Source: Terriglobia bacterium (GTDB lineage: Bacteria > Acidobacteriota > Terriglobia > 20CM-2-55-15). From it: a stretch of DNA of 64,000 nt. The notes beneath the pieces are model-generated. The model was not told where the DNA came from. It searched no databases and saw only the letters and a list, made by a program, of their open reading frames with translations. How positions within the stretch are numbered: the stretch's first letter is position 1; each line of letters begins with the position of its first letter. This document shows positions 1-64,000 of this stretch, one piece after another. The stretch is from contig DASXLG010000304.1 in assembly GCA_036496425.1 (NCBI GenBank), positions 7,919 through 71,918 on the forward strand, given 5' to 3'. The position numbers were made by a program, and so were the translations under genes.

Positions 1-154
1 CGCTCTGACGGTCCGCGGTGGGATTGTTTGTATTGCGGTCCTGTTTGTTGATCTGGGTATTGTCGGGCGGCGTATTCTGCTGCAGCGGGTGGGCATACAG
101 CGATAGTCCGGCGCCAAGAACGCAGATCATAATCAGATGTAGTGAGCGATTCAT
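1..154 (-). CDS. Partial CDS, 5' end only (gene continues past window start). N-terminus MNRSLHLIMICVLGAGLSLYAHP... looks like a signal peptide; function unknown
   Basis: My own minus-strand translation from the ATG (revcomp of cat at 152-154), open to the window edge; hydrophobic N-terminus. Absent from the ORF track because there is no stop codon inside the window. Confidence 0.3.
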   Translation of the reverse strand, partial: MNRSLHLIMICVLGAGLSLYAHPLQQNTPPDNTQINKQDRNTNNPTADRQS

Positions 155-275
155 TCGTACAACCTCGTTTCTGTAGAGTGGTAAACCGGGTGGCAACGGG
201 CGTACACCGATGCCCCGCAAAATGAACTGTTCATTCCATCGGGCCGATCAGGCCCATCAGGTGTGGAGCGAAGCG

Positions 276-851
276 TTATGCAGCGCGCTTCTTTTTTGTG
301 ACCTGGTCCATGACCGTTTCGAATGCCGCGCCGGCCGTCCGGACAGCCCGAGTCAAAAGGCCCGCTTGAAGTTGCATTTTGCGTTCCTGCATCTGTCTGC
401 CGAGTTCGCGGAGCTTTTCATCACCAATGGCCCTGCGGGCTTTCGGAAACATCTGCGACTCTTCTTCTTCGGCGTGATGATCGATAAGATCTTTCAGCAC
501 CTTCGCCTTGGCGCTGAATTCCTCAGACTCAACAGTGGTGGATTTGATTTCGGGTAATACGATGTCGACCAGATGATGTTCTTCCAGCGCCTCGAAATAA
601 AGGTGCCCGTCCGGCTTCCGCACCGCTGCTTTATAGGCCGGATAGAAAATTTCCTCTTCGATCTGAGTGTGCATCTTGATTTCGGTTTCGACCTCTTTCA
701 ATAGCGCTTCGCGCCGGCTGCCGGCTCTCTCCGTCGTTCGGTCCAGAGAGCTGAGCAAACGTTTCACCTTCCGGTGATCCTGAACCAAAAGGCTAATTGC
801 ATTAACAGCCCGGGCCGGGCGCCTCCTGCTTGTCTTCGAACCAGATGGCAT
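276..851 (-). CDS. Hemerythrin-like (HHE cation-binding) domain protein
   Basis: 191-aa ORF with spaced His/Glu motifs (LLVQDHRKV..., EHHLVD..., DLIDHHAEEEE) typical of hemerythrin-like metal-binding domains. Confidence 0.55.
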   Translation of the reverse strand: MPSGSKTSRRRPARAVNAISLLVQDHRKVKRLLSSLDRTTERAGSRREALLKEVETEIKMHTQIEEEIFYPAYKAAVRKPDGHLYFEALEEHHLVDIVLPEIKSTTVESEEFSAKAKVLKDLIDHHAEEEESQMFPKARRAIGDEKLRELGRQMQERKMQLQAGLLTRAVRTAGAAFETVMDQVTKKKRAA

Positions 852-960
852 CTATATTCCCTCCTAGTGTTGAAATGGACGCGTGGAACCTTGCACGCAG
901 GTTGCCGAAGCGCTCGAGCTACTGCATACGCGCACAGCGGGCTCGAGCACGCAGAACGGC

Positions 961-1971
961 CTACCGGAAATTGACGGAACGCTGGGAACGCAAGAAAGCT
1001 GCGATCGGATCGAGCTGCGTGGCTCCGCCGATATTCCAGCGGAGAAGGACGCTCGAGGCATCGATTGGAAGCGATGCGATATTACCCACGTACTTCGCAC
1101 GGGCTTGAATGTAGTCTTCAACATTTGAAATGTAGAAGACGTGCACCGTTGCACCATGATCCTTCAGGTATTGACCGACGGCTCGAATCGCCTTCGGGCC
1201 GGCGAAGTCGCCCACCAGCGGCACAATCCGATTCTGCTGCTGCATAAGGCGGACCCGGTCATAGTTTTCCTTCGTTGCGAGATAAGCCCAGTTTTTACCG
1301 CGGCCGTCGGTGAGCGTCATTAATGTTGCATAGCCCGGGCTGAGGAAGCTCGAGTTGAAGAGTTCGACGCCTTCCCCCGCGAACGTCCGGAAAAGAGTAC
1401 GGATTCCGCGTTCATCCTCGGCCGTCAGCGCGAAATGATGCCGCGTCTTCAAGCGATCCACGATCAAGTTGGCGTTTTTCGCGGCGAGCGCCGGATCGGC
1501 CGGCACACGCGCGAACGCTTCAAAGATCGTTGCAACAGGACTATCGCCGGTCAACTGGGGCGGGGCTCTCCTTGAAAAAAGATTCGCGACGAATTCCACG
1601 CGGTTTGCAGACATCTCGAAGACGCATTTGTACATCAGGTGTTCCAGCATCATTTCGCGCCGGATATCGAAGATGAACGCGATCTTCGGTTGCACTGCCG
1701 CGATATAGGTGAAGTTCTGTTCCGGTCCAACGCCGAGGTACGCCCCGCCGGCGCGCGGTGTCTTCATGAGGTCGGGAAGAGAATGCTGATAGGTCAGCTC
1801 GTTCGATGTGACGACGTTGTATTGATAATATCCGGCGGGTTCAGAGAAATCGTTGATCATCTTCCAATATTCCGCGTCGCTTAACTGAGGCGGCAGCGTT
1901 TCCGCAGATAAAACGATCTGCAGCAACACGAGACAAACCGTTATGACGGATAGCCAGCAGCGAAGGCGCAT
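961..1971 (-). CDS. Secreted protein of unknown function; paralog of 49303..50229
   Basis: The track ORF 961..2439 has a GC-frame N-extension. The start is reassigned to MRLRCWLSVITVCLVLLQIVLSAETLPPQLSD (ATG = revcomp 1969-1971), which gives a signal peptide. Shares blocks ETLP-QLSD-E-WK, GVGPEQNFTYI, IFDIRR, VGDFAGPKAIRAVGQYLKD, SNVE with the ORF at 49303..50229. Confidence 0.6.
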   Translation of the reverse strand: MRLRCWLSVITVCLVLLQIVLSAETLPPQLSDAEYWKMINDFSEPAGYYQYNVVTSNELTYQHSLPDLMKTPRAGGAYLGVGPEQNFTYIAAVQPKIAFIFDIRREMMLEHLMYKCVFEMSANRVEFVANLFSRRAPPQLTGDSPVATIFEAFARVPADPALAAKNANLIVDRLKTRHHFALTAEDERGIRTLFRTFAGEGVELFNSSFLSPGYATLMTLTDGRGKNWAYLATKENYDRVRLMQQQNRIVPLVGDFAGPKAIRAVGQYLKDHGATVHVFYISNVEDYIQARAKYVGNIASLPIDASSVLLRWNIGGATQLDPIAAFLRSQRSVNFR

Positions 1972-1990
1972 TTTTAGAGACCTCACAGCT

Positions 1991-3838
1991 TTATTCCAGG
2001 CCGAGTTCGCCGCAGCGCCGGCGAAACGATGTAGGGTGCCAGCCGAGGCGGCGGGCTGCTTCCGCCCGGTTCCTGCCGGTCTCGCGAAGGATTCGTTCGA
2101 AAAGGGATTTCTGAAAGGCGTCGAACTCCCGGTCATACAGCGTCCCGCCGTGCGCAGCCGTGGAATCGGAAGGCGCCCGGACCTCTTTAGGCAGATCTTC
2201 CGGCAGGATGTAGGGCGTCGCACCCATCGAAATTGCCCACTCGATCGCGTTTTCGAGTTCGCGAACATTGCCGGGCCAGCCGTACGCGCCGAGCAATCGA
2301 TGGGCTTCAGGGCTGATTCCCGCGACTTCGGGATACGGCGCGCACCGGATGCTCCGGTGCTTGCGGACGAAATGTGCGGCCAGTTCCGGAATGTCTTCGC
2401 GGCGTTGGGCAAGGGAGGGCATCTGGAGTGGGAGAACATTCAGCCGGTAAAACAAGTCCTCCCGGAAACGCCCCTTCTGGACTTCTTCGCGCAGGTCGCG
2501 GTTTGTCGCCGCGATGATCCGCACGTCCACTTTGATCGGAGTGTGCGAGCCGAGCCGTTTGACTTCGCCTTCCTGAATGACGCGCAGAAGATCCACCTGC
2601 ATGTTCAGTGGAAGTTCGCCGATTTCATCCAGAAAGACCGTGCAGCCGTCGGCGTCCTCGAATAGCCCTTTCCGCTGGGCGACCGCGCCCGTGAACGCGC
2701 CGCGTTCATACCCGAACAGCTCGCTTTGCAGCAGGCTTTCGCTGAACGCACCGCAATTGACCGCAATGAGGCGTTTCGGCGCCCGCGGGCTGTTGCGGTG
2801 AATCGCATACGCCACCAGTTCCTTACCCGTACCACTGGGGCCGATGATCAGAACAGGCCGCTCGCCTGGACCCGCGCGGCCGATGAAGGCATACACCTCC
2901 TTCATTCGTTCACTCCTGCCGATCATCCCGTGCTCCGCGTAAAGCATTTCGGTCAGGCGGCGGTTTTCGGTTTCGAGCCATGTGACGTATCGCAGGTGCT
3001 CGAGGGCGACGGCCGTCGACGCAGCGACCGATTCCAGCACCGCGATGTGGCCGGCGGTGAACCATTCGGCGCCCGCCTGCGCCATCGCGGCGTAGATGAC
3101 GCCCACCCTGGTGTCGAAAGCCGTCATCGGATAACAGACCGCCTTGTCTGTGTAATTCGGAATGCCTTCGCGAAGAACTCTGACAGCGGCCGCTTCATCG
3201 ACCGGAAATGCATCGCCGTTGCGCGATCCCAGGCTGCGGTAAGTGGACGAAACGAAGCGGTCCTGCTCGTGGCCCGCCATCAGGATTGCCGCCCGGTCGA
3301 CCGGCATGACCTCAAAGATGAAATCGAGCGCGCGCCCCTGGATTTCCTCCGCCTTGCGGATCGCATTGATCGAAGCGTGCAGCTGCAAAACCGCGGAGAG
3401 GGTCGTTCCTTTTGCGGCTTCGTAGTGTCCGGCGCGATCCGGCGGGTAGTTATCGTAGCACCAGCGCCGCTCGGCCGGCGTGAACTGCAGCAGCGATGCA
3501 TCCACCTGGTCATGCAGAAGGTAAACGAAGATCGAACGGCCGATCCGAATGTGGTCGCCGTGATCCGCGAACTTCCCGGGAAAGGAGAATTCGTTCACAA
3601 ATGTCCCGTGCTCGCTGCAGCAGTCCAGAACCATGCAACGATCCTCTTCGAACGTGATGCTGCAATGCTTGAGCGATACGAGCGGATCTTTCAGAGAAAT
3701 GTGATTGCGCGCTCCGCGCCCGATGTCGAGCTTCGATTTACCTAGCGGAAATTCCATGCCCTCGAATTCGCCGGCAATACCCAGAAGTCGCGGATTCATG
3801 ATGCCGGACATGCTAGTGGAATACAGAGTCTCGCGCAC
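1991..3838 (-). CDS. Sigma-54-dependent transcriptional activator (bacterial enhancer-binding protein) with N-terminal FHA-like and GAF-like regions, an AAA+ sigma-54 interaction domain and a C-terminal Fis-type HTH
   Basis: GPSGTGKE Walker A, GAFTGA sigma-54 contact motif, EDLFYRLNV, WPGNVRELEN, C-terminal HTH (AARRLGWHPTSFRRR); N-terminal ~100 aa resembles an FHA domain. Confidence 0.9.
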   Translation of the reverse strand: MRETLYSTSMSGIMNPRLLGIAGEFEGMEFPLGKSKLDIGRGARNHISLKDPLVSLKHCSITFEEDRCMVLDCCSEHGTFVNEFSFPGKFADHGDHIRIGRSIFVYLLHDQVDASLLQFTPAERRWCYDNYPPDRAGHYEAAKGTTLSAVLQLHASINAIRKAEEIQGRALDFIFEVMPVDRAAILMAGHEQDRFVSSTYRSLGSRNGDAFPVDEAAAVRVLREGIPNYTDKAVCYPMTAFDTRVGVIYAAMAQAGAEWFTAGHIAVLESVAASTAVALEHLRYVTWLETENRRLTEMLYAEHGMIGRSERMKEVYAFIGRAGPGERPVLIIGPSGTGKELVAYAIHRNSPRAPKRLIAVNCGAFSESLLQSELFGYERGAFTGAVAQRKGLFEDADGCTVFLDEIGELPLNMQVDLLRVIQEGEVKRLGSHTPIKVDVRIIAATNRDLREEVQKGRFREDLFYRLNVLPLQMPSLAQRREDIPELAAHFVRKHRSIRCAPYPEVAGISPEAHRLLGAYGWPGNVRELENAIEWAISMGATPYILPEDLPKEVRAPSDSTAAHGGTLYDREFDAFQKSLFERILRETGRNRAEAARRLGWHPTSFRRRCGELGLE

Positions 3839-3845
3839 GAGAAAA

Positions 3846-4260
3846 ACGCGTGCAGTGCTGGAAATGGCTTAGCAGCGTTGCATCCCCGATTCCAGCGCCG
3901 GAAATGGTTGAGCAGTGCTGCACCGCCGATTGCTGTGTAGGAAATGATTGAGCAGTGTTGCATCGGCGATTGCAGTGCAGCAGAAGATTCAGCAGTGCTG
4001 CATCCCCGGTTGCAAGGCGGCAAATGGTTCAGCAGCGCTGCATCGCCGATTGCAGTGAAGCAAACGATTTAGCAATGCTGCATCGCCCGTTGCAGCACTG
4101 CAAATGCCGGAGCAGCCTTGCAGCCTGCTTTGCGCCGCTGCAAAAGGTTTAGCAGTACTGCTTCGGCAGATGCAGCGCAGCATCCGGTTTTGCAACGCTG
4201 CATCGGCAATAGCAGTCTTGGAAATGATTCTGCAGCACTGCATCGCCATTTCCCGGATAA
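3846..4260. repeat. Tandem array of ~10 degenerate copies of a 40-bp unit (approx. GAAATGGTTGAGCAGTGCTGCATCGCCGATTGCAGTGCAG); non-coding minisatellite in a divergent intergenic region
   Basis: Units phased exactly every 40 bp from 3861 to 4260 (a partial unit at 3846-3860); all positions are similarly conserved, so there is no spacer alternation. Both strands carry short mirror ORFs with repeated peptides, which are artefacts. Confidence 0.85.
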
Positions 4261-4291
4261 CAAACACCGACGGGGTGCGTCGGCGCTATTT

Positions 4292-4330
4292 CGCAACCTA
4301 CAGGTTGCGGACCGCAACCTGTAGGTTGCG
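4292..4330. promoter_or_regulatory. Two adjacent 18-bp palindromes, CGCAACCTACAGGTTGCG-GAC-CGCAACCTGTAGGTTGCG; candidate enhancer/UAS or operator
   Basis: Each element has perfect 8-bp arms around a 2-nt centre, and the two are reverse complements of each other. They lie ~75 bp upstream of a candidate sigma-54 -24 element and ~150 bp upstream of the FN3 gene start. Confidence 0.45.
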
Positions 4331-4404
4331 GTCGTCGAAAGCCTTTCCCATCCCCGGGCCTTGCAAGTTATTGATTTTTAAAGAATGGCATCCGGGCGCG
4401 TGAA

Positions 4405-4420
4405 TGGCACAGCGCGTGCG
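4405..4420 (+). promoter_or_regulatory. Candidate sigma-54 (-24/-12) promoter, TGGCAC-N5-GTGC, upstream of the FN3-domain gene
   Basis: Perfect -24 TGGCAC, 5-nt spacer, and a -12 GTGC that keeps the conserved GC. It sits 60 bp upstream of the ATG at 4480, and a sigma-54 activator gene lies divergently. Confidence 0.35.
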
Positions 4421-4479
4421 ATATAGGACGGCGTTCGTTGGAATTCAATCGCGGGGCGGTCCCGCAGAAAGGAGGGAAT

Positions 4480-5121
4480 ATGACAAAGACAATACCGATC
4501 AAAGCCTTGCTGGGTTTCAGGAGAAACTCAGCGAATGATGTACTCGCCCGGGTAAACGCCGTTCTCGGCGGGGTATTCACCGATACGGTCGACTATCCCA
4601 ACCCGTCTATCGATCTGGCGACGCTGAAATCGCAAGCCGATGCACTGTCGGCCGGCATTTCGGCGGCGTTGGACGGCGGCAAGAGAGCCATTGCCGAACG
4701 GGAACATCAGAAGGAGATCGTGATCAAGTCGTTGCGTCAAATCGGACACTACGTCGAGGAGAACTGCAAGGACGACATGACGATCTTCCTGAAGAGCGGA
4801 TACGACGTGGTCTCCACGACACGTGTTCCGGTTGCTCCGTTGTCGGATTCGATCCGCAAGATCGTTCCGGCCAACAACAGCGGCCAGATGCTCGTAACGC
4901 TCATCGCTCAGGCGGCCGCGCTCAGCTATGTTTTGCGCTGGGCTCCGGTCGCTGCGGGCGGGATGCCGGGAAACTGGACCGAGCAGCCGGTGGGCACCAC
5001 ACGCCCGCCGGCGCTGGTAACCGGTTTGACGCCGGGCACGGCCTACGCTTTCCAGGTCCGTGCCGTCACGAAGGCCGGTTATACCGACTGGCGTGAGTCC
5101 GTCACGCGGATCGCGATCTAG
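4480..5121 (+). CDS. Hypothetical protein with a C-terminal fibronectin type III-like domain
   Basis: The track ORF 4438..5121 is trimmed to MTKTIPIK, which has an RBS (GGAGGGAATATG). C-terminal LTPGTAYAFQVRAVTKAGYTDW is an FN3-like signature. No signal peptide. Confidence 0.65.
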   Translation: MTKTIPIKALLGFRRNSANDVLARVNAVLGGVFTDTVDYPNPSIDLATLKSQADALSAGISAALDGGKRAIAEREHQKEIVIKSLRQIGHYVEENCKDDMTIFLKSGYDVVSTTRVPVAPLSDSIRKIVPANNSGQMLVTLIAQAAALSYVLRWAPVAAGGMPGNWTEQPVGTTRPPALVTGLTPGTAYAFQVRAVTKAGYTDWRESVTRIAI

Positions 5122-5131
5122 ATCCGTTTGA

Positions 5132-5177
5132 CATGTTAGAGGGGAGCGGGTGTGCACGCCCGCTTCCCTCTAACATG
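5132..5177 (+). terminator. Long GC-rich hairpin (~21-bp stem, 2 mismatches / G:U) immediately 3' of the FN3 gene; putative terminator without a clear U-tract
   Basis: CATGTTAGAGGGGAGCGGGTG-TG-CACGCCCGCTTCCCTCTAACATG starting 11 nt after the stop codon. Confidence 0.45.
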
Positions 5178-5213
5178 CACAGGTTCCGCCTCTTGCCAAG
5201 CCATCGTGGCGAA

Positions 5214-5586
5214 CTATTCCGCGGACTGATTGTTGGCACCCTCACTGGGTTCGACCCGGCCGAGCGCCTCATCGGTTGCGAGCTCCAAGTCATCAAGTTC
5301 GTCTTGCGAGAGCATTCGGATCTTCGCCTGTAGTGCCGATTTTGGAATCGCTCTCAACTGAAACGCGAGTGCAACAGAGTCTTCTCGTGGGCCATCCTCA
5401 GAAGCGAGGATCAAAGCAGTGCCAGCCAGGTTGGCTCTTTCGAGATTGGTTGTGAGGAATGACAAGAACGGATTGAAGAACGTTTGTTAACGTGTCGCTT
5501 TGCCAGATGATGACAGGCCGCCGACCCATTTGCTCGCGCGGTCGGTATGCTCCAAGATCTGCCCACCAGACTTCGCCTCGATTCAA
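5214..5586 (-). pseudogene. MazF/PemK-family mRNA interferase toxin, disrupted by a single frameshift
   Basis: ORF 5398..5586 (MNRGEVWWADLGAYRPREQMGRRPVIIWQSD...VLVIP) matches the MazF N-terminus. ORF 5214..5465 in another frame (TTNLERANLAGTALIL...REDSVALAFQLRAIPKSAL) matches the MazF C-terminus. Span 373 nt (372 + 1 nt). Confidence 0.6.
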
Positions 5587-5808
5587 TTATTGATCCTCTT
5601 CATCAAGGCTGGCAGACCAACTCGCAAGGCCGTCTTCGGCGAGATCCAGATCTTCCGTGGTCGCCGCCTTTCGAAAACGCTCGAGATCCCAGCGTTTAGG
5701 ATCCGGCTGCCGAACGATAATCAGATTCACGCGTTCACCTGAACGGAGCGGTAAAGGCTTTGTGGGCCTCAGCACTCCCTTTTCATAATGAGCTTCGACA
5801 AGTTTCAT
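5587..5808 (-). CDS. Putative antitoxin (DUF104-like small protein) upstream of the MazF-like toxin
   Basis: MKLVEAHYEKGVLRPTKPLPLRSGERVNLIIV resembles DUF104 antitoxin-like proteins. Its stop abuts the toxin start. The track ORF 5587..5904 is trimmed to the internal Met. Confidence 0.5.
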   Translation of the reverse strand: MKLVEAHYEKGVLRPTKPLPLRSGERVNLIIVRQPDPKRWDLERFRKAATTEDLDLAEDGLASWSASLDEEDQ

Positions 5809-5909
5809 TGAATTTATGCTATCACGGGCAACCACAGATCTGTTGTCCGATGGATATTGTGATTCTGTATTCGAAAAGGTGCAGAAATTTCCGAATTCCG
5901 TCAAACGCC

Positions 5910-6376
5910 GAATTCACCTCGAATCACGCCTGCCTATGGGCAGTTCTGGATAATTCGGTGTCTGTCCCCGGAATTCGAAATGCCGAGAAGGCGGAAGAAA
6001 TCGCCGTCGACTTCGTGACCGAGGCGGAATTGGAGCGGTATGTTCGGACCTTCGCGAATGCGGCGTTGACATAATCCATCGCGGCAAGGTCGGAGAAGGA
6101 TCGCGTGTTCCGGCAGAAATCGTCGAACTCGGGATAGGACATCGAGGATTCGCCGATCCCGCGAACCGGGAAGAACTGACGGCGGCGCCGATCATTCGGA
6201 GCGTGACGACTTGGGAAGGGTTGGGAACCGGGAGCGGCCGGAAGACCAGGCCGTTTGCGACGCTGAAGATGACGGAATTCGCGCCGATTGCCAACGCGAT
6301 GGAAGAGCTCTGCGGTCATGGCAAAGCCCGGAGATTGCCAGAGGGCGCGGAGGGCAAATTTGAAATCATTCAGCAT
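5910..6376 (-). pseudogene. 5' remnant of an ADOP-type (FtsX/MacB-like) ABC transporter permease gene; about 150 codons with two frameshifts, then truncated
   Basis: ORF 5924..6376 begins MLNDFKFALRALWQSPGF (characteristic ADOP N-terminus). ORF 5914..6294 in another frame holds IGANSVIFSVANGLVFRPLPVPNP. SYPEFDDFCRNTRSFSDLAA returns in the first frame. A full-length ADOP gene is ~2.4 kb. Confidence 0.5.
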
Positions 6377-6392
6377 CGGGGCATGATAACCG

Positions 6393-6553
6393 ATCGGGTC
6401 ATTGGGTCATCTGGTCAGGTACATGTGACGTTCGACATTGGACATTTCACATATGACATATGGGAAACCGTCCCCAATGTCACATGTCAAACGTCCCATG
6501 TCGAACGTCAAATGTACTTGACCAGATGACCCAACCACCAGATAACCCAATCC
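6393..6553. repeat. ~160-bp near-perfect palindromic element (MITE/REP-like) with ~35-bp terminal inverted repeats and internal GACAT / CACATGT repeats
   Basis: GGGTCATCTGGTCAGGTACATGTGACGTTCGACAT ... ATGTCGAACGTCAAATGTACTTGACCAGATGACCC (2 mismatches). The track ORFs 6203..6529(+) and 6407..6619(-) both end in ...MYLTR, which is a palindrome artefact. Confidence 0.6.
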
Positions 6554-6612
6554 ATTCCCCCTCTGCCGCACCCGCCAAATCTGATAAAGTACCGCCCCAG
6601 GAGAATCCTCAT

Positions 6613-8493
6613 ATGACACGCAGAATCCTTGCCGGCACCGCCGCCATTCTGTTCCTCGTCATCACGAGCTTCACGCTCGGTTCAACCCAGAGTTCCGTCG
6701 CGGATGCGGCCATGAAAGGCGACAAAGCCGCGCTGCGTACCCTGATCCAGCAGAAGGCCGACGTCAACGCGCCGCAGATCGACGGCGCAACCGCTGCGCA
6801 CTGGGCTGTATATAAGGATGACCTCGAGATGCTTGACCTGCTCATCGGCGCGGGCGCGCGCGTCAACGTCGCGAATCGCGAAGGCGCGACGCCGCTGCAC
6901 ATGGCAGCGCTTTACGGCGATGCGCGTATCGTCGAAAGACTTCTGAAGGCCGCAGCCGATCCGCGCCAGAAAGGACCCGCGGGTGAAACGCTGCTGATGC
7001 TCGCTGCGCACAACGGGAATCCCGGCGTGGTCAAACTCCTGATCGTGGCCGGGGCCGACGTCAACGCTCGCGAGCCGCTCCGCGGAACGACCGCGTTGAT
7101 GTGGGCTGTCGAACAGAAACATCCCGAAGCGGTGAAAGCGCTCCTTGACGGAGGCGCCGATTTTGCCGCGAAGTCCGCCGGGGCCGGTCTGCCGCGAAAC
7201 TACATGACCGGAAAGGTGAATACCGCCGCGGTTCAAACTGCCGCCGAGCGGCAGATGCGCGCCTCCGCTGCGGGCCGGAGTTATGAAGAACAGCTGAAGC
7301 TCGAAGGCGTTGGCGGACGTTTTGGCGGAACGGATCGAACGCAGCTTCGCATCGGCCAACCCGGCGCCGGGCAAGCGCCGGCCGGACAGCGCGGCGGAGG
7401 CCAGCGCGGAGCCGGACAGCGCGGGAATGCGACGGCGGCGGCCGGAGCCGAAGGCGCCGCAGCAGGCGCGGCGGGAGATCAGGCGGACCAGGATTTCGTC
7501 TTTGCGGGCCTCGTCGGAACGGGCGGCGGCGGCTTGACCGCTCTCGTGCTCGCGGCGCGCGAAGGCGATCTCGAGTCGGCGAAACTTCTGCTCGACAAGG
7601 GAGCGGATATCAACCAGGTCACTGAATACGGCTGGACGCCGCTTCTCACGGCAACAAATAACCGGCACTACCAGCTTGCCGAGTATCTGATCGGGCGCGG
7701 CGCCAACGTCAATCTTGCAAATAAGGGAATGTGGACGCCGCTGTACCTTGCGACGGATAACCGCAACATCGAGGGCGGAGACTTTCCGGTTCCGAAGCCC
7801 GATCTGGATAACCTCGAGTTCATCAAGTACCTCCTCGACCACGGCGCCAATCCGAACGTGCGCGCCAAGGACAACACGCTGACGCGGACGATCTTCACCA
7901 TGCAGTGGTTCTTCGAGGCCGGCGCCACGCCGTTCGTGCGCGCAGCGCAGTCAGGCGACCTGGAACTGCTGAAGCTGCTGGTGAAGTACGGCGCCGATCC
8001 GATGCTCAAAACCGATTTCGCCGACACGGCACTCACAGCGGCCGCCGGAATCGGATGGGTGGAAGGCGTCACGTATGAGCACTCGCCGGAAGAGAACGCC
8101 GCGACCGTGAAGTATCTGCTCGAACTCGGGCTCGATCCGAACGCGGCCAATCAGGATGGACGCACGCCACTGATGGGCGCGGCGCTTAAGGGACGCAGCG
8201 GCGTAGTGCAAATGCTCGTGGATCACGGCGCGAAACTCGATCAGCGGGACAAGGGAAGCCGGGATACAGACACTGTGGTTTCGGTGAATGCGGGGCATAC
8301 CTGGCAAGCGGTGGATTATGCCGACGGTCTTGTGCGTGTGGGTGTGCAGTCTGCGATCGCAAGGCCCGAGACGGGGGCGCTGATCCGGAAGATGATGGCG
8401 GAGCGGAATATGGCTTTCCCGCCCTCGAATCGCACGGTGTATTCGGTGTGCGTGGTCGAGCTGTGCAAGGAGCGGGTCCCGGTCGAGAAATAA
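6613..8493 (+). CDS. Secreted ankyrin-repeat protein with a Gly/Gln/Ala low-complexity linker
   Basis: Start set at MTRRILAGTAAILFLVITSF (signal peptide; RBS AGGAGA). Multiple ankyrin consensus blocks (GATPLHMAA, GETLLMLAAHNGN, GWTPLLTA, GRTPLMGAA). Linker GQPGAGQAPAGQRGGGQRGAGQRG. Confidence 0.85.
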   Translation: MTRRILAGTAAILFLVITSFTLGSTQSSVADAAMKGDKAALRTLIQQKADVNAPQIDGATAAHWAVYKDDLEMLDLLIGAGARVNVANREGATPLHMAALYGDARIVERLLKAAADPRQKGPAGETLLMLAAHNGNPGVVKLLIVAGADVNAREPLRGTTALMWAVEQKHPEAVKALLDGGADFAAKSAGAGLPRNYMTGKVNTAAVQTAAERQMRASAAGRSYEEQLKLEGVGGRFGGTDRTQLRIGQPGAGQAPAGQRGGGQRGAGQRGNATAAAGAEGAAAGAAGDQADQDFVFAGLVGTGGGGLTALVLAAREGDLESAKLLLDKGADINQVTEYGWTPLLTATNNRHYQLAEYLIGRGANVNLANKGMWTPLYLATDNRNIEGGDFPVPKPDLDNLEFIKYLLDHGANPNVRAKDNTLTRTIFTMQWFFEAGATPFVRAAQSGDLELLKLLVKYGADPMLKTDFADTALTAAAGIGWVEGVTYEHSPEENAATVKYLLELGLDPNAANQDGRTPLMGAALKGRSGVVQMLVDHGAKLDQRDKGSRDTDTVVSVNAGHTWQAVDYADGLVRVGVQSAIARPETGALIRKMMAERNMAFPPSNRTVYSVCVVELCKERVPVEK

Positions 8494-8578
8494 ATATTGG
8501 AAATTCGAAATTGGAGGTTGGAAATTGAAATCGGATTTCCAATTTCGGATTTCCAATTTCGAATCTCCAATAGGTCTT
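8494..8578 (+). terminator. AT-rich compound hairpin element directly after the ankyrin gene stop; member of a 3-copy family with ends TTGGAAATT...AATCTCCAATAGGTCTT
   Basis: ~70% AT in a ~60% GC context. Stems TTGGAAAT/ATTTCCAA. The same termini are seen at 15094..15179, and related ones at 55803..55897. Confidence 0.5.
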
Positions 8579-8597
8579 GTGCTATCGTCAGGCGCTT

Positions 8598-10355
8598 ATG
8601 CCGTTCGACGATTTGCAGCAGTTTGTTCAGCACCTAGAGGCCGGCGGCCAGCTCAAGCGCGTGCGCGCCGAGGTCGATCCGGAACTCGAAGTCACTGAAA
8701 TTACTCAGCGCGTTCTGCGGGAGGGTGGCCCGGCGCTGCTTTTCGAAAATCCCAAGGGCTCGCGCACGCCACTCCTGATGAATCTCTTCGGTACGACTCG
8801 GCGTGTCAATGACGCGCTTGGCGGAGATCCGGCGCAGATCGGCGCCGAATTATTTCAGGCGATCCAGCGCGTCAATCCGCCATCGCTCAAAGGTCTCTGG
8901 CAGTCTCGAAGTTTGATCAAGCGCGGTCTCACGACGCATCCTAAGAAGGTCGGCTCCGCCATTTCACAGCAAGTCGTCGAGGCCCCCGACCTGAATCGTC
9001 TTCCCATCCTCAAGTGCTGGCCGGGCGACGGCGGGCGCTTCATCACGTACGGGATGGTCCTCACGCAGGATCCCAACACGCAGCGGCGGAATCTCGGCCT
9101 CTACCGTCTTCAGGTTTTCGGCAGCGGCACCACGGGCATGCATTGGCAAAGCATGAAAGGCGGCCGCGGGCACTACTGGCATGCGGAAGCCGCGGGCAAG
9201 GATCTGGAAACCGCCGTCATTATCGGAGGTGATCCGATCCTGATGATTGCGGCGATCCTCCCGCTCCCGGAGGACGTCGATGAACTCGCGTTCGCCGGAT
9301 TTCTGCGCGGCCGCAGCATCGGCCTGGCGCGCGCGAAGACACTGGATATGCTCGTGCCCGCGAACGCCGAGTTTGTCTTCGAAGGCGTCGTGCCCAAGGG
9401 TGTGCGTAAGCTCGAAGGCCCGTTCGGCGATCACTTCGGACACTATTCGGAGGCGGCCGAGTTTCCAGTCTTTCAGATCCGGAAAGTGACGCATCGTCGG
9501 AATCCGATTTACGTGGCGACGGTCGTCGGCAAGCCGCCGCAGGAGGACAAGTTTCTCGGCATCGCCGCGGGACAGATGGTCGGTCCGCTGATCAAGCTGA
9601 TCAATCCGAACATCGTGGACATGTGCGCGTACGTGGGCGCGGGCTTTCACAACCTGCTGGTGGTGTCGCTGGCCGAGCGCCATCCAAAAGAGAACCTCAA
9701 GACCGCGATGTCGCTGCTCGGCACCGGGCAGCTTTCGCTCACGAAGGTGATGGTGCTGGTGAATCGCGGCGTCGATCCTGCGGATTTTCACGCGGTGTTG
9801 AAAGAGATCCGGCTGCGTTTCGATCCGGAAGATCATATGTGGCTGCTGCCGTTCATGCCGCTGGACACGCTGGATTTCACGTCGTTCAAGATGCACGTGG
9901 GCAGCAAGCTGATCATCAATGCCGCCGGGGCGGACGGGGAAGAGATTCGGAAGCGGCGGGAGCCCGTGCAGGCAATAGATCCCAAGCCGTTCGATGCGCG
10001 GATCGAAGCCTACCGCTGGCTGGAGGGCGCGTTTCTCGTCATCGTGGTGAAAAGCAATCCGCGGGAGGTGCTGGCGAATCTGGTGCGGGCGCCGCTGGAT
10101 GTGCGATTTGTGATTGCCGTGAGCGGCGATGTGGGGCTGGACGACGACGAAAACCTGCAATGGGGCATCTTCACGCGTTTCGACCCGGCTCGCGACATCA
10201 TCGTCACGGAGCAAACTTTTGTTGGAGCAAGACCCGTATATCGAGGTATTGTCGGCATCGACGCAACATGGAAAGAGGGCTATCCCGCCCCGCTGGCGAT
10301 GGATGAATCGGTTGTCCAGTTGGTGGACCGCCGGTGGGGGGAATACTGGAAATAG
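8598..10355 (+). CDS. ubiD: UbiD-family decarboxylase (3-octaprenyl-4-hydroxybenzoate carboxy-lyase-like)
   Basis: 586-aa product with UbiD signature regions (FENPKGS, LGLYRLQV, GGDP..., HFGHY). Confidence 0.85.
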   Translation: MPFDDLQQFVQHLEAGGQLKRVRAEVDPELEVTEITQRVLREGGPALLFENPKGSRTPLLMNLFGTTRRVNDALGGDPAQIGAELFQAIQRVNPPSLKGLWQSRSLIKRGLTTHPKKVGSAISQQVVEAPDLNRLPILKCWPGDGGRFITYGMVLTQDPNTQRRNLGLYRLQVFGSGTTGMHWQSMKGGRGHYWHAEAAGKDLETAVIIGGDPILMIAAILPLPEDVDELAFAGFLRGRSIGLARAKTLDMLVPANAEFVFEGVVPKGVRKLEGPFGDHFGHYSEAAEFPVFQIRKVTHRRNPIYVATVVGKPPQEDKFLGIAAGQMVGPLIKLINPNIVDMCAYVGAGFHNLLVVSLAERHPKENLKTAMSLLGTGQLSLTKVMVLVNRGVDPADFHAVLKEIRLRFDPEDHMWLLPFMPLDTLDFTSFKMHVGSKLIINAAGADGEEIRKRREPVQAIDPKPFDARIEAYRWLEGAFLVIVVKSNPREVLANLVRAPLDVRFVIAVSGDVGLDDDENLQWGIFTRFDPARDIIVTEQTFVGARPVYRGIVGIDATWKEGYPAPLAMDESVVQLVDRRWGEYWK

Positions 10356-10399
10356 GTCTGCCAACCCTCGGACGAACAACGTTGTCTATAGATTACGGA

Positions 10400-10978
10400 A
10401 TGCGCTTGACCCCGGCCGAAGAAGCCGAACTGATTGCCCGGGCACAGAAGGGCGACACGGATGCCTTTTGCCAATTGGCAGCCTGTCATCAGAGGAATCT
10501 CTACGTGCTGGCACTGAAGTATAGTGGCAATCATCATGATGCCGAGGATCTTACCCAGGACGTCATGCTGAACGCCTATCGCGCGATTCATCAGTTCAAA
10601 GGGCTGTCGTCATTCCGGACCTGGCTGTCGAGAATCATGGTCAATTCCTTCCTGAATCAGAAGCGCAAGAGCGATCCGCTCGCTTCGTCCGACTGGCAGG
10701 AGGCGGACACCGTTCCACTGCTGGCCCGCACTTCCGAGCGGCATGTGAATGACGGGCTGGTGATGCAGCAGATTCTCAAGCTGCTGCAAGGAGTACCGGA
10801 GCGCCAACGCCTCATGTTTTTGATGAAGCATCAGGAAGGAATGACGTGCGAGGAAATTGCGGAGCTGATGGGCACGTCTGTTGGAACGGTGAAGAAAACA
10901 TTGTTCCGCGTCGTCGACCGTCTGCGGCAGCATTTCTCCGCGCCGGCCATCAAGGGAAAGTTTTATGCACAATTGTGA
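10400..10978 (+). CDS. ECF-type RNA polymerase sigma-70 factor
   Basis: Region 2 (DAEDLTQDVMLNAYRAI) and region 4 (MTCEEIAELMGTSVGTVKKTLFR) motifs. Confidence 0.85.
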   Translation: MRLTPAEEAELIARAQKGDTDAFCQLAACHQRNLYVLALKYSGNHHDAEDLTQDVMLNAYRAIHQFKGLSSFRTWLSRIMVNSFLNQKRKSDPLASSDWQEADTVPLLARTSERHVNDGLVMQQILKLLQGVPERQRLMFLMKHQEGMTCEEIAELMGTSVGTVKKTLFRVVDRLRQHFSAPAIKGKFYAQL

Positions 10979-11705
10979 AGCATTCCGGGAACGGATAACG
11001 GAATACATCATCGACCGGCAGGATCTGATTTCGGATCCGCGGTTCAAAAATGAGTTTTTGATCTGCACGAATTGCTGCGAGTTCTACCTGGATTCGTGCG
11101 AGATGATGAGCGCGCTGATCCTGGTGGATGCCGCGGTCGAAATTGGCGGGGATAACTGGGGACGTCTCCCCATTTCCGCTGTACTTCGCGGAAACAGGGA
11201 GTCTTCCCCATTTATTCCCGCGCGTAAGACTGGCGCGTTGGGACATTCCATTCAATGGGCTGCTGCGGCGGCCGCGCTTGTCCTTATTGCCGGAGGGCTG
11301 CTGCGGCTGCCCGCGCCGGTCCCGCTGCCCGCTGTTCAAAACATCGAGCAGCCGTTGCCGCTGGATCCCGTAACGGTCGATTTCCTGCAGCAATCCGAAC
11401 TGCTGTTGCGGAATGTCGAAAACATGGCGCCGAACGATACGCGGGATCTTGCGGACGTCAAGCGGATCGCCAACGAGCAGCTTCTCGCAATCGATGAACG
11501 CAAAGACGCCGCGGCGCAGGTGCCCCCGGTGCGCAACGTCATGGATACGTACGAGACGGTGCTGCGCGACATCCGCAATGTGAACGAGCAGACCGCTCCC
11601 GACGACGTGCCGGATATTCAGCATCGAATTCAACGCGATGGATTGATCGCCAATATCAAGTCATTTCAGCCGCGCGTCACTACGGTGGGTTATGGTCCGA
11701 GGTAA
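10965..11705 (+). CDS. Putative anti-sigma factor (zinc-finger type N-terminus, single TM helix)
   Basis: Overlaps the sigma gene stop. N-terminus MHNCEAFRERITEYIID...CTNCCEFYLDSC (His/Cys cluster). TM segment IQWAAAAAALVLIAGGLL. Confidence 0.65.
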   Translation: MHNCEAFRERITEYIIDRQDLISDPRFKNEFLICTNCCEFYLDSCEMMSALILVDAAVEIGGDNWGRLPISAVLRGNRESSPFIPARKTGALGHSIQWAAAAAALVLIAGGLLRLPAPVPLPAVQNIEQPLPLDPVTVDFLQQSELLLRNVENMAPNDTRDLADVKRIANEQLLAIDERKDAAAQVPPVRNVMDTYETVLRDIRNVNEQTAPDDVPDIQHRIQRDGLIANIKSFQPRVTTVGYGPR

Positions 11706-12732
11706 TACGAAACTCAGTCAATGGCTTGTGATCGGGGCCGGTGTGCTCGCGGCAGCTTTCCTGATGATGACGCCGCCGGTATTTGCGCAGAATGCCCGAG
11801 TCCTCGTCTTGCAACGGAACTTCGTCGAACCGGGAGATCCCGCGCGGGAGTTGTTCAACCATGGGCAGAGCTTATACGATCAGTTCCGCTATCTTGAAGC
11901 CGAGAAGACGTTCCGTGAAGTCGTCGCAAAATACTCCAATAGCAACATTGCGGACAAAGCGGAGTATTACCTGATCCGGACACTCGGCCAACTCGGTAAG
12001 ACGCCTGAGGCCTTGACCCGGGTCAAGGCGTTTCCCAAGACGTATCCCAGGTCGACATGGACGCCGGACGTCGAAGAATTCGCAATGCAGTGGACGGATC
12101 AGGCTCCGGGAGTGGCGCGCTCCATCCTGATTCGCCGCGCTCCCGCATTGACGTTGGCTCCCGCCGATATCCAGGCCGTCAACCAGCAGATCAGCCTGAT
12201 GCAGGAAGCCCTGCGCGTGATGTTTCGCAGCGATGTGACTGACGCCCTCCAGATTACGAATGACCGGCTCAAAACAAACATGGCGGATCCTGTCGCGTTG
12301 TCGGTTCTCGGCATGATTGCGACCACCGCGGCGCCTCAGGGACTGCCGATTCTGGTGGACGTCGCGAAGAACTCGCCGAGCATGCGGGCGCGCAAAGACG
12401 CCATCTACTGGATGAGCCAGGGGCCGGGCGACAAAGACATGACCATCGATACGTTGATGGGCCTGCTTCCAGCGGCGAGCGAAGACACCACCGACGCCGT
12501 AACGTTTTCCCTTGCGCAGATCCGGACCGAGAAGGCCTACAACGCACTCGCCGGCATTGTGTTGGACAAGACGCGGAGCGAAAGTCTCCGCAAGCTGGCG
12601 CTCGTGAGACTGGGACAGAATCATGATCTGCGCGCTAAAGACGCGCTGGAAAATATTACCACCAGCGATACGGATGGCCGCTTCCGCATGGAGGCCCTCC
12701 AGATTCTCGAAGCCCTCCTCAGAAGACGCTGA
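11692..12732 (+). CDS. Secreted hypothetical protein (alpha-helical repeat-like); third gene of the sigma/anti-sigma operon
   Basis: Signal peptide MVRGNTKLSQWLVIGAGVLAAAFLMMTPPVFAQ. Overlaps the anti-sigma 3' end by 14 nt. Confidence 0.6.
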   Translation: MVRGNTKLSQWLVIGAGVLAAAFLMMTPPVFAQNARVLVLQRNFVEPGDPARELFNHGQSLYDQFRYLEAEKTFREVVAKYSNSNIADKAEYYLIRTLGQLGKTPEALTRVKAFPKTYPRSTWTPDVEEFAMQWTDQAPGVARSILIRRAPALTLAPADIQAVNQQISLMQEALRVMFRSDVTDALQITNDRLKTNMADPVALSVLGMIATTAAPQGLPILVDVAKNSPSMRARKDAIYWMSQGPGDKDMTIDTLMGLLPAASEDTTDAVTFSLAQIRTEKAYNALAGIVLDKTRSESLRKLALVRLGQNHDLRAKDALENITTSDTDGRFRMEALQILEALLRRR

Positions 12733-12739
12733 GAAAACA

Positions 12740-12812
12740 GGAACCACAAAAGGCACAAGACGTACAGAAGGCTCTTGTGCCTTTTGCGCTTCTTGTGGTT
12801 CCTTCTTCTTGC
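12740..12812 (+). terminator. Long bipartite hairpin followed by a T-rich tract, between the sigma-operon last gene and pfkB
   Basis: GGAACCACAA-AAGGCACAAG ... CTTGTGCCTT ... TTGTGGTTCC then TTCTTCTT. The hairpin ends one nt before the pfkB ATG. Confidence 0.45.
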
Positions 12813-13715
12813 ATGCTTCTGGTTGTCTGTCCAAACCTCGCCATCGACCGCATCCTTCAGGTCGGCAACCTCACACCGGGCGCCGTTCAGCGCAGCCGTC
12901 AGGCTGTGGTTCAGCCGGGCGGGAAGGGAAGCAATGCCGCGCGGGTCTTCCGGCAACTGGGCGGCGACGTTGTCCTGTTAGGATTCGTCGGATCGAGAAA
13001 CGGATCGGCGGTGACGGAGCCCTTGCGCCGCATCGGCATTCATGTCGATACCGTTGCCGCCTACGAAGAAACCCGGACCTGCACGATCATATGCGACGCG
13101 AGCCGTGCTTCACATCCCACCGTCATCAACGAGGAGAGTCCGGAGGTCGAGCCCGCTGCAGCCGCAAAGCTCTTAAGGAAGGTCGAGCGCTGGATCGGCC
13201 GTGCCGACGGGGTCCTCACGACCGGGAGTCTTTCCACGGGGCTGCCCGTTACGCTTTATGCGGAGATTATCGACCGCGCGCGCCGGCGAGGGAAGTTCAC
13301 TGCCATTGATGCGACCGGGGCTGCCCTTCGCGCAGGTCTTGCCGCCCGTCCCGACTTCATGAAACCGAACACGGGGGAGATGCGCGAACTGCTTGCGTCA
13401 TCAGCCATTTCGACGCTTGCGGCCCACACCGCCATCACGTTCGGCAATGCAGGTGCTATTGTCCTCAACGAGGGGCAGTGTCTCTTCGCCCCGCCGCCCC
13501 GTATTTTCACCGCCAATCCGATCGGAGCGGGCGATGCGTTCGCCGCCGGATACTTGAAATCATTGCTCGAACACCGGCCTGTGACGGAGTGTTTCCGTCT
13601 CGCGCTGGCCGCGGCGGCGAGCGATGCCGGCACGCTGCGGCCGGGCTTCATCGATCGCTCACAGCTTGCCGTTCTCGCCGCCGCAGTGGAATACCGATTC
13701 ACACCGTCGTTCTGA
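12813..13715 (+). CDS. PfkB-family sugar kinase (1-phosphofructokinase / tagatose-6-phosphate kinase-like)
   Basis: MLLVVCPNLAIDRIL N-terminus, GGKGSN and GAGDAF motifs; start reassigned from track ORF 12777. Confidence 0.8.
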   Translation: MLLVVCPNLAIDRILQVGNLTPGAVQRSRQAVVQPGGKGSNAARVFRQLGGDVVLLGFVGSRNGSAVTEPLRRIGIHVDTVAAYEETRTCTIICDASRASHPTVINEESPEVEPAAAAKLLRKVERWIGRADGVLTTGSLSTGLPVTLYAEIIDRARRRGKFTAIDATGAALRAGLAARPDFMKPNTGEMRELLASSAISTLAAHTAITFGNAGAIVLNEGQCLFAPPPRIFTANPIGAGDAFAAGYLKSLLEHRPVTECFRLALAAAASDAGTLRPGFIDRSQLAVLAAAVEYRFTPSF

Positions 13716-13795
13716 TTCCCACGTCTGACGCGTCTTCCGGCTTCGGCAGCGCAATTGCATAAACCCGCTTAGAGATCACAAATACGGAGCGCTCT

Positions 13796-14782
13796 ATGCA
13801 GTTCCTGAAAGCATTTGTCGTTCTGCCGATCCTGCTGATTCTGCTTCTGAGTCCCACTACAAGTCCGGCCGCTGAAAGATCGCAGACGGTGACGGGCAGA
13901 TTTCTTTTCGAAAACGGCGACTTCGCATGTGATCACTGTATGGTGACTCTGCTCGCGAACAGCATCCGGCCCATCGGCACCACGTTTGTCGATCTTTCCG
14001 GCCGCTTCACGTTTACGAACGTGCCTCCCGGCATGTATACGGTTCATGCCGATATCGACGGGTTCGAGCCGGTCAATCAGACCGTCGACCTCGATGGAGT
14101 CGATGCGAACCTTTTGATCGCGATCGTGCGCAGACCGCCTGTCGTTTCGAACGCGGGCGACGTTGTCAACGTTCGGGAGTTCAAAGAGATCTATCCGAAG
14201 AAGGCCGTCTCTTATTTCGAGAAGGGATCGAGCGCGCTCGAGGGTAAGAAATACGAAGAGGCCATCAAGGATCTCCATGAGGCGATTCAGTTCGCGCCGG
14301 AGTTCTATGAAGCGCACAATCAGCTCGGGATCGCCTATCGCGACTCCGGTCAAACCGACGACGCCGAGAAGGAATTCATCGCAGCCCACCAATTGAATTC
14401 GACCGGCGTTGCGCCGCTGCTCAATCTGACGACGTTATACCTGGACGAAGACAAGCCCGATCGGGCGGTCACCACGGGCGAAGAAGCGGTAAAGATCAAT
14501 TCGCATTCGGCGCCGGCGTTCTTCAGCCTGGGTGTTGCGCTGTACAAGGTTGCCAGCCTGGATCGCGCGGAAGCGGCATTTAAACGAGCCCTCGAACTGG
14601 CGCCGAAAATGCCCAGCGTGCGCCTGATGCTCGCGAACGTTTATCTCAAGCTGCATCGCTATGACCGGACCCTGGATCAGCTGAACAGCTATATCGCGGA
14701 AAACCCGCATGGACAGCATCTGAGCGATGTGCAGCAGCTGCGCGACCAGCTGATGAAGGCCACCGAGACCGGACAGCCATAG
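13796..14782 (+). CDS. Secreted protein with an N-terminal carboxypeptidase-regulatory-like (beta-sandwich) region and C-terminal TPR repeats
   Basis: Signal peptide. GRFLFENGD...VTLLANS...TFTNVPPGMYTV is CarboxypepD_reg-like. The C-terminal half has TPR-like repeats (AIQFAPEFYEAHNQLGIAY etc.). Confidence 0.7.
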   Translation: MQFLKAFVVLPILLILLLSPTTSPAAERSQTVTGRFLFENGDFACDHCMVTLLANSIRPIGTTFVDLSGRFTFTNVPPGMYTVHADIDGFEPVNQTVDLDGVDANLLIAIVRRPPVVSNAGDVVNVREFKEIYPKKAVSYFEKGSSALEGKKYEEAIKDLHEAIQFAPEFYEAHNQLGIAYRDSGQTDDAEKEFIAAHQLNSTGVAPLLNLTTLYLDEDKPDRAVTTGEEAVKINSHSAPAFFSLGVALYKVASLDRAEAAFKRALELAPKMPSVRLMLANVYLKLHRYDRTLDQLNSYIAENPHGQHLSDVQQLRDQLMKATETGQP

Positions 14783-14796
14783 TATACTGTCCGCAT

Positions 14797-15093
14797 ATGG
14801 ACAAAAAAGAGAAGACGATTCGCGTGCAGTGCACGTGCTGCGAAGCCGTACTCACCGTGGACAAAGCCTCCGGCGAGGTTCTCTTCACGGAAAAGCCGAA
14901 AACGACGTCGAAGTTTTCGTTCGAAGATGCATTCCAGAAGGTGAAAAAGGATCAGGAAACCGCGGACGACCGGTTCAAGGAAGCGTTTCTGAAGGAAAAA
15001 GACCGGATGAACGTCATCGACAAGAAGTTCGAAGAGGCGATGAAGCGGAAGGACGAACTGGAAATGCCGATCAAGCCTTTTGATCTGGATTAA
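14797..15093 (+). CDS. Small K/E-rich hypothetical protein with an N-terminal Cys cluster (possible zinc-ribbon)
   Basis: 98-aa ORF; VQCTCCEAVLTV resembles MJ0042-type zinc fingers; no strong RBS. Confidence 0.45.
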   Translation: MDKKEKTIRVQCTCCEAVLTVDKASGEVLFTEKPKTTSKFSFEDAFQKVKKDQETADDRFKEAFLKEKDRMNVIDKKFEEAMKRKDELEMPIKPFDLD

Positions 15094-15179
15094 ATTGGAA
15101 ATTGCATCATTCGAAGTTGCTTCACATTTCAAATATAGAAATGAAGCAACCTCTAATGATGCAATCTCCAATAGGTCTT
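15094..15179. terminator. AT-rich long hairpin element between convergent genes (small protein and pnp); second member of the TTGGAAATT...CTCCAATAGGTCTT family
   Basis: TTGGAAATTGCATCATT...AATGATGCAATCTCCAA outer stem. Inner GTTGCTTCACATTTC/GAAATGAAGCAAC. Confidence 0.5.
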
Positions 15180-15181
15180 AA

Positions 15182-17287
15182 CTACTGTTTCTGTTTCTGA
15201 TCCCGCAGTACGGCCTTCCGCGAGAGTTTGATCTTGTTGCCTTCCAACCCGACAACCTTGACCATCACCTGGTCGCCTTCCGACAACACATCCCGCACGT
15301 TCCGGATACGGTTCTCATCGATCTCCGAAATGTGGAGCAGGCCGTCCGTGCCGGGGAAGATCTCGACGAAGGCGCCGAACTCGGCGATCCGCACGACTTT
15401 CCCGCGATACGTTTTGCCGACTTCGGGGGTCGCGGTCAGGTTTGAGATGATCTCGATCGCCTTCTGAGCCGAAGGGCCGTCGGACGATGCAATGTTGACG
15501 CGGCCGTCATCGGAGACGTCGATCTTCACGCCGGTCTGCTCGATGATCGAACGGATCATCTTGCCGCCGGGTCCGATGACGTCTCGAATCTTGTCGGTCG
15601 GAATCTTCATCGAATAGATTCGCGGCGCGTAGGGCGACATCTGCTCGCTGACCACCGGAATCGCTTCCATCATTTTGTCGAGAATGAACAGCCGGCCTGT
15701 TTTCGCCTGGGCGAGCGCTTCCGACATGATCGCCGACGTCACGCCGGCAATCTTGATGTCCATCTGCAGGGCCGTGATGCCGTCCTTCGTTCCGGCAACT
15801 TTGAAATCCATATCGCCGTAGTGATCTTCGGCGCCCGCAATGTCCGTCAGGACGGCGTAGTTGTCGCCTTCTTTGACGAGGCCCATCGCCACACCGGCCA
15901 CCGGCGCTTTGATCGGAACGCCGGCGTCCATCAGGGCGAGCGTTCCGCCGCAGACAGTAGCCATCGATGACGATCCGTTCGATTCGAGGATGTCCGACAC
16001 GACGCGAATCGTGTACGGGAAATCGTTCTCGTCCGGCATTACCGGGACGAGCGCGCGTTCCGCCAGCGCGCCGTGGCCGATTTCACGGCGTCCGGGGCCG
16101 CGGAGCGGCGAAACTTCGCCGACCGAGAACGGCGGGAAGTTGTAATGCATCATGAAGCTTTTGGTGGATTCGCCCTCGAGCCAGTCGAGGCGCTGCACGT
16201 CCTCGGAGGTTCCGAGCGTGGCCGTGACCAGTGCCTGGGTTTCACCGCGAGTGAAGACGGCGGACCCGTGCGTGCGGGGCAGAACGCGGGTTTCGATCCA
16301 GATTGGACGGATCGTGTCGAACTTGCGGCGGTCGGGCCGTTCGCGCTTGCCGAGGATGTCGTCACGGAAGATTTTTTCTTTCAGGGTACTGAAGATATTT
16401 TTGATCATCTTCAACTTGTCGGCGTCTTCCTCGGCTTCGGGGAAGAGCGCGACGGCCTTTTTCTTCGCGGCGTCGACGAGCTCGTAGCTTTCCAGCTTCT
16501 CGTGCTTATGCGTGTTCAAGGCGTCTTCGAGATCGGCGCGGACGGCGCCTTCGATCTTTTTCGCCATGGCTTCGTCGACGGCCGGTGGAACGACCACCAA
16601 CTTCTTCGGCTGGATCTTCGCCCGCAGTTCCTTTTGTAGCGCGATGATCTGCTTGATGGCCTGGTGGCCGAAGTTGAGCGCTTCGACCATGACTTCTTCG
16701 GAAACCTCGTGCGCACCCGCCTCCACCATGCAGATGCCGTCTTCCATCCCGGCGACAGCCAGGTTCAGCCGGCTGTTTTTGAGTTCGCTGTAAGTGGGGT
16801 TGAGGTAGTAGCGGCCGTCGATCAATCCGACGCGGACTGCCGCGACAGGGTGCTCGAAAGGAATCGCCGAGGTGTATAGCGCGGTGGACGCTCCGACGAT
16901 CGCGTGCATCGACGGATCGATGTCCGTGTCGGCCGAGAGGACCAGCGCGATGACCTGCGTTTCGTTCTTATAACCTTCGGGAAACAACGGCCGGATCGGA
17001 CGGTCGATCATTCTGCTGTTCAAAACTTCGCGTTCGGAAGGCTTGCCTTCGCGTTTGAAGAATCCGCCGGGAATCTTGCCGGCGGCGTAAAAATTTTCAC
17101 GGTAATCGACCGTGAGGGGGAAGAAATCGAGCCCTTCCCGCGGTTCTTTGGCGGCACATGCCGTCACCAGCACTACGGTTTCTCCGTACTTGACGACTGC
17201 GGCGCCATGCGCTTGTTTGGCCAGCTTTCCGATTTCTATCGAGAGCTCCCGCTCTCCGATCATCGTGCTGACTTTGTGGACATTCAT
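15182..17287 (-). CDS. pnp: Polyribonucleotide nucleotidyltransferase (PNPase)
   Basis: 701 aa; two RNase PH-like domains, KH and S1 (GKVVRIAEFGAFVEI) regions; RBS AGGAGA. Confidence 0.95.
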   Translation of the reverse strand: MNVHKVSTMIGERELSIEIGKLAKQAHGAAVVKYGETVVLVTACAAKEPREGLDFFPLTVDYRENFYAAGKIPGGFFKREGKPSEREVLNSRMIDRPIRPLFPEGYKNETQVIALVLSADTDIDPSMHAIVGASTALYTSAIPFEHPVAAVRVGLIDGRYYLNPTYSELKNSRLNLAVAGMEDGICMVEAGAHEVSEEVMVEALNFGHQAIKQIIALQKELRAKIQPKKLVVVPPAVDEAMAKKIEGAVRADLEDALNTHKHEKLESYELVDAAKKKAVALFPEAEEDADKLKMIKNIFSTLKEKIFRDDILGKRERPDRRKFDTIRPIWIETRVLPRTHGSAVFTRGETQALVTATLGTSEDVQRLDWLEGESTKSFMMHYNFPPFSVGEVSPLRGPGRREIGHGALAERALVPVMPDENDFPYTIRVVSDILESNGSSSMATVCGGTLALMDAGVPIKAPVAGVAMGLVKEGDNYAVLTDIAGAEDHYGDMDFKVAGTKDGITALQMDIKIAGVTSAIMSEALAQAKTGRLFILDKMMEAIPVVSEQMSPYAPRIYSMKIPTDKIRDVIGPGGKMIRSIIEQTGVKIDVSDDGRVNIASSDGPSAQKAIEIISNLTATPEVGKTYRGKVVRIAEFGAFVEIFPGTDGLLHISEIDENRIRNVRDVLSEGDQVMVKVVGLEGNKIKLSRKAVLRDQKQKQ

Positions 17288-17298
17288 TATTTGCTATC

Positions 17299-17340
17299 TC
17301 CTAAAACAAAACGGCCCAGAAGCCTTTGCCCCGGGCCGTT
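17299..17340 (-). terminator. rpsO terminator / pnp leader hairpin with a U-tract (attenuator-like)
   Basis: Minus strand: AACGGCCCGGGGCAAAGGCTTCTGGGCCGTT followed by TTTGTTTTAGGAGATAGCAAATAATG. Confidence 0.55.
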
Positions 17341-17367
17341 CTTCATTTTTTGGGCGGCAAAGTGCCG

Positions 17368-17637
17368 CTATTTTCGGATTCCAAGCTTGGAAATCACTTC
17401 GCGATACCGGTCGACATTGTATGTTCTTAAATAGTCGAGCAGCCGGCGGCGCTTGCCTACAATCTTCAGCAACCCGCGCCGTGACCCGTGATCCTTTTTA
17501 TGCGTCTTGAAATGCTCCGTCAGGTACGTGATGCGCTCACTGAGAAGCGCGATTTGAACTTCCGGGGAACCCGTATCTGATGTGTGGATTCGGTAGTTAT
17601 CGATGATGCTTCCCTTGTTTTCCTTTGTAAGACTCAT
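17368..17637 (-). CDS. rpsO: 30S ribosomal protein S15
   Basis: 89 aa, strong S15 similarity ([35 protein letters not shown]). Confidence 0.95.
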
Positions 17638-17700
17638 TGTCTACGATTCAATCTCTTTCTCTAAGATACAGCCTGGCATATCGCTCTAACTCGAAGTAAT

Positions 17701-18564
17701 TCAGGTTAGCACAAGTTTAGGACGCACCCAACCGTTTTCTACGCTGGCGACGGCCAGAAACTCGCCTTTTTTGTTGAAGATGCGGGTGAGTGGGGTATTC
17801 CCGTCACCCGGGATCTGATTGCCGTGGAGGACCTTCGTTTCGTCCGGGCCGCAGACTTCGATCCGCGGCAGCGAAACCAGAAGCGCTTCGAGCGGAAGTA
17901 GATTCGCGGCGGAACAGGCGTCCGGGCTGACGGCGTCTGCGATGGTGAAGTCGCCGGATCGCATCCGGCGGAGCCTGGTCAGATGCGCGCCGCAGCCCAG
18001 CTGCCGGCCGAGGTCGTGCGCCAGACTGCGGATGTACGTCCCGGGAGAGCAGACGATGCGGAAGGACAGGTACGGAAGGTTGAGCGAGACGATCTCGAAG
18101 GATTCGATGTGGACCGTCGCGGCCGGAAGGTCCACGGGCCGGTTCTTCCGGGCGAACTTGTAGGAAGGGACGCTGCCGATCTTCTTGGCGGAAAAGGAAG
18201 GAGGCGTCTGGTCGATACTGCCGGTGAAGGTCTGGACGGCGCCGCGAATATCGCCTTCGCTGTACTGGACGGTCTTTTCCTCGCTGGTCGGCGATCCCGT
18301 GCGATCGTAGGTGTTGGTCGAGAAGCCGAAGCGCAGCTCGCCCTCATAGATCTTCGGTGAACTGGAAATGAATTGAGCCAGCCGGGTTGCCTTGCCGATC
18401 GCGATGGGGAGAACGCCGGTGGCCATCGGATCGAGCGTGCCGAGGTGACCGACCTTGGCAGTGTTGAATTTCTTCCGGATCGCATTCACGATGTCATGCG
18501 AAGTCCCGCCCTCCGGCTTGTCGATGATGAGGATTCCGTGCATTTCTAGCTTTGGACTCGACAT
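17701..18564 (-). CDS. truB: tRNA pseudouridine(55) synthase
   Basis: MHGILIIDKPEGGTSHDIVNAIRK...GHLGTLDPMATGVL motifs. Start trimmed to MSSPKLE because the track N-extension runs through a structured palindrome. Confidence 0.9.
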   Translation of the reverse strand: MSSPKLEMHGILIIDKPEGGTSHDIVNAIRKKFNTAKVGHLGTLDPMATGVLPIAIGKATRLAQFISSSPKIYEGELRFGFSTNTYDRTGSPTSEEKTVQYSEGDIRGAVQTFTGSIDQTPPSFSAKKIGSVPSYKFARKNRPVDLPAATVHIESFEIVSLNLPYLSFRIVCSPGTYIRSLAHDLGRQLGCGAHLTRLRRMRSGDFTIADAVSPDACSAANLLPLEALLVSLPRIEVCGPDETKVLHGNQIPGDGNTPLTRIFNKKGEFLAVASVENGWVRPKLVLT

Positions 18565-18574
18565 TGCGTGTGAG

Positions 18575-18656
18575 CGACCCCCTGCCCTGCCTTCGGCACG
18601 GCTGTCCCCCTGTATCAGGGGGACAGCTGGCCGCGAAGCGGCCGGCAGGGGGTCGT
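18575..18656. other. Nested GC-rich palindromes in the rbfA-truB spacer: a 12-bp perfect stem hairpin inside an outer 12-bp inverted repeat, plus a GGCCGC-GAA-GCGGCC hairpin
   Basis: CGACCCCCTGCC ... GCTGTCCCCCTG-TAT-CAGGGGGACAGC ... GGCAGGGGGTCG. Confidence 0.4.
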
Positions 18657-18671
18657 TCACGAGAACTCTTC

Positions 18672-19025
18672 CTACTCCGGCTCGTGCTTGATTTGATCCA
18701 GCAGTTGCTCGATCCGCATGCCCTTCTCAACCAACTCGTCGTAGTCAAAGGAGAGTTCGGGAATGCGTCTCATGTGGTGCAGGCGCTTGCTGAGGGAGCG
18801 GCGGACGAAGCTGGTGGCCGATCGTAAGCCTTCCAGCGCCTTTTTCCGCTGTGTTTCATCGCCGAGAACCGTGACGAAGACATGACAATGCCGCAGGTCT
18901 GGTGAGACTTTGACGGCGGTCACCGTCGTGAGGCCGACCCGCGGATCCTGAATCTCGCGCTCGATGATCTCGCTGAGCTCGATCCGGAATTGTTCTTCAA
19001 TGCGATCGATTCGTCTTCCCTGCAT
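18672..19025 (-). CDS. rbfA: Ribosome-binding factor A
   Basis: 117 aa, RbfA similarity (RIELSEIIEREIQDPRVGLTTVTAVKVSPDLRHCHVFV). Confidence 0.9.
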   Translation of the reverse strand: MQGRRIDRIEEQFRIELSEIIEREIQDPRVGLTTVTAVKVSPDLRHCHVFVTVLGDETQRKKALEGLRSATSFVRRSLSKRLHHMRRIPELSFDYDELVEKGMRIEQLLDQIKHEPE

Positions 19026-19031
19026 GGGGCT

Positions 19032-19316
19032 TCACACAATCTCGATATTGCTCTGTATCTGGCATTCCGGCGCAATTCGCTCCGCTTCTTCGGACGCTTC
19101 CTCGAGGACTTTCTTCAGAAACTGCTCGTCGGACCCCACCGTCACCACGCTGACCTGCGACCGCTGCCAGAGGTCCTGATGGTCGACCTCCGAAACGGAG
19201 ACGTTGAACTTCGTCCGCAGCCGGTCTTTCAAACTGCGGACCACCATTCGCTTGTCCTTTAGAGATTGAGCGTGCGGAATGTGGATATCCAGAGTAAGTA
19301 GTGCAATTACTACCAT
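19032..19316 (-). CDS. DUF503-family protein (YlxP-like), conserved between infB and rbfA
   Basis: 94 aa; conserved position in the nusA-infB operon; HIPHAQSLKDKR motif. Confidence 0.75.
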   Translation of the reverse strand: MVVIALLTLDIHIPHAQSLKDKRMVVRSLKDRLRTKFNVSVSEVDHQDLWQRSQVSVVTVGSDEQFLKKVLEEASEEAERIAPECQIQSNIEIV

Positions 19317-19337
19317 GAAAATGAGACAGGCGCTTTC

Positions 19338-22064
19338 TTATACCCCGACGTCCGCCATCACTTTCTCTGTGACGAAGGCTTCGATCTGGTCGCCGTTCTT
19401 GACGTCGTTGTAGTTCTGGATACCGATGCCGCACTCGTAACCCCGGGCGACTTCGGAGGCGTCGTCTTTGAAGCGCTTGAGCGATGCAATCTTGCCTTCG
19501 AAGATGACGACGTTGTCGCGCAGCAGGCGGATCTCGGCGTTTCGCGCGATCTTGCCGTCGGTGACGTAACTGCCGGCGATGACGCCGACCTTCGGAATGC
19601 GGAACGTGTTCCGGACTTCCGCCGTGCCGAGATAGGTTTCCTTGAACACCGGTTCGAGCACACCCTGCATTGCGCGTTTGATTTCGTCGACGACGTTGTA
19701 AATGATCGTGTGCAGGCGGATATCGACCTTCTCGCGATTCGCGAGTTCCGCGGCCTTGCGCTCGGGCCGGACATTGAACCCGATGATGATGGCGTTCGAT
19801 GCGGCGGCCAGCAGGACGTCGGTTTCCGTAATGGCACCGACGCTCGAGTGGAGAACACGGACTTTGACTTTATCGGTGCTGAGCTTGTTCAGCATTTCGG
19901 TCAGGGCTTCCTGCGATCCCTGCACATCGCACTTGAGGATCAGAGGCACTTCCTTGATTTCGCCCTCGGTCAACTGTTTGTGGAGTTGGTCCAGTGTGAG
20001 CCGCGAGGTCTTCGCCAGGGCGATGTCGCGCAGTTTTTCCTGCCGGGTGGCGACGATCTGACGGGCCTTCTTTTCGTCGGCGACGCAGAGGAACTGGTCG
20101 CCGGCGAGCGGCAAGCCTTCCAGTCCGAGAACTTCCACGGGGCTGGATGGGCCGGCTTCTTCGACCTTCTGGCCGTGTTCGTCGTACATCGCGCGGACTT
20201 TGCCGTATACGGCGCCGGCGATGAAATTGTCGCGCTCTTTGAGCGTTCCGTTCTGGACGAGCACCGTCGCCACGTTGCCGCGGCCGCGGTCGATTTTCGC
20301 TTCGAGAACGGCGCCCATCGCGGCGAGGGTGGGGTCGGCCTTGAGGTTCTGCAGGTCCGCGACGAGCAGGATCAATTCGAGCAACAGTTCGATATTTTTG
20401 CCGGTTTTTGCGGAAACCTCGACCATCGGCGTGTCGCCACCCCAGTCTTCGGCCTGCAGTCCGCGCTCCGCGAGTTCGCGCTTCACGCGCTCCGGATTGA
20501 CTCCCGGCTTATCGATCTTGTTGATGGCGACGACGATCGGAACTTTTGCGGCTCGCGTGTGCGAGATCGACTCTTCCGTCTGAGGCATGACGCCATCATC
20601 TGCCGCGACGACCAAAACGACGATGTCCGTCACCTTCGCGCCGCGCGCCCGCATCAACGTGAATGCTTCGTGGCCCGGCGTGTCGAGGAAGGTGATCTTA
20701 CGGTTTTGCGCCGTTACCTGGTAAGCGCCGATGTGCTGCGTGATGCCGCCCGCTTCCTGCTCGGTAACCCGGGTCTTGCGGATCGCATCGAGCAAGGATG
20801 TTTTTCCGTGATCGACGTGACCCATGATCGTTACGACTGGGGCGCGAGGCGCAGAATTTTCCGAGACGCTGACTTCGACGGCGTCCAGCATGACTTTTTC
20901 CTCGAAAGTGACGAATTCCGCCTCGGCATTGAATTCCTTCGCAATGGATTTCGCCATTTCCTTGTCGAGCGTCTGATTGATACTGGCGAAGACGCCCAGA
21001 TCCATCAGTTTCCTCTGCACCTCTTTGGCGAGAACCCCGAGTTTTTCGGCGAGATCCTTCACCGTCAGACCTTCGGTCAACATCACCTTGCGATGTTCGC
21101 GGACCGGTTCGGGTTTGGGCTGCGGCCGCACAAAGGGGCCGTCGAGCTTCTTTTCCGCCTGCCGTTCATAGCGCTGCGAACGGTCCGGCCGCTGCTGCGG
21201 CAGTGGACGCCGCTGGTCGAGGGGTTGCGGCGGTGGCGGCGCTCCGCCGGGACGCACCCAGGGGCGTTGGCCTGCGGGTGGTGCGGGAGTCGCGCCACGA
21301 TTCTGGAATCCTGGACCGGAAGGATGCCGTTGCTGGCCGGGGCCTCCGGGGCTCATCGGCCGCTGGCCCGGTCTGTCGTAAGGCCTGCCGGGCTGGCCGG
21401 CGGGAGCCGGAGGCGGAAGACGGTGATCGCGCCGCGCCTTGTCGAGCGCAATCTGCTGCATCGTTTTCCGTTGCTCATGCGGCGGCTCGACTTTCGGCGT
21501 CGGAAGAATCGGAGGTACCGCCGGGCCGATGCGAACCGGAGGCGGAATAATCCGCCCGCCGGAGGGTGTTGTGAGCGGCCGGGGCGGCTGTACGGGCGGC
21601 GCCGGTTGCACCGGCTGCGCAGCTATAGGCTGTTCCACTTTCGGAGGAGCCGGAGGCGGCGCTTGCGGTACAGGCGGCGCCGGTTGCGGTGGCACCGGTG
21701 CAGGCGCTGCAATCTTCGGCTCGGGTGCTTTTTCTTCGACTTTCGGCTCGGGTCTGGGTTCGGCTTTCGCTTCGACGTGAGGCGGTTCCGCTTCAACGGC
21801 GGCAGGCGCTGCAAGCTCGGCATGCGCTGCAACCTCCTCCTCCGGCTCGTCGACGGCAATGATGTCGTCGAAGTCCGCGGACGCCCTCTTTTCACCGGCC
21901 GCGCCAAACACACCGAGCTCGCGGCGGAGCCTGTCCGCAAGACGATCCTCAACCGTATTCGAATGCGACGTCACCGGCACGCCCATATGCTGCAATTCGC
22001 GAATGATCTCAGCGTTGTCGCGATTCAGCTCGCGGGCCAGCTGGTAAACTCGAAGCTTTGCCAT
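19338..22064 (-). CDS. infB: Translation initiation factor IF-2
   Basis: 908 aa; Pro/Ala-rich N-terminal region; GTP-binding motifs [17 protein letters not shown]. Confidence 0.95.
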
Positions 22065-22119
22065 TCCCTGTTTATGTCCTCTAAAGCGATCCCGAAACCG
22101 CGGAACAGTATCATCTATT

Positions 22120-23505
22120 TTACTCTTCCGGGGCGCTCTGATCGCTGGTTTCTTTATTCTCTGCCACCGGTTCAGGCGCCGGTTCGTCTTTGCTGAACAG
22201 TGCCTGATGCGCCAGGCGTTCCATATGATCCTGATAGGCAGGCGACTGCGTGTAATATTCCGACATCGCGTCGCTGATTTTCTCGATCGTCTTTTCTCCG
22301 ATGCCCGGGACGTTCTGCAGGTCTTCGGGGGACAGATTCGCGAGTTCTTCGACAGTTGAGATGCCAGCCGTATTCAGCTTCTGGATCAGGCTCGCAGTCA
22401 GCCCGGGAATCGTGTCCAGAGGCGTCGGAATCTGCTCCTGAAGCATTGCCATCTGGCTTTCGACTTCGGCGCGCTTCTCCTCTTCGCTCTTGATATCGAT
22501 GCGCCAGCCGATCAGCTTCGATGCCAGCCGCACGTTCTGGCCTTTCTTGCCGATGGCGAGCGAGAGCTGGCTGTCTTCGACGACCATTTCCATGATCTTG
22601 TCCGAACTGTCCACGATCGAGACCCGGCTGATTTTCGCGGGACTGATCGCATTCGTCGCGAAAGTGACGGTGTCATCGTTCCACTGGATGATGTCGATCT
22701 TCTCGCCCCGCAATTCCCGGATGATCGACTGGACGCGAGTACCCTTCATTCCGACGCATGCGCCGACCGGATCGACGTCCTTCTCGCGCGATGTGACGGC
22801 GATCTTCGTCCGTTCGCCGGCCTCGCGCGCAGTGCTCTTGATTTGCACCGTGCCGTCGTAGATTTCGGGGACTTCGGTCTGGAACAGGTGCTGAACCAGT
22901 TCGGGCACCGTGCGGGAAACGATGACCTGCGGTCCTTTCGCGGTTTTCTCGACTTTCGTGATGATCACCCGGATGCGGTCGCCGACCGAGAAGTTCTCGA
23001 GGCGGGACTGATCGCGCCTTCCGAGTTTCGCTTCGGTCTTGCCGAGTTCGACGATGATATCGCCGTTCTCGAACCGCTTCACGACGCAGTTCACAACCTC
23101 GCCGACATGCTTGTGGTATTCGGAGTAAACGCTTTCACGCTCGGCTTCGCGGACTTTCTGAAAGATGACCTGCTTGGCCATCTGCGCGGAAATGCGGCCG
23201 AGACCGACCGTGGGTTTCTTGAATTCGAGTTCTTCTTCGAGCTGAGCGTCAGGCTTGATCTCGCGAGCTTCGTCCAGCGTGATTTCCTTGCCGGGATTGG
23301 CAATCGTGTCCACTACTTTCTTTATGGCATAGACATCGATTTCGCCGGTCTCCGGGTTGATCCGGCCCCGCAATTCTTCGTTCGATTTGAAGTATTTGCG
23401 TGAAGCTACAACGATCGCATCCTCGATCGCATGGACCACGATTTGCGGATCGATCCCTTTTTCACGGCTGATCTGATCGATCGTTTGAAAAAGCACGTTC
23501 GACAT
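22120..23505 (-). CDS. nusA: Transcription termination/antitermination factor NusA
   Basis: 461 aa with S1, KH and C-terminal HhH regions. Confidence 0.95.
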
Positions 23506-23519
23506 CAGTTTTTACTCCC

Positions 23520-24011
23520 TTACGCCTCGCTTTTGCGCCGCTCTGCGTCCCAGTCGAATTCCAGTCTCGCTTCTTGAACGACGTCCAACGGGATCTCCAA
23601 CAGATTGCCTTTCGGCAATTCCAACCGGACTTTTCCGTCATGGAGCCCCTGAAGACGTCCACGAAACACCTTTTGTTGATTCAGAGGAATACGGGTCTGG
23701 ATTCTGGCCAATTTTCCATCGAAGCGAGTGTAGTCACTTTCCTTGACCAGTTTCCTGTCCAGACCGGGGGAGGAAACTTCCAACGTGTAAGCGGACGGAA
23801 TCAGATCTTCAACATCAAGTACCGTTCCTACCTGTGCACTGACCAACTCGCAATCGTGGAGGGAAATGCCGTCCGGCTTGTCGATGAAAATCCGCAGGAC
23901 CGCACTCTTGCCGCTGCCCTTTAGTTCCGCATCAACTAACTCATATCCTTGGCTTTGTGCCGTTTCTTCAATGAGCCGCCGTACCTGCTCCCACTCGACT
24001 CCCATGCTCAT
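23520..24011 (-). CDS. rimP: Ribosome maturation factor RimP
   Basis: RimP similarity (AVLRIFIDKPDGISLHDCELVS...LEVSSPGLDR); start trimmed to MSMGVEW. Confidence 0.8.
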   Translation of the reverse strand: MSMGVEWEQVRRLIEETAQSQGYELVDAELKGSGKSAVLRIFIDKPDGISLHDCELVSAQVGTVLDVEDLIPSAYTLEVSSPGLDRKLVKESDYTRFDGKLARIQTRIPLNQQKVFRGRLQGLHDGKVRLELPKGNLLEIPLDVVQEARLEFDWDAERRKSEA

Positions 24012-24022
24012 AACAACAAAAA

Positions 24023-24041
24023 AGTGGGCAAAACGCCCACT
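24023..24041 (-). terminator. Hairpin plus U-tract terminator downstream of the methyltransferase gene, ending 11 nt upstream of the rimP start
   Basis: Minus strand AGTGGGCGTTTTGCCCACT followed by TTTTTTGTTGTT then ATG of rimP. Confidence 0.45.
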
Positions 24042-24138
24042 CAAAAGTTCCTTTTTGAGTATAGGTTTTCGCCCGTAGGTAAATCAATGGGTTAATTGCG
24101 CTATATGATCGGATTGAAATTCAGCAACGAATTCAGCC

Positions 24139-24654
24139 TTAGGAACGAAGTTTCACGACAAGAATGACCAGCGCGGCGGCGAAGCCGAGGGCGGTGTTGT
24201 ATTCGCGGTTTGCGAGGTATTGGGAGAAAGCGAAGGAACGGGGGAAATGAAGGGTGGGCCGGGGGACGAAAACCGGCACGCGCGATTTGTAGAGCTGGAA
24301 CTCTTCAGGAAAAAGGGCCTGCAGATGCGCTTGTTCGCGCGCGATCACCGCTGGGTAAATCGACAGGAACGGCACCAGCAACAGCGCAGCGGCGATCCAG
24401 CTGGCGCTCATGATGGCAAAGCCGCCGGTCAGGCAGGCGCTCCCGAAGTAAAGCGGGTTTCGTGTAAGCGCATAAACGCCGGAAGTCGCAAGGGCTGCAT
24501 CCTTCCTGATGACGCCGGCCGCAAGACCGCGGAAGATCGTCCCCAGTACCGCCAGGGGGAGGCCCATCACGACCGATACCCGGGTCGGCGCGGCCAGATA
24601 CAACACCACAGCCGCGATGACGAATCCGATCGGAACGCGAAGTCTCTGCGCCAT
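24139..24654 (-). CDS. Membrane methyltransferase-family protein (isoprenylcysteine carboxyl / phospholipid methyltransferase-like)
   Basis: Multi-TM; RKDAALATSGVYALTRNPLYFGS resembles the ICMT/PEMT family; start trimmed to MAQRLRV (TAATG overlap with the upstream gene stop). Confidence 0.55.
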   Translation of the reverse strand: MAQRLRVPIGFVIAAVVLYLAAPTRVSVVMGLPLAVLGTIFRGLAAGVIRKDAALATSGVYALTRNPLYFGSACLTGGFAIMSASWIAAALLLVPFLSIYPAVIAREQAHLQALFPEEFQLYKSRVPVFVPRPTLHFPRSFAFSQYLANREYNTALGFAAALVILVVKLRS

Positions 24655-25721
24655 TATTCGGCCGGTTGAAGCGCCGGCGAGCGCTCCGCCAGCATCAGGC
24701 GCTTGCGGCAAGCCTCATAAACCTGATCGACGGTGATGTCCACCATGCAGTGCCAGTGATCGAGAGGGCAGCGATCCCGCTCATAGCACGGCCTGCAGGA
24801 AAGCCGCCGTTCGACGACGATATCCTCGCGCCGGAACGGTCCGTTCCGGTCGCTGCTGGTTGGACCGAAGATCGATACGATCGGGGCGCCCACGGCCGCA
24901 GCGAAGTGCATGGGACCGGTATCTCCTCCGACAAACAGTCTTGCCGGTTCGCAAAGCGCCACGAGTTCCTCGAGCGTGGTCTGCACTTCGCGCACGCCCT
25001 TGCCGGCTGCGCGAATCAGCGTCCTGGCCATTTCTTCTTCGCCGGGTCCCCAGGTGACGACGACCGGGAAACCGTCGGCCATCAAGCGCGCCGCGAGCTC
25101 GCCATATCGCTCCGGATGCCAACACTTGGTCGGCCAGTTGCCGCCCGGGTTGATCACGATGTAGTCCGACAGACCCTCGAGCTTCTTCTCCACCGCAATC
25201 CGGGCAGCGCTGCCGGCCTGTAGCCGGACTTCGGTCTCCCAGACCGGGTCGATGTTCAGTGGTTTCAGCAGTTCCATCTGCTGATCGATGATATGAATGC
25301 GCTTCGGGGTAACGACTTCTGTGTAAAAGAACCGGCTGACCGATTCCTTCAGAAAGTCGCGTTCCCAGCCGATACGGACGGGAGCGCCCGATAGATACGC
25401 GAAGAAAGCGGACTTCAATAAGCCTTGGAAGTCGATCGTACAGTCGTAGCCATCGGTGCTCAGAGCCCACACCAGTTCGGCGATTTCCTTCGCGCTTCCG
25501 ATGCCCGGGCTGTTGCGCCATTGATAGGTATCGATCGGAATGAGGCGCACGTCGAGGCCGCTCAGTTCCACCACGATCTTGTTCTTCTGCTCGATAAGCC
25601 AATCGATTTCGGCTCCTGGGAAGGCCTTGCGCAACTGCGCAACCGAGGGCAGGCAGTGGACAATGTCCCCGAGCGAGCCGAATTTCACGACGAGGAATCG
25701 GCTGGGTTTCGATCTTGTCAT
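24654..25721 (-). CDS. ADP-heptose:LPS heptosyltransferase (GT9 family, heptosyltransferase I-like)
   Basis: FLVVKFGSLGDIVHCLP N-terminus typical of GT9 heptosyltransferases. Start moved to MTRSKP, which has an RBS GAAGGA. Confidence 0.8.
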   Translation of the reverse strand: MTRSKPSRFLVVKFGSLGDIVHCLPSVAQLRKAFPGAEIDWLIEQKNKIVVELSGLDVRLIPIDTYQWRNSPGIGSAKEIAELVWALSTDGYDCTIDFQGLLKSAFFAYLSGAPVRIGWERDFLKESVSRFFYTEVVTPKRIHIIDQQMELLKPLNIDPVWETEVRLQAGSAARIAVEKKLEGLSDYIVINPGGNWPTKCWHPERYGELAARLMADGFPVVVTWGPGEEEMARTLIRAAGKGVREVQTTLEELVALCEPARLFVGGDTGPMHFAAAVGAPIVSIFGPTSSDRNGPFRREDIVVERRLSCRPCYERDRCPLDHWHCMVDITVDQVYEACRKRLMLAERSPALQPAE

Positions 25722-25737
25722 CGGGTCCTTCATTCCG

Positions 25738-25766
25738 GCTGCGCGCTATCGCGCTTGCGCTTCGCC
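25738..25766 (-). promoter_or_regulatory. 29-bp GC-rich motif GGCTGCGCGCTATCGCGCTTGCGCTTCGC (copy 1), 16 nt upstream of the heptosyltransferase I start; a partial second copy follows at 25772-25788
   Basis: Identical to 43381..43409, and 27/29 to 31037..31066 (reverse orientation on the plus strand, so the same orientation relative to the downstream gene). Confidence 0.5.
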
Positions 25767-26226
25767 TATTCCGGCTGCGCGCGCAGAATTCTGTCTATGA
25801 TATCGCGGGTCGAGTGATTTTTCGCATCACCCGCGATCCGGACCGCGCCGCCGTTCTCCAGTACTTTAGCCCGTTCGGGAACCGTTTGTTCCGTGTAGTC
25901 CGTGCCTTTGGCATGGATGGCAGGCTTCAGCACATCCAATATACGTGAGACGTCGCTTTCATCAAAAAGGAGCACATAGTCGACGCAGCGCAGCGCCGAG
26001 ACCAGCGACACTCTCTCATCCTGCGACAGGATGGGCCGGCCGGAATCTTTGATCAGCCGTATCGAAGCGTCGCTGTTGATCGCGACGACGAGGACGTCGC
26101 CCAGAGCCCGCGCGCCTTCGAGATAGCGCAGATGGCCGACGTGCAGAATGTCGAAGCAGCCGTTGGCCAGAACAACTTTTCTGCCCTTGAGAAGCGGCGG
26201 CAGTTCCGAGACATCCCGCAGCTTCA
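25766..26226 (-). CDS. hldC: D-glycero-beta-D-manno-heptose 1-phosphate adenylyltransferase (HldC / RfaE domain II)
   Basis: Cytidylyltransferase-like GCFDILHVGHLRYLE motif. Start at MKLRDV (ATGA overlap with the hldA stop). The track N-extension is an arginine-rich GC-frame artefact. Confidence 0.85.
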
Positions 26227-27204
26227 TGCGTCCGCCTCGACGGCCTGGACCAGTTCGTCGCGGGTTACCGGACGGGTTCCGTACTTCATCACGACGATCC
26301 CGCCGGCATAGTTGGCGAGGCGTGCCGCTTCCGCGTAGCTCGCGCCGCCGGCCAGAGCGAGAGTGAAGGTGGCGATGACGGTGTCGCCCGCGCCCGTGAC
26401 GTCGGCGACCTCGTCGGATCCATGGATCGGGATATGTGTCGTTTTCTTTCCGCGCTCGAACAACGCCATGCCATCTTTGCCGCGGGTGATCAGCAGCGCT
26501 TCGTGCTTGAGCTTCCGGAGCAGCGTCCGTCCTGCCCATTCAAGTTTCCCGGCATCGTCGCCGATGGAAACGCCGAGTGCGGTTTCGACTTCAGGTTCAT
26601 TCGGCGTCGCTGCCGTCATTCCGGAAAAACTCAGCAGCGAGAATCTCGAATCGATCGTTGCCGGAATCGAATTCTTCCAGGTTTTCGCGATCACCTGCGG
26701 ATTGGCGAGGCCGTAGCCGTAATCCGAAACCAGCAAGCCGTCCGCGTCCTGGATCGCGAGCTTGAATTTTCGTTCGGCGGCCTGCCGCGCTTTATCGTCA
26801 CGAAGCGGTGCGCCCGCATCCAGCCGGACGATCTGCTGCCGCTGGGAATGGACGGCGCCGGCGAGAATCCGGGTTTTTGAGGGCGTTCGATAGGACTTTG
26901 CCATAACGATTCCGCCGACGCCGATTCCGAGGCCGGCAAAGCATGCGATCAGGCGCTGTCCCTCCGCATCGTCGCCGACGATCCCCACCGGAATCGGCCT
27001 GGCTCCGAGGGCGGCCAGGTTGTGGATCGCGTTCGCGCCGCCGCCAGGCACGATTTGCGTTTCGCGGTGATTGAGGATGAGAACCGGAGCCTCGCGTGAG
27101 ATTCTCGAAATTTCACCGTACACGAAGACATCCGCCACCAGGTCACCGAAAACGACGACGCGCTTGCCTTTGAAGCGGTCGATGATCTGGCGCAGCGGAT
27201 TCAT
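26224..27204 (-). CDS. hldA: D-glycero-beta-D-manno-heptose-7-phosphate kinase (HldA / RfaE domain I), PfkB fold
   Basis: 326 aa; PfkB-type kinase motifs (GGGANAI, DVTGAGDTVIA). Confidence 0.85.
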   Translation of the reverse strand: MNPLRQIIDRFKGKRVVVFGDLVADVFVYGEISRISREAPVLILNHRETQIVPGGGANAIHNLAALGARPIPVGIVGDDAEGQRLIACFAGLGIGVGGIVMAKSYRTPSKTRILAGAVHSQRQQIVRLDAGAPLRDDKARQAAERKFKLAIQDADGLLVSDYGYGLANPQVIAKTWKNSIPATIDSRFSLLSFSGMTAATPNEPEVETALGVSIGDDAGKLEWAGRTLLRKLKHEALLITRGKDGMALFERGKKTTHIPIHGSDEVADVTGAGDTVIATFTLALAGGASYAEAARLANYAGGIVVMKYGTRPVTRDELVQAVEADA

Positions 27205-27752
27205 TTAAATGCTCCGGACAGGATGCCGTCCACGGCTTCCATCAGGTTCCCGACAATGAAGTGCGGTTGCTGTTCGTTGGCTTTGTATTTTTCACGCTGA
27301 TCGCGGCCATAGCCGGTAAGAACCAGGATGCTCGTCGCTCCGACGCGATGAGCGGTTTCGATATCGACGAATTTATCGCCAATGACGTACGACTTGCGGA
27401 GGTCTATATCCAGGTCCTGACGCGCCCGAAGCAGCATCCCCGGATTCGGTTTGCGGCAATCGCAGCCGGCTTCCGGCTGGTGGGGGCAGATGTAGATGGC
27501 GTCCAGCGAGGCTTCATGCCGCGCGAGCTCGGTCTTCAGAATCGCATGAACTTCATCGACAGTGGATTCGTTGAAGTAGCCCCGTCCGATGCCCGATTGA
27601 TTGGTGATAAGGATCGCCTTCATTCCGCTCTCGTTGATCTTGCGGATTGCCGGTCCCGCCCAGGGGAACGGTTGATAAAGCCCCGAATGATACATGTAGC
27701 CGACTTCTTCCGAAACCGTGCCGTCCCGATCCATAAATACGGCGCTAAACAC
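27201..27752 (-). CDS. gmhB: D-glycero-D-manno-heptose 1,7-bisphosphate phosphatase (HAD family)
   Basis: FMDRDGTV HAD motif I, CDCRKPNPGM, GDKFVDIE. Confidence 0.85.
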   Translation of the reverse strand: MFSAVFMDRDGTVSEEVGYMYHSGLYQPFPWAGPAIRKINESGMKAILITNQSGIGRGYFNESTVDEVHAILKTELARHEASLDAIYICPHQPEAGCDCRKPNPGMLLRARQDLDIDLRKSYVIGDKFVDIETAHRVGATSILVLTGYGRDQREKYKANEQQPHFIVGNLMEAVDGILSGAFK

Positions 27753-28749
27753 CGATCAGCTCCCGCGCCGCGCGGCAGACGTCATCCACTTTCACGCCTG
27801 TCATGCAGCGGTGATCGATCGGACATTCCCTGAGAAGGCAGGGACTGCATTCGACCTGCTGTTTCACGATCCGTGTGCGGGCGCCGCAGGGAGACGTGAC
27901 ACGGTCGTCGGTCGAGCCGAAAACCGCGACGGTCGGCACCCCCAGCGCCGCGGCGATGTGCATCGGACCGGAATCGTTGGTGATCATCAGTGAAGATTCC
28001 GAAAGGACGCCGATCAACGTTTCGAGCGATGTTTTCCCGTTCAAAATGGCGGTGCGGCCTGTGATCTGGCCGGCCACTTCTTCGGCGATGCCGCGCTCGC
28101 TTTCCGATCCGATGAGAACGACGGACAGTTTTAACTCCCCCGACAGCGCGTTCGCGACGCTCGCAAAGCGATCGGCATACCATCGCTTGGCAGCGCCATA
28201 CGCCGCTCCAGGGTTCAACACCAGAAACGGCGAGCCGGCCGCGATGCCTTCGCTTGCGAGAAGACGCCGGGCGGCCTCGCGTTCTGCCGCAGTGGCCCGA
28301 ATTTCTATCGATGGCTGGACGGCGCCCGGCGTAACCGTTTTCACGAGATCGAGATAGTAGTGCGTCTGATGCCGAACTTCCGCCACAGGCTTCATGGACG
28401 TTGTCAGCATCCAGCGTCGCGCGTCCGTCGCGTAGCCGACGCGCTGCCGGACACCGCCTGCAAACATCATCAGCGCGGATTCGAATGAGTTTGGTAGAAG
28501 GAGGGCGAGATCGAATTCCCCCGCGCGGATCTCGCGCGTGACGCGCCTCCAGTCCGTCAGGCTGGAGGGTTTGGGTTCGCTCCAGACCCTGTCGATAAAC
28601 GGCGCGGAGGTGAACAGCCCCGCCACCCATGGACGAACCATCAATGTGATTTCAGCTTCTGCAAAGTTTTCCCGAACCGCTTTCATCGCGGGGATCGCGA
28701 GAACGGCGTCTCCCACCCAGTTCGGTCCACGGATCAGAATTTTTTTCAT
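27745..28749 (-). CDS. ADP-heptose:LPS heptosyltransferase II-like (GT9)
   Basis: MKKILIRGPNWVGDAVLAIPA N-terminus; GT9 motifs (NDSGPMHIAAALG). Confidence 0.8.
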   Translation of the reverse strand: MKKILIRGPNWVGDAVLAIPAMKAVRENFAEAEITLMVRPWVAGLFTSAPFIDRVWSEPKPSSLTDWRRVTREIRAGEFDLALLLPNSFESALMMFAGGVRQRVGYATDARRWMLTTSMKPVAEVRHQTHYYLDLVKTVTPGAVQPSIEIRATAAEREAARRLLASEGIAAGSPFLVLNPGAAYGAAKRWYADRFASVANALSGELKLSVVLIGSESERGIAEEVAGQITGRTAILNGKTSLETLIGVLSESSLMITNDSGPMHIAAALGVPTVAVFGSTDDRVTSPCGARTRIVKQQVECSPCLLRECPIDHRCMTGVKVDDVCRAARELIGV

Positions 28750-28815
28750 GCCATCTGTGTCTGAATTGCGCATGCACAAAAAGTTCTCACAAGCCGTGTT
28801 TCCCCGTGGCCTCGC

Positions 28816-29744
28816 CTACCTGCCTGTAAAACACTTTCTCAGGATTAGTCCCATCAACTCCTCAAACGCCCGAATCTTAGCAGAGATCCGAAGGTAGCAG
28901 AACGGGCGGCTTGTCAGGCCGTGCAGACGGACTGCATCTTTTTCAGTGGTAAGCAGGAGCTCTCCCCCCAGCTTCTCAAGCTCACGGGTTGAATAGCGAT
29001 GATGGTCGGCAAAATGAACGCATTCGGCGGGTTGGATGCCCATCGAACGGACGGCCATGAAGAATCGTTCGGGTTTTGCGATCCCCCCGAAGGCCACGAT
29101 GCGCCGGCCATTCAGGGTCGCCACCGGTACTTCCGCCCCATCCTTATATATACCTTCGATCTCTGTCCGCACGGCGAAGGTTGGAACGGAAAGATCCGGC
29201 CCCGGTACGCCCTCGATCTCCTGCACGCATGCGGCATGGGCGCGGGCAATGGCCGATTTGGGTTCGCGCCACCGGCCGGCCGGCAGCAATGCTTCACCCT
29301 CAGCCCATTCGATCGGATCGATCGAAACAATATCGAAGTCGCGATGCAGGTGGCGATGCTGGAAGCCATCATCGAGGATGAAAATGTTTCCCGATTGCTT
29401 CTGTTGGGCAACCAGGCCCGCCTCGTATCGATCGGCTCCAACCACAACCGGAACGTTCCCCAGGCGCTGTTTCATCAGCATCGGTTCATCGCCGCATTGT
29501 TCCCAGTCGGACTCCGCGATGACTATGCCCCGGCTGACTCTGCGATAGCCGCGTGAAAGGATCACGGGCCGGAAGCCTCGATCGCGCAGTTGTTCGGCGA
29601 TAGCGATGACGATGGGAGTCTTGCCGGTTCCTCCAAGGGTCAGGTTGCCGACGCTGATGACGGGATAACTCAATCGCCGCGTGGGAAGGATTCCGGACTC
29701 ATAGAGCCTGGCGCGGGCTTTGACGAGAAGACCGAAGGCCCGGC

Positions 29745-29748
<4 letters not shown>
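28816..29748 (-). CDS. lpxK: Tetraacyldisaccharide 4'-kinase
   Basis: VISVGNLTLGGTGKTP P-loop typical of LpxK. Confidence 0.85.
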
Positions 29749-32084
<2,336 letters not shown>

Positions 32085-32094
32085 GCGAAACGCT

Positions 32095-33279
32095 TTGAAC
32101 AAGCTATCGATTTCAGATTTGGCATTGTCCGGCAAGCGCGTGTTCATGCGTGTGGATTTCAACGTCCCGCTGGCGGACGGCAAGATCACCGATGATACGC
32201 GGATCACGGCCGCCCTCCCTTCGATTCAATATGTGCTGGATAAAGGCGGGCGGCTGATTCTCGCGTCGCACCTGGGACGCCCCAAGGGAAAGCCGGAGCC
32301 AAAGTACAGTTTGAAGCCGGCTGCGGTTCGATTGGGAGAATTGCTTAAACGCCAGGTCCCGCTTGCGCCGGATTGCGTCGGTCCCGAAGTCGAGCGGATG
32401 GTTGGCGCGCTCGAGAACGGCGGCGTCCTGCTTCTCGAGAACCTCCGTTTCCACGCGGAAGAAGAAAAGAACGATCCTGCTTTTGCAAAGCAACTCGCGG
32501 CCCTCTGCGACGTATATATAAATGATGCGTTCGGCGCTGCTCACCGGGCGCATGCGTCGACGGCGGGCATCGCGGGCTACGTCAACCAGTCGGCGGCTGG
32601 ATTTTTGATGCAGAAGGAAATCGAGTCTCTGAATCACGCGCTGACCAAAGCCGAAAAACCGTATGTTTCGATCGTCGGCGGGGCGAAGATCTCGGACAAG
32701 ATCGAGCTGATCGAAAACTTCATCAGCATCGCAGACACCATCCTGATCGGTGGTGCGATGGCGTACACCTTTCTCCGGGCGAAAGGGATTCAGACCGGCA
32801 AATCGCTTGTCGAAAGCGACAAGATCGAGCTGGCAAAGGAACTGATGACAAAAGCGGCGCAAAGGAATGTCTCGCTGCAGTTGCCGGTGGATCACGTCGT
32901 CGCGCCTGCTCTGGACAGCAGCGAGGCGAAAACGGTACCGGTTGAACAGACGCCCGCGGACCAGATGGGATTGGACATCGGACCGGAAACCGTTCGCCTC
33001 TACTCCGGGATCATCCGCGCGGCGAAAACCATTGTGTGGAACGGCCCGATGGGCGTTTTTGAGAATCCGAAGTTCGCACAAGGGACATTTGCGATCGCGC
33101 GCGCCGTTGCGGAAGCAAATGCGTTTTCGATTGTGGGTGGGGGCGATTCCGCTGCCGCCGTGGCGCAGTCGGGCATGGAATCCAAAATTACGCATATCTC
33201 CACCGGTGGTGGTGCATCGCTGGAGTTTCTGTCGGGGCAGAAGTTGCCGGGCGTCGAGGTTTTAACGGACAGAGCATGA
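32095..33279 (+). CDS. pgk: Phosphoglycerate kinase
   Basis: 394 aa; [17 protein letters not shown] motifs. Confidence 0.95.
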
Positions 33280-33321
33280 GCGGAGCGAATGCAAGCCCGC
33301 TAGGGCGCAGCAAGTAAGAAG

Positions 33322-34074
33322 ATGAGAAGACCAGTCATTGCGGGAAACTGGAAGATGTTCAAGACGCGGGGGGAGACGAGTGCGTTCTTCGAAGGGCTGC
33401 TCCCGCAGATTCAAACCGTCAAGCATTGTGAAATCGTGGTCGCTCCACCCTTCACGGCACTTTCGACCGCGGTCGACCAGGCCTCCGGAACCATCGTCAG
33501 GATCTCGGCCCAGGACGTTCATTGGGAAAAAGAGGGCGCGTTCACCGGAGAAGTTTCCGTCCGGATGCTTCGAGAGGTCGGCTGCACCTATACGATCATC
33601 GGGCATTCCGAGCGCCGTCAATATTTCGGTGAAACCGACCAAACGGTTCAGAAGAAAACGCTTACGGCAGTCGCGGGAGGCTTGAAAGCGATCGTCTGCG
33701 TGGGTGAAGTGCTGGCGGAACGGGATGCCGGACAGGCGGTGGATGTGGTCAGGCGGCAGGTGCAGAATGGGTTAGCTGGGTTGACCGGGCCCGACCTTTC
33801 CAATATTATTGTGGCTTACGAGCCGGTATGGGCCATCGGCACTGGGCGTACTGCAACACCTGAAATCGCCGCCGAAATGCACGCCGCAATCCGCAAGACC
33901 TACGCAGAAATCTATAACGAGGCTGCAGCAGATGCGCTTCGCATTCTGTACGGCGGAAGCGTCAAGCCTGACAATATTTCGGCTCTGATGAAAAAAGAGG
34001 ATATCGATGGCGCCCTGGTCGGAGGCGCAAGCCTGGATCCGGCCTCGTTTGCAGCCATCATTAATAGCAACTAA
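33322..34074 (+). CDS. tpiA: Triosephosphate isomerase
   Basis: 250 aa; IAGNWKM, GHSERR, YEPVWAIGTG motifs. Confidence 0.95.
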   Translation: MRRPVIAGNWKMFKTRGETSAFFEGLLPQIQTVKHCEIVVAPPFTALSTAVDQASGTIVRISAQDVHWEKEGAFTGEVSVRMLREVGCTYTIIGHSERRQYFGETDQTVQKKTLTAVAGGLKAIVCVGEVLAERDAGQAVDVVRRQVQNGLAGLTGPDLSNIIVAYEPVWAIGTGRTATPEIAAEMHAAIRKTYAEIYNEAAADALRILYGGSVKPDNISALMKKEDIDGALVGGASLDPASFAAIINSN

Positions 34075-34078
34075 ATCA

Positions 34079-34459
34079 ATGCTTACTATACTGACGATTT
34101 TGCACGTTCTCGTTTGCATATTTCTGATTTTCGTCGTGCTCCTTCAGCAGGCTCAAAACGCGGATTGGTCCGGAGCCTTCGGCGGCGGTGGCACCCAGAC
34201 GGCGTTTGGACAGCGCGGAGCCGGCACGCTCCTGAGCAAGGCGACGACCGTCTCCGCCGTCATATTCATGATCACGTCGATGGCTTTGACGATTATGATT
34301 ACACGGCCGGGCGGCAATTCGGTCGTTCGTGAAGGCGCAAAACAAAATCAGTCGCAACAACAGCAGCAACCGCAGCCGGCCCAACAGGCTCCGGCCCAGC
34401 CGCAGCAACAGCAAAGTGCTCCGGCTCCGGCCACGCCAGGCACGCCGGAAAAGAAGTAA
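34079..34459 (+). CDS. secG: Preprotein translocase subunit SecG with a Q/P-rich C-terminal tail
   Basis: Start at MLTILTILHVLVCIFLIFVVLLQQ (typical SecG N-terminus); conserved position after tpiA. Confidence 0.8.
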   Translation: MLTILTILHVLVCIFLIFVVLLQQAQNADWSGAFGGGGTQTAFGQRGAGTLLSKATTVSAVIFMITSMALTIMITRPGGNSVVREGAKQNQSQQQQQPQPAQQAPAQPQQQQSAPAPATPGTPEKK

Positions 34460-34506
34460 TGTAGCCGCGGGCGGCGGTCACTGTGACCTTACGTCCGCGA
34501 GACCTC

Positions 34507-34588
34507 GCCGAAGTGGTGGAACTGGCAGACACACCATCTTGAGGGGGTGGCGCCGCAAGGCGTGCGGGTTCGAATCCCGCCTTCGGCA
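34507..34588 (+). tRNA. tRNA-Leu (anticodon GAG), long variable arm
   Basis: Manual fold: acceptor GCCGAAG/CTTCGGC, anticodon stem CCATC/GGTGG with loop TTGAGGG, variable arm CGCCGCAAGGCGTG, T-arm CGGGTTCGAATCCCG, discriminator A. Sits after secG as with E. coli leuU. Confidence 0.85.
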
Positions 34589-34596
34589 TCAACGAT

Positions 34597-35319
34597 CTAG
34601 CCGTACCCTGCACCGGGGTACAGTACATTCAGCGCAAACGTAAATATCGGATCGAAGAGTTTGTCGAACAGGAACCATGCGGCGATGATGCCTGCCATGC
34701 TGAAGGTGGGGTCGCGAATGAATTCCAGGAACCGCAAGGCGGCGCGTTCGCTCATGAGAACGGTGATTCCGGTGCTTCCGTCCAGCGGCGGTACCGGCAG
34801 TAAATTAAACGTTCCCAGCAGCAGGTTTTCAAAAAACAGGACGCTGATGAACATTGCGGCGAAGGTCAGAATCGGAGTCGACTCCGGATGGACGGCTTCC
34901 GTGATGTGTGTAAATCCGGCCGAGCTGGGTTGTTGAAATACACCCGCGGCCATGCCGGCGCGGATACCGATTGCCGCGATGAGCATTAACGCAAAGTTCG
35001 CGCCGGGTCCCGCCAACGACATCCAGGCGGCGCGCCTGGGATATCGGGCCTGCCAGAACGGATCGTAAGGCGCGCTCGCCCAACCGATCATCCAGCCTCC
35101 AAGCAGGAACGAGAAAATCGGCACGAGCATCATTCCAAACGGTTCCCGCCGCATGTGAGGAATGGGATTCAGCGTGACCTGCCCGCCGTGGAAAGCCGTC
35201 AGGTCGCCGCCCCATTTGGCAGCCAGCGAGTGCGAGGCCTCATGACAAGTCGTCGAAAACAAAAACACGATGTACCAGATAAGACCTTGGGCCAGGAATT
35301 CCGGTGAAAGCTGCTGCAT
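34597..35319 (-). CDS. M50-family (site-2 protease-like) membrane metalloprotease
   Basis: HEASHSLAA (HExxH) in a TM segment, plus LLPVPPLDGS motif. Confidence 0.7.
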   Translation of the reverse strand: MQQLSPEFLAQGLIWYIVFLFSTTCHEASHSLAAKWGGDLTAFHGGQVTLNPIPHMRREPFGMMLVPIFSFLLGGWMIGWASAPYDPFWQARYPRRAAWMSLAGPGANFALMLIAAIGIRAGMAAGVFQQPSSAGFTHITEAVHPESTPILTFAAMFISVLFFENLLLGTFNLLPVPPLDGSTGITVLMSERAALRFLEFIRDPTFSMAGIIAAWFLFDKLFDPIFTFALNVLYPGAGYG

Positions 35320-35374
35320 CGATCTTCATGTTACTCGAAAGGCGGCAGAAATCAGATTAGACTAACGCGCACGC

Positions 35375-35902
35375 ATGACGAAAACGGACTTGACGGCCCA
35401 TCTCGAAGTCATCCGGCAGAACGTAACAGCGGGCCTCGCCGCCCTCGCGGTTCTTTCATCAAAGGAAGCGCGGCCGTTGCTCGAAAATGGTGCGGCTCAG
35501 TTCGGAAATTTCCGCGTGGACTTCTACGAAATCGCTCTCCTTATGAGGGAAGATGAGAAAAAAGCGGCTTTCACCGCGCAGTTCGTCCAGTTGCTGATTC
35601 GAACCCTCGTCCGAGAGCCGTTCGATCTGATCGTTCAGTACTGCGATTCCAGCAGCCAATCGGCCTCGCTAAAACAACAGGATTGGTACAGGTTCGCTCG
35701 CTTCATTCGCGATGCCATTGCCCGCGGTTTCCGTTTCGAATTCAACTCCTTCGACAGGGGGCTGGCCATGCCCGTCGTATGGAAGGACAAGAAGATAACA
35801 GGCGCTCACGATGGCCAGCCTATCGAATTGGATTTCTTCGGCATGTTCGACGCCTGGGCTCTCTTCACAGAGATGAAGGCCTTCGCGGCACGCCTCGCTT
35901 AG
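35375..35902 (+). CDS. Hypothetical protein (175 aa), no recognisable domain
   Basis: Clean ORF divergent from the M50 protease gene. Confidence 0.45.
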   Translation: MTKTDLTAHLEVIRQNVTAGLAALAVLSSKEARPLLENGAAQFGNFRVDFYEIALLMREDEKKAAFTAQFVQLLIRTLVREPFDLIVQYCDSSSQSASLKQQDWYRFARFIRDAIARGFRFEFNSFDRGLAMPVVWKDKKITGAHDGQPIELDFFGMFDAWALFTEMKAFAARLA

Positions 35903-35923
35903 CCACGGCCCCGTCAAAAGTAG

Positions 35924-36027
35924 TTTAGCCGCAGATGACGCAGATGAAGCGGATGGGGCGCGAACAGGGACTTATGATGCCCCCCCATCCGCGTCATCTG
36001 CGTCATCTGCGGCTAAAACCTCTTTCG
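35924..36027. other. Very long hairpin: ~35-bp stem (1 mismatch) with a ~27-nt loop
   Basis: TTTAGCCGCAGATGACGCAGATGAAGCGGATGGGG ... CCCCATCCGCGTCATCTGCGTCATCTGCGGCTAAA; the track ORF 35935..36150 inside it is an artefact. Confidence 0.5.
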
Positions 36028-36106
36028 AAGAATCATAAGATAGCTGCATGCCCAAACGATATCCTGAAGAAAGCAGGTATGCAGCCAGGAAAGAATAGGA
36101 GAGCAC

Positions 36107-36316
36107 ATGGCTATCAGCGCGCGGAACCAGCTCAAGGGCAAGATCACTGAAATCATTATGGGAGACGTGATGGCGCACATCACGATTCGCGTCGGACAGA
36201 ATGTCATCGATTCCGTCATTACTCGAAAGAGCGCCGAGGAACTCCAGTTGAAAAAAGGCGACAGCGTGATCGCTGTGGTTAAAGCCACCGAGGTCATGGT
36301 CCACAAAGGCAACTGA
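36107..36316 (+). CDS. Molybdate-binding Mop/TOBE-domain protein
   Basis: 69 aa, MAISARNQLKGKITEI...GDSVIAVVKATEVMV typical of Mop/TOBE. Confidence 0.75.
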   Translation: MAISARNQLKGKITEIIMGDVMAHITIRVGQNVIDSVITRKSAEELQLKKGDSVIAVVKATEVMVHKGN

Positions 36317-36467
36317 GCGGTTCCGCGACACCGCCGATCCATCCATAAAAAATCGATAAACGCCCTTGTAACTCATAGTTGCATACGTGATTCGTCTTCT
36401 TGCGTCCAATGTACATCGTGGTACGATATCTACCAACGATGTGTGTGAATGATGAAAGGAGACCCAC

Positions 36468-37229
36468 GTGAAGCGACGAATTCAAAACGTCAGCCTTATT
36501 TTGGCGATAGCTGCTTTCGCTCTCGCAGGCTGCAAGAAACATGTGGCGGCGAACACGCCGACACCCGCGCCTGCACCGGCGCCTCAACGCGCTGCCGCAC
36601 CCACGATTACCTTGAGAGCCACTCCCGGCGCTCTGGACCGGGGACAGGCGGCAACTCTGCAGTGGGATGCAAAGAACGCGACAAACGTTCAAATCCAGCC
36701 GGCGGTCGGTACGGTTACGAGCACGGGCTCGCGGTCCGTTAATCCGACCTCCTCTGTGACCTACACGGCGACCGCGACCGGACCGGGTGGGTCAGCATCA
36801 GACTCTGCGCGAATTACGGTTCGCGTCCCCGCTGCGCCGGCTGCCCGGGCCACGCCGCGTGCGGCTCCGAATGTCAACATGGCGGACCTCTTCAGACAAA
36901 ACGTCGAGATGGTCCATTTCGATTACGACAAAGCCGATATCCGTCCCGATCAGATTGCGCGCTTGCAGAACGATGCGGCATGGCTGAAACAGCATCCCGG
37001 CGTCAAGTTCACCGTAGAGGGGCATTGTGACGATCGCGGCAGTGAAGAGTACAACCTCGGATTAGGCGATCGCCGGGCGAATGCGGTGAAAGAGTATCTC
37101 GTGAAGCAGGGCGTGCCTCAGACGGTCATTACAACGATCAGCTATGGCGAAGAACGGCCCCTGTGCCGCGATGATAATGAACAGTGTTTCCAGCAAAACC
37201 GCCGGGCGGCATTTTCGCCGGCATCATGA
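36468..37229 (+). CDS. OmpA-family lipoprotein (Pal-like peptidoglycan-associated protein)
   Basis: GTG start with RBS AAGGAGA; lipobox LAGC. C-terminal OmpA-like domain (VHFDYDKADIRPDQ...VEGHCDDRGSEEYNLGLGDRRANAV). Confidence 0.8.
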   Translation: MKRRIQNVSLILAIAAFALAGCKKHVAANTPTPAPAPAPQRAAAPTITLRATPGALDRGQAATLQWDAKNATNVQIQPAVGTVTSTGSRSVNPTSSVTYTATATGPGGSASDSARITVRVPAAPAARATPRAAPNVNMADLFRQNVEMVHFDYDKADIRPDQIARLQNDAAWLKQHPGVKFTVEGHCDDRGSEEYNLGLGDRRANAVKEYLVKQGVPQTVITTISYGEERPLCRDDNEQCFQQNRRAAFSPAS

Positions 37230-37964
37230 TCGTGAGTCCTGGCAGATGTATTCAAACATCTCGCCGTCTTTGACCCATGATGATGGCGACTTCTCGGTAA
37301 TGGTCCACTTGCCGGACCATGGTTTGGTATACGCACCAGGATCGTCGATCGTGAATTCGTAGCTCAGCGTCTTGAGATTCGGTCGCGAGATCCTCTCGGT
37401 CATGTGAAGCTGTTGGGTCGTCGGATACGATCCGGCGACCCACTGCTTCTCGTTAAAGCCTACCGTGTCGATGACGAGAGTATCTTCTTCCCAGTGGCCG
37501 GTCGAATGGCCAAGAAACGTCGGCCTCAAATCTTCGCCTGCAGGATGCGGCCGTCCATCCATGTAGATAACCCGCCAGGAATGTGGTCCCGCGATATTCA
37601 GGATAAAGATACGTTTCAGCTCCGGTACGTCGACGATTTCGAAACCCGGAGCATTGAAGAACGACGGACCCGCGCCCGGTTTGCAACTTACCAGGGGTGG
37701 GTACAAGTCGTTTCGGGATGTCCTGTATTGATAGAGAGCCCTCGCCCAGGGTTGGAGTGGAACGTCCGCCGCGCGCGGCATCCCGCCAAGACCGGGCCGC
37801 ACTTCCCAGTAACCCTTCTGATCGTGCGTCGAGCCGAGATTGACGTGGCCATCGGGCCAGCGTGGCGCAGCTTCGGTTGCCGGACCTGCCTGTGAAAACG
37901 AAAGAACTGTAAGAGAACACAGAATTACGAGCACCATCGCGATTCTGACGGCGAGCTTCAACAC
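37224..37964 (-). CDS. Secreted protein of unknown function (domain B); paralog of the C-terminal half of 38382..39506
   Basis: Signal peptide. Blocks shared with 38382..39506: RWPDG, KGYW, WRVIY-DGRP, GHWE-DTLV-D, TER, YE-TIDDP-AYT. Confidence 0.6.
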   Translation of the reverse strand: MLKLAVRIAMVLVILCSLTVLSFSQAGPATEAAPRWPDGHVNLGSTHDQKGYWEVRPGLGGMPRAADVPLQPWARALYQYRTSRNDLYPPLVSCKPGAGPSFFNAPGFEIVDVPELKRIFILNIAGPHSWRVIYMDGRPHPAGEDLRPTFLGHSTGHWEEDTLVIDTVGFNEKQWVAGSYPTTQQLHMTERISRPNLKTLSYEFTIDDPGAYTKPWSGKWTITEKSPSSWVKDGEMFEYICQDSRS

Positions 37965-37979
37965 GGATACCTCCGCCTG

Positions 37980-38372
37980 TTACCGCATCGGCAACTTCTG
38001 TCCGCTGGCGAGAATCATGTGAGTCGTCTGCTCCGATCCGGCAGCGTTTGTTCCGTCCTTTGCCAGGGCAGCCGCTTCAACGGTGACTTTGTCGCCAATC
38101 TTCACCGTATCGCGCTTCCATCCGCCGCGAACCAGGGCGTACGGTGGACCCATTTCAATCTTGAAACTCTTGACGGCGCCACTCTCATCCTTGGAATCGA
38201 TGAAAACGAACGCGTGCGGATTCACCCAGTCGAGTTTCGTTACGGTTCCGGAGACCGTCATGGTCTTCTTCGAATCGTACTCCGCGTCGAACGAGTGATG
38301 CGCCGCCGCCGGCTTTACGCTCAAAAGCATCAAGCTGACTGCTGCAAGTGATCCAATCGCTTTAAGTTTCAT
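37980..38372 (-). CDS. Small secreted protein (domain A, OB-fold-like); paralog of the N-terminal third of 38382..39506
   Basis: Signal peptide; the mature protein starts AHHSFDAEYD. TVSGTVTKLDWVNPHAFVFID and KIGDKVTVEA match RGVVTRIDWVNPSAFFFID and HIGDQVMVEG of the fusion protein. Confidence 0.6.
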   Translation of the reverse strand: MKLKAIGSLAAVSLMLLSVKPAAAHHSFDAEYDSKKTMTVSGTVTKLDWVNPHAFVFIDSKDESGAVKSFKIEMGPPYALVRGGWKRDTVKIGDKVTVEAAALAKDGTNAAGSEQTTHMILASGQKLPMR

Positions 38373-38381
38373 AATCGTCCC

Positions 38382-39506
38382 TCAGCGGATGAATGTTGAC
38401 TCCGCGTTATCCTCACAGAAATATTCCTGAATATCCTGGTCCGGTATCCACTGCACCGTCCAGGCTGCTGTCCATGCTCTCGTGTATGCGCGCGGATCGT
38501 CGATCGTGACTTCATATTTTAATGTGTTCTGGCCCGTTCGCGTGAATCGTTCGGTCAGATGAAGCGCTTCCGTGCTCGGCAGGCCGTTGCCGGACAGCCA
38601 GAACTTCTCGTTGTATCCGATGGAATCCACAACCAGCGTGTCTTTTTCCCAGTGTCCGACAGAGTTACCGTAATAGCCCGGGACGACCTCCGCTGCCGTA
38701 CCCTGCGGCCGCCCGTCCGTGTAGATGACTCGCCAGTTGCGGTCTCCGCCTCCGAGCAGCACCAATATCCGGCCGAGTTCCTTCTGTTCTACGAGTTGAA
38801 AGCCGTTCGGCATCTGAAACTGCCGCGGGCCCCCCGCCGGAATGCACCGGGCCACGGGATCCTCTTTGAAGAATGTTCGCTGCCGGTGCTCGAAGAGCGC
38901 CTCGGCCCAAGGCTGAAACGGCGCGACTTTGCCGGCATCCGCGAGGTTCCCCAGAAGACCGTCATCGGACATCGGAATCTTTGCGCCGGTATTTTCCACG
39001 ATAACTTTCGCGCTTGCTGCTCCCCAATATCCCTTCTTGCCTGCCGGAGGACCCAACCGGATCTGGCCATCAGGCCAGCGGGGGACCGGCGCGGCAGCCG
39101 CCGTAGCCCCGCGCGTAGCGGGCACAGTGAAGAGTTTCTTTCCGGTCTTCGTCAGGACTACGGATTTCTCCGACGCCTGCCGGACTTCCCCCCGCGCCGG
39201 GACGCCTTCGACCATCACCTGATCGCCAATGTGCAGTGCGCCTGGCTTCCAGCCGTCTCTCTCCAGGTCCAGGGGGCTGCCGAACTCGATTGCCCAATTC
39301 GTGACGGTGCCGGAAGGATCGCGCACATCAATGAAGAAGAATGCGCTGGGATTGACCCAGTCGATTCGCGTGACTACCCCCCGAAGGGTGATTTGTCTGC
39401 CGGCTTCGTAGCTCATCGAGAACGACCGCTGCGCTGCTGCGGGCTGTGCCGCTGAAGAAATGCCGGCGATAACGAGTGCGAAAATGGTGCGTGTAATTGC
39501 GTTCAC
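38382..39506 (-). CDS. Secreted fusion protein: N-terminal domain A plus C-terminal domain B, i.e. the fused version of the downstream gene pair
   Basis: 374 aa; the two halves align to 37980..38372 and 37224..37964 respectively. Confidence 0.65.
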   Translation of the reverse strand: MNAITRTIFALVIAGISSAAQPAAAQRSFSMSYEAGRQITLRGVVTRIDWVNPSAFFFIDVRDPSGTVTNWAIEFGSPLDLERDGWKPGALHIGDQVMVEGVPARGEVRQASEKSVVLTKTGKKLFTVPATRGATAAAAPVPRWPDGQIRLGPPAGKKGYWGAASAKVIVENTGAKIPMSDDGLLGNLADAGKVAPFQPWAEALFEHRQRTFFKEDPVARCIPAGGPRQFQMPNGFQLVEQKELGRILVLLGGGDRNWRVIYTDGRPQGTAAEVVPGYYGNSVGHWEKDTLVVDSIGYNEKFWLSGNGLPSTEALHLTERFTRTGQNTLKYEVTIDDPRAYTRAWTAAWTVQWIPDQDIQEYFCEDNAESTFIR

Positions 39507-39507
39507 G

Positions 39508-39909
39508 TTAATCCCTGGTGAGCCGGAAGTCGCCTTTTGCCGTACCTTGCATCCACGAGCCGCTGAGCTTCCGATGATATGAACCGATATCGTCGAGCTT
39601 ACCCTCGGCTGTAATGTGAACGGTCTTGCCGGACGGATCTTTCGAGTCGGCTTCGATACGAACGCTCCAATTCGTCACATCCAGAAAAATGCTTGGAATC
39701 TGCACGGCGTTGTCGCCGGGATTCAGGACGCCGCTGACATTCTTTCCATCCCAGCTCATCACCAGAGTCAAATGCGTGCGCTGACTGACGCTCGGACCCC
39801 AGTCCCCGGACCATGTCCCGCTAAGCGGGTGTCCTTCCTGTGCAACAGCGGCAGCGGCAAGGCATAAACCAGCGAGAATGCAAAAGAAATAGAAGGTTCT
39901 TTTGAGCAT
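39508..39909 (-). CDS. Small secreted hypothetical protein (133 aa)
   Basis: Signal peptide MLKRTFYFFCILAGLCLAAAAVAQ; its stop is 1 nt from the next gene start (operon). Confidence 0.5.
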   Translation of the reverse strand: MLKRTFYFFCILAGLCLAAAAVAQEGHPLSGTWSGDWGPSVSQRTHLTLVMSWDGKNVSGVLNPGDNAVQIPSIFLDVTNWSVRIEADSKDPSGKTVHITAEGKLDDIGSYHRKLSGSWMQGTAKGDFRLTRD

Positions 39910-39973
39910 GAATCCCCCGACTTAATGTATGCGGAATATAGCTCTTCTGTCGGCCGGCGCGCAATGTCAGACG

Positions 39974-40906
39974 TTACAAATGGGCAATCAGCGGCGTCAG
40001 CGTCAGCGGGCTAAGCAGCGTAGAAACAAATACCGCGCTGGTGACAAACGAGGGCGCGATCTCAAACTCGAGCGCCAGAATGGTTGTCACGACGGCAACC
40101 GGCATCGAGGCCAGGATCACTCCGGCCTGACGTGCCGGGCCGGACAAACCCAGCAAGGCGGCCAGTCCAAGTGCGACCAAAGGCGCTGCAATGAGCGACA
40201 GCACCACCGCAACCCCCACGAGTGCCGGCCGCGCCGGCTTCGTCGCACGTTCGAGTTGCATCCCGAGCACGAGCACCATGGTGGGCAGAGCCGCGTCACT
40301 CAGCATTCCGATCGGACGCATGAAGGCCATCGGCACCGGGATTCCCATCCCGATGACGATGAAGGCCGCCACCACACCATAAATCGCAGGAATCTTCGTG
40401 ATGCCGATCACCGCCTGCCTGATGCTGCGGCGTCCGGCGGCGGCGAGGAATACTCCGACGGTGTAGGTCAGAATTGAGCTCGTTACAAAGTAGACCGTCG
40501 CATGTGTCAGCGCCTCGGCTCCAAACGCGAAGAGAACGACCGGCAGTCCGTAATTTCCGCCGTTCGAAAACATCACGACGAGCAGGAAGGCGCTCAGTTC
40601 CGACCGGTCGAGGCGGAAAGGAATCACAATGACGCGGGCCAGCACGCCCATCGCCGCTGTAACCAGCACTGCCATGAGCGCCATCCTTCCGACCTGCGGT
40701 CCAGTCATTTTCGACGTGACGAGCAGCCGGAAACCAAGGCAGGGCACCAGCGCATAAAATACCACGTGCGATAGTGTTCTTACGCTTGCCTGCAACTTTC
40801 GGGCAAGCAGGAAGCCGATGCCGGCGATCACGAAGATAGGAAGTATGTCTGCGGCGAAGATCGAGAGCAGCAGATTCACGAGATTTTCTTTTTCAATTGA
40901 CCGCAA
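39974..40906 (-). CDS. AEC-family (auxin efflux carrier-like) membrane transporter
   Basis: 310 aa, ~10 TM segments, AEC family-like repeats. Confidence 0.75.
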   Translation of the reverse strand: MRSIEKENLVNLLLSIFAADILPIFVIAGIGFLLARKLQASVRTLSHVVFYALVPCLGFRLLVTSKMTGPQVGRMALMAVLVTAAMGVLARVIVIPFRLDRSELSAFLLVVMFSNGGNYGLPVVLFAFGAEALTHATVYFVTSSILTYTVGVFLAAAGRRSIRQAVIGITKIPAIYGVVAAFIVIGMGIPVPMAFMRPIGMLSDAALPTMVLVLGMQLERATKPARPALVGVAVVLSLIAAPLVALGLAALLGLSGPARQAGVILASMPVAVVTTILALEFEIAPSFVTSAVFVSTLLSPLTLTPLIAHL

Positions 40907-41778
40907 GCGCTGGAAATATCGTTCCCTCGATTTTTGCGGATGAATGTGGCGATGCCATTCCGGAGGAGGACTTCCTGAAACGCCAGGACTGTCCTATCGT
41001 CCGGCCGTTCGAACGATATTTCATCAGCCGGGTTCAGTGGTATCAGATTCACTTTGACGGTCATCCCACGGACGAGCCGCGATAATTCTTCGGCGTCCGA
41101 AAGCGAATCGGTAATCCCCCGCATCATCACGCATTCGAACATCACGCGCTTTTGCCGCTGGGGCGGCAACTCCTGCACGGCGGCGATAACTTCCTCGATC
41201 GGATACTTTCGATTGATGGGCATCAGGTTGTCTCGAACGCTGTTGGTCGCGCCGGTTAGTGAGATTGAAAGATTGGGAAACAGCGGTTCCTTACTGAGGC
41301 GGCGGATCGCGGGAACCAGCCCGGCGGTCGAGACCGTAATTCGCGACATCGGTAATTTCAGTCCGCGCTCGTCGTGGAAGAAGCGAATGGCTTCGAGAAC
41401 ATTATCGTAATTGGACATGGGTTCGCCCATTCCCATAAAGACGATGCTGGCTCGCTCTTCGTCCGGTGGTGTGCCCTGAGCGCTTTGCCGCAGGAAGAGA
41501 GCCTGCTCGATGATTTCCTGTGCCGACAAATCTCGAGTGAAACCGAGCTGTCCGGTGAGGCAGAAGGTGCAGCCGAGGCCGCATCCCACTTGCGACGAAA
41601 TGCAATAGGTGGCGCGGTTCTCGCGCGGAATGCGGACGGCCTCCACGAATTCGCCATCCTCCAGCCGGAGCAGGAAACGGACGGTTCCATCTGCGGAAAC
41701 GAATCTATTGTGAATGGTAACCAAACTATTGGGGCCGTTCCTGGAACGAAGAGACCGGATCAACGTCCACCGGCACAT
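40876..41778 (-). CDS. rlmN: Radical SAM 23S rRNA/tRNA adenine C2-methyltransferase RlmN-like, lacking the usual N-terminal ~50-aa domain
   Basis: CISSQVGCGLGCTFCLTGQ radical SAM motif, GMGEPMSNYDNV, NLIPLNP. An in-frame stop 9 codons upstream of the ATG rules out an N-terminal extension. Confidence 0.75.
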   Translation of the reverse strand: MCRWTLIRSLRSRNGPNSLVTIHNRFVSADGTVRFLLRLEDGEFVEAVRIPRENRATYCISSQVGCGLGCTFCLTGQLGFTRDLSAQEIIEQALFLRQSAQGTPPDEERASIVFMGMGEPMSNYDNVLEAIRFFHDERGLKLPMSRITVSTAGLVPAIRRLSKEPLFPNLSISLTGATNSVRDNLMPINRKYPIEEVIAAVQELPPQRQKRVMFECVMMRGITDSLSDAEELSRLVRGMTVKVNLIPLNPADEISFERPDDRTVLAFQEVLLRNGIATFIRKNRGNDISSACGQLKKKIS

Positions 41779-43351
41779 CTTTCGTGGTTTCGAGGGCGGC
41801 TTTCAGGTCGCCCGGCATCACGTCGTACTTTTTGAACCAGTTTTCCGCGCGCGCACGGTCTCCTGTCGCTTCAATCGTCAGGAGTTCTTTCGAGAGCTGC
41901 TCGATTGCGGCGGGAATCCGTGTGTAATCGACACTGTAGCGGCCGTTCGCGCTGTCCCGCATGATTGCTTTTTCCTGCGACAGATAGTTGAACTCCATCA
42001 TTTCAGCGCGGCCGTGCGCTTCCGCGGTTCCGAATCGCAGCGTGCGGAAAATCCCGGCGACATAGGAGGCGTAATATTCTTCCAGGCGATCCTTCGGCAG
42101 AGCTCCCCGGTCGACCAGCCATTTCAATCCGAACATGCCGACGACGTCAGCTTTGGCTTCTTCGAGGCCGGAATATACCGGACCTATAGCTGCCCGGATA
42201 TCGACCTGCTTGCCGGATTGGCGGGCAAATGCCGGTCCTAACCCGTGCGAGATCTCATGCAACAGCACGGCAGCGAGATAGCCTTCACCCGTCGCTTTCG
42301 CCGCCTGGTCCTGCCGCATCAGCCGTTTTGCAATCGGCAACACGACGTAGTTCACGCGCGCGTCCATGAAGTTCTTGAAGAAGATTTTCTTCGATCCTTT
42401 CTGCTCGTGAATGCGTGGATCGTTTGGAAGGTTGTCCGCGACAGCCTGATAACCATGCCGCAGATCGCCGGCCCGGAAAGGGGCGTCCATCACTTCCATC
42501 GGCGTGGCTTTGCCCTTTTTTGAGGGCCGGTCTTCGGGCGCAAGGGGAAGTGCGTCCTGGATGTCCGGAACATACTGCTGATACACCGCAAGCTTCCTGC
42601 TCTCCTCCTCGTTGCGGACGAGTACTGCGGCGCCGTACGATGTCTTCACACCGAGCACATCATCCAGGTAGGTTTCGTATGGCGCAAAGATGACATCGAA
42701 CTTCGGGTCTTTCAGGTCCATCCAGAGGAGGTCGCTCTGATAGTAGTCGTCCTTCAAAAGGGCATCCGCACGCTGCCGTAGAAACTCGGCGAACTGTTTG
42801 TCATCGCTCAGCGCCGCGGCGTCCCGCAGCGCTTTCGTCATTGGCTGCAGGAGCGCTCGATACACTTCGTGATAAGGACGTCCCACCAGATCCGTTCCCT
42901 GGCGCTCAATGACGGTATGCTCGTCGTAAATCTCAGCCTTCTTGCCGGGGTGCGCTTTCACATATTGTTCGATCTGTTCCCGTGTCAACCCTTTCGGATA
43001 CAGGGCGCGCCCCGGCGGCATCGGCTCCGTGCCCGCAAACGGATGGTTGTCGTCGACCAGATCGAATCGGCCTCCGTTGATCATCAACAGCCGCCGGAGC
43101 TTCGGATCCTTTGTGGACTTGTAGAGCGCAAGCCCTTCGGGATCGCTTTGCCGCCAGTAGACGTCATCGAGATACTGCGACGCTTCTACCAGCTTCTGGA
43201 CCATCTGCTTTTCGCGGGCGCTCAGACCGGCGCTGTTGAACGGCATTTGCACCACCTGCCATCGCGCCAGCCGTTGATCGAGGTCGGCATCGTTTTGAAG
43301 GATTGCCAATGTTCCAACCGCAAGAGCCAGCAATAGAATGCGCATATGCAC
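41726..43351 (-). CDS. Secreted zinc metallopeptidase-like protein (HEISH motif; DPP III / M49-like family)
   Basis: 541 aa; signal peptide; HEISHGLGP plus a downstream EEAKAD typical of bacterial DPP3-like proteins. Confidence 0.65.
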   Translation of the reverse strand: MHMRILLLALAVGTLAILQNDADLDQRLARWQVVQMPFNSAGLSAREKQMVQKLVEASQYLDDVYWRQSDPEGLALYKSTKDPKLRRLLMINGGRFDLVDDNHPFAGTEPMPPGRALYPKGLTREQIEQYVKAHPGKKAEIYDEHTVIERQGTDLVGRPYHEVYRALLQPMTKALRDAAALSDDKQFAEFLRQRADALLKDDYYQSDLLWMDLKDPKFDVIFAPYETYLDDVLGVKTSYGAAVLVRNEEESRKLAVYQQYVPDIQDALPLAPEDRPSKKGKATPMEVMDAPFRAGDLRHGYQAVADNLPNDPRIHEQKGSKKIFFKNFMDARVNYVVLPIAKRLMRQDQAAKATGEGYLAAVLLHEISHGLGPAFARQSGKQVDIRAAIGPVYSGLEEAKADVVGMFGLKWLVDRGALPKDRLEEYYASYVAGIFRTLRFGTAEAHGRAEMMEFNYLSQEKAIMRDSANGRYSVDYTRIPAAIEQLSKELLTIEATGDRARAENWFKKYDVMPGDLKAALETTKDVPVDVDPVSSFQERPQ

Positions 43352-43380
43352 TCAGTTTAGCGTCAGTTCAGGCTGCGCGC

Positions 43381-43409
43381 TATCGCGCTTGCGCTTCGCG
43401 TTTTGTCTT
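43381..43409 (-). promoter_or_regulatory. Copy 2 of the 29-bp GC-rich motif GGCTGCGCGCTATCGCGCTTGCGCTTCGC, 29 nt upstream of the peptidase start
   Basis: 29/29 identical to 25738..25766. Confidence 0.5.
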
Positions 43410-43489
43410 GACGTTTAAGTTCCAGTCGATAATGATTCGCACAAAGATTCTGTAAAGATTGGCCGTAAACCTGACTCGGGGGAGATGAC

Positions 43490-46400
43490 ATGAGGAAATC
43501 GTTGATCGCAGCGATTGTGTTGTGTGGATTCTTGTCTCTGAATACATTTTCGCAATCCGAAAATGCGACAGTTGGGGGGACCGTCCAGGATCCCACTGGC
43601 GCCTTTATACCGGGCGTCAGTGTGACTGCCACGAACACGGCGACGGGCATCGTTTCAACTGTTATTACGAACGAGTCGGGCGCCTACCAGTTTGCGAGCC
43701 TTCAACCCGGAACGTATGAGATCAAGGCAGAGCTGCCGGGATTTCAGACGGCCGTCGCCAAGGGATTCCAGTTAGGGGGCGCGCAGCAGACGCGGTTGAA
43801 TTTCACCATGCAGGTTGGCGCGGCGGCCGGCACGACGGTGGATGTCAGCGTTGCAGCGGATACGCTGTTAGCGACATCTTCCAATTCTGTCGGCGCCGTC
43901 CTTCCGGAGTACAAAGTCCGCGACCTGCCGCTGGCCTCGCGTGACGTGTTCGGTCTGGTTGCCGATACCGCCGGCGTTCAGTCTCAGGGCGGGTTCATCA
44001 GTAATTTTGCCGGCGGCCGCATCAGCCAGGTGAACACGATGCGCGATGGCATCAACGTCTCGGCCGGCCGGTTTGAAGACGGCGCGTGGTCGCTGACATA
44101 TACGAGCCCCGATCTTGTCGAAGAAGTGAAAGTCGTCGTGGCTCCCGTTGATGCGCAAACATCGCGCGGTATCGGCCAGGTGAGCATGGTGACGCGTTCC
44201 GGAACCAATCAGATTCGTGGAAGCGTGTTCTGGGTGAATCACAACTCCGCGCTCGATGCCAGCAGCTGGTTCAACAACTTCAACGGCGTTGGGAAAGACT
44301 ACGACAATCGCAACCAGTATGGCGCCCGTCTTGGAGGGCCGATTGTCAGGAACAAAACATTCTTCTTTCTCTTGTTTGAAGGCCAGCGGGACCTCAAGCG
44401 CCAACAGGCCACAGGCAACACACTGACGGCGATGGCGCGCAACGGAATCTTTCAGTACTTCCCCGGCGTCGATAACGGCAATGCCACCAGCACGAACCCC
44501 GTGGTCGACCGGAACGGGAATCCCGTAACGCCTAAGGGCGCTCTCGGTCCTCTGTCGGCTGTCGACTTGTTCGGCAACTGCACCTTCAACGGTGCAGCCG
44601 TGGCCAACTGCAAGACATTCCGCGATCCGCTGCGTCCGGCCGTCAGCAGCAGCGCCTACATGCAGGAAACGCTGAAGCGCATGCCTTCGCCGAACCAGTT
44701 CACCGGCGGAGATGGTTTGAATACCGCTCAAATCAATTTCACGCGCCGCGTCCAAGGGTTCGATCTCACGAATGGAAATGGAAGCGATGTCGATCGCGAT
44801 CAGTACAACGCACGCATCGACCAGAACTTCAATTCGAAGAACAAGCTCAGCATTATCGCGACGAGAGAACATACCTGGGGCGGCTCCGCCCAATCCGGTC
44901 AGCGCTCCTGGCCGACGGGTTACGATGGTCTGGCTGTGAAGCGTCCGGATGTGTACATCATCACCTTCACGTCAACGCTGTCTTCCTCACTGTTGAACGA
45001 ATTGCGCCTTGGACGCCGGCGTTCAATCGACCTTCAATATGGGCCCGCCAACCGCCCCGATGCGGTTGGCGCCCAGGTGCTGCCGTTTGTACCCACGGCC
45101 AACGGCGTTCCCTTCCGGGCTCTTCCAGGCGAGTGGACCTCGGTTGCAACCTATGGCGGATTTGGAGTATGGCGTGGACATGTCAGCCCGCTGTACACCA
45201 TTGGCGATGATCTAAGCTGGACGCACGGCAAGCATGCCTTCAAGGGCGGCTACGAATTGCGCCATACGAAATCGAGCGGGTTCGGCGATCCCGCTTTTAC
45301 ACCGAATGTCACCTTTGGCCAGGGCAGCTTTCCAGTCAGCGGACTGGACGCCACGGCCTATGCGAACTTGTCCTCTAATGCCGCCACTGGCGCGCGTACG
45401 CTGCTTACGGACCTCTCAGGCTCGATTGCGTCGATCAACCAGTCTTTCGGAATTCTGAGCGCACAGAATACAACCCTGCAGGGTTCGCCGGCCATCCCGG
45501 TCAAGTTCTACCGGCAGTACCAGAATGAAATGAGCGCCTACTTCAAGGATGACTGGAAGTTCCGTCCCGATCTCACGTTGAACCTTGGCGTGCATTGGGA
45601 GTACTACGGCCAGCCTTATGAAGAGAATGGTCTCGATGCGCGCTTCATCGGCAACAATGAGAGCGCGTTGACGGGCGTGACGTGTACATCCAGCCCGGGA
45701 ACGCCAAATTTCACCAGCGTCTGCAGCAATTTGACGCAGGTTCAGTTTGTCGGCAAAAACTCGACGCATCCGGATGTCAATCCCAACGTGAAGGGGAACG
45801 ACCTTAAACAATTCGGGCCGGCCATCGGTTTCGCCTGGAACGTTCCGTGGTTCGACAAAGGCAAAACCGTCCTTCGCTCCGGATACGGCATCAGCTATAC
45901 GGGTGCGCTGCGTAACTTCATCACGGTGGACAGCACCCTCGGGACGGTCCCGGGCATCAATCTGGTGGGCTCCGCCAGCAACGGCATCACCTATACTCCG
46001 AACACGTACACTTCGCTTGCGAACATCACGCTGCCGGTTCCTCTCCCTTCGGGCACCGCGACCTCGGCGCCGTTCCTGGTTCCGACAACCGACCGGACAC
46101 TGTCGATCAGCTCGTATAACCGTACGCCGTCGTACACCCAAAACTGGAACCTGGAAATTCAGCGCGAGGTGGCTAAAAACACAACAGTTGAAATCCGATA
46201 TATCGGAACGAAGGGTTCGAAGCTCTGGGGCACGCTCAATCTCAATCAGATTGACGCGGTGCATCACAACCCGGATCTGTTCAATGCGTTCAATGCCGTG
46301 CGCGCGGGCGGCGAATCGACTTTGCTCAATCAGATGCTGAATGGAATCAACTTCGGCGGCAACGGTGTCGTCAATGGCACGACAATCACCGGCGCCAGCG

Positions 46401-47434
46401 CTGTACGCAGCAACACGACGACCCGGACGCAGATTGCCAATGGGAACGTCGGCGGATTTGTAAACACTCTGAACACCACGAACACCGGTGTGACGCTGCC
46501 TGCGGGCGTTACCGGCAACGGCTTTGTTCTCCGTAAGAATGGTTTCCCGGACAACTACATCGTCACCAATCCGCAGTATGCGAGTGTCTCGATGTTGGAT
46601 AACCTGAGCAACTCGACCTATCACTCGCTGCAAATGCAATTCACGCGGCGGCTCAGCCATGGCTTCACCAACACGACCACATGGACGTGGAGTAAGGCGT
46701 TGGGGGACGCCGACAGCGATGCCGGCGCAACCTACCGCGATCCCAGCAATCGTTCGATCGAAAAAGGGCTGCTTGGCTTCGACCACGCTCACCAGATCAC
46801 GAGCAACGGGACCTACGAACTGCCTTTCGGCACGGACCATTTTCTGCTCGGCAACGCGCCGGGCTGGGTTCAGAACGTCGTGAGCAAGTGGCAACTCGGT
46901 GGCATCGCGAACTACAACACCGGGGCGCCTCTGAGCATTTCGTCGGGCATCCAGGCCATCAGTACTACGGGAGACCAGCCGGACATCGTCGGCGCATTTC
47001 CCAAGAGTGTGGGCCAGGTCACAAAGCTGTCGAACGCTGTGACTTATTTCAATGGATACACGCAGGTGGCCGATCCATACGCAGCGAACGTCTCGACGCT
47101 CAATGGTCTGAGCACGGCATACAGCAACAAGGCCATCCAGGCTCCAAACGGCCAAATCGTGCTTGTGAATCCGCAGCCCGGAGAGGTTGGAACACTGGGT
47201 TTGACCACGATCAAAGGGCCCGGCAGCCTTAATTTCGACATGAATCTCGTGAAGCGGTTCAAGATCCGCGAGAATACGCAATTCGAATTCCGGTTGGACG
47301 CTATCAGCGTGTTGAACCATCCGAACTTCGGAGGCCCGTCCACGAGCATCAACGCCGCCGGAAATACGTTCGGCCGGATTACAAGCGCGTCAGGTTCCCG
47401 GAGCTTTATCGTGAACACACGTGTGAACTTCTAA
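43490..47434 (+). CDS. TonB-dependent outer-membrane receptor with an N-terminal carboxypeptidase-regulatory-like domain (1314 aa)
   Basis: Signal peptide; VGGTVQDPTGAFIPGVSVTATNTATG...ESGAYQF...PGTYEI is CarboxypepD_reg-like; plug and barrel regions; C-terminal aromatic residue (…TRVNF). Confidence 0.9.
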   Translation: MRKSLIAAIVLCGFLSLNTFSQSENATVGGTVQDPTGAFIPGVSVTATNTATGIVSTVITNESGAYQFASLQPGTYEIKAELPGFQTAVAKGFQLGGAQQTRLNFTMQVGAAAGTTVDVSVAADTLLATSSNSVGAVLPEYKVRDLPLASRDVFGLVADTAGVQSQGGFISNFAGGRISQVNTMRDGINVSAGRFEDGAWSLTYTSPDLVEEVKVVVAPVDAQTSRGIGQVSMVTRSGTNQIRGSVFWVNHNSALDASSWFNNFNGVGKDYDNRNQYGARLGGPIVRNKTFFFLLFEGQRDLKRQQATGNTLTAMARNGIFQYFPGVDNGNATSTNPVVDRNGNPVTPKGALGPLSAVDLFGNCTFNGAAVANCKTFRDPLRPAVSSSAYMQETLKRMPSPNQFTGGDGLNTAQINFTRRVQGFDLTNGNGSDVDRDQYNARIDQNFNSKNKLSIIATREHTWGGSAQSGQRSWPTGYDGLAVKRPDVYIITFTSTLSSSLLNELRLGRRRSIDLQYGPANRPDAVGAQVLPFVPTANGVPFRALPGEWTSVATYGGFGVWRGHVSPLYTIGDDLSWTHGKHAFKGGYELRHTKSSGFGDPAFTPNVTFGQGSFPVSGLDATAYANLSSNAATGARTLLTDLSGSIASINQSFGILSAQNTTLQGSPAIPVKFYRQYQNEMSAYFKDDWKFRPDLTLNLGVHWEYYGQPYEENGLDARFIGNNESALTGVTCTSSPGTPNFTSVCSNLTQVQFVGKNSTHPDVNPNVKGNDLKQFGPAIGFAWNVPWFDKGKTVLRSGYGISYTGALRNFITVDSTLGTVPGINLVGSASNGITYTPNTYTSLANITLPVPLPSGTATSAPFLVPTTDRTLSISSYNRTPSYTQNWNLEIQREVAKNTTVEIRYIGTKGSKLWGTLNLNQIDAVHHNPDLFNAFNAVRAGGESTLLNQMLNGINFGGNGVVNGTTITGASAVRSNTTTRTQIANGNVGGFVNTLNTTNTGVTLPAGVTGNGFVLRKNGFPDNYIVTNPQYASVSMLDNLSNSTYHSLQMQFTRRLSHGFTNTTTWTWSKALGDADSDAGATYRDPSNRSIEKGLLGFDHAHQITSNGTYELPFGTDHFLLGNAPGWVQNVVSKWQLGGIANYNTGAPLSISSGIQAISTTGDQPDIVGAFPKSVGQVTKLSNAVTYFNGYTQVADPYAANVSTLNGLSTAYSNKAIQAPNGQIVLVNPQPGEVGTLGLTTIKGPGSLNFDMNLVKRFKIRENTQFEFRLDAISVLNHPNFGGPSTSINAAGNTFGRITSASGSRSFIVNTRVNF

Positions 47435-47441
47435 CAAGGCT

Positions 47442-47470
47442 GTAGCCGGGGGCTTTATGCCCGCGGCTAC
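47442..47470. terminator. Bidirectional GC hairpin between the convergent TonB-receptor and MutS-like genes
   Basis: GTAGCCGGGGGC-TTTAT-GCCCGCGGCTAC. Confidence 0.45.
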
Positions 47471-47507
47471 GAGCCGTGTTTAAATGACATCAGCGGTTGC
47501 AGACAGA

Positions 47508-49283
47508 CTACACCTCGAGGCCGACGGCACGCATCAAAGCAAGCGCGTTGCTCTTCTGAACCACGCCCGGGTGCAGACGGTAGTCGAACACCATACGGCC
47601 ATCGATGAGCTGGTCCTGAAAATGGAAGTTTGCGGCCCGAGGCGCCAGTCCCTCCGCCAGTTTTGCCAGTGACAGGTCATGTGTTGTGACGATCCCGATT
47701 GCGCCGCGGTCGATCAGACCTCTAATGACTCCTTCAGCGCCGACTGCCCGGTCGTGCGAATTCGTGCCGTGAAGGATTTCGTCCAGCAGGAAAAGGACGG
47801 TCATCGTCTTTGTGAGATCCATAATCTGCCGGAGCCGCTGAATCTCGGCATAGAACCGCGACGTTCCAGCCTGCAGCGAATCGAGCACGCGGATCGTTGC
47901 GCCCAGCGCGACGACAGATACCTTCATCCTCGCTGTCCGGACCGGAGCGCCTGCGAGCGCCAGTACGACATTCACTCCAAGGGTGCGGAGCAGCGTGCTT
48001 TTGCCCGACATGTTCGAACCGCTCACAATAAGAAGCTGAAGTTCGTGGTCCAGCCTCACGGAATTAGCAACGCAGCGGGTCCCCGGTATCAACGGGTGCC
48101 GCATGTCGTCGCCTTCAAAATGCGTTCCGCTTTCGAGAATTTCCGGGAATGGGTCATCCGGATGCTCATAAGCGTATGCCGCAAGCGAGCATAAGGCTTC
48201 CAGTTCGCCTACGGCTTCCAGCCAGCGGCCGATATCGCTGCCATGTTTCGCCCGCCATGCTTCAATCGCAAACGCAAATTGCGTCGCCCACATAAACAAT
48301 GGAGCGATAACCGCAAAGAATGCGGACAGTCTCCAATTCAAGAATTCAATTCGCCCGACGAGAATCCCAATGGATCGCGATGCCGGCTCCGTCTTGCCAA
48401 GCTCATTGCGTAGTTTTCGAAGCTTTTCGGATTGCCAGCTTTCTTTTTCCAGCCGCGAGAGCACCAGCGAAAGCACCGCGAGATCCTTTACCGGATCTGC
48501 CACTGCGTCGGTGACGTCGCGTACACGGGGGCGATAATGCAGGCCGAATCCGCCGCCTGCGGCAATCGCTGCAAGAACGAACCATCCGCTGCCATAGAAA
48601 GCGAAGTAATCAACCAGGCTTACGATGATCAGCGCACCCAGGATCGGCGCGATCACACGTGCGGCGGGCGAATGCAGGACCGCGGGCGCGGACCCCCATC
48701 GTTTCATCCACTCCGGATGGATCGCAGCCCGGACGTCTTCGCCCAGCACTGCCAGGTCTTCACGGAGATCGATATTGGCGCGGAGTTCGTCGACGGCTCG
48801 CTGGCGCATTGCGATTTCCGCCGGCGCCGCCGGCGCCTTCAGCCAGCCGGCCAGTGTCTGCTCGCCGGAACGCGTGCGCGCTGAAGAAAGCAGTTCGAAC
48901 AGAGATCCTTTCCCAAACAGATCGAGATCCGTCGCATACGGATGGGATTCGTCGAAATAAGTGAGGCCGGGATCGCCGGTTCCAATCCAGCGATCTTCGA
49001 TCCGGGCAACGCCGCGTTCGTAGAATGCGACGGATCGTTGAGCCTGGCGCGCCAGGTAGCGAATGCGCTCATGCCGCGCGACGAGGACGATGAAAGCGAT
49101 GATGGGAACAAGCAGCCACCAGCCCGAGACGACGCCCGGCCCGGCGGCGAGCCATATCAGCAGGAAAAATGTAAAGCCGGCGCCGAGGCGGATATTCCCG
49201 ATGAGATGGTCGAGCTTTCTATAACGCTCGACCTTCTGCTGCCGTGCGCTCAGGCGCCGCTGGTACTCTTCGGAAGGATTCAC
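47508..49283 (-). CDS. MutS-related protein: membrane-anchored, with a MutS domain V-type ABC ATPase
   Basis: N-terminal TM helices; C-terminal GSNMSGKSTLLR Walker A, LFLLDEILHGTNSHDR, TTHD (MutS ATPase signature). Confidence 0.75.
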   Translation of the reverse strand: MNPSEEYQRRLSARQQKVERYRKLDHLIGNIRLGAGFTFFLLIWLAAGPGVVSGWWLLVPIIAFIVLVARHERIRYLARQAQRSVAFYERGVARIEDRWIGTGDPGLTYFDESHPYATDLDLFGKGSLFELLSSARTRSGEQTLAGWLKAPAAPAEIAMRQRAVDELRANIDLREDLAVLGEDVRAAIHPEWMKRWGSAPAVLHSPAARVIAPILGALIIVSLVDYFAFYGSGWFVLAAIAAGGGFGLHYRPRVRDVTDAVADPVKDLAVLSLVLSRLEKESWQSEKLRKLRNELGKTEPASRSIGILVGRIEFLNWRLSAFFAVIAPLFMWATQFAFAIEAWRAKHGSDIGRWLEAVGELEALCSLAAYAYEHPDDPFPEILESGTHFEGDDMRHPLIPGTRCVANSVRLDHELQLLIVSGSNMSGKSTLLRTLGVNVVLALAGAPVRTARMKVSVVALGATIRVLDSLQAGTSRFYAEIQRLRQIMDLTKTMTVLFLLDEILHGTNSHDRAVGAEGVIRGLIDRGAIGIVTTHDLSLAKLAEGLAPRAANFHFQDQLIDGRMVFDYRLHPGVVQKSNALALMRAVGLEV

Positions 49284-49302
49284 TTTTCAGGGCCGCAGTC
49301 CT

Positions 49303-50229
49303 TCACTTCGGCAGCCATGTGCCAAGATCCGAATTCAGTCCGGATCCCAACCCGAATGTGCCGCCGCGAGCCGAGCGGATAAATGTGCTGTAGTTGTCCA
49401 GGGGCAGCGCGGCGACATTACGGCAGAACTTGTCCCAGATGCCGTCCTGCTCCAGATACATCTCGACATTCGAGAGGGAAAAGGCGGAAACCACGCCTTC
49501 CTTATCCTTGAGATATTTGCCGACGGCGCGAATGGCCTTGGGTCCGGCAAAGTTGCCGACAACCGGCACGATCAGATTGTTAGTCTCAAGCGCCTTCAAA
49601 ACGTTGAAATTCTCTTCATTCGCGAGATAACTCCGGGAGACGCCGTCGGCGTCCGTCGCTGTCATCAAATCCGCATACGTCACTCCGCTGCCGAAACCGC
49701 CTCTGCCGCTCGATCCGTAATTGATGCGCGGCCCGAAACTGCTGAAATTGCCATAGACCCATTCGAGGCCCATCAGGTCGTCGTCTGAAAGGGGATATCC
49801 GTGCTTCTTCATCAGCTGATCTTTGATTGCCGTGAGGTTTCCCGTGTAGATTTCGTCGGTGGACGGTGAATTCGAGATCGCAATGAGCTGGAGGTCCAGA
49901 TTGCCGCGGCGAATGTCGACAATGAAAACCATCTTCGGCTTCAACGATGAAATGTAAGTGAAGTTCTGCTCGGGCCCGACGCCCATGTAGACGCGGCCCT
50001 GCTTCGCGGTTTCGCTCAGACGGGGAATCACGAATTCGAAATAGCTCTCGTTGGAAAGCAGGTTGTCGGAGCGGAACGTGCCATCCGGTTCCGAAGACTC
50101 CGACGATAACTTCCAGAATTCCTGATCGCTCAATTGCGACGGAAGCGTTTCGGCTGCGCGCGCGAAGGGGACTGACGTCGCGAAGACCAGTGCGAGACTC
50201 ACAATGATGGACCAACGTCGCGTTCTCAT
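49303..50229 (-). CDS. Secreted protein of unknown function; paralog of 961..1971
   Basis: Signal peptide; shared blocks AETLPSQLSDQEFWK, GVGPEQNFTYI, FIVDIRR, VGNFAGPKAIRAVGKYLKD, SNVE. Ends 20 nt upstream of the MutS-like gene. Confidence 0.6.
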   Translation of the reverse strand: MRTRRWSIIVSLALVFATSVPFARAAETLPSQLSDQEFWKLSSESSEPDGTFRSDNLLSNESYFEFVIPRLSETAKQGRVYMGVGPEQNFTYISSLKPKMVFIVDIRRGNLDLQLIAISNSPSTDEIYTGNLTAIKDQLMKKHGYPLSDDDLMGLEWVYGNFSSFGPRINYGSSGRGGFGSGVTYADLMTATDADGVSRSYLANEENFNVLKALETNNLIVPVVGNFAGPKAIRAVGKYLKDKEGVVSAFSLSNVEMYLEQDGIWDKFCRNVAALPLDNYSTFIRSARGGTFGLGSGLNSDLGTWLPK

Positions 50230-50314
50230 CCGTTATTCCTCAGCATCGGATTGTGCCGGTCGAAGAAACCCATTATGTCAGAAATCCCCCGCGCCTACGG
50301 ATACAATATCGGCT

Positions 50315-51460
50315 ATGGCGTTGGTCCTCATCATGGTTCTGCTGACCGCGCAGGCCGAGGATCGTCCTGCATACGCGCGTGAGGGCGACCGCATTGAGCA
50401 AGAATTCCTGGCCCATCGGGACCGTCTTATTCAATTTTTCTCTGCCTTGCGAACGCTTCTGGATAATCAGCCGTCCACGCCAGGGATCGTTCTTCCGAAA
50501 CTTCAGGCACAGGACGCCCCGCCTGCTTCCGCCGGCATCCGCTTCGGATATGGCGTTCTTCCACGAATCACCGATAGCAGGACCGCCGGCGCTCCTCCGG
50601 TGTCGGTCTTTTCCTACAGCTGGCCGATCACGGATGGTTACATTGCCGGCGAAGGCGTGAAATTAGACCGTGCCGAGGCGTCCCTTGGCGATGCGGAGAA
50701 GGCTCCGCCCGAAGAACGAGCAAAGCTGATATCGGATCTGGTCGCCGAGTATCGAAGGCTTTTGAACAACCAGCGCACGATCGATCAGTACATCCAGTAC
50801 AACCAGTTCTGGCAGCATTCGATCGCGCAGGACCGTGTTCGCTTCGACCAGCTCACAAAAGTCTACGACCTCATGAAGTCGGATGACCCGGACATCACCC
50901 AGGCCATCCGCGATGTTCTGGGCAAACCGGACGTGCCGTCATTTATAAAGGTCGACCGCAGCACTCCAGGCCGCGTTGTGCTGCACGTCCCGGTTTATAC
51001 AGACATCGAGGACCAGGAATTCCTGGCGAAAGCGAAGGGTGCGATCGAAGATATGTGGCAGGCGCGCGAAGGAGAAACGCTCTACTGCATCGAAGTCGAA
51101 ATTCGCCAGGTGCCTCCGACGGCTCAACCCGGCGAGCATATCGACGTCCGTGCGCATGCGAGCGAATTTCCGCCCGACGGCGCCGTTCTTACCTCGGGGG
51201 CCCAAACCACGCACAGTCTCGTCGGCCGCTACGTCGCCCTTGCCCCAGGTGATCTTCCCGCCCGGACGCTCGCCCACGAATTTGGCCACGTCCTCGGCTT
51301 CCGCGATGGTTACATTCGCGGCTACCGCGACCTCGGCGAACATGGCTTCGAAATTCTCGAACTCACATCCGTCTTCGACGACATCATGAGCGCCCCGCGT
51401 GAAGGCCATGTCCAGGTTGCCCACTTCAAGCTTCTGCTGAGCGCGCTAAAGGACAAGTAA
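50315..51460 (+). CDS. Putative secreted zinc-metalloprotease-like protein with a C-terminal HEFGHVLGFRD (HExxHxxGxxD) motif
   Basis: Start set at MALVLIMVLLTAQA (signal peptide-like); HEFGH motif near the C-terminus. Confidence 0.5.
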   Translation: MALVLIMVLLTAQAEDRPAYAREGDRIEQEFLAHRDRLIQFFSALRTLLDNQPSTPGIVLPKLQAQDAPPASAGIRFGYGVLPRITDSRTAGAPPVSVFSYSWPITDGYIAGEGVKLDRAEASLGDAEKAPPEERAKLISDLVAEYRRLLNNQRTIDQYIQYNQFWQHSIAQDRVRFDQLTKVYDLMKSDDPDITQAIRDVLGKPDVPSFIKVDRSTPGRVVLHVPVYTDIEDQEFLAKAKGAIEDMWQAREGETLYCIEVEIRQVPPTAQPGEHIDVRAHASEFPPDGAVLTSGAQTTHSLVGRYVALAPGDLPARTLAHEFGHVLGFRDGYIRGYRDLGEHGFEILELTSVFDDIMSAPREGHVQVAHFKLLLSALKDK

Positions 51461-51500
51461 CGAACGAAACCTGACAGTTCGCCAGTGCTACCATGCCAGC

Positions 51501-52019
51501 ATGGCAGCATGGCTCGGCCTCAAGAAGCCCTTGTTCCTGGCCTTCTTTATCGGTTGTACTGTTTCATTTCTAACCGCTGGAGTTCTGACCGTACGCCTTA
51601 TCGTGCCGGCGACGATTTATTGGAGTTTTGTTCCCCTGATCGAGATCGCCGCTCTCGCAGCGGTGTGTTGGAACGACCCTGAAAAGGTGCCCTTTTCAAA
51701 CCTCATTGATTCGTTTTTCGCAGGCTACCGGCCATGGCTGTTGTGGCTCGCCGGGATGTCTGCAGTCTGGTGCTTTTTATCCCCATCCACCAGACGCCTG
51801 GATTGGACTGTAGAAGTGACCTGGCAATTCGCGGGCATCGCGATTGCCGTCGTGTGGTCTCTGTACATCGACTTCTGTTTTTTTCGATTGGTCTTGAAAC
51901 AGAGTTCCTCGCGAGCTGCGCGTCAGTTGGCGATCCAGCGCCTGATTTCCTGGGTCCTCATCCTTTCGGTCATGGGCGGACCGACGATATGGTCGGAGAT
52001 TACCGGAAGACTATGGTAG
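51501..52019 (+). CDS. Hypothetical integral membrane protein (about 5 TM segments)
   Basis: 172-aa hydrophobic ORF; its stop overlaps the next gene start. Confidence 0.5.
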   Translation: MAAWLGLKKPLFLAFFIGCTVSFLTAGVLTVRLIVPATIYWSFVPLIEIAALAAVCWNDPEKVPFSNLIDSFFAGYRPWLLWLAGMSAVWCFLSPSTRRLDWTVEVTWQFAGIAIAVVWSLYIDFCFFRLVLKQSSSRAARQLAIQRLISWVLILSVMGGPTIWSEITGRLW

Positions 52020-52897
52020 GTATTGCACGCTGGTCCGGCTGCGCGCTATTGGCGCTTTCCATCATTTTCGGAACGATCTCAGACAGGCCTTACCGGAGTC
52101 CACACCTGACGTTGGGCGGGTATCAGGTTCTGGCCGCGGATTTTCACATCCATAGTTTTCCGCAGAGCTGGGCCATGTTGTCTCCCTGGGACACTGTGAT
52201 CGAAGCGCGCCGGTTGGGGTTGGACGCAATTGCGCTCACTCCGCACAACCACACTTGGGTTGCAAAAGCGGGGAAATGGTTTTCCGGGTTCAGCGGCAAT
52301 CCGATCGTGATCGTCGGCGAGGAAATTCATTCGATCAAGTACCACATCCTTGCGATTGGTATCACGCAAACGGTCGACTGGAGGCAGCCGCCCAATAGTG
52401 CGATAGATGAAGTGCACCGTCAGGGCGGCATCGCCATCGCCGCGCATCCGGTCGCGCGCTACGCATCGGCATACGACGCCGAATCGCTGCGCAAACTGGA
52501 TGGCTCCGAGGTTGTTCATCCGCTGGCTCTGACCAATGAACAGGCGGCCGGCCAATTGCGCGAGTTCTTCAGCCGCGGTAATCTGGCCGCGATCGGCGAC
52601 AGCGACTACCATCTCGGCCCTCTCGCTCCAGACCTCGGAGCGATGGGTATCTGCCGGACGTACGTCTTCGCACGCGAACGCAGTGAACAAGGAATTCTCG
52701 ACGCGCTGCGCGAAAAACACACTGTCGTTTACGACCACGATCATGTTTACGGCGATCCGGCGTTGATCCAGCTCGCCGCTGAAGATGGCCGGCTTCCAAA
52801 ACTTGCGCTTGCCGGACGTCCACGGAGCGCCCTCCATTTACTGAGCGGAATTGCCGGATTGTTGGGCTTGATGGCATCTCTTGGACGCTGGGGCTGA
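52013..52897 (+). CDS. PHP-domain (polymerase/histidinol-phosphatase-like) metal-dependent phosphoesterase with a signal peptide
   Basis: Start at MVGIARWSGCALLALS; HIHSFPQS...TPHNH...AAHP His-rich PHP motifs. Confidence 0.65.
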   Translation: MVGIARWSGCALLALSIIFGTISDRPYRSPHLTLGGYQVLAADFHIHSFPQSWAMLSPWDTVIEARRLGLDAIALTPHNHTWVAKAGKWFSGFSGNPIVIVGEEIHSIKYHILAIGITQTVDWRQPPNSAIDEVHRQGGIAIAAHPVARYASAYDAESLRKLDGSEVVHPLALTNEQAAGQLREFFSRGNLAAIGDSDYHLGPLAPDLGAMGICRTYVFARERSEQGILDALREKHTVVYDHDHVYGDPALIQLAAEDGRLPKLALAGRPRSALHLLSGIAGLLGLMASLGRWG

Positions 52898-53044
52898 AGC
52901 CCTCCTACATTGAGCCGTGGCGCGGCGGCAACCGCCGCACCCTTCAAAAATGTATGTCGATCGCAAGAAAACTTCCGTCACCCGCGTATTTCTATTGGCA
53001 TGGCGCCAGAATGTATGACAGTTTTAGGTTGTCAGGAGGACTTC

Positions 53045-54025
53045 GTGAGTCGTTTTACAACATGGTGCGCGCCGGCGCTCATAGTCATTCTGACGCTTGC
53101 CGCGAGCGGTTTTGCCCAGGACAAAAAAATGAAGAACTCCGATATCGAAAATATCGGAAGCCGCGACATCAACAAAGGCACCATCAACTTCGTTTCCATC
53201 GATAAAGAAATTGCGCTGGGGCGCCAGTTATCGCTGCAGGTTGAACAGGAGTCGAGACTCCTGAAAGATCCGATCATCAGCGAATACGTCAACCGGATCG
53301 GCCAGAACATCGTTCGCAATTCCGACGCGAGAGTGCCATTCACCATCAAGGTCATCGAATCCGACCAGGTCAACGCATTCGCGCTGCCTGGAGGATTTTT
53401 TTACGTCAATACCGGCTTGATTCTTGCAGCCGACGACGAAGCGGAACTCGCCGGAGCCATGGCGCACGAAATTGCTCATGTCGCAGCGCGGCATGGAACC
53501 GAGCAGGAGTCCAAAGCGCAGCTGGTCAGTTATATGGTGCTTCCGCTGATGTTCGTTGCCGGTCCGGTGGGATATGGGGTTGAGCAGGCGGCCAGCATTT
53601 TTGTTCCATTCACGTTCCTGAAGTTTTCGCGCGGCATGGAGGCGGAAGCGGATTACCTCGGCGTCCAATATCTGTATAAGAGCGGCTACGATCCGGGCGC
53701 GATGGTGCGGTTTTTCGAAAAACTTCAGGTTAAAGAGAGAGCCAAGCCGGGATCCGTTTCGCGGCTCTTCGCTTCGCATCCGCCGACCGGCGATCGTATT
53801 CGGAAGGTCGAGGAGGCGATCACAGTGGTGCTTCCTCCAAGAGATCGAGACGTCGAGTCCACTTCAGAGTTTGAACACGTCAAAGCGTATCTTGCGAAAA
53901 TCGAAAGCGTCTATTTGCCGGACAACGCGGGCCAGCCAAGCCTGCGGCACAAGACTCCGGCGCCGGACCCGGATAACGAGCCGCCTGAGACCCCGGACGA
54001 CCGCCCGACTGTGAAACGTAATTAG
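53045..54025 (+). CDS. M48-family zinc metallopeptidase (BepA/HtpX-like) with a signal peptide
   Basis: HEIAHVAARH (HExxH) plus EAEADYLG. GTG start with RBS AGGAGGA-N5-GTG; an alternative ATG lies at 53015. Confidence 0.8.
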   Translation: MSRFTTWCAPALIVILTLAASGFAQDKKMKNSDIENIGSRDINKGTINFVSIDKEIALGRQLSLQVEQESRLLKDPIISEYVNRIGQNIVRNSDARVPFTIKVIESDQVNAFALPGGFFYVNTGLILAADDEAELAGAMAHEIAHVAARHGTEQESKAQLVSYMVLPLMFVAGPVGYGVEQAASIFVPFTFLKFSRGMEAEADYLGVQYLYKSGYDPGAMVRFFEKLQVKERAKPGSVSRLFASHPPTGDRIRKVEEAITVVLPPRDRDVESTSEFEHVKAYLAKIESVYLPDNAGQPSLRHKTPAPDPDNEPPETPDDRPTVKRN

Positions 54026-54053
54026 CAGTTTGACCGCGGCCACGTGATCTGCA

Positions 54054-54260
54054 ATGAGTTTCTTCTCCCGTCTCAATCGTGTTCAACGCATGACCATGAT
54101 TCTTTTCGTCATCGTCGTGGTGAATGGGGTGATGGTCCGCTTCACGGGCTACACGCTGATCGGCGGGGATCTCTTCACACTGTTTCTGATCGTGTTTCTG
54201 CTTCTTCTGATCGTGACGCTGGTTGCGCCGCTGGTGGGAAAGTTCCGCTCCAGAGAATAG
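54054..54260 (+). CDS. Possible small membrane protein (68 aa, two TM segments)
   Basis: Hydrophobic ORF, no clear RBS. Confidence 0.3.
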   Translation: MSFFSRLNRVQRMTMILFVIVVVNGVMVRFTGYTLIGGDLFTLFLIVFLLLLIVTLVAPLVGKFRSRE

Positions 54261-54340
54261 CTGCAATCCACGTTCCGGTCCGGCTTCCGATTGTCCCTTG
54301 AATTGCGTAGTCATAGATAGAAGGGGCAAGGGAGGCGCAA

Positions 54341-54523
54341 ATGTTTATCGTAAAGGTTGAATGGGACGCGCAGAACCAGCAGTTCAAGCTGATGGACCAG
54401 AAGCTCGGAGGGATGTTCGAGGATGGCGATATGTACCTGCTGGTGGTGGATTATTTGCCGCAGGAGTCGGCGGGCGACGGCCAATTCATCGACCTCGACC
54501 AGGCCGAAATGGGACACGCCTGA
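54341..54523 (+). CDS. Small acidic hypothetical protein (60 aa)
   Basis: Strong RBS AAGGGAGG 6 nt upstream of the ATG. Confidence 0.4.
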   Translation: MFIVKVEWDAQNQQFKLMDQKLGGMFEDGDMYLLVVDYLPQESAGDGQFIDLDQAEMGHA

Positions 54524-54554
54524 GCGGCGCCGGCCCGCATGTTAAAATCCATGT

Positions 54555-55787
54555 TTGAAAACAGCTATCATTCTTCATTCGGAATCCGGCATCGTTTTTC
54601 TAGGCGATCCCCGTGTAAACATTGATCCAGGCCGGCACCTGTTCGAGCGCATGACGCAGGTCATGCGCGACACCGGCGCCGGCTGGATCTACTCCGATTC
54701 CATCGGTCATCCCCGCATCAACTATCAAACCGGCAGTATTCGAGACAATTTTGACTTTGGCGCTGTCATTGCAGTGCGCGCCGATGCTTATGAAAAGGGT
54801 GCGGAAACCAACTGGAGCACTCTTTATGATTTGCGCCTGCGCGTCTCCGAGAAATTTCCGATTGTCCGGATTCCGGAGCCGTTGTATTCCGGTTCCGCTG
54901 TAGATACGCGTCCTACAGGTCAGAAGCAGTTTGATTACGTCGATCCGAAAAACCGCGACTACCAGATTGAGATGGAACGTGTCGCGACGGCCCACCTCAA
55001 ACGGATCGGTTCCTATCTGGAGCCGCGCTTTCAGGCCGTACCTCCGCCGGCGGATGCATTTTCGGTTCGAGCCAGCGTCGTCATTCCAGTGCGAAACCGT
55101 GAGCAGACGATTCTCGACGCGGTGACAAGTGCCCTCAATCAAAAAACAGTTTTCAATTACAACGTCATCGTCGTCGATAACCATTCGACGGATCGCACGA
55201 CGGAACTGCTGCGTGGCGTTCGCGACTCCCGTCTCGTGCACCTGATTCCGGACCGCCACGATCTCGGCATTGGCGGTTGCTGGAACGAGGCGCTCTATTC
55301 AGAGCACTGCGGCCGGTATGCTGTTCAACTCGATTCCGATGATCTCTATTCCGGCGAAGAGGTCCTTGCGCGCATCGTCGGTGAACTGGAAGCGGGACCG
55401 TATGCGATGGTGATCGCCTCTTACACCATGGTGGATTTTTCTTTACAGCAGATCCCGCCTGGTTTGATCGATCATCGCGAGTGGACGCGGGAAAACGGCC
55501 GCAACAATGCCCTGCGCATCAACGGTCTCGGCGCGCCCCGCGCGTTCGACACATCGGTGCTGCGCCGGTTCGGTTTCCCGAACGTCAGTTACGGTGAGGA
55601 CTATGCCATGGCTCTGCGTATCAGCCGCGATTTCGATATCGGGCGGATTTACGACTCCGTCTATCTCTGCCGCCGCTGGGAAGGAAACACAGACACGGCG
55701 CTGCCTCTCGAAACAGCGAATCGCTACGACTCCTACAAAGACTGGATCCGCACGATGGAAATCAAGGCAAGGCAGGTGAAGGCGTGA
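54555..55787 (+). CDS. Family 2 glycosyltransferase with an ~170-aa N-terminal extension
   Basis: VVIPVRNREQTILDAV...VIVVDNHSTDRTTELL...DSDD typical of GT2. Confidence 0.75.
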   Translation: MKTAIILHSESGIVFLGDPRVNIDPGRHLFERMTQVMRDTGAGWIYSDSIGHPRINYQTGSIRDNFDFGAVIAVRADAYEKGAETNWSTLYDLRLRVSEKFPIVRIPEPLYSGSAVDTRPTGQKQFDYVDPKNRDYQIEMERVATAHLKRIGSYLEPRFQAVPPPADAFSVRASVVIPVRNREQTILDAVTSALNQKTVFNYNVIVVDNHSTDRTTELLRGVRDSRLVHLIPDRHDLGIGGCWNEALYSEHCGRYAVQLDSDDLYSGEEVLARIVGELEAGPYAMVIASYTMVDFSLQQIPPGLIDHREWTRENGRNNALRINGLGAPRAFDTSVLRRFGFPNVSYGEDYAMALRISRDFDIGRIYDSVYLCRRWEGNTDTALPLETANRYDSYKDWIRTMEIKARQVKA

Positions 55788-55802
55788 AGGCGTGAAGGCG
55801 GG

Positions 55803-55897
55803 TACTTAATTCAAATTGAATCATTGCAAATTGCTTCAATTCTTCAAGTTGAAGCAATGATGCAATGGAGCAATGATGCAATGGTCCAATGTTCTTA
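55803..55897. terminator. AT-rich hairpin element (third member of the family; end GGTCCAATGTTCTTAAC vs CTCCAATAGGTCTTAAC), preceded by a 3x GTGAAGGCG direct repeat
   Basis: CATTGCAAATTGCTTCAA-TTCTT-CAAGTTGAAGCAATGATGCAATG hairpin; tandem GCAATGATGCAATGG x2. Confidence 0.45.
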
Positions 55898-55901
55898 ACC
55901 C

Positions 55902-56783
55902 ATGATTGAAGCTATCGAAACCCTCCATGAAAACCAACTTCGCTCCTGGCCTCGCCTCGCGCGTGGCGTCGAGGGGCTCGCTGAGGCACACACCCGGCCC
56001 GCGGGTATTGACTGGTTCGATGTTTTCATCCGCCATATCCCGCATCGCGTCGCCAGCACCACTGCCGCCGTCGATCGTGAATCTATCCTGAAACGGCCGT
56101 GTTTTCTGTGTTCTGGAAATCTCGACTCTGAAGAACGCGGTATCGCGTTCAGTTCCGGCTATACGATCTACTTCAATCCCTTTCCCATCGTCGATCGACA
56201 TCTGACGATCGTCCATCGCGATCACACGCCACAGCACATCGCCGGAGAAGCCGGCGCCATGCTGGATATCGCGGCGGCACTGCCCGGCTATTTCGTGATC
56301 TATAACGGCCCCGAGTGCGGCGCTTCCGCGCCCGACCACATGCACTTTCAGGCCGGTTCGCGCGAACTGTTTCCCATTGAGAAGGACACGGCCGAGATTC
56401 CGGGAATTGTTGTCCCGGACTATGCCCGAAATGTTCTGATGTTTCGTGATAGGGATCGGTCGCAGCTGATCCGCCGGATCGATCGCGCGATCGAACTGCT
56501 ATCGAATGCGACCCGGAAGGCTCCGGAACCTCTGATCAACATCGCCCTCTTTCACGAGCAGGGCCGATGGACCGTCTATCTGTTCCCTCGAGGTAAACAC
56601 CGGCCTGAAGTTTTTCATACAGGTCAGCTCACGGTGAGCCCCGCGTCCATTGATCTCTGCGGGATTTTTGTGGTTCCATTCGAACGAGATTTTGTTCGAA
56701 TCACCGGTAAAGATATCGCATCGATCTTTCGCGAGGTAACCCTTCCGGACGAGATCTTTAATGAGGTCGCTGCAAAACTATGA
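55902..56783 (+). CDS. HIT-superfamily (GalT / Ap4A-phosphorylase-like) nucleotidyltransferase/phosphorylase of unknown specificity
   Basis: SAPDHMHFQA (HxHxQ histidine-triad-like) and HLTIVHRDH motifs; 4-nt overlap with the next gene. Confidence 0.5.
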   Translation: MIEAIETLHENQLRSWPRLARGVEGLAEAHTRPAGIDWFDVFIRHIPHRVASTTAAVDRESILKRPCFLCSGNLDSEERGIAFSSGYTIYFNPFPIVDRHLTIVHRDHTPQHIAGEAGAMLDIAAALPGYFVIYNGPECGASAPDHMHFQAGSRELFPIEKDTAEIPGIVVPDYARNVLMFRDRDRSQLIRRIDRAIELLSNATRKAPEPLINIALFHEQGRWTVYLFPRGKHRPEVFHTGQLTVSPASIDLCGIFVVPFERDFVRITGKDIASIFREVTLPDEIFNEVAAKL

Positions 56784-57991
56784 ACGTATCCGTAGGACTG
56801 GTCGAGGGCCGGCCGGCAGTCGAACTGGAGCTGATGGGCCCGTTTCGCGGCCCTGCCGGGAAGGTCTATCCGGCGGGCCGCCATCGATTCACATCGGAGA
56901 CTTCGCTCGAGCCCGAGGATGCATCCGGCGCATTTGCGGTCGATGACGTCACGATCGGAATCGGCTTTCACTGGGAACGCAAGGAACGCCAGGTGTTCCG
57001 TGGCGGCATTCGGATCATCAAACGCGGCGCGGGCTTTACCGTCATCAATGACGTCCCGCTCGAGGACTACGTTACCAGCGTGATTTCGTCGGAGATGAGC
57101 GCGTCCTGCCCGCTGGAAATGCTCAAGGCACATGCTGTCATCTCCCGGAGCTGGATGTGGTTTCCGAAGGAGAACCCGCATGGAAGCCGCCCGGAATCCG
57201 GAAACATTTCCACTCATGAGATTCTGCGGTGGTACGGACGGGAAGCGCATCCCGATTTCGACGTCTGCGCCGATGACCACTGCCAGCGATATCAAGGCAT
57301 CACGAAGGCCTTCTCGGATGCGGCATCCAAAGCCGTGCTCGCGACGTCGGGAGAGTTCCTCCGGTACAACGGCCGTATCTGTGATGCGCGTTTCTCGAAG
57401 TCCTGCGGCGGGGTGACGGAAATTTATTCGACCGCGTGGGAGGATCAGGACATTCCATACCTGGCGTCGGTCTATGACGGGTCCGATCCGCAACCGCCGG
57501 GTAACGCGGAAAACCTCATTCGCTCCGAGCCGCCGGCATACTGCAACACGCACGATACGCGCCTCCTGGCGCAGATTCTGCCGGGCTTCGATCAGGAGAC
57601 ACGCGACTTCTTCCGCTGGTGCGTGGACTATTCGCCCGGCGAGGCCGGAGAGCTGCTCCGATCGAGGCTGGGAGTCGACCTTGGCGAGATTCGCGAGATG
57701 GAGCCGCAGGCGCGAGGGCCCTCAGGCCGGATTTATCGGTTGAAGATCACCGGCGAGAAGGATTACCTCATCGTCGGGAAGGAACTCGAGATCCGGCGGG
57801 CACTGTCGCCGTCACACTTGTACAGTTCGGCGTTTGTGGTGGACCATGAAGGCGGCCGCTTCATCCTCCGCGGCGCCGGCTGGGGACACGGCGTGGGGTT
57901 ATGCCAGATCGGCGCCGCCGTGATGGCGAATCTGGGGAAAGAGTATCGGTCGATCTTGGGACACTACTACCGCGGTGCGACGGTGGGATAG
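56780..57991 (+). CDS. SpoIID/LytB-domain protein
   Basis: GWGHGVGLCQIGA and SRSWMW motifs typical of the SpoIID/LytB family. Confidence 0.8.
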   Translation: MNVSVGLVEGRPAVELELMGPFRGPAGKVYPAGRHRFTSETSLEPEDASGAFAVDDVTIGIGFHWERKERQVFRGGIRIIKRGAGFTVINDVPLEDYVTSVISSEMSASCPLEMLKAHAVISRSWMWFPKENPHGSRPESGNISTHEILRWYGREAHPDFDVCADDHCQRYQGITKAFSDAASKAVLATSGEFLRYNGRICDARFSKSCGGVTEIYSTAWEDQDIPYLASVYDGSDPQPPGNAENLIRSEPPAYCNTHDTRLLAQILPGFDQETRDFFRWCVDYSPGEAGELLRSRLGVDLGEIREMEPQARGPSGRIYRLKITGEKDYLIVGKELEIRRALSPSHLYSSAFVVDHEGGRFILRGAGWGHGVGLCQIGAAVMANLGKEYRSILGHYYRGATVG

Positions 57992-58030
57992 ATTATCGAA
58001 GGGACGACGGAAATCACCGGCGGGAAAGAC

Positions 58031-58825
58031 GTGCAAATCGACCAACAAAAATGCGTGGCCTGCGGAAATTGCATACCGGTGTGCCCGATGGGGGCTATCG
58101 CGATTGATACGGGCTTGAACCGGGCCGTCGTCAACACCAATGAATGCGTCGAATGCTACGCCTGCTTCCGCGGCATGAGCATGGAAAAGCTGAATCCCAC
58201 GCTTGTCCGCGGTATCCGGCGCCTCCTCAAAATCTTTCGCCTCAGGTTTGATCCCGAACCCGACGTTTGTCCGACCTCCGCCATCATCCCCGACGAGCTT
58301 TCCTGGCCTCGCGTCGTCCGGCGCGCCTTCAGCGACCCGATCGTCACGCATGAAAGTACCGGTGTCCATGGCCGCGGAACCGAGGAGGTGAAGACAAACG
58401 ATGTCACCCATCGCGTCGGCCTTGGCGAGGCGGGATATGTCATCGAGTTCGGCCGCCCGACTGTCGGCGTCTGGTTCCGCGATATCGAAAAGATGACGCG
58501 GGCGCTCGCCGGAATCGGCATCGAATTCGAGCCCAGGAATCCGGTGACCCACATGATGATCGACCGGAAGACCGGAAAGCTGCGCGACGATATCCTGAAC
58601 GAGAAAATCCTCTCGGCCATTGTCGAGTTCAAGACGGCTGTCGAGAATGTTCCAGTGGTGCTGCGGCGCGTCGATGAGGTTTCGAAGACGCTGGATACGG
58701 TGGTCTCCGTCGGCGTTTCCACGCGGTGCGATGTGGAGGGAAATAGCGCTCTGGACGGAATTCTCGCGGAAGAAGGCTTCTCATATGTCCGGGGGAAAAC
58801 GAACCTCGGTCTCGGACATGCATGA
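58031..58825 (+). CDS. 4Fe-4S dicluster ferredoxin-domain protein (264 aa) with a long C-terminal extension
   Basis: CVACGNCIPVCP and CVECYAC motifs; GTG start. Confidence 0.65.
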   Translation: MQIDQQKCVACGNCIPVCPMGAIAIDTGLNRAVVNTNECVECYACFRGMSMEKLNPTLVRGIRRLLKIFRLRFDPEPDVCPTSAIIPDELSWPRVVRRAFSDPIVTHESTGVHGRGTEEVKTNDVTHRVGLGEAGYVIEFGRPTVGVWFRDIEKMTRALAGIGIEFEPRNPVTHMMIDRKTGKLRDDILNEKILSAIVEFKTAVENVPVVLRRVDEVSKTLDTVVSVGVSTRCDVEGNSALDGILAEEGFSYVRGKTNLGLGHA

Positions 58826-59514
58826 CGAACACACTGCATCGATACGGCGAAAGCTTTGATGACGATTACATCGTCTTTGCGATACCGGCGCGTGGGATCA
58901 ACGACGGCAATGCCGCTGAAATGGAACGCCGGTTTCTGGAGATCGCCCGCAAGTACAAGCCGGTGAATATGGGCGATGCCAGTCATGGCGGAATATTCCG
59001 GCCGGCAAAGGATCTGAATCCCTCGGTGCACTGGAGTCGTCAGGAACGCCGCGACTTCGAGGGCGTCGTGAACTCTGTCTCAGGTCCGACGACTGTCGCG
59101 GTTGTTTTCGACAATCCGGATGCCGTGGTCGAATTCGTCAAGGAATTGAAGACGGCGGATCTCGGGCTCTCGATTAACATCAGCGGCGGTCTGGATCAGG
59201 CGAGAGAGTGTGCACGCCGCGCGGGGCTCGAACGGCACAGCGTCGAATACTCGTTGGGATTTTTCGGCCAGACCGATCGCATGGCGGACCGCCAGACGCT
59301 GGAGCTCTCGACCATGTGCGGTCATGGGATGCTGTCGTTCGGACTGGTCCGGAAGCTGGTCGAGTGGGTGAAGCAGGGAAGACGCACGCCCGAACAGGCC
59401 GCCGGGACGATGGCTCGATTCTGCAGTTGCGGTGTGTTCAATCCGGCGAGAGCCTGCCGGCTGATGCGGAGGCAGGGGGAAAAGGAGCGCACGCCGGGAG
59501 GGCGAAAGAACTGA
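58822..59514 (+). CDS. Hypothetical protein (230 aa), cotranscribed with the ferredoxin-like gene (4-nt overlap)
   Basis: Clean ORF; Cys pairs MCGHGM...CSCGVF suggest possible metal/cluster binding. Confidence 0.5.
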   Translation: MTNTLHRYGESFDDDYIVFAIPARGINDGNAAEMERRFLEIARKYKPVNMGDASHGGIFRPAKDLNPSVHWSRQERRDFEGVVNSVSGPTTVAVVFDNPDAVVEFVKELKTADLGLSINISGGLDQARECARRAGLERHSVEYSLGFFGQTDRMADRQTLELSTMCGHGMLSFGLVRKLVEWVKQGRRTPEQAAGTMARFCSCGVFNPARACRLMRRQGEKERTPGGRKN

Positions 59515-59619
59515 ACATGGCGCGGCGCGGGCATTTCAATAAGGTGGCGCGCTGCTGCGCCCATCCTTTTACTAAACTGGAGGCCTGAAGAGTCCAACCT
59601 GAATGACCCGAGACGGCCC

Positions 59620-59830
59620 GGTGAGACGGCCCCATTCCCCGCCTTTCCAAGGCGGGGTGGCTGCGCGCATCAAAGAGTCCCAGAATCGCGCACAGACGGG
59701 GCGGTTGGTAACTTCCATCAACAAATAAGGATCGCTTCGCGGTTCGCTTATAACCACCCCGCCCTCGGCTTCTAACGAGTTGATGCCTCAGGCACCCCTC
59801 CTTGAAAAGGAGGGGAATGGGCCCGTCTCA
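59620..59830. other. ~210-bp structured intergenic element between convergent genes, bounded by 20-bp inverted repeats (GTGAGACGGCCCCATTCCCC / GGGGAATGGGCCCGTCTCAC) with internal GC hairpins; candidate sRNA or MITE
   Basis: TIRs with 1 mismatch; internal hairpins CCCCGCC-TTTCCAA-GGCGGGG and CCCCTCC-TTGAAAA-GGAGGGG; GAGACGGCCC tandemly duplicated at the left end. Confidence 0.35.
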
Positions 59831-59880
59831 CTTTACGCGTCTTAACTCCCCGCCCGAGTCAGTCGGTGGTGCGTTCCCTT

Positions 59881-61104
59881 TCAATGCCTCACATTCCTGT
59901 ACACAAACCCGATCATCAACAAATACACCACCGAGTTCGCGACGAACACCGCCCGAATGCTGATCCCCGCCAGCAGTCCCGAGAGGATCGGGCCCACCGC
60001 CCCACCCAGCATGCTGGTTCCCGACAGCAGCGCAAACCCTGTCCCGCGATGCTCGTTCGGGATCACATGGTGCGCTGCGCTCAACGCCAGCGTCAGCGTG
60101 CCGCCGGCCAGCAGCGCGAGCATCACTCTTAAGATCGAAAACTCTCCTGTCGTCCGCACCGCCAGCATCGGCAGCAGGACGACAATGCTCAAAATCAGTC
60201 GCCACGTAATCAGCTGCCTCAGCGAAATCCTCGACGCCAGCCTTCCCGAGAGCCATGACGAAAACGCCTCCCCAAACGCCGCCACCGAAATCAGGACCCC
60301 CGCCACCATCTCCAGCGCGCCCCGCGGCGTTCCCAGTTCCTCCAGGAACAACGGCACGATCGGACCAAATGTCCGGTCCGCCATATTCACGAAAAAGAGG
60401 ATCATCATCGCCGTGAAATACTCCGGCCTCTTCCAGAACCCGAACGTCACGTCTGCGGGCTTTGGCTTCTCTTCTACCGGCGCCGCCACATCCTGATCGC
60501 GATACAACAACAGAATGCTCAAAAGCGATCCGAAGTTCACCAGCCCCGTGAACATGAAGGTGTTCCGTACACCGATCGAGGTCGCAAGAATCCCGCCCAC
60601 CAGCGGCCCCACCGCTGTACTCAAGATCTGCCAGGACTGCAGAGTGCCGATCACCGAGGGGACCTTCTCCTTCGGCGTCAGCTGCGTCACCAGCGCAACC
60701 GCGACATTCGTGAACCCGCCGAGAATCCCAAGAACGATCCGAAGCAAAAGCAGCTGCCAGACATTGTGCGCGAACGCCATCGAGAACCAGAGCAGCGCAT
60801 TGGCCGCCGTCGCCCGCGTCGCAATGAGCTTCATCCCGCGCCGGTCGCCGAGCCGCCCCCAGAGCGGGCCCATCAGCGCTGCCATCAGCGGGCTGGCGCT
60901 CAGAATCAATCCGCTCCATAACGCGATCGCCCCGGTCGACTCAATGCCGAGCTCCCGCACATAGATCGGCAGGAACGACATCACCAGCGTGTAGCCGAAA
61001 TTCATCAGCGAACCGGAGATCGTTACGGCGATCTGATTCTTTCGCCACTGCGCGTAGCGCGCGAGCCCGATAGGGCGAAGCCTCGACAAAGGCCCGAAAG
61101 ACAT
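59881..61104 (-). CDS. MFS transporter
   Basis: 407 aa, 12 predicted TM helices, GRLGDRRG-type MFS motif. Confidence 0.85.
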   Translation of the reverse strand: MSFGPLSRLRPIGLARYAQWRKNQIAVTISGSLMNFGYTLVMSFLPIYVRELGIESTGAIALWSGLILSASPLMAALMGPLWGRLGDRRGMKLIATRATAANALLWFSMAFAHNVWQLLLLRIVLGILGGFTNVAVALVTQLTPKEKVPSVIGTLQSWQILSTAVGPLVGGILATSIGVRNTFMFTGLVNFGSLLSILLLYRDQDVAAPVEEKPKPADVTFGFWKRPEYFTAMMILFFVNMADRTFGPIVPLFLEELGTPRGALEMVAGVLISVAAFGEAFSSWLSGRLASRISLRQLITWRLILSIVVLLPMLAVRTTGEFSILRVMLALLAGGTLTLALSAAHHVIPNEHRGTGFALLSGTSMLGGAVGPILSGLLAGISIRAVFVANSVVYLLMIGFVYRNVRH

Positions 61105-61106
61105 TG

Positions 61107-61628
61107 TCAGCGGAGAATCCGGAGCAGGCCGAGAATCGACTTGGCGTCTTGAATCCCGCCGTCGTCGATCATCTGGAGGGCTTTCGCGCGCGAAACGATA
61201 TCGACTTCGATCACTTCATCCTCGTCGGGATGGATGTGCGTTTTGGTGAGGTCGGTGGCCTCGTACAGATACATGAATTCCGTCGTGAAACCCGGCGTTG
61301 TCCAGAACCGTGCGCGCTCGACCATATTCGAAGCGAGATATCCCGCTTCCTCTTCGAGCTCGCGGATGGCGCACTCGCGCGGATCCTCACCTGCTTTCAA
61401 CGTGCCGGCCGGGATCTCGACCAGCTCGCGTCCGGTGGCGTGGCGGTATTGCCGGATGAGAATCACGTCTTCCGGCGTGGGCCGCGCCACGATGCACACT
61501 GCTCCCGGATGAATGACCAGCTCGCGAGAACACTCATGCCCCGCCGGTTCGATCACGCGATCCTCGCGCACCTGAACATGTCCGCCTTTGTAAGCAATCT
61601 TCGAACTTAGAATTCTGGCCTTGCTCAT
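61107..61628 (-). CDS. NUDIX hydrolase (ADP-ribose pyrophosphatase-like)
   Basis: Nudix box ECAIRELEEEAGY; start 3 nt after the MFS gene start region. Confidence 0.85.
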   Translation of the reverse strand: MSKARILSSKIAYKGGHVQVREDRVIEPAGHECSRELVIHPGAVCIVARPTPEDVILIRQYRHATGRELVEIPAGTLKAGEDPRECAIRELEEEAGYLASNMVERARFWTTPGFTTEFMYLYEATDLTKTHIHPDEDEVIEVDIVSRAKALQMIDDGGIQDAKSILGLLRILR

Positions 61629-62818
61629 TTCTGCGCCTCTAACACCGGCCTCAAGGCTTTGACGAACTTGTCGATCTGCTTTTCCGTGATGATGAATGGA
61701 GGCAGCATCCGCAGCACCGTGTCGTGAGTGCAGTTGATGATGAATCCCAGCTTCAACATCTGCTTCACGATTTCCTTGCCGGGAACCGAGAGCTCGACGG
61801 CCAGCATCAAGCCTTCGCCTCGAACCTCCTTCACCACCGGCACGTCCTGCAGCTCTTCGAGCCGCGCCTTGAAGTAGGCGCCGACCTTCCGTACGCGCTC
61901 AAGAACCTTATCGTCTTCGAGGATCTTGAAGTACTCCAGGCTGGTGCGGCACGCCAGCGGGCCGCCGCCGAAAGTGGTTCCGTGCTGTCCCGCCTGGATT
62001 GCGGCGGCCACTTTTTCATTCAAAATGACGGCGCCCATCGGAATGCCCAGCCCCAGCGGCTTCGCGAGCGCAATCATGTCCGGCAGCATCTCTTTGTCTT
62101 TCGGCGACGCGAATCGATGCAGTGCCAGCCACTGGCCGGTGCGGCCAAGCCCGCACTGGATCTCGTCGGCCACCAGCACGGCGCCGCGCTTTCTCGTCAG
62201 CTCGCGCGCCGCGCGATAGTATTTCTCCGAGATCGGACGGATGCCGCCTTCGCCCTGGATCGTCTCGATCAGGACGGCGCAAACATCGTCCGTCAGCTTT
62301 CGTTCGAGATCGCCGACGTCATCGAAGTTCACAAAATCGAATCCGGGAACCAGCGGTTCGAATGGCTCGCGATACTGTTTCTGTCCGGTCGCGGACAGCG
62401 CTCCGAATGTCCTGCCGTGAAAGGACCGATCCAGAGAGAGCACCCGGAACTTCGGCCGCGCAAAGACGCGTGCGAACTTCAGGCAGGCTTCAATCGCCTC
62501 CGTTCCGCTGTTGCTGAAGAAGGCGCGGTCGAGCCCCGACAGCTTGCAGAGCTTCTCGGCCAGCCGGCCCTGATACTCGTGATAGATGAGATTGGAGACG
62601 TGTATCGGACGCTTGATCTGTTTCCGAAGAACCTGCTTCACGCGCGGATGGTTGTATCCGAGCGCATTGACGGCGATTCCCGCCAGTAAATCCAAGTATC
62701 GTTTGTTCGATTTGTCGATCAGATACGCGCCGCTCCCCCGGTCCGCCAACAGCTCATAGCGGCTGTAGGTTCCAAGCAGATACTTTTTTTCCAGTTCCTT
62801 TACCTGCGCGAGTTGCAT
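61625..62818 (-). CDS. argD: Class III aminotransferase (acetylornithine / succinylornithine aminotransferase-like)
   Basis: SGTEAIE, DEIQCGLGRTG, PLG/TFGG motifs of PLP-dependent class III aminotransferases. Confidence 0.8.
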   Translation of the reverse strand: MQLAQVKELEKKYLLGTYSRYELLADRGSGAYLIDKSNKRYLDLLAGIAVNALGYNHPRVKQVLRKQIKRPIHVSNLIYHEYQGRLAEKLCKLSGLDRAFFSNSGTEAIEACLKFARVFARPKFRVLSLDRSFHGRTFGALSATGQKQYREPFEPLVPGFDFVNFDDVGDLERKLTDDVCAVLIETIQGEGGIRPISEKYYRAARELTRKRGAVLVADEIQCGLGRTGQWLALHRFASPKDKEMLPDMIALAKPLGLGIPMGAVILNEKVAAAIQAGQHGTTFGGGPLACRTSLEYFKILEDDKVLERVRKVGAYFKARLEELQDVPVVKEVRGEGLMLAVELSVPGKEIVKQMLKLGFIINCTHDTVLRMLPPFIITEKQIDKFVKALRPVLEAQK

Positions 62819-62853
62819 AAGTGGGACAGCTTAGCAAAAATAAGTCGAGGCCT

Positions 62854-64000
62854 ATGAAAATCCTTACACCAGAACAACTGCGCGAACTCGATCGGAAATC
62901 CACCACGCCGACGCTCATCCTGATGGAAAACGCGGGCATGCGCGTCGTCGAAGTCCTCGAAGACCGGTACGAAAATCTCGACGAACTCACCGTCGGCATC
63001 CTTTGCGGTAAAGGGAACAACGGCGGCGATGGCCTGGTTGTCGCGCGGCAATTGATTCAGAAAGGCTGCTTCCCGTTCGTTTTTCTTTTCGCTTCGGAAG
63101 AGGAAATGAAAGGGGACGCAAAAATGAACCTCGACATCCTGAGAGGTCTCGGCTACCCGCCGGCCATCGTCCTCAGCGACCAGGACTGGAGCGAAGAGAT
63201 GCTCGAGCTTCTCGACGCCGACATTATCGTCGACGCGCTTCTCGGCACCGGCGCTCGCAAGCCGGTCGAAGGTCTGTACCGAACGGTGATCGAGAGCCTG
63301 GCGGAGGAATTTCCGCGGGCCGATATCGTCGCGGTTGATGTGCCCTCGCCCGGCGTTCAAGCGGCCGTCACGGTGACATTCACGGCTTTGAAACCGTCAC
63401 TTGTCTTTTACCCCGCTTGCGATGACGCCGGAGATGTGATCCTCGCCGACATCGGCAATCCGGCCGGGCTTCTCGACAACGAGAATTACAAACTTCATCT
63501 GATCGAGCCGCACCCGTTGCCGTCCCGCTTGCCAGACAGTAACAAAGGAACCTACGGGCGCGTCCTGATCATCGGCGGCTCACGCGGCAAGACCGGCGCC
63601 GCTGCCATGGCGGGGCAGGCCGCGCTGCGGTCCGGCGCGGGGTTGGTCACGGTGGCGACCGCTGAAAGCGTTCTGCCGGTGGTCGCAGCCTCGATGCCGG
63701 AGTTGATGACCGAAGGGCTGGCTGAAACGCAGGATGGGACCATCGCGAACCAGTCGGTCACGGGCATCATGCAGGGTAAAGCTGTCGTGGCCGTCGGCCC
63801 GGGCCTGACGGCTGTGCCGGAAACGAGCGCTTTTGTCCGGAGAGTCCTGACGGAATGCCGGACGCAGCTCGTCATCGATGCGGATGGGTTGAATGCGCTG
63901 GCGGGGTTTGACGGTGAGCTTGGCGGCGCCGTGTTGACGCCGCATCCGGGAGAGATGTCACGCTTGATCGGGAAAACCATCGATTACGTGAATGGGAATC
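62854..64000 (+). CDS. nnr: Partial (3'-truncated by window end) bifunctional NAD(P)H-hydrate epimerase / ADP-dependent dehydratase (YjeF N+C)
   Basis: My own translation: MKILTPEQLRELDRKS...GILCGKGNNGGDGLVVAR (YjeF-N), then RVLIIGGSRGKTGAAAMAG (YjeF-C). No stop before 64000, so it is absent from the ORF track. Confidence 0.8.
   Translation, partial: MKILTPEQLRELDRKSTTPTLILMENAGMRVVEVLEDRYENLDELTVGILCGKGNNGGDGLVVARQLIQKGCFPFVFLFASEEEMKGDAKMNLDILRGLGYPPAIVLSDQDWSEEMLELLDADIIVDALLGTGARKPVEGLYRTVIESLAEEFPRADIVAVDVPSPGVQAAVTVTFTALKPSLVFYPACDDAGDVILADIGNPAGLLDNENYKLHLIEPHPLPSRLPDSNKGTYGRVLIIGGSRGKTGAAAMAGQAALRSGAGLVTVATAESVLPVVAASMPELMTEGLAETQDGTIANQSVTGIMQGKAVVAVGPGLTAVPETSAFVRRVLTECRTQLVIDADGLNALAGFDGELGGAVLTPHPGEMSRLIGKTIDYVNGN

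Follow-up and report, generated by a model that had tools for sequence, protein, structure and literature searches.

Phased palindrome arrays ahead of an FN3 protein family suggest an undescribed regulatory DNA element in soil Acidobacteria

Known bacterial σ54 enhancers, among them the multi-site NtrC enhancer of glnAp2, comprise about 2–5 sites within ~150 bp of the promoter. Plasmid iterons are repeats of ~17–22 bp set at about two helical turns, with their proteins on one face; they are few, direct and asymmetric Rep-monomer sites that adjoin a rep gene and an AT-rich origin. The parC centromere of pSK41 is built from 20-bp repeats. Pneumococcal BOX elements, with their variable boxB number, and enterobacterial REP/BIME sequences are intergenic palindromic tandem modules that can influence neighbouring genes, and upstream of ctxAB, at a σ70 promoter, ToxR binds TTTTGAT heptads, 3–8 direct 7-bp repeats whose copy number depends on the strain. 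In the sopC centromere of the F plasmid a 43-bp unit is present in 12 copies, every one of which contains an inverted repeat of 16 bp (PMC3177203), and LuxO sites mapped by ChIP-seq, such as ttgcaatttgcaa, have the form TTGCA-N3-TGCAA (PMC10328515). Our literature search returned nothing relevant on arrays of the kind described below, on tandem σ54 enhancers in Acidobacteria, or on a chromosomal single-subunit RNA polymerase together with an FN3 protein.

The array studied here lies in a 64,000-nucleotide stretch of DNA from a Terriglobia bacterium (the window), part of a JGI soil-metagenome contig that belongs to a MAG of this Acidobacteriota class, between a σ54 activator gene and a gene for an FN3-domain protein. 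Its design resembles multi-site enhancers, centromere arrays and iterons, and is that of a phased multi-operator array. With the σ54 enhancers (NtrC, LuxO at the qrr genes, NorR) the locus shares palindromic candidate sites for an HTH_8 activator, a −24/−12 promoter, a putative IHF-type bend and whole-turn spacing, but the array differs in that its 20 sites lie at about −185 to −585, are added to a canonical site pair and have a motif that assorts independently. As in the partition centromeres (F sopC; pSK41 and R1 parC), which a dimeric protein binds to build a large nucleoprotein complex, tandem repeats contain inverted repeats; unlike in these, no parA/parB or parM/parR genes are found nearby in the window, similarity to plasmid records is absent, and a genome contains several arrays, all of them associated with an FN3 gene and promoter. 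The phasing is that of iterons, whereas the array holds 20 dyads and is accompanied by no rep gene. A partition centromere or iteron origin is further contradicted by the immediate neighbours, the activator and FN3 genes, and by the presence of several FN3 copies per MAG, many of them preceded by an array. BOX and REP/BIME elements are dispersed copies of one sequence in tens to hundreds, whereas the array is lineage-specific, single in 64 kb and tied to one gene family. The ToxR heptads, which are sites for an activator, likewise repeat in tandem ahead of a target promoter; the present array differs by its ~20 dyads, its two-turn spacing and its position distal to a σ54 enhancer.

In its best register the array occupies positions 3847–4246 (unstranded), where ten 40-bp units follow one another in exact phase and divide into 20 slots of 20 bp, B-type and A-type palindromes alternating, as determined by Tandem Repeats Finder, autocorrelation, a repeat search and the printed register. 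A first-pass annotation of the window had placed ten exactly phased 40-bp copies at 3861–4260; phase and copy number are retained, and the best fit lies 14 bp further left. Tandem Repeats Finder, the check suggested there, recovered the repeat with periods of 40, 80 and 120 from position 3851 (scores 239–303). The repeat search yielded nine in-register copies at a step of exactly 40 bp across 3811–4250, and the autocorrelation of the array reaches 0.66 at lags of 40, 80 and 120, compared with 0.44 at a lag of 20. With up to three mismatches allowed, a unit-derived 24-mer matched six times, all within the array at 40-bp steps, compared with no match in 100 shuffles.

Each 40-bp unit is made of two alternating palindromes of 12–14 bp, so that 20 dyad sites stand exactly 20 bp apart. 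Type A reads AGCAGyrCTGCw (TTyAGCAGyrCTGCw with its 5′ flank) and type B TTsCAGnnyWGsAA (CGaTTsCAGnnyWGsAA with its 5′ flank), and the CAGnnYTG core recurs along the window array at exact 20-bp steps. By motif match, the best B site is the perfect 14-bp palindrome TTGCAGCACTGCAA at 4090–4103 and the best A site the perfect 12-bp palindrome AGCAGTACTGCT at 4151–4162 (both unstranded). Each unit had previously been assigned one internal dyad, GCTGCATCG-C-CGATTGCAG; related arrays instead pick out the two alternating 12–14-bp palindromes with centres 20 bp apart. The idea of helically phased dyad sites is upheld in its anatomy and revised in number and spacing, from 10 sites at 40 bp to 20 at 20 bp. 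Nor are the columns uniformly conserved, as had been stated: the half-sites are nearly invariant, whereas the central dinucleotide and the spacers vary, a pattern as in operators for dimers. The sites are also asymmetric between strands, with T at position 11 in 28 of 77 compared with A at position 8 in 6 of 77, which counts against a purely symmetric operator, as this would not predict asymmetry.

Several familiar classes of repeat do not account for this structure. In agreement with the first-pass annotation, the array is not a CRISPR, since all 40 columns repeat and unique spacers are absent, and it is non-coding: the period is 40, all six frames of four related arrays contain stops (1–5 per frame), the longest open frame varies by locus and no frame is conserved. 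A 92-aa gene call in the JGI record (3989–4267, minus strand), an open frame through the repeat, is probably spurious. A fragment of a dispersed IS or MITE, raised initially as a refuting finding, can be discounted on the scale of the 64-kb window, which contains no second copy; scans of the window with the 24-mer and with the A- and B-site motifs found the unit nowhere else. Blastn of the array and promoter region against plasmid and phage collections gave no match, and an Rfam scan of 3500–4800 returned nothing near threshold, the best hit, on the UAS palindromes, scoring 25.5 bits where the gathering threshold is 90. The proposal of a variable-number repeat that tunes the flanking promoters fits less well. 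Because the window units are merely 0.68 identical to one another, frequent copy-number switching is unsupported for this array, and two independent metagenome assemblies contain the region in identical form, unlike a contingency locus or hypervariable VNTR; copy number nevertheless differs among sister-clade relatives. A third contig (L005) matches until it ends inside the array; short-read assemblies break within such arrays, as contigs L005, L076, L079, L082, L100, L109 and L133 do.

To the left, the gene at 1991–3811 (minus strand) encodes a σ54 enhancer-binding protein of the order FHA–GAF–Sigma54_activat AAA+–HTH_8, originally annotated as an FHA–GAF σ54 enhancer-binding protein and now supported by Pfam domains (Sigma54_activat 8.4e-69, FHA 3.6e-12, HTH_8 3.8e-05; GAF_3 stayed under the Pfam cutoff). 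Its start is the ATG at 3811 according to the public gene call, although the reading frame can be extended to a GTG at 3838; JGI contigs record a product of 606 aa. This ATG is separated by 35 bp from the array, and a σ70 promoter scan of the intergenic region returned no site; the promoter of the activator gene thus has to be located within the array or past it. Further out, left of the window (L001 13045–19504), a stress and DNA-repair neighbourhood comprises genes for hemerythrin, a BON protein, two Ku proteins, LigD and a eukaryote-type topoisomerase IB.

To the right, the FN3 gene (4480–5121, plus strand) encodes a protein of 213 aa with an N-terminal three-helix domain, assigned with confidence, and a C-terminal FN3 domain. 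Ahead of it, repeat and motif searches identified two 19-bp palindromes, CGCAACCTACAGGTTGCGG at 4292–4310 and CGCAACCTGTAGGTTGCGG at 4313–4331 (both unstranded), centred ~130 and ~108 bp ahead of the inferred transcription start, which fits the ~80–150 bp expected of σ54 activator sites. One is the reverse complement of the other, with a spacing of 21 bp, and their junction, TTGCG-GAC-CGCAA, is itself a 13-bp dyad. The pair is common to ~30 loci, always at 21-bp spacing and at a fixed distance to the ATG. The typical candidate activator sites are this separate pair, and not the array, which had been suggested as a possible set of binding sites. An IHF-like match, AATCAATAACTTG (consensus WATCAANNNNTTR), at 4364–4376 on the minus strand was read from the sequence and is partly conserved in the alignment; we tentatively take it as an IHF-like site between activator sites and promoter. 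The σ54-type −24/−12 promoter TGGCACAGCGCGTGC at 4405–4419 (plus strand; GG 4406–4407, GC 4418–4419) is kept in 27 loci at −75 to −79 from the ATG. The alignment also reveals a conserved 5′-UTR hairpin, GCGGG...CCCGC (4451–4465, plus strand), directly followed by a strong Shine–Dalgarno sequence, AGGAGG (4470–4475). Behind the FN3 stop, a 46-bp near-perfect inverted repeat (5132–5177, unstranded) is terminator-like, so that the gene forms a monocistronic cassette.

Judged by its motifs, the stretch 4292–4475 is laid out as a textbook σ54 promoter region with the palindrome pair as predicted enhancer sites, and the conserved TGGCAC-N5-GTGC promoter and the two palindromes upstream of it support the early suggestion that the FN3 gene is a plausible target. 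Placed at about −185 to −585, distal to the canonical pair, the array constitutes an additional distal module of the FN3 gene's own self-contained control region of ~650 bp. Two further repeats lie downstream in the window. Upstream of an ankyrin-repeat gene, 6390–6545 is an imperfect inverted repeat of ~150 bp, GGGTCATCTGGTCAGGTACAT ... ATGTACTTGACCAGATGACCC, rich in short GACAT/ATGTC, with a similar GACATTCGACATGGGACATTTGAC stretch at ~1600–1650 of L009; it may be a lineage-specific repeat element. Palindromic 7/14/21-bp repeats at 8496–8571 (TTGGAAATTCGAAAT ... ATTTCGGATTTCCAA), between the ankyrin-repeat and UbiD-family genes, look like a terminator.

FN3 homologues on other contigs, 79–83% identical, carry the same proximal module and an array of 360–400 bp in the same place. 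As L006 and L009 have no nearby activator gene, the array goes with the FN3 cassette and is not a feature of the activator gene. In four diverged arrays (window, L006, L007 and L009) the CAGnnYTG core fills 18–20 slots, each array stays in a single exact 20-bp register from end to end, free of phase shifts, and units within an array are 0.61–0.68 identical. Positional orthology of units between these four arrays was not found, and identity within an array is slightly higher than between arrays. The linker from array to activator sites measures 16, 62, 64 or 83 bp, and a fixed helical phase between the two was rejected on this ground.

In the L011 sister clade the A site is TGCTGnnCAGCA, compared with AGCAGnnCTGCw in the window clade; both half-sites have changed together. 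Arrays of this clade hold 9–23 slots, with 80-bp units that match at 82–97%, and among close relatives the intergenic lengths differ by ~60, 80 and 140 bp, that is, in steps of ~20 bp. All four pairings of activator-site type with array type are represented (window, L011, L087 and L098), and L100 has the same activator sites beside an unrelated 41-bp array. The close relatives L070 and L087 share promoter and 5′ UTR; L087 has activator sites and an array of 7–8 sites, whereas L070 has neither, and its homology to L087 breaks at the IHF-like site. L086 and L096 contain a second array (794–1003 and 1377–1944; 21/42 bp) of TTGCAGnnCTGCAA palindromes resembling the window B site, ~2.3 kb upstream of the proximal L011-type array, with fragments of an IS91-family transposase in between.

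The finding is more general than the window alone showed. Scanning GTDB genomes and JGI metagenomes with an alignment of the FN3 protein returned ~100 full-length homologues, often several per MAG. At least ten FN3 subfamilies carry upstream arrays whose unit sequences are unrelated, and yet the base period is always 20, 20.5 (41 or 123) or 21 (42) bp. Those arrays whose units were examined are built of palindromes, and in several the symmetry is perfect up to and including the centre (GAGAAGATCTTCTC, TTGCTCATGAGCAA, TGACGGCCGTCA). Within 1.5 kb upstream of FN3, long arrays are ~17-fold denser than in the remainder of the retrieved DNA (42 in 118 kb compared with 11 in 524 kb). Related soil samples have contributed many near-duplicate loci, so that locus counts overstate independence. 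Of the 11 outliers, six sit at a remove of one gene, next to the gene that adjoins FN3: five of these precede the AAA_22 ATPase gene, which itself lies upstream of FN3, and the sixth is found past the 3′ end of the polymerase gene described below. Two apparently intact FN3 homologues, L019 and L070, have no array in the retrieved flanking DNA, and the array of the L090 group is separated from FN3 by the intervening polymerase gene; a proximal array is therefore dispensable.

In two FN3 subfamilies the place of the activator is taken by a divergently transcribed, full-length T7-like single-subunit RNA polymerase (PF00940 7.5e-103 plus RPOL_N), which is 35% identical over 99% of its length to enzymes of Autographiviridae phages and is flanked by ordinary chromosomal genes. 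Comparison of the FN3 family with IMG/VR viral contigs returned no relatives, and its N-terminal domain had no match among phages; the FN3 cassette is accordingly not viral. The polymerase gene was located at 1334–3808 (minus strand) in L090 and also in L088, L091, L092 and L101, and in a second set at 804–3215 (minus strand) in L140 and also in L137, L139, L142 and L144. Between polymerase gene and FN3 lies a conserved element of ~35 bp, ATTGTCACArATA...TTGGAAkAGAGAGC (L090 3829–3866, L140 3311–3347), which loosely resembles promoters of the T7/T3 class. It is situated upstream of the array in L140, and the L140 array might be transcribed.

A gene for an AAA_22/AAA_16 ATPase of ~800–950 aa directly precedes FN3 in one subfamily (L015 3467–5824, L115 ~1400–3787, and L114, L116, L147, L110–L112, L117, L123, L130, L132 and L148). 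In L015, L114, L115, L116 and L147 a 20- or 41-bp array is placed just upstream of the ATPase gene and not beside FN3. L009 contains a 650-bp array of 41-bp units (GCTGACAGTTTTCAAGTTTCAGGTTGCAATCCGGCCGTGCA) at 535–1192, ~5 kb from its FN3 gene. It starts right after a DUF3738 gene and has a copy of a 15-bp direct repeat, AAATCCTTAGTCGAG, on either side (520 and 1229); an interruption of the DUF3738 coding sequence was rejected, since homology stops before the array. In L027 (~5140–5990) the FN3 ATG is preceded, at a distance of 836 bp, by a σ54-like promoter, TGGAACGCGGGATGC, and a 21-bp GAGAAGATCTTCTC array occupies the interval. A heptad-repeat (EKIFS) reading frame through this array was dismissed as a palindrome artefact, as long mirror-image frames run on both strands. 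Because the sole recognisable promoter-like element lies upstream of the array in L027, and possibly in L140, the position of array relative to promoter may vary. Distant FN3 homologues (L013, L015, L016, L017, L018, L021, L107–L118 and L140) have a long conserved leader ~60–230 bp upstream of the ATG, composed of a GGGGAGAAGGtCCGGnnGCCCTTCTC hairpin followed by TTTTCCACGCGCCGG and AAACCGTTAAC; it is absent from the window and may be an undescribed RNA motif.

Taken at the level of sequence, these results suggest that the arrays are an undescribed regulatory DNA element that precedes this FN3 family across soil Acidobacteria. Their anatomy, conservation pattern, linkage to FN3 units and constant period across unrelated units are direct observations. 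Our leading explanation, to which we assign a probability of roughly 0.45, is that the array is a lattice of sites on one face, where a dimeric protein, probably not the activator, binds cooperatively and modulates the cassette, covering at this locus the promoter region of the activator gene. A spacing of 20 bp, about two helical turns, puts the sites on or near one face of the DNA. As the dyads are kept despite sequence change, the half-sites are conserved, the lattice is free of indels and the period is two turns, binding of a dimer is the best explanation; that a protein binds, which protein it would be and in which direction it would act are inferences. A sequence-specific dimer would bind cooperatively along the 20-site lattice and form a nucleoprotein filament or wrap upstream of the activator sites, the IHF-like site and the σ54 promoter. 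This filament would set the readiness of the cassette to fire, be it as a threshold, by insulation or by architectural help. The array here, starting so close to the activator gene, must also overlie, or be crossed by, the activator promoter, which would couple regulator and target.

The activator is the obvious rival ligand. Extending the enhancer, the array would then offer lower-affinity sites that store or concentrate activator dimers beside the two strong sites and template several hexamers, which we regard as unlikely. The array does lie directly upstream of the activator sites; its B site, TTGCA-GYRC-TGCAA, has the architecture of the LuxO site with one extra spacer base (PMC10328515); the window B half-site GATTGCAG matches the activator half GGTTGCGG at 6/8 positions; and the recognition helix reads WH-PT-SFRRR in one clade versus WH-QN-SFRRR in another, tracking the DNA differences. 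However, sister arrays use TTCCAG and CAGCAG half-sites and keep GGTTGCG activator sites, array type is independent of activator-site type, as the unrelated array of L100 illustrates, and arrays are present in FN3 units that lack a σ54 promoter and stand beside the T7-like RNA polymerase. Those other half-sites, the independent assortment, L100 and the polymerase-linked arrays favour a separate binder, probably one other than the HTH of the activator to judge from the motifs. Clustering of neighbouring ORFs for a linked binder recovered the activator, the RNA polymerase and the AAA_22 ATPase as the sole recurrent genes, none of them consistently linked; arrays occur in FN3 units linked to either of the latter two. 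Against the lattice with its own binder stand the cognate specificity that every array family would require, the variable phase between array and activator sites, and the dispensability of the proximal array. Less likely than the activator as ligand, and rather improbable in our view, is a largely neutral or selfish minisatellite, in which an ancestral palindrome pair with 21-bp spacing was amplified, the period is inherited through unit-wise turnover and the array survives with no role of its own. Such an origin would accommodate the range of 7 to 23 sites among relatives, the array-less L019 and L070, the slightly higher identity within than between arrays without positional orthology, and 41- and 21-bp arrays elsewhere (L009 535–1192 with its 15-bp direct-repeat flanks, L086 794–1003 with adjoining IS91 fragments). 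Neutral drift would, however, erode dyad symmetry, which is kept in many sequence-unrelated families; moreover, the spacers are far less conserved than the half-sites, the four arrays show no phase shift despite ~35% substitution divergence between units, and arrays are strongly enriched 5′ of FN3 units.

An effect of the array as RNA, transcribed as a leader or a separate molecule and acting via repeated hairpins, appears very unlikely. Predicted folding exceeds that of shuffles (z = −4.7), and a σ54-like promoter in L027 and a conserved promoter-like element in L140 precede the array; yet folding is just as strong for the opposite strand (z = −4.5), pairing is predicted over long range and not in local hairpins, half-site changes are mostly single and uncompensated, and the palindromes continue through their centres. 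In addition, the conserved promoter of the window sits downstream of the array, and an Rfam match is absent. Most improbable of all is autoregulation, with the FN3 protein binding its own upstream array via the N-terminal helical domain. Although the array type diversifies along with the FN3 subfamily and FN3 is the sole constant neighbour, common descent explains this co-diversification equally well, and the N-terminal domain is near-neutral (pI 7.9) and a three-helix bundle in which no DNA-binding fold or family was detected. We thus prefer a separate binder, followed in order by the activator enhancer, the neutral satellite, the role as RNA and FN3 autoregulation.

A wider reading extends the lattice with a separate binder to the whole family, and we regard it as doubtful. 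The arrays would represent a new cis-regulatory class of sequence-diverse lattices, with ~10–30 dyads spaced by two turns and marking FN3 units on their 5′ side, whether these are served by a σ54 activator, a T7-like RNA polymerase or an AAA_22 ATPase; their filament-forming binders would come from an unrecognised protein family and act as a bacterial super-enhancer or insulator. Being short and modular, the array is directly testable in reporters. A conserved phased lattice of ~20 dyads that recurs, in unrelated sequences, before one gene family in an abundant but little-studied soil phylum would indicate a novel form of promoter control, possibly by cooperative filaments, insulation or thresholding, and would also imply a new family of DNA-binding proteins. 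It highlights, too, a multi-copy FN3 protein that is transcribed by dedicated machinery, including a chromosomal T7-like RNA polymerase.

Follow-up and report, generated by a model that had tools for sequence, protein, structure and literature searches.

Genes and features of the locus

Two divergent genes flank the intergenic region studied here, which lies in a 64-kb stretch of DNA (the window, meaning the whole stretch that was analysed). One encodes an enhancer-binding protein (bEBP) and the other a small FN3 protein. The features recognised or predicted at the locus are as follows.

1991..3838, minus strand: bEBP gene; FHA, weak GAF, AAA+ sigma-54 interaction domain, lid, and HTH_8 (Pfam)
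3851..4250, no strand: tandem array of 10 x 40 bp, equal to 20 x 20-bp sub-units (TRF period 40/80/120)
4292..4330, no strand: candidate upstream activator sites (UAS), CGCAACCT-NN-AGGTTGCG twice, centred at about -130 and -109 relative to the predicted start, a spacing of 21 bp
4364..4376, minus strand: IHF-like site AATCAATAACTTG, matching WATCAANNNNTTR perfectly, with its centre at about -60
4405..4419, plus strand: putative sigma-54 -24/-12 element TGGCAC-AGCGC-GTGC, with GG at 4406-4407 and GC at 4418-4419; predicted start near 4431
4421..4427, plus strand: A/T-rich block ATATAGG, family consensus CTATArGG (column counts in 28 contexts and a six-locus alignment)
4431..4479, plus strand: leader, GCGTTCGTT directly after the predicted start (six-locus alignment)
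4451-4455 / 4461-4465, plus strand: leader hairpin GCGGG/CCCGC with a variable loop
4471-4475, plus strand: ribosome-binding site GGAGG, ahead of the ATG at 4480
4480..5121, plus strand: FN3 gene, 213 aa; helical domain at the N-terminus, fn3 domain at the C-terminus (Pfam fn3, 2.5e-7)
5132..5177, plus strand: hairpin with a perfect 21-bp stem, beginning 11 nt past the FN3 stop codon

The FN3 protein has 185 homologues, nearly all of them ~213 aa long, from soil metagenomes, and it is 100% identical to one protein from a Terriglobia MAG. The family is almost confined to Acidobacteriota and has many paralogues, with three or four in a single MAG. No obvious signal peptide was seen in our reading of the protein sequence. 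An AF2 model (pLDDT 84) has a helical N-terminal domain and an FN3 C-terminal domain, and only the FN3 part was recognised by Foldseek (PDB, BFVD), a PDB sequence profile, PHROGs, NCBIfam, and PADLOC, so that the N-terminal domain was unmatched in these searches. The hairpin behind the gene folds at -45 kcal/mol (z = -6.7), no U-tract was found after it, and it is likely to be the transcript end. The genes beyond it, PemK toxin fragments and an AF2212-like gene, are convergent on the minus strand. Since a hairpin follows the stop codon and the downstream genes are convergent, the FN3 gene is probably monocistronic. Over 3700-5300, Rfam 15 gave only sub-threshold pseudo-matches, none of them at the gathering score.

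In the bEBP, Pfam identified Sigma54_activat (PF00158, 8.4e-69), FHA (PF00498, 3.6e-12), HTH_8 (PF02954, 3.8e-5), and AAA_lid_14 (PF25601), and a GAFTGA motif is encoded at 2701. The protein thus has the AAA+ domain with a GAFTGA loop and the C-terminal Fis-type HTH that mark the bEBP group with a DNA-binding domain. A preliminary description of this DNA had called it a divergent activator with FHA, GAF, and AAA+ domains and no receiver. The FHA domain, the AAA+ domain, and the divergent orientation are borne out, and no REC domain was found by Pfam. The GAF assignment is weak, since GAF_3 (8.8e-4; 20.1 bits) and GAF_2 (17.6 bits) are both under the Pfam cut-offs; GAF_3 carries no weak mark in the L002 orthologue (L numbers denote loci homologous to the FN3 locus, ~100 of which were compared). 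The protein fell below all NCBIfam equivalog cut-offs. Its input is presumably a partner with a phosphorylated threonine that the FHA domain recognises. Translation probably starts at the ATG at 3811 (MSGIM...) or at 3799 (MNPR...), as the N-termini of orthologues align from MSG/MNPR. Orthologues with 73-78% identity are divergent to an FN3 gene in L002/L003, L008, L009, and ~15 metagenome loci.

Probable promoter and bending site, and upstream palindromes

The preliminary description had placed a sigma-54 -24/-12 element, TGGCACAGCGCGTGC, at 4405-4419. The sequence is there, and its final base lies 60 nt before the ATG at 4480 as described. GG at -24 and GC at -12 stand at the canonical spacing of a sigma-54 promoter, for which the consensus is TGGCAC-N5-TTGC (PMC12316311). 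The pattern TGGCAC-N6-TGC by itself was not significant in the window (1 match against 0.63 expected). In a scan with an approximate sigma-54 weight matrix that we built ourselves, the element was the third best among ~128,000 window positions. A second sigma-54-like site at 54758 was dropped, as in our reading it is inside an open reading frame (54555-55787). No RpoN box was found in the window by motif search; the source genome presumably has rpoN, given the intact bEBP and what is generally known of Acidobacteriota.

The homologous loci provided 28 distinct promoter contexts. T1 G2 G3 and T13 G14 C15 were invariant in all 28, C4 was kept in 25, A5 in 26, and C6 in 20, and spacer bases 1-3 and position 16 were variable. 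The promoter core is thus kept while the spacer drifts, as expected of orthologous sigma-54 promoters. Position -14 is G or A, against T in the consensus. Placement is also conserved among the homologous loci, with a promoter-to-ATG distance that is constant at 75-83 nt within close clades. The A/T-rich TATA block falls at about -9 to -6 across the 28 contexts, between the -12 element and the start, and is presumed to be the melting region. When six close loci were aligned, the conserved blocks were the palindromes, an IHF-like block, the -24/-12 element, CTATArGG, and the leader. Folding of the leader gives a small hairpin of ordinary stability (overall z-score +0.84), and this hairpin is also retained in paralogues with other promoter types.

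The IHF-like site at 4364-4376 was overlooked in the preliminary description. The perfect consensus occurs twice in the 64-kb window, and one of the two matches is between the UAS and the promoter. L001 and L002 retain the IHF-like block, GCAAGTTATTGATT; L004 departs from it at one position, and the match is poorer in L008/L009.

Upstream of this site are two 18-bp palindromes, CGCAACCTACAGGTTGCG (4292-4309) and CGCAACCTGTAGGTTGCG (4313-4330), which had been said to be reverse complements of one another. The relation is exact, and 4292-4330 can be read as one perfect palindrome of 39 bp, in which two 19-nt arms flank a single central nucleotide. Within the window the palindrome is unique to this locus (4 matches, from both strands of the two copies, against 0.06 expected). 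In nearly all sigma-54-type loci, palindromes are paired at a distance of 21-22 bp and stand 65-128 nt ahead of the -24 TGG; paralogues without a sigma-54 promoter lack them. The enhancer geometry proposed earlier, with dyad sites paired on one helical face, is therefore present at about -130/-109 and recurs in relatives. The mirror relation of the two palindromes is not conserved, and some loci have direct copies. Across the homologous loci, the palindromes sort into four sequence classes.

Class I: CGCAACCT-NN-AGGTTGCG; the window, L001, L002, and L004; recognition helix HPTSFRRR (with CGCAACCT)
Class II: CACAACsT....GTTGTG; L008, L009, and many others; recognition helix HQNSFRRR (with CACAACCT)
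Class III: TTCAAGAAAAATCTTGAA (TTCAAG...); no linked activator
Class IV: ATCCAGAAAAATCTGGAT (ATCCAGA); L094 and L095; recognition helix NPKYFSAR (with ATCCAGA)

In the class IV loci the activator is distant (42-47% identity) and is encoded upstream on the same strand. The palindrome class covaries with the HTH recognition helix of the adjacent activator in 3/3 classes with a linked activator. This is a correlation over three classes with few independent events, and it is the best available evidence that the palindromes are activator sites. We propose that the two palindromes are binding sites for two bEBP dimers.

Alternatively, the palindromes might bind another regulator, or might act as a cruciform or hairpin (a terminator or a REP-like element), and the activator would then bind elsewhere, for example at the array. 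The perfect 39-bp palindrome is able to extrude or fold, and one of the sub-threshold Rfam pseudo-matches, of a hairpin type, is at the palindromes. In addition, the cis-module stands at some loci where no activator gene adjoins it, and none is linked to class III palindromes. However, the palindromes are fixed in position relative to -24 and in their 21-22 bp spacing, they are absent where the sigma-54 promoter is absent, and their class tracks the recognition helix. The perfect mirror relation is not a conserved property, no T-run was found after the palindromes, and they occur only once in the window. As for binding at the array, array cores differ among loci whose activators share identical recognition helices. 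We consider this alternative improbable, and the palindromes are better read as activator sites.

The -24/-12 motif could also be read as a palindromic operator, GGCAC-N5-GTGCC, of a dimeric factor, in which case a sigma-70-type promoter that escaped recognition would drive the FN3 gene. In many loci the motif does form a 5+5 inverted repeat (e.g., TGGCACAGGCCGTGCC), and other paralogues of the FN3 family use sigma-70-like promoters. Nevertheless, changes in one arm of GGCAC/GTGCC are not compensated in the opposite arm: T·G is seen at pair 4-14 and G·T at pair 5-13, complementarity at pair 6-12 is limited to 17 of the 28 contexts, and G2 is invariant while its would-be partner, position 16, is variable. 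The invariant bases coincide exactly with the sigma-54 core, the linked activator carries GAFTGA, and no sigma-70-like site was found on either strand of 3839-4479 (scan over 3600-6600). An operator is thus very unlikely. The sigma-54 reading of the preliminary description agrees in silico with the core bases, the UAS pairing, the helix covariation, and the IHF site. Judged from the sequence, a genuine sigma-54 promoter, together with activator palindromes and a bending-protein site, very probably drives the small gene from the flagged DNA.

The preliminary description had also regarded the whole as a self-contained, compact unit, which does not hold. The same set of palindromes, promoter, and leader recurs in L001, L004, and the L044 group, where the flanking genes are unrelated and no activator gene was found within 3-5 kb. 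The recurrence of the cis-module without a neighbouring activator suggests that the activator probably serves several paralogues in trans. Thus, the activator of this locus probably also drives unlinked FN3 paralogues bearing the same palindromes.

The tandem array and its relatives

The remaining intergenic region is filled by the 400-bp array at 3851-4250, which the preliminary description had missed as well. Each sub-unit consists of a 12-bp near-palindrome, wGCAGnnCTGCw, and an 8-bp spacer, and the spacers alternate between A/T-rich AAATGrTT and G/C-rich TCGCCGAT. The twenty near-palindromes keep a strict 20-bp register with zero indels over 400 bp. As we read it, the 40-bp unit has two dyad axes and is made of paired 20-bp elements in alternating orientation. 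A repeat search returned 9 array copies, each spaced 40 bp. Matches to the array motif in the window are nearly restricted to the array, and there is no second such array within the 64 kb. On one side the array roughly continues the register of the palindromes; on the other it begins 13 bp from the annotated bEBP start and 40-52 bp from the likelier ATGs, and the bEBP's own promoter must therefore lie in or beyond it. The array was rejected as coding sequence, since its 40-bp period is not divisible by 3 and no ORF runs through it.

Arrays with a period of 40/80 or 41/82 bp are found upstream of the FN3 gene in most homologous loci. In a dereplicated count made by script, all 15 sigma-54-type loci had an array (0 without), and of the non-sigma-54 loci 6 had one and 14 did not. 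Three loci (L025, L076, and L077) were reassigned by hand to the sigma-54 type, as their GG/GC is intact and their promoters had been missed by the script pattern. After this correction, an array is present in 18/18 sigma-54-type loci and in 3/17 others. Copy number ranges from ~4 to 14 units, and near-identical loci differ in it (~13 units in L044/L055 and 5.7 in L052/L054). Identity within an array reaches 94-98%, which indicates concerted evolution. Comparison of loci shows that the outer triplets of the core (TGC...GCA) and portions of both spacers are kept, and that the inner core positions differ. The distance from the first palindrome to the array core, modulo 20, is 0-4 in 11 of 12 loci, which are related and thus not independent trials; this register suggests that the array and the UAS form a single lattice of ~20-21 bp. 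We also observed that many metagenome contigs stop 260-400 bp upstream of the FN3 ATG, apparently at the array.

Arrays are not limited to the sigma-54-type loci. They are found at three paralogues with sigma-70-like promoters and without palindromes (L011, L013, and L070), and arrays of the same style occur elsewhere in the DNA of the homologous loci: at 1-192 in L004; at 794-1003 in L044/L055, with TGCAGACCTGCA and GCAATCGCGATTGC; and at 4188-4538 in L016, ~80 bp upstream of TTGACA-N17-TATAGT and a PadR gene. In L084-L086, an array lies upstream of TTGACA-N17-TACTCT and of a large gene (weak AAA_16/AAA_22) that precedes the FN3 gene. These arrays share the 40-42-bp period (~four helical turns), the dyad sub-structure, and a placement just upstream of a promoter, and no sequence motif common to all of them was found in the DNA of the homologous loci. 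The array is therefore specific to neither sigma-54 nor the FN3 gene. A literature search for sigma-54 with tandem repeats in Acidobacteria returned nothing relevant.

Our best guess, a tentative one, is that the array is a phased scaffold for cooperative protein binding. The scaffold might be occupied by the activator at low-affinity sites or by an unknown architectural or silencing protein, and would set the occupancy of the enhancer whichever protein binds. More broadly, and more doubtfully, the 40-42-bp-period lattices of Acidobacteriota may be a kind of element upstream of promoters that has not been described before: a phased scaffold of 160-560 bp whose length changes as units are gained or lost. 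The scaffold would take up or wrap an oligomeric protein along a single DNA face and, coupled to the neighbouring enhancer, set promoter output. Arrays of this kind accompany every sigma-54 promoter of the FN3 family and are found at some sigma-70 promoters too.

Next after the scaffold reading ranks an inert minisatellite, in which slippage or unequal exchange homogenises a long intergenic region that is merely carried along with the gene. The span from ~5.7 to 13 units among near-identical loci, the concerted evolution indicated by the 94-98% identity, and the differences in array sequence between loci are all in its favour. A functionless repeat, on the other hand, does not account well for a constant period of 40-42 bp, a dyad sub-structure of 20 bp, and the absence of indels, or for the retention of arrays across paralogues with only 46-83% protein identity. 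The distribution (18/18 against 3/17), the TGC-N6-GCA cores and spacer parts conserved between loci, the maintained register with the UAS, and the recurrence of promoter-proximal placement at unrelated genes also speak against it, and we regard an inert array as unlikely.

It is quite improbable that the array acts as RNA, that is, as a string of hairpins in the FN3 sense such as a protein-sponge RNA or a structured leader. Of 20 arrays, 14 fold more stably on the plus strand than on the minus strand (difference up to 38 kcal/mol), and by our reading the spacers of L001 and L002 can pair if G·U is counted. However, this pairing breaks down in L008-type arrays, compensatory changes are absent within the window array, and the strand asymmetry may be mere G+T skew. 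Moreover, the array is upstream of the FN3 start and hence outside the FN3 mRNA, no promoter was found upstream of the array, and Rfam had no match at it.

A bank of weak sigma-54 holoenzyme sites, serving as decoys or an antenna with GG- and GC-type palindromes alternating at -24/-12 spacing on both strands, is hardly credible: GG-N10-GC is enriched in the arrays of the window, L001, L002, L004, L008, L009, L044, and L064, with matrix scores up to 11 and a minus-strand match at 3894, 30-57 nt upstream of the bEBP start codon, but it is not enriched in L025, L031, L038, and L094, all of them sigma-54-type, the -14 base is mostly A, and TGC/GCA motifs phased at 10 bp yield this geometry in any case. 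Because the enrichment is limited to some arrays, sigma-54 decoys were rejected as a general account. The idea that the array provides extra activator sites is not supported by the sequences either, since in our reading any resemblance of the cores to UAS half-sites changes in orientation and spacing from class to class, and since inner core positions vary among loci with identical recognition helices. Similar arrays at sigma-70-type promoters further mean that an activator-specific role cannot be general. Binding of the FN3 protein to its own array was also considered and is weakened by the similar arrays next to other genes.

Proposed mechanism and comparison with known systems

From the sequence anatomy, conservation, and covariation, we consider it likely that the FN3 gene forms a single-gene transcript from the sigma-54 promoter at 4405-4419, starting near 4431, and that it is run by the divergent bEBP through the palindromes and IHF, with the array alongside. 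In this model, sigma-54 holoenzyme would form a closed complex at 4405-4419. Two dimers of the FHA-(GAF)-AAA+-HTH_8 activator would occupy the palindromes at about -130 and -109, whose 21-bp separation puts them on the same face of the helix, and the bound dimers would build the active AAA+ ring. IHF would bend the DNA at about -60 and so deliver the ring to the promoter, where the GAFTGA loop and ATP hydrolysis would melt the A/T-rich segment from -9 to -6. For input, the FHA domain would read a phospho-threonine partner, and the GAF-like region might bind a ligand as well.

To our knowledge, almost no promoters of Acidobacteriota have been characterised, and the locus provides an example promoter architecture from this phylum. 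Four enhancer specificities are readable from natural variation, and three of them are matched to recognition helices. If the lattice is a binding scaffold, the concept of a bacterial enhancer would grow from two or three sites to ~twenty, and designers of sigma-54 circuits would gain a tunable element from nature. An inert lattice would still be a recurrent cause of assembly breaks at these loci.

Among known sigma-54 promoters, glnAp2/NtrC, Pu/XylR, and pspA/PspF are assisted by IHF, have two upstream sites, and are linked to the gene of their activator. The FN3 locus shares with them the -24 GG and -12 GC, an IHF site between the UAS and the promoter, two dyad sites ~100-130 bp upstream on one helical face, and an AAA+ activator with GAFTGA and a Fis-type HTH (promoters of this kind, with IHF and upstream activator sites, are reviewed in PMC7057263). 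The divergent activator gene is also seen in pspF-pspA. The locus differs from the three systems in its sensor, which is FHA (with a GAF-like region) where theirs is a receiver, V4R, or none; in the -14 base, which is G or A; in its output, a small multi-paralogue FN3 protein; and in the 400-bp phased palindrome lattice, which stands by the enhancer only here.

FHA-domain enhancer-binding proteins of Myxococcus xanthus were reportedly described by Jelsbak, Givskov and Kaiser in 2005. They resemble the activator of this locus in having an N-terminal FHA input on a sigma-54 activator, a domain that implies coupling to Ser/Thr kinase signalling and not to a histidine kinase. In contrast to them, the activator here is from another phylum, has an extra GAF-like region, and has an unrelated target family, and no Ser/Thr kinase gene was found near it by motif search of the 64-kb window. 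The Myxococcus xanthus proteins are mentioned in two reviews (PMC12288465, PMC6971385).

As regards the lattice, enterobacterial REP elements and BIMEs (REP survey, PMC3733652) are likewise extragenic short palindromic units in alternating orientation with fixed linkers, variable in copy number and found at several sites per genome. REPs, however, have one genome-wide consensus and are usually transcribed, 3' of genes, whereas the arrays described here vary by locus and lie upstream of promoters. Dispersed copies of a single consensus, which define REP/BIME, were not seen, as the array motif and the palindrome are found only at this locus in the window.

Plasmid centromeres such as parC/ParR of R1 and pSK41 and tubC/TubR consist of phased tandem repeats, and like the array they have at least ten short repeats spaced one or two helical turns apart. 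At these centromeres, dimers bind cooperatively and wrap or coat the DNA, often overlapping a promoter; the corresponding binding at the array is hypothetical. Unlike the centromeres, the array has no partition genes, is in a chromosomal context, and is linked to a sigma-54 enhancer, and its units are dyad-symmetric where those of the centromeres are direct. REP/BIME clusters and plasmid centromere repeats thus resemble the lattice in form only. The lattice is explained by no known system, and the promoter, UAS, IHF site, and activator beside it are of ordinary textbook sigma-54 architecture.

Tandem arrays beside FN3 and other genes

The gap between the activator gene and the paired palindromes is occupied by a tandem array that was overlooked in the preliminary description and is absent from its finding.

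Window 3851-4250: tandem array of 400 bp, 10 x 40 bp or equally 20 x 20 bp, with 0 indels

Its units are 12-bp near-palindromes, and the 8-bp spacers between them are A/T-rich and G/C-rich in alternation. A homologous array is present at all sigma-54-type FN3 loci. Many metagenome contigs break off 260-400 bp before the FN3 ATG (e.g. L023, L024, L032, L033, and L036), and these ends apparently mark the start of the array. Short-read assembly apparently fails at these arrays, so they are probably more frequent than the contigs show.

The homologous loci also contain arrays of this style beside other genes, with a period of 41-42 bp:

L004 1-192: beside another gene
L044 794-1003 (= L055 793-1003): beside another gene
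L016 4188-4538: followed, about 80 bp downstream, by a sigma-70-like promoter and a PadR gene
L085 883-1344 (also in L084 and L086): followed by a large gene and then an FN3 paralogue

The large gene in L084-L086 has weak matches to AAA_16 and AAA_22. As these arrays lie next to other genes, the array type seems to be a promoter-upstream element of general use in these Acidobacteriota.

Exchanged promoters and the retained leader hairpin

Promoter modules have been exchanged among FN3 paralogues (L007 4780-4870, L085 1455-1550, L011 570-640, L070 840-900, and L013 5400-5740). One type is TTGACA-N17/18-TAnnnT between flanking GTTGTTCCA/TGGAACAAC repeats, and another has CTGATTTC as a direct repeat, in three copies at 21-bp intervals. 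In the L013 paralogue, a TGTTACAAAC...TGTTAC-type module is present in four tandem copies. With every one of these swapped modules, the leader still has its hairpin, AACCGCGGG-loop-CCCGCA. Some of these loci also contain the Acido-Lenti-1 RNA motif (Rfam RF01687, 50-56 bits), and the interval between the array and the FN3 paralogue's promoter region contains both L011 copies:

L011 335-380 (-): Acido-Lenti-1
L011 472-517 (+): Acido-Lenti-1
L013 9400-9445 (-): Acido-Lenti-1

In one FN3 clade (68% identity), a gene for a T7-like single-subunit RNA polymerase stands in place of the UAS and the sigma-54 promoter.

L051 1370-3808, opposite strand: T7-like RNA polymerase gene, split into two ORFs (RPOL_N, 2.8e-25; RNA_pol, 4.4e-107)

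This gene is located between the 40-bp array (923-1340), which is still there, and the leader hairpin and ribosome-binding site, which are kept; an HNH endonuclease gene is close to it. From the upstream sequence that they have in common with L051, we infer the same arrangement in L047, L049, L050, and L061.

In the window the hairpin (GCGGG-loop-CCCGC, 4451-4465) lies 5-6 nt before the ribosome-binding site. It occurs in paralogues of every promoter class with its stem unchanged and its loop variable, and the leaders of more distant paralogues contain an additional second hairpin (GGGAGAAGGTCCGG...CCCTTCTC) and a CACGCGCCGGGAAACCGTTAACC block. The hairpin had no match in Rfam; it may be a leader RNA element. 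Another hairpin, which lacks a trailing U-tract, is located downstream of the FN3 stop codon:

Window 5132-5177: perfect hairpin, 21-bp stem, -45 kcal/mol, z = -6.7

Other sigma-54-like sites in the window

With our approximate sigma-54 weight matrix, TGGAATCGGGGATGCA (3879-3894, -), in the first array units, scored 11.0. It is oriented to the activator gene, and from the predicted start site it is a further 30-57 nt to that gene's start codon; the matching place in L002 reads TGGAATCGGGATAGCA. The site could reflect sigma-54-dependent autoregulation of the activator, or could merely be an array unit. The top score of the window, 13.1, belongs to TGGCGCTGTCATTGCA (54758-54773, +). Because on our reading it is within an ORF (54555-55787), and no activator is nearby, this match is probably due to chance.

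Neighbouring genes

276-851 (-): DUF7790/LIC_10091-like lipoprotein, downstream of the activator gene
961-2439 (-): PA2171-family homologue, downstream of the activator gene
5398-5586 and 5214-5465 (-): PemK/MazF toxin, split into two frames
5587-5904 (-): AF2212-like antitoxin
5924-6376 (-): gene adjoining the toxin-antitoxin remnant

The match to the PA2171 family of ribosome-binding persister proteins (9.8e-53) was slightly under the cut-off, and the lipoprotein/PA2171-family neighbourhood is not conserved at the orthologous locus L002. The region 5214-5904 is a remnant toxin-antitoxin pair. The product of 5924-6376 had no Pfam match; its N-terminus, MLNDFKFALRALWQSPGF, on our reading resembles that of acidobacterial MacB/FtsX-type permeases.

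Follow-up and report, generated by a model that had tools for sequence, protein, structure and literature searches.

Three AT-rich hairpins in the genome of an uncultured Terriglobia bacterium (Acidobacteriota), here called e1, e2, and e3, appear to be members of one family of palindromic repeats that resemble REPINs and MITEs, lie just after stop codons, and probably serve as hairpins at transcript 3′ ends; on balance, this is the reading that we consider probable. The sequences support the view that the three are homologous copies and not independent terminators, since e1 and e2 have exact 17-mer and 10-mer ends in common, the stems can be aligned over their full length, and a covariance model recovers both e3 and copies outside the window. 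By "the window" we mean the whole stretch of DNA analyzed, 64,000 nucleotides (GCA_036496425.1, DASXLG010000304.1:7919-71918) that form part of a 127-kb soil-metagenome contig.

Genomic setting and sequence of the hairpins

The genes of the window, among them LPS genes and genes for ECF sigma factors and a beta-barrel receptor with CarboxypepD_reg, agree with an origin in Terriglobia, and a tRNA-Leu (GAG) at 34507-34588 is the sole RNA gene that Rfam or ARAGORN detects in it. Element e1 is flanked by an ankyrin-repeat gene (6613-8493, with its TAA stop at 8491-8493 on the plus strand) and by UbiD, which starts at 8598. Element e2 occupies an 88-nt gap between a conserved 98-aa gene on the plus strand and pnp on the minus strand, the latter being the last gene in a rimP-nusA-infB-rbfA-truB-rpsO-pnp string, and e3 is situated between a GT2 glycosyltransferase gene and a DUF4922 gene. 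Against a GC content of 0.583 for the whole window, e1 and e2 (0.33) and e3 (0.34) stand out as AT-rich, as the original prediction had claimed, and the sequences and coordinates that it gave for the three hairpins were all found. Its placement of the hairpins after plus-strand genes is likewise correct, with e1 and e2 each following a TAA and e3 lying 20 nt past the GT2 stop.

Fold-back chimeras at palindromes do occur in this data set (on the right side of locus L179 and in the right flank of locus L175), and the hairpins themselves could be imagined to be assembly artefacts of the same kind. We regard the probability of this as negligible. Both e1 and e2 are internal to the 127-kb contig with intact genes on either side, and independent JGI and Logan assemblies give identical sequences for e1 (two samples) and e2 (five samples), which indicates that they are real.

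Elements e1 and e2 are hairpins of 78-79 nt with a common 5′ end, ATTGGAAATT, and an exactly shared 3′ 17-mer, AATCTCCAATAGGTCTT. In e1, the stop codon is followed by ATATTGGAAATT...AATCTCCAATAGGTCTT, the last base of which is 8578; the hairpin (8495-8572, plus strand) begins 1 nt further on from the TAA, and outside the stem there is a 3′ tail, AGGTCTT (8573-8579, plus strand), that is conserved in e1, e2, and two copies from elsewhere, L077a and L143. In e2, a TAA at 15091-15093 is followed by ATTGGAAATT...AATCTCCAATAGGTCTT with its last base at 15179, the hairpin occupying 15094-15172 and the AGGTCTT tail 15173-15179 on the plus strand, and the pnp stop (TAG, minus strand) is found at 15182-15184. 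The 17-mer occurs twice in the window, where 2.6e-6 occurrences would be expected by chance, and the 10-mer ATTGGAAATT also occurs twice, compared with an expectation of 0.02. Element e3 (55808-55890, plus strand) is a diverged member that holds CATTGCAAATTGCTTCAA / TTGAAGCAATGATGCAATG as its hairpin core and has the terminal sequence GGTCCAATGTTCTTAAC; its 3′ tail, GTTCTTAACCC (55891-55901, plus strand), can be compared with AGGTCTTAAC of e2 and is followed by the DUF4922 start at 55902. The series ATGATGCAAT...TCCAAT...TCTTAAC is common to e3 and e2.

The predicted fold of e1 has an energy of -39.4 kcal/mol on the plus strand and -37.8 kcal/mol on the minus strand (z = -6.3 and -8.3), and that of e2 has -37.6 and -45.9 kcal/mol, respectively (z = -9.1 and -11.1). 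None of the shuffled sequences (0/200) folded as well as e1 or e2. The fold of e3 is looser, with a z of about -3. Across the window, eight long hairpins (score of at least 16) were found, as compared with none in each of five locally shuffled copies.

Modular structure of the stems

The arms of the hairpins are inverted arrays of degenerate 7-8-nt words with the consensus ATTSGAR. Each arm of e1 contains about five heptamers, the left one reading ATTGGAA ATTCGAA ATTGGAG GTTGGAA ATTGAAA and the right one its complement, and TRF reports a period of 7 with 10 copies and 69% matches for this element (8496-8563). For e3, TRF gives a period of 8 with 5.2 copies (55850-55891), and the right arm includes a 16-nt tandem duplication, two copies of AGCAATGATGCAATGG. 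Relative to e1, e2 possesses an extra word pair, GCATCATT/AATGATGC, with one word in each arm, and its core is GTTGCTTCA/TGAAGCAAC.

A first alignment of the family, A3, was structurally inconsistent and yielded no consensus structure; it was superseded by A5, in which e1-type and e2-type sequences align over their full length with a mean column identity of 79% (60% for e1 versus e2) and differ by whole words inserted symmetrically in both arms. The full-length alignment shows that the stems are modular variants of one sequence and not unrelated hairpins. The original prediction had described interiors that differ and stems that vary between conserved ends. The variability is overstated, the interiors being modular and partly common (GTTGCTTCA/TGAAGCAA, ATGATGCAAT). 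As aligned, the element is bounded by ATTGGARATT...AATYTCCAAT, with ends that are invariant or compensated and a middle that is variable, and the pyrimidine- or U-rich tail (AGGTCTT) is present on one side only. RNAalifold on A5 predicts 21 consensus pairs, three of which have changes on both sides and are thus compensatory. The four e2 orthologues alone, which have few variable paired columns, contain one compensatory pair, a result equalled by 112 of 500 shuffles.

We built a covariance model, R1, from e1, e2, L077a, L143, L185, and L186, with e3 left out of the training set. Across the window, R1 scores its training members e1 and e2 at 79.2 and 89 bits, respectively, and its only other match is e3 (22.8 bits, E=0.012); scores in the plus orientation exceed those in the minus orientation by 30-35 bits. 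Searches of Rfam at both gathering and relaxed thresholds returned only matches to eukaryotic miRNA precursors, with 24-37 bits against thresholds of 70-100.

Further copies outside the window

Among fetched loci that had no part in training, R1 matches L077b (45 bits), L233 (30 bits), and the orthologous copy of e3 in L242/L243 (26.6 bits). A scan of 241 M metagenome records with the 17-mer produced 112 matches, of which only L077a and L143 are real copies. These two are 89% identical, lie on separate contigs of one metagenome, and have different neighbors, a gene for a DUF6152-like/secreted protein in the case of L077a and rho in the case of L143. The L077 contig, which also encodes cytochrome c proteins, carries two copies, L077a and L077b, 1.1 kb apart. 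Locus L233 is a heptamer-array locus and the sole match of two viral-contig scans that is neither a chance match nor coding. At least two organisms thus carry copies, and the sites that these occupy are not orthologous. The expectation of the original prediction that further copies exist, pursued here with the covariance model and the 17-mer, has been borne out.

The copy number of the family may be low. The source contig has three copies in 72.8 kb, with no copy found by a hairpin and motif scan in the extra 8.8 kb of it, and R1 detected no copy in 41 kb of one related genome (L172 and L244) or in 20 kb of another (L177). BLAST of the elements against plasmids and phages gave no match. In 185,579 species representatives, the 17-mer scan returned 54 single matches, which is the level expected by chance, and no genome with multiple copies; because the matches are at chance level and only one, L008, is similar, the source species appears to be absent from the representatives.

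L008 (2464-2547 of the locus) belongs to a Planctomycetia MAG (JAIOQB010000247.1) and is an AT-rich hairpin with TTGGAGA/TTGGAAT/TTGGTCA heptamers in a contig of 65% GC. It has 27 of 29 nt in common with the tail region of e1 (AATCTCCAATAGGTCTTGyGCTA.CGTC), and this similarity runs on through GTGCTATCGTC, but in L008 the shared sequence lies within the left arm and loop. The likeness could reflect spread across phyla, mis-binning, or convergence.

A second repeat family is common to the source organism and the organism of L143. It consists of a motif of ~45 nt, GGGGyGGTCyGTTCAAAGmCGCGmAGCCACCT, with sites in the region of L246:7949-8483 and at L143:~35-80, upstream of the L143 element. The former is a 535-nt intergenic region of the source contig that lies shortly past the end of the window (~64336-64870 in window numbering) and also contains three GC-rich mini-hairpins, CCCCGCCTGAsTyAGGCGGGG.

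Filled and empty sites at e3

The spacer between the GT2 and DUF4922 genes is 114 nt long in the window and 92 nt long in an 85%-identical relative (L242/L243), and both spacers hold an e3-type element. Neither of two other relatives has an element: one, 82% identical (L244/L245), has a DUF4922 start that overlaps the GT2 stop (ATGA), and the other, 80% identical (the P0156 contig), has a spacer of just 8 nt. With the element missing from both, e3 is most simply read as an insertion that placed about 100-130 nt between genes that were translationally coupled. The left edge of the inserted DNA bears a perfect tandem of 3.1 copies of GTGAAGGC (55776-55800, plus strand) that includes the GT2 stop (55785-55787) and that is missing from the empty site of L244. 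Comparison of e3 with the empty site revealed no direct repeat, that is, no target-site duplication. At the e1 site, the upstream ankyrin gene is absent in relatives.

The original prediction had proposed a dispersed cassette or small non-autonomous element as opposed to independent terminators, and this proposal stands insofar as homology (the 17-mer, A5, and R1) and the insertion at e3 speak for it. Copies may arise by copy-and-insert or by conversion, in the manner of REPINs or MITEs, and the most plausible agent would be a single-strand Y1 transposase of the RAYT or TIRYT-like type. A scan of ~45 window proteins found no transposase and no RAYT, no insertion sequence was seen in the window, and a transposase search near L077 and L143 found none. 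We know of no parent insertion sequence for the Terriglobia family.

Turnover of the hairpin downstream of pnp

In every relative examined, the spacer that separates the 98-aa gene from pnp (54-132 nt) contains a long near-perfect hairpin; the stems measure about 20-57 bp, the energies range from -35 to -96 kcal/mol, and several of these hairpins are built of 8-9-nt words. A homologue of e2, about 80% identical, is found in only one other lineage, L184-L186. The remaining hairpins are unrelated to e2: L172 (10296-10391), L174 (~725-840), L175, L177 (10295-10393), L181 (~692-745), and L182/L183 (~1039-1103 in L182). In all, the junction holds at least six mutually unrelated sequences. That a hairpin is present at this junction in all relatives despite replacement of its sequence suggests that something there selects for a hairpin. 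Turnover appears to be fast, as L181, the nearest relative by flanking DNA (93%), has a different hairpin. Within L184-L186, the DNA is identical for at least 370 nt upstream, yet the hairpin differs at 12-15 positions. In addition, the copy number of the words differs between strains (L177 versus L180).

Some of the contigs at this junction are chimeric, which calls for caution about hairpin variation in short metagenome contigs. In L179 (3524-3749), the sequence past the hairpin is the reverse complement of the contig's own upstream gene, a fold-back chimera, and in L175 (~1006-1601), the gene joined after the hairpin is not pnp, an assembly artefact. Neither contig was relied on for the junction comparison, and an inverted loop with arm variation in L179 was discounted because the contig is a fold-back chimera.

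Together, the word structure and the strain-level changes in word number point to slippage as the source of variation in the arms. In such a mechanism, the arms would lengthen or shorten by slippage of short words, and intra-strand template switching, a process known from quasi-palindrome correction, would restore their symmetry. Taken further, slippage of the heptamer ATTGGAA together with palindrome-correcting template switching might have grown each hairpin in place as an independent terminator, the likeness among them being convergence. Tandem 7-9-nt words are found in unrelated hairpins of the lineage as well (6402-6534 and 35924-36017 in the window, L177, and L181), the strain difference between L177 and L180 is of the expected kind, and heptameric intergenic SSRs, some of them inverted, vary rapidly in Xanthomonas and Nostoc, where slippage has been proposed as their generator (PMC4692102). 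Growth in place would, however, leave unexplained why 17-27 nt, including the non-repetitive AGGTCTT, are exactly identical at four loci in two organisms and why L077a and L143 are 89% identical at different loci, and the difference at the e3 site is all-or-none (92-114 nt) and not graded. We therefore judge such convergence to be quite unlikely.

A more speculative proposal, which we rate as doubtful, is that the 3′-end hairpins of this Terriglobia lineage constitute a self-renewing, hypervariable class of palindromes subject to slippage, template switching, and overwriting. Their arms would be made from 7-9-nt words and would be overwritten by conversion or insertion faster than the flanking genes change, and the ATTGGAR family would represent one active lineage, possibly driven by Acidobacteria-specific TIRYT transposases. 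The unrelated stems of 20-57 bp at the pnp junction and the 12-15 differences in the hairpin under identical flanks would fit this proposal.

Two further observations concern this region. The sequence GGGGACAG, present in the pnp-site hairpins of L172 and L174, fits the GGGGWSAS motif of TIRYT-flanking inverted repeats (PMC3733652) and is a possible link of these hairpins to Y1 transposases, which we offer as a lead only. In L181 (~355-394, compared with 14783-14796 of the window), an extra 28-nt GC hairpin, GCCGCGGGCTTTATGCCCGCG, separates the TPR gene from the 98-aa gene, so that near relatives differ here by a further small hairpin indel.

Position, orientation, and candidate function

In copies with a clear context (e1, e2, e3, L077a, L077b, L184-L186, and L242), the ATTGGA end lies 0-8 nt (20 nt in e3) past the stop codon of a co-oriented gene, and the AGGTCTT tail is distal. 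All copies lie between called genes, and a convergent gene ends right after the tail of e2 (pnp), L077a (a secreted protein), and L143 (rho). The tails, UAGGUCUU, UAAGUUUUU, UAGGUUUU, and UUGUAUUUU, are U-rich for a genome of 58% GC. From where the elements lie, how they are oriented, their tails, and the constant occupancy of the pnp junction, we infer that they probably act as transcript 3′-end hairpins. Once transcribed, the 30-35-bp stem would stop or pause RNA polymerase, block 3′-exonucleases, or both; e2, after pnp, could act in both directions between convergent genes, and e1 and e3 could be intercistronic brakes or stabilizers inside operons. Should the hairpins indeed define the 3′ ends of transcripts, they would reveal how transcripts are delimited in a GC-rich bacterium that has no evident canonical terminators.

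The tail UAGGUCUU contains four U in eight positions and no clean U-tract, and the stems are 33% GC. A scan for consensus terminators found no site at e1 or e2 and 13 sites in the window as a whole, versus 14.9 in shuffles. Both e1 and e3 lie within apparent operons, and the next start codon is 25 nt away from the end of e1 and 4 nt from that of e3, so an efficient terminator at either place would silence the downstream gene.

This absence of a canonical terminator signature would suit purely selfish palindromic DNA of the REPIN or MITE type, which has no role in host RNA and whose insertions after stop codons are merely tolerated. Neither e1 nor e3 leaves space for a promoter of the downstream gene, e3 has been inserted between genes that are translationally coupled in relatives, where no hairpin is needed, and 61 kb of related genomes contain no member of the family. 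Purely selfish DNA would not be expected to leave a long hairpin at the pnp junction in every lineage even as its sequence is replaced, nor does it readily account for the consistent orientation relative to the upstream gene and the U-rich conserved tail; moreover, e1, e2, L077a, and L143 have kept their ends, whereas drift is seen among the e2 orthologues. We consider a wholly selfish nature improbable, if deserving of attention, and favor repeats of this type that probably function at transcript 3′ ends.

A role at the DNA level seems very unlikely to us. The ATTGGAR arrays might be bound by a protein, or the palindromes might form cruciforms for recombination, replication, or nucleoid organization, and regularly spaced heptamers that are AT-rich where the genome is GC-rich would favor the binding of a protein or easy strand opening. 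The fold energies of the plus and minus strands show no consistent preference, which also speaks against a simple terminator role, and long palindromes are found in divergent promoter regions of this genome too (6402-6534). A strand-symmetric site, however, would not require that every member abut a stop codon in one orientation, and no candidate binding protein or recombinase is encoded nearby. We also considered an integron attC site, a retron msd, a CsrA-binding sRNA, and a 6S RNA terminator upstream of L143, and rejected each for want of its defining partners or motifs.

Comparison with known repeats and terminators

REP, REPIN, and MITE sequences are well studied in Proteobacteria, and the Acidobacteria are among the most abundant and least cultured of soil phyla. 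To our knowledge, small palindromic repeats have hardly been described in this phylum, and the Terriglobia family is a new variant of a familiar bacterial repeat type in a poorly studied phylum.

The REPINs mobilized by RAYTs in Pseudomonas fluorescens SBW25 are likewise extragenic hairpins of about 70-110 nt with several related sub-families in one genome, they combine two conserved inverted ends and a less conserved middle with compensatory changes that keep the stem, and their copies are inherited vertically and drift once fixed (PMC3116915), as e2 and L184-L186 have done. Unlike REPINs, the Terriglobia elements have ends that are not REPs, lacking both the GTAG tag and a short palindrome within, their arms are arrays of heptamer words, they are AT-rich in a GC-rich genome, and no RAYT occurs among the window proteins scanned. 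REPINs number tens to hundreds of copies per genome, compared with the three in 72.8 kb of the source contig. REPs are imperfect palindromes of 20-40 bp with GTAG/CGTC at one end (PMC3733652), whereas the Terriglobia elements measure 78-83 nt with arms of 30-35 bp, and the flank of e1, e2, L077a, and L143 is AGGTCTT, or AAGACCT when read from the opposite strand. The only copy with a GTAG is L077b, 3 nt outside one end.

Closer phylogenetically are the TIR repeats of TIRYTs, as the Acidobacteria have a group of their own among the Y1 transposases associated with TIRs, along with families of TIR repeats that are moderately abundant (PMC3733652). These are long, partly self-complementary inverted repeats in intergenic DNA, and their copies are often close together, as are e1 and e2 (6.6 kb apart) and L077a and L077b. 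The Terriglobia family differs in having neither the GTAG/CGTC tag nor the GGGGWSAS motif of many TIRYT TIRs.

The heptameric SSRs of Calothrix/Nostoc (STRR) and Xanthomonas (GGGAATC) share with the Terriglobia arms the tandem 7-nt intergenic units, sometimes inverted and able to form stem-loops, and they vary extensively in length and sequence between close relatives (PMC4692102). The Terriglobia arrays are by contrast short (about five units), degenerate, and always paired in a palindrome, and the family has conserved ends and a non-repetitive tail and occurs at unrelated loci.

As in Rho-independent terminators, including bidirectional ones, a hairpin directly after the stop codon is followed by a tail containing U, and e2 lies between convergent genes. 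The stems here are 30-35 bp and AT-rich as opposed to 5-14 bp and GC-rich, however, and two of the three copies are intercistronic without room for a downstream promoter.

Bacterial MITEs such as the Correia elements of Neisseria may supply terminators, promoters, or RNase III sites to adjoining genes. Like MITEs, the Terriglobia elements are small (78-95 nt) and non-coding, with terminal inverted repeats of at least 10 nt, and they can be present or absent at orthologous sites, as at the e3 site, where the window and L242/L243 carry the element and L244/L245 and the P0156 contig do not. Unlike MITEs, they show no target-site duplication, the left flanks being T, A, T, and C while the right flank AGGTCTT is conserved, and the whole element is one hairpin in place of TIRs around a unique core.

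The family as now defined, with its covariance model, provides a handle for a census of Terriglobia MAGs in terms of copy number, linkage to Y1 transposases, and use as strain markers, and it explains assembly breaks at such sites in these genomes. The hairpin after pnp, always present but replaced, would offer a natural system for the study of terminator turnover.

Other palindromes in the window and in related genomes

Several other palindromic features were noticed. At 6402-6534, a 133-nt imperfect palindrome made of the 7-nt words TTCGACA TTGGACA TTTCACA TATGACA lies between divergent gene starts (a minus-strand gene at 5924-6376 and the ankyrin gene from 6613), that is, in a promoter region and not at a gene end. 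A GC-rich hairpin of 94 nt at 35924-36017, which begins 22 nt past the stop of a gene ending at 35902, has 35-nt arms that are 97% complementary and is composed of the 9-nt words GCAGATGAC GCAGATGAA GCGGATGGG. The hairpin at 12737-12796 follows a stop at 12732, precedes PfkB, and has 9-nt words that start with ACA, and the one at 5132-5177 follows a stop at 5121 between convergent genes. Upstream of an fn3-domain gene, a tandem array at 3851-4106 has a 40-nt period (or 80/120 nt) with 6.4 copies and 75% matches; after it, at 4292-4330, comes a 39-nt perfect palindromic doublet, CGCAACCTACAGGTTGCGG.

In the related genomes, a near-perfect palindrome of 65 nt and 69% GC at L244:11262-11326 falls within a called SpoIID gene and may be an intragenic palindromic repeat. 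The first part of L172 (1-7736), from a related Terriglobia genome, carries genes for a squalene epoxidase, a squalene/oxidosqualene cyclase, a cytochrome P450, and a Rieske oxygenase along with a 3-beta-HSD-like gene, a cluster that resembles bacterial sterol-synthesis gene sets.
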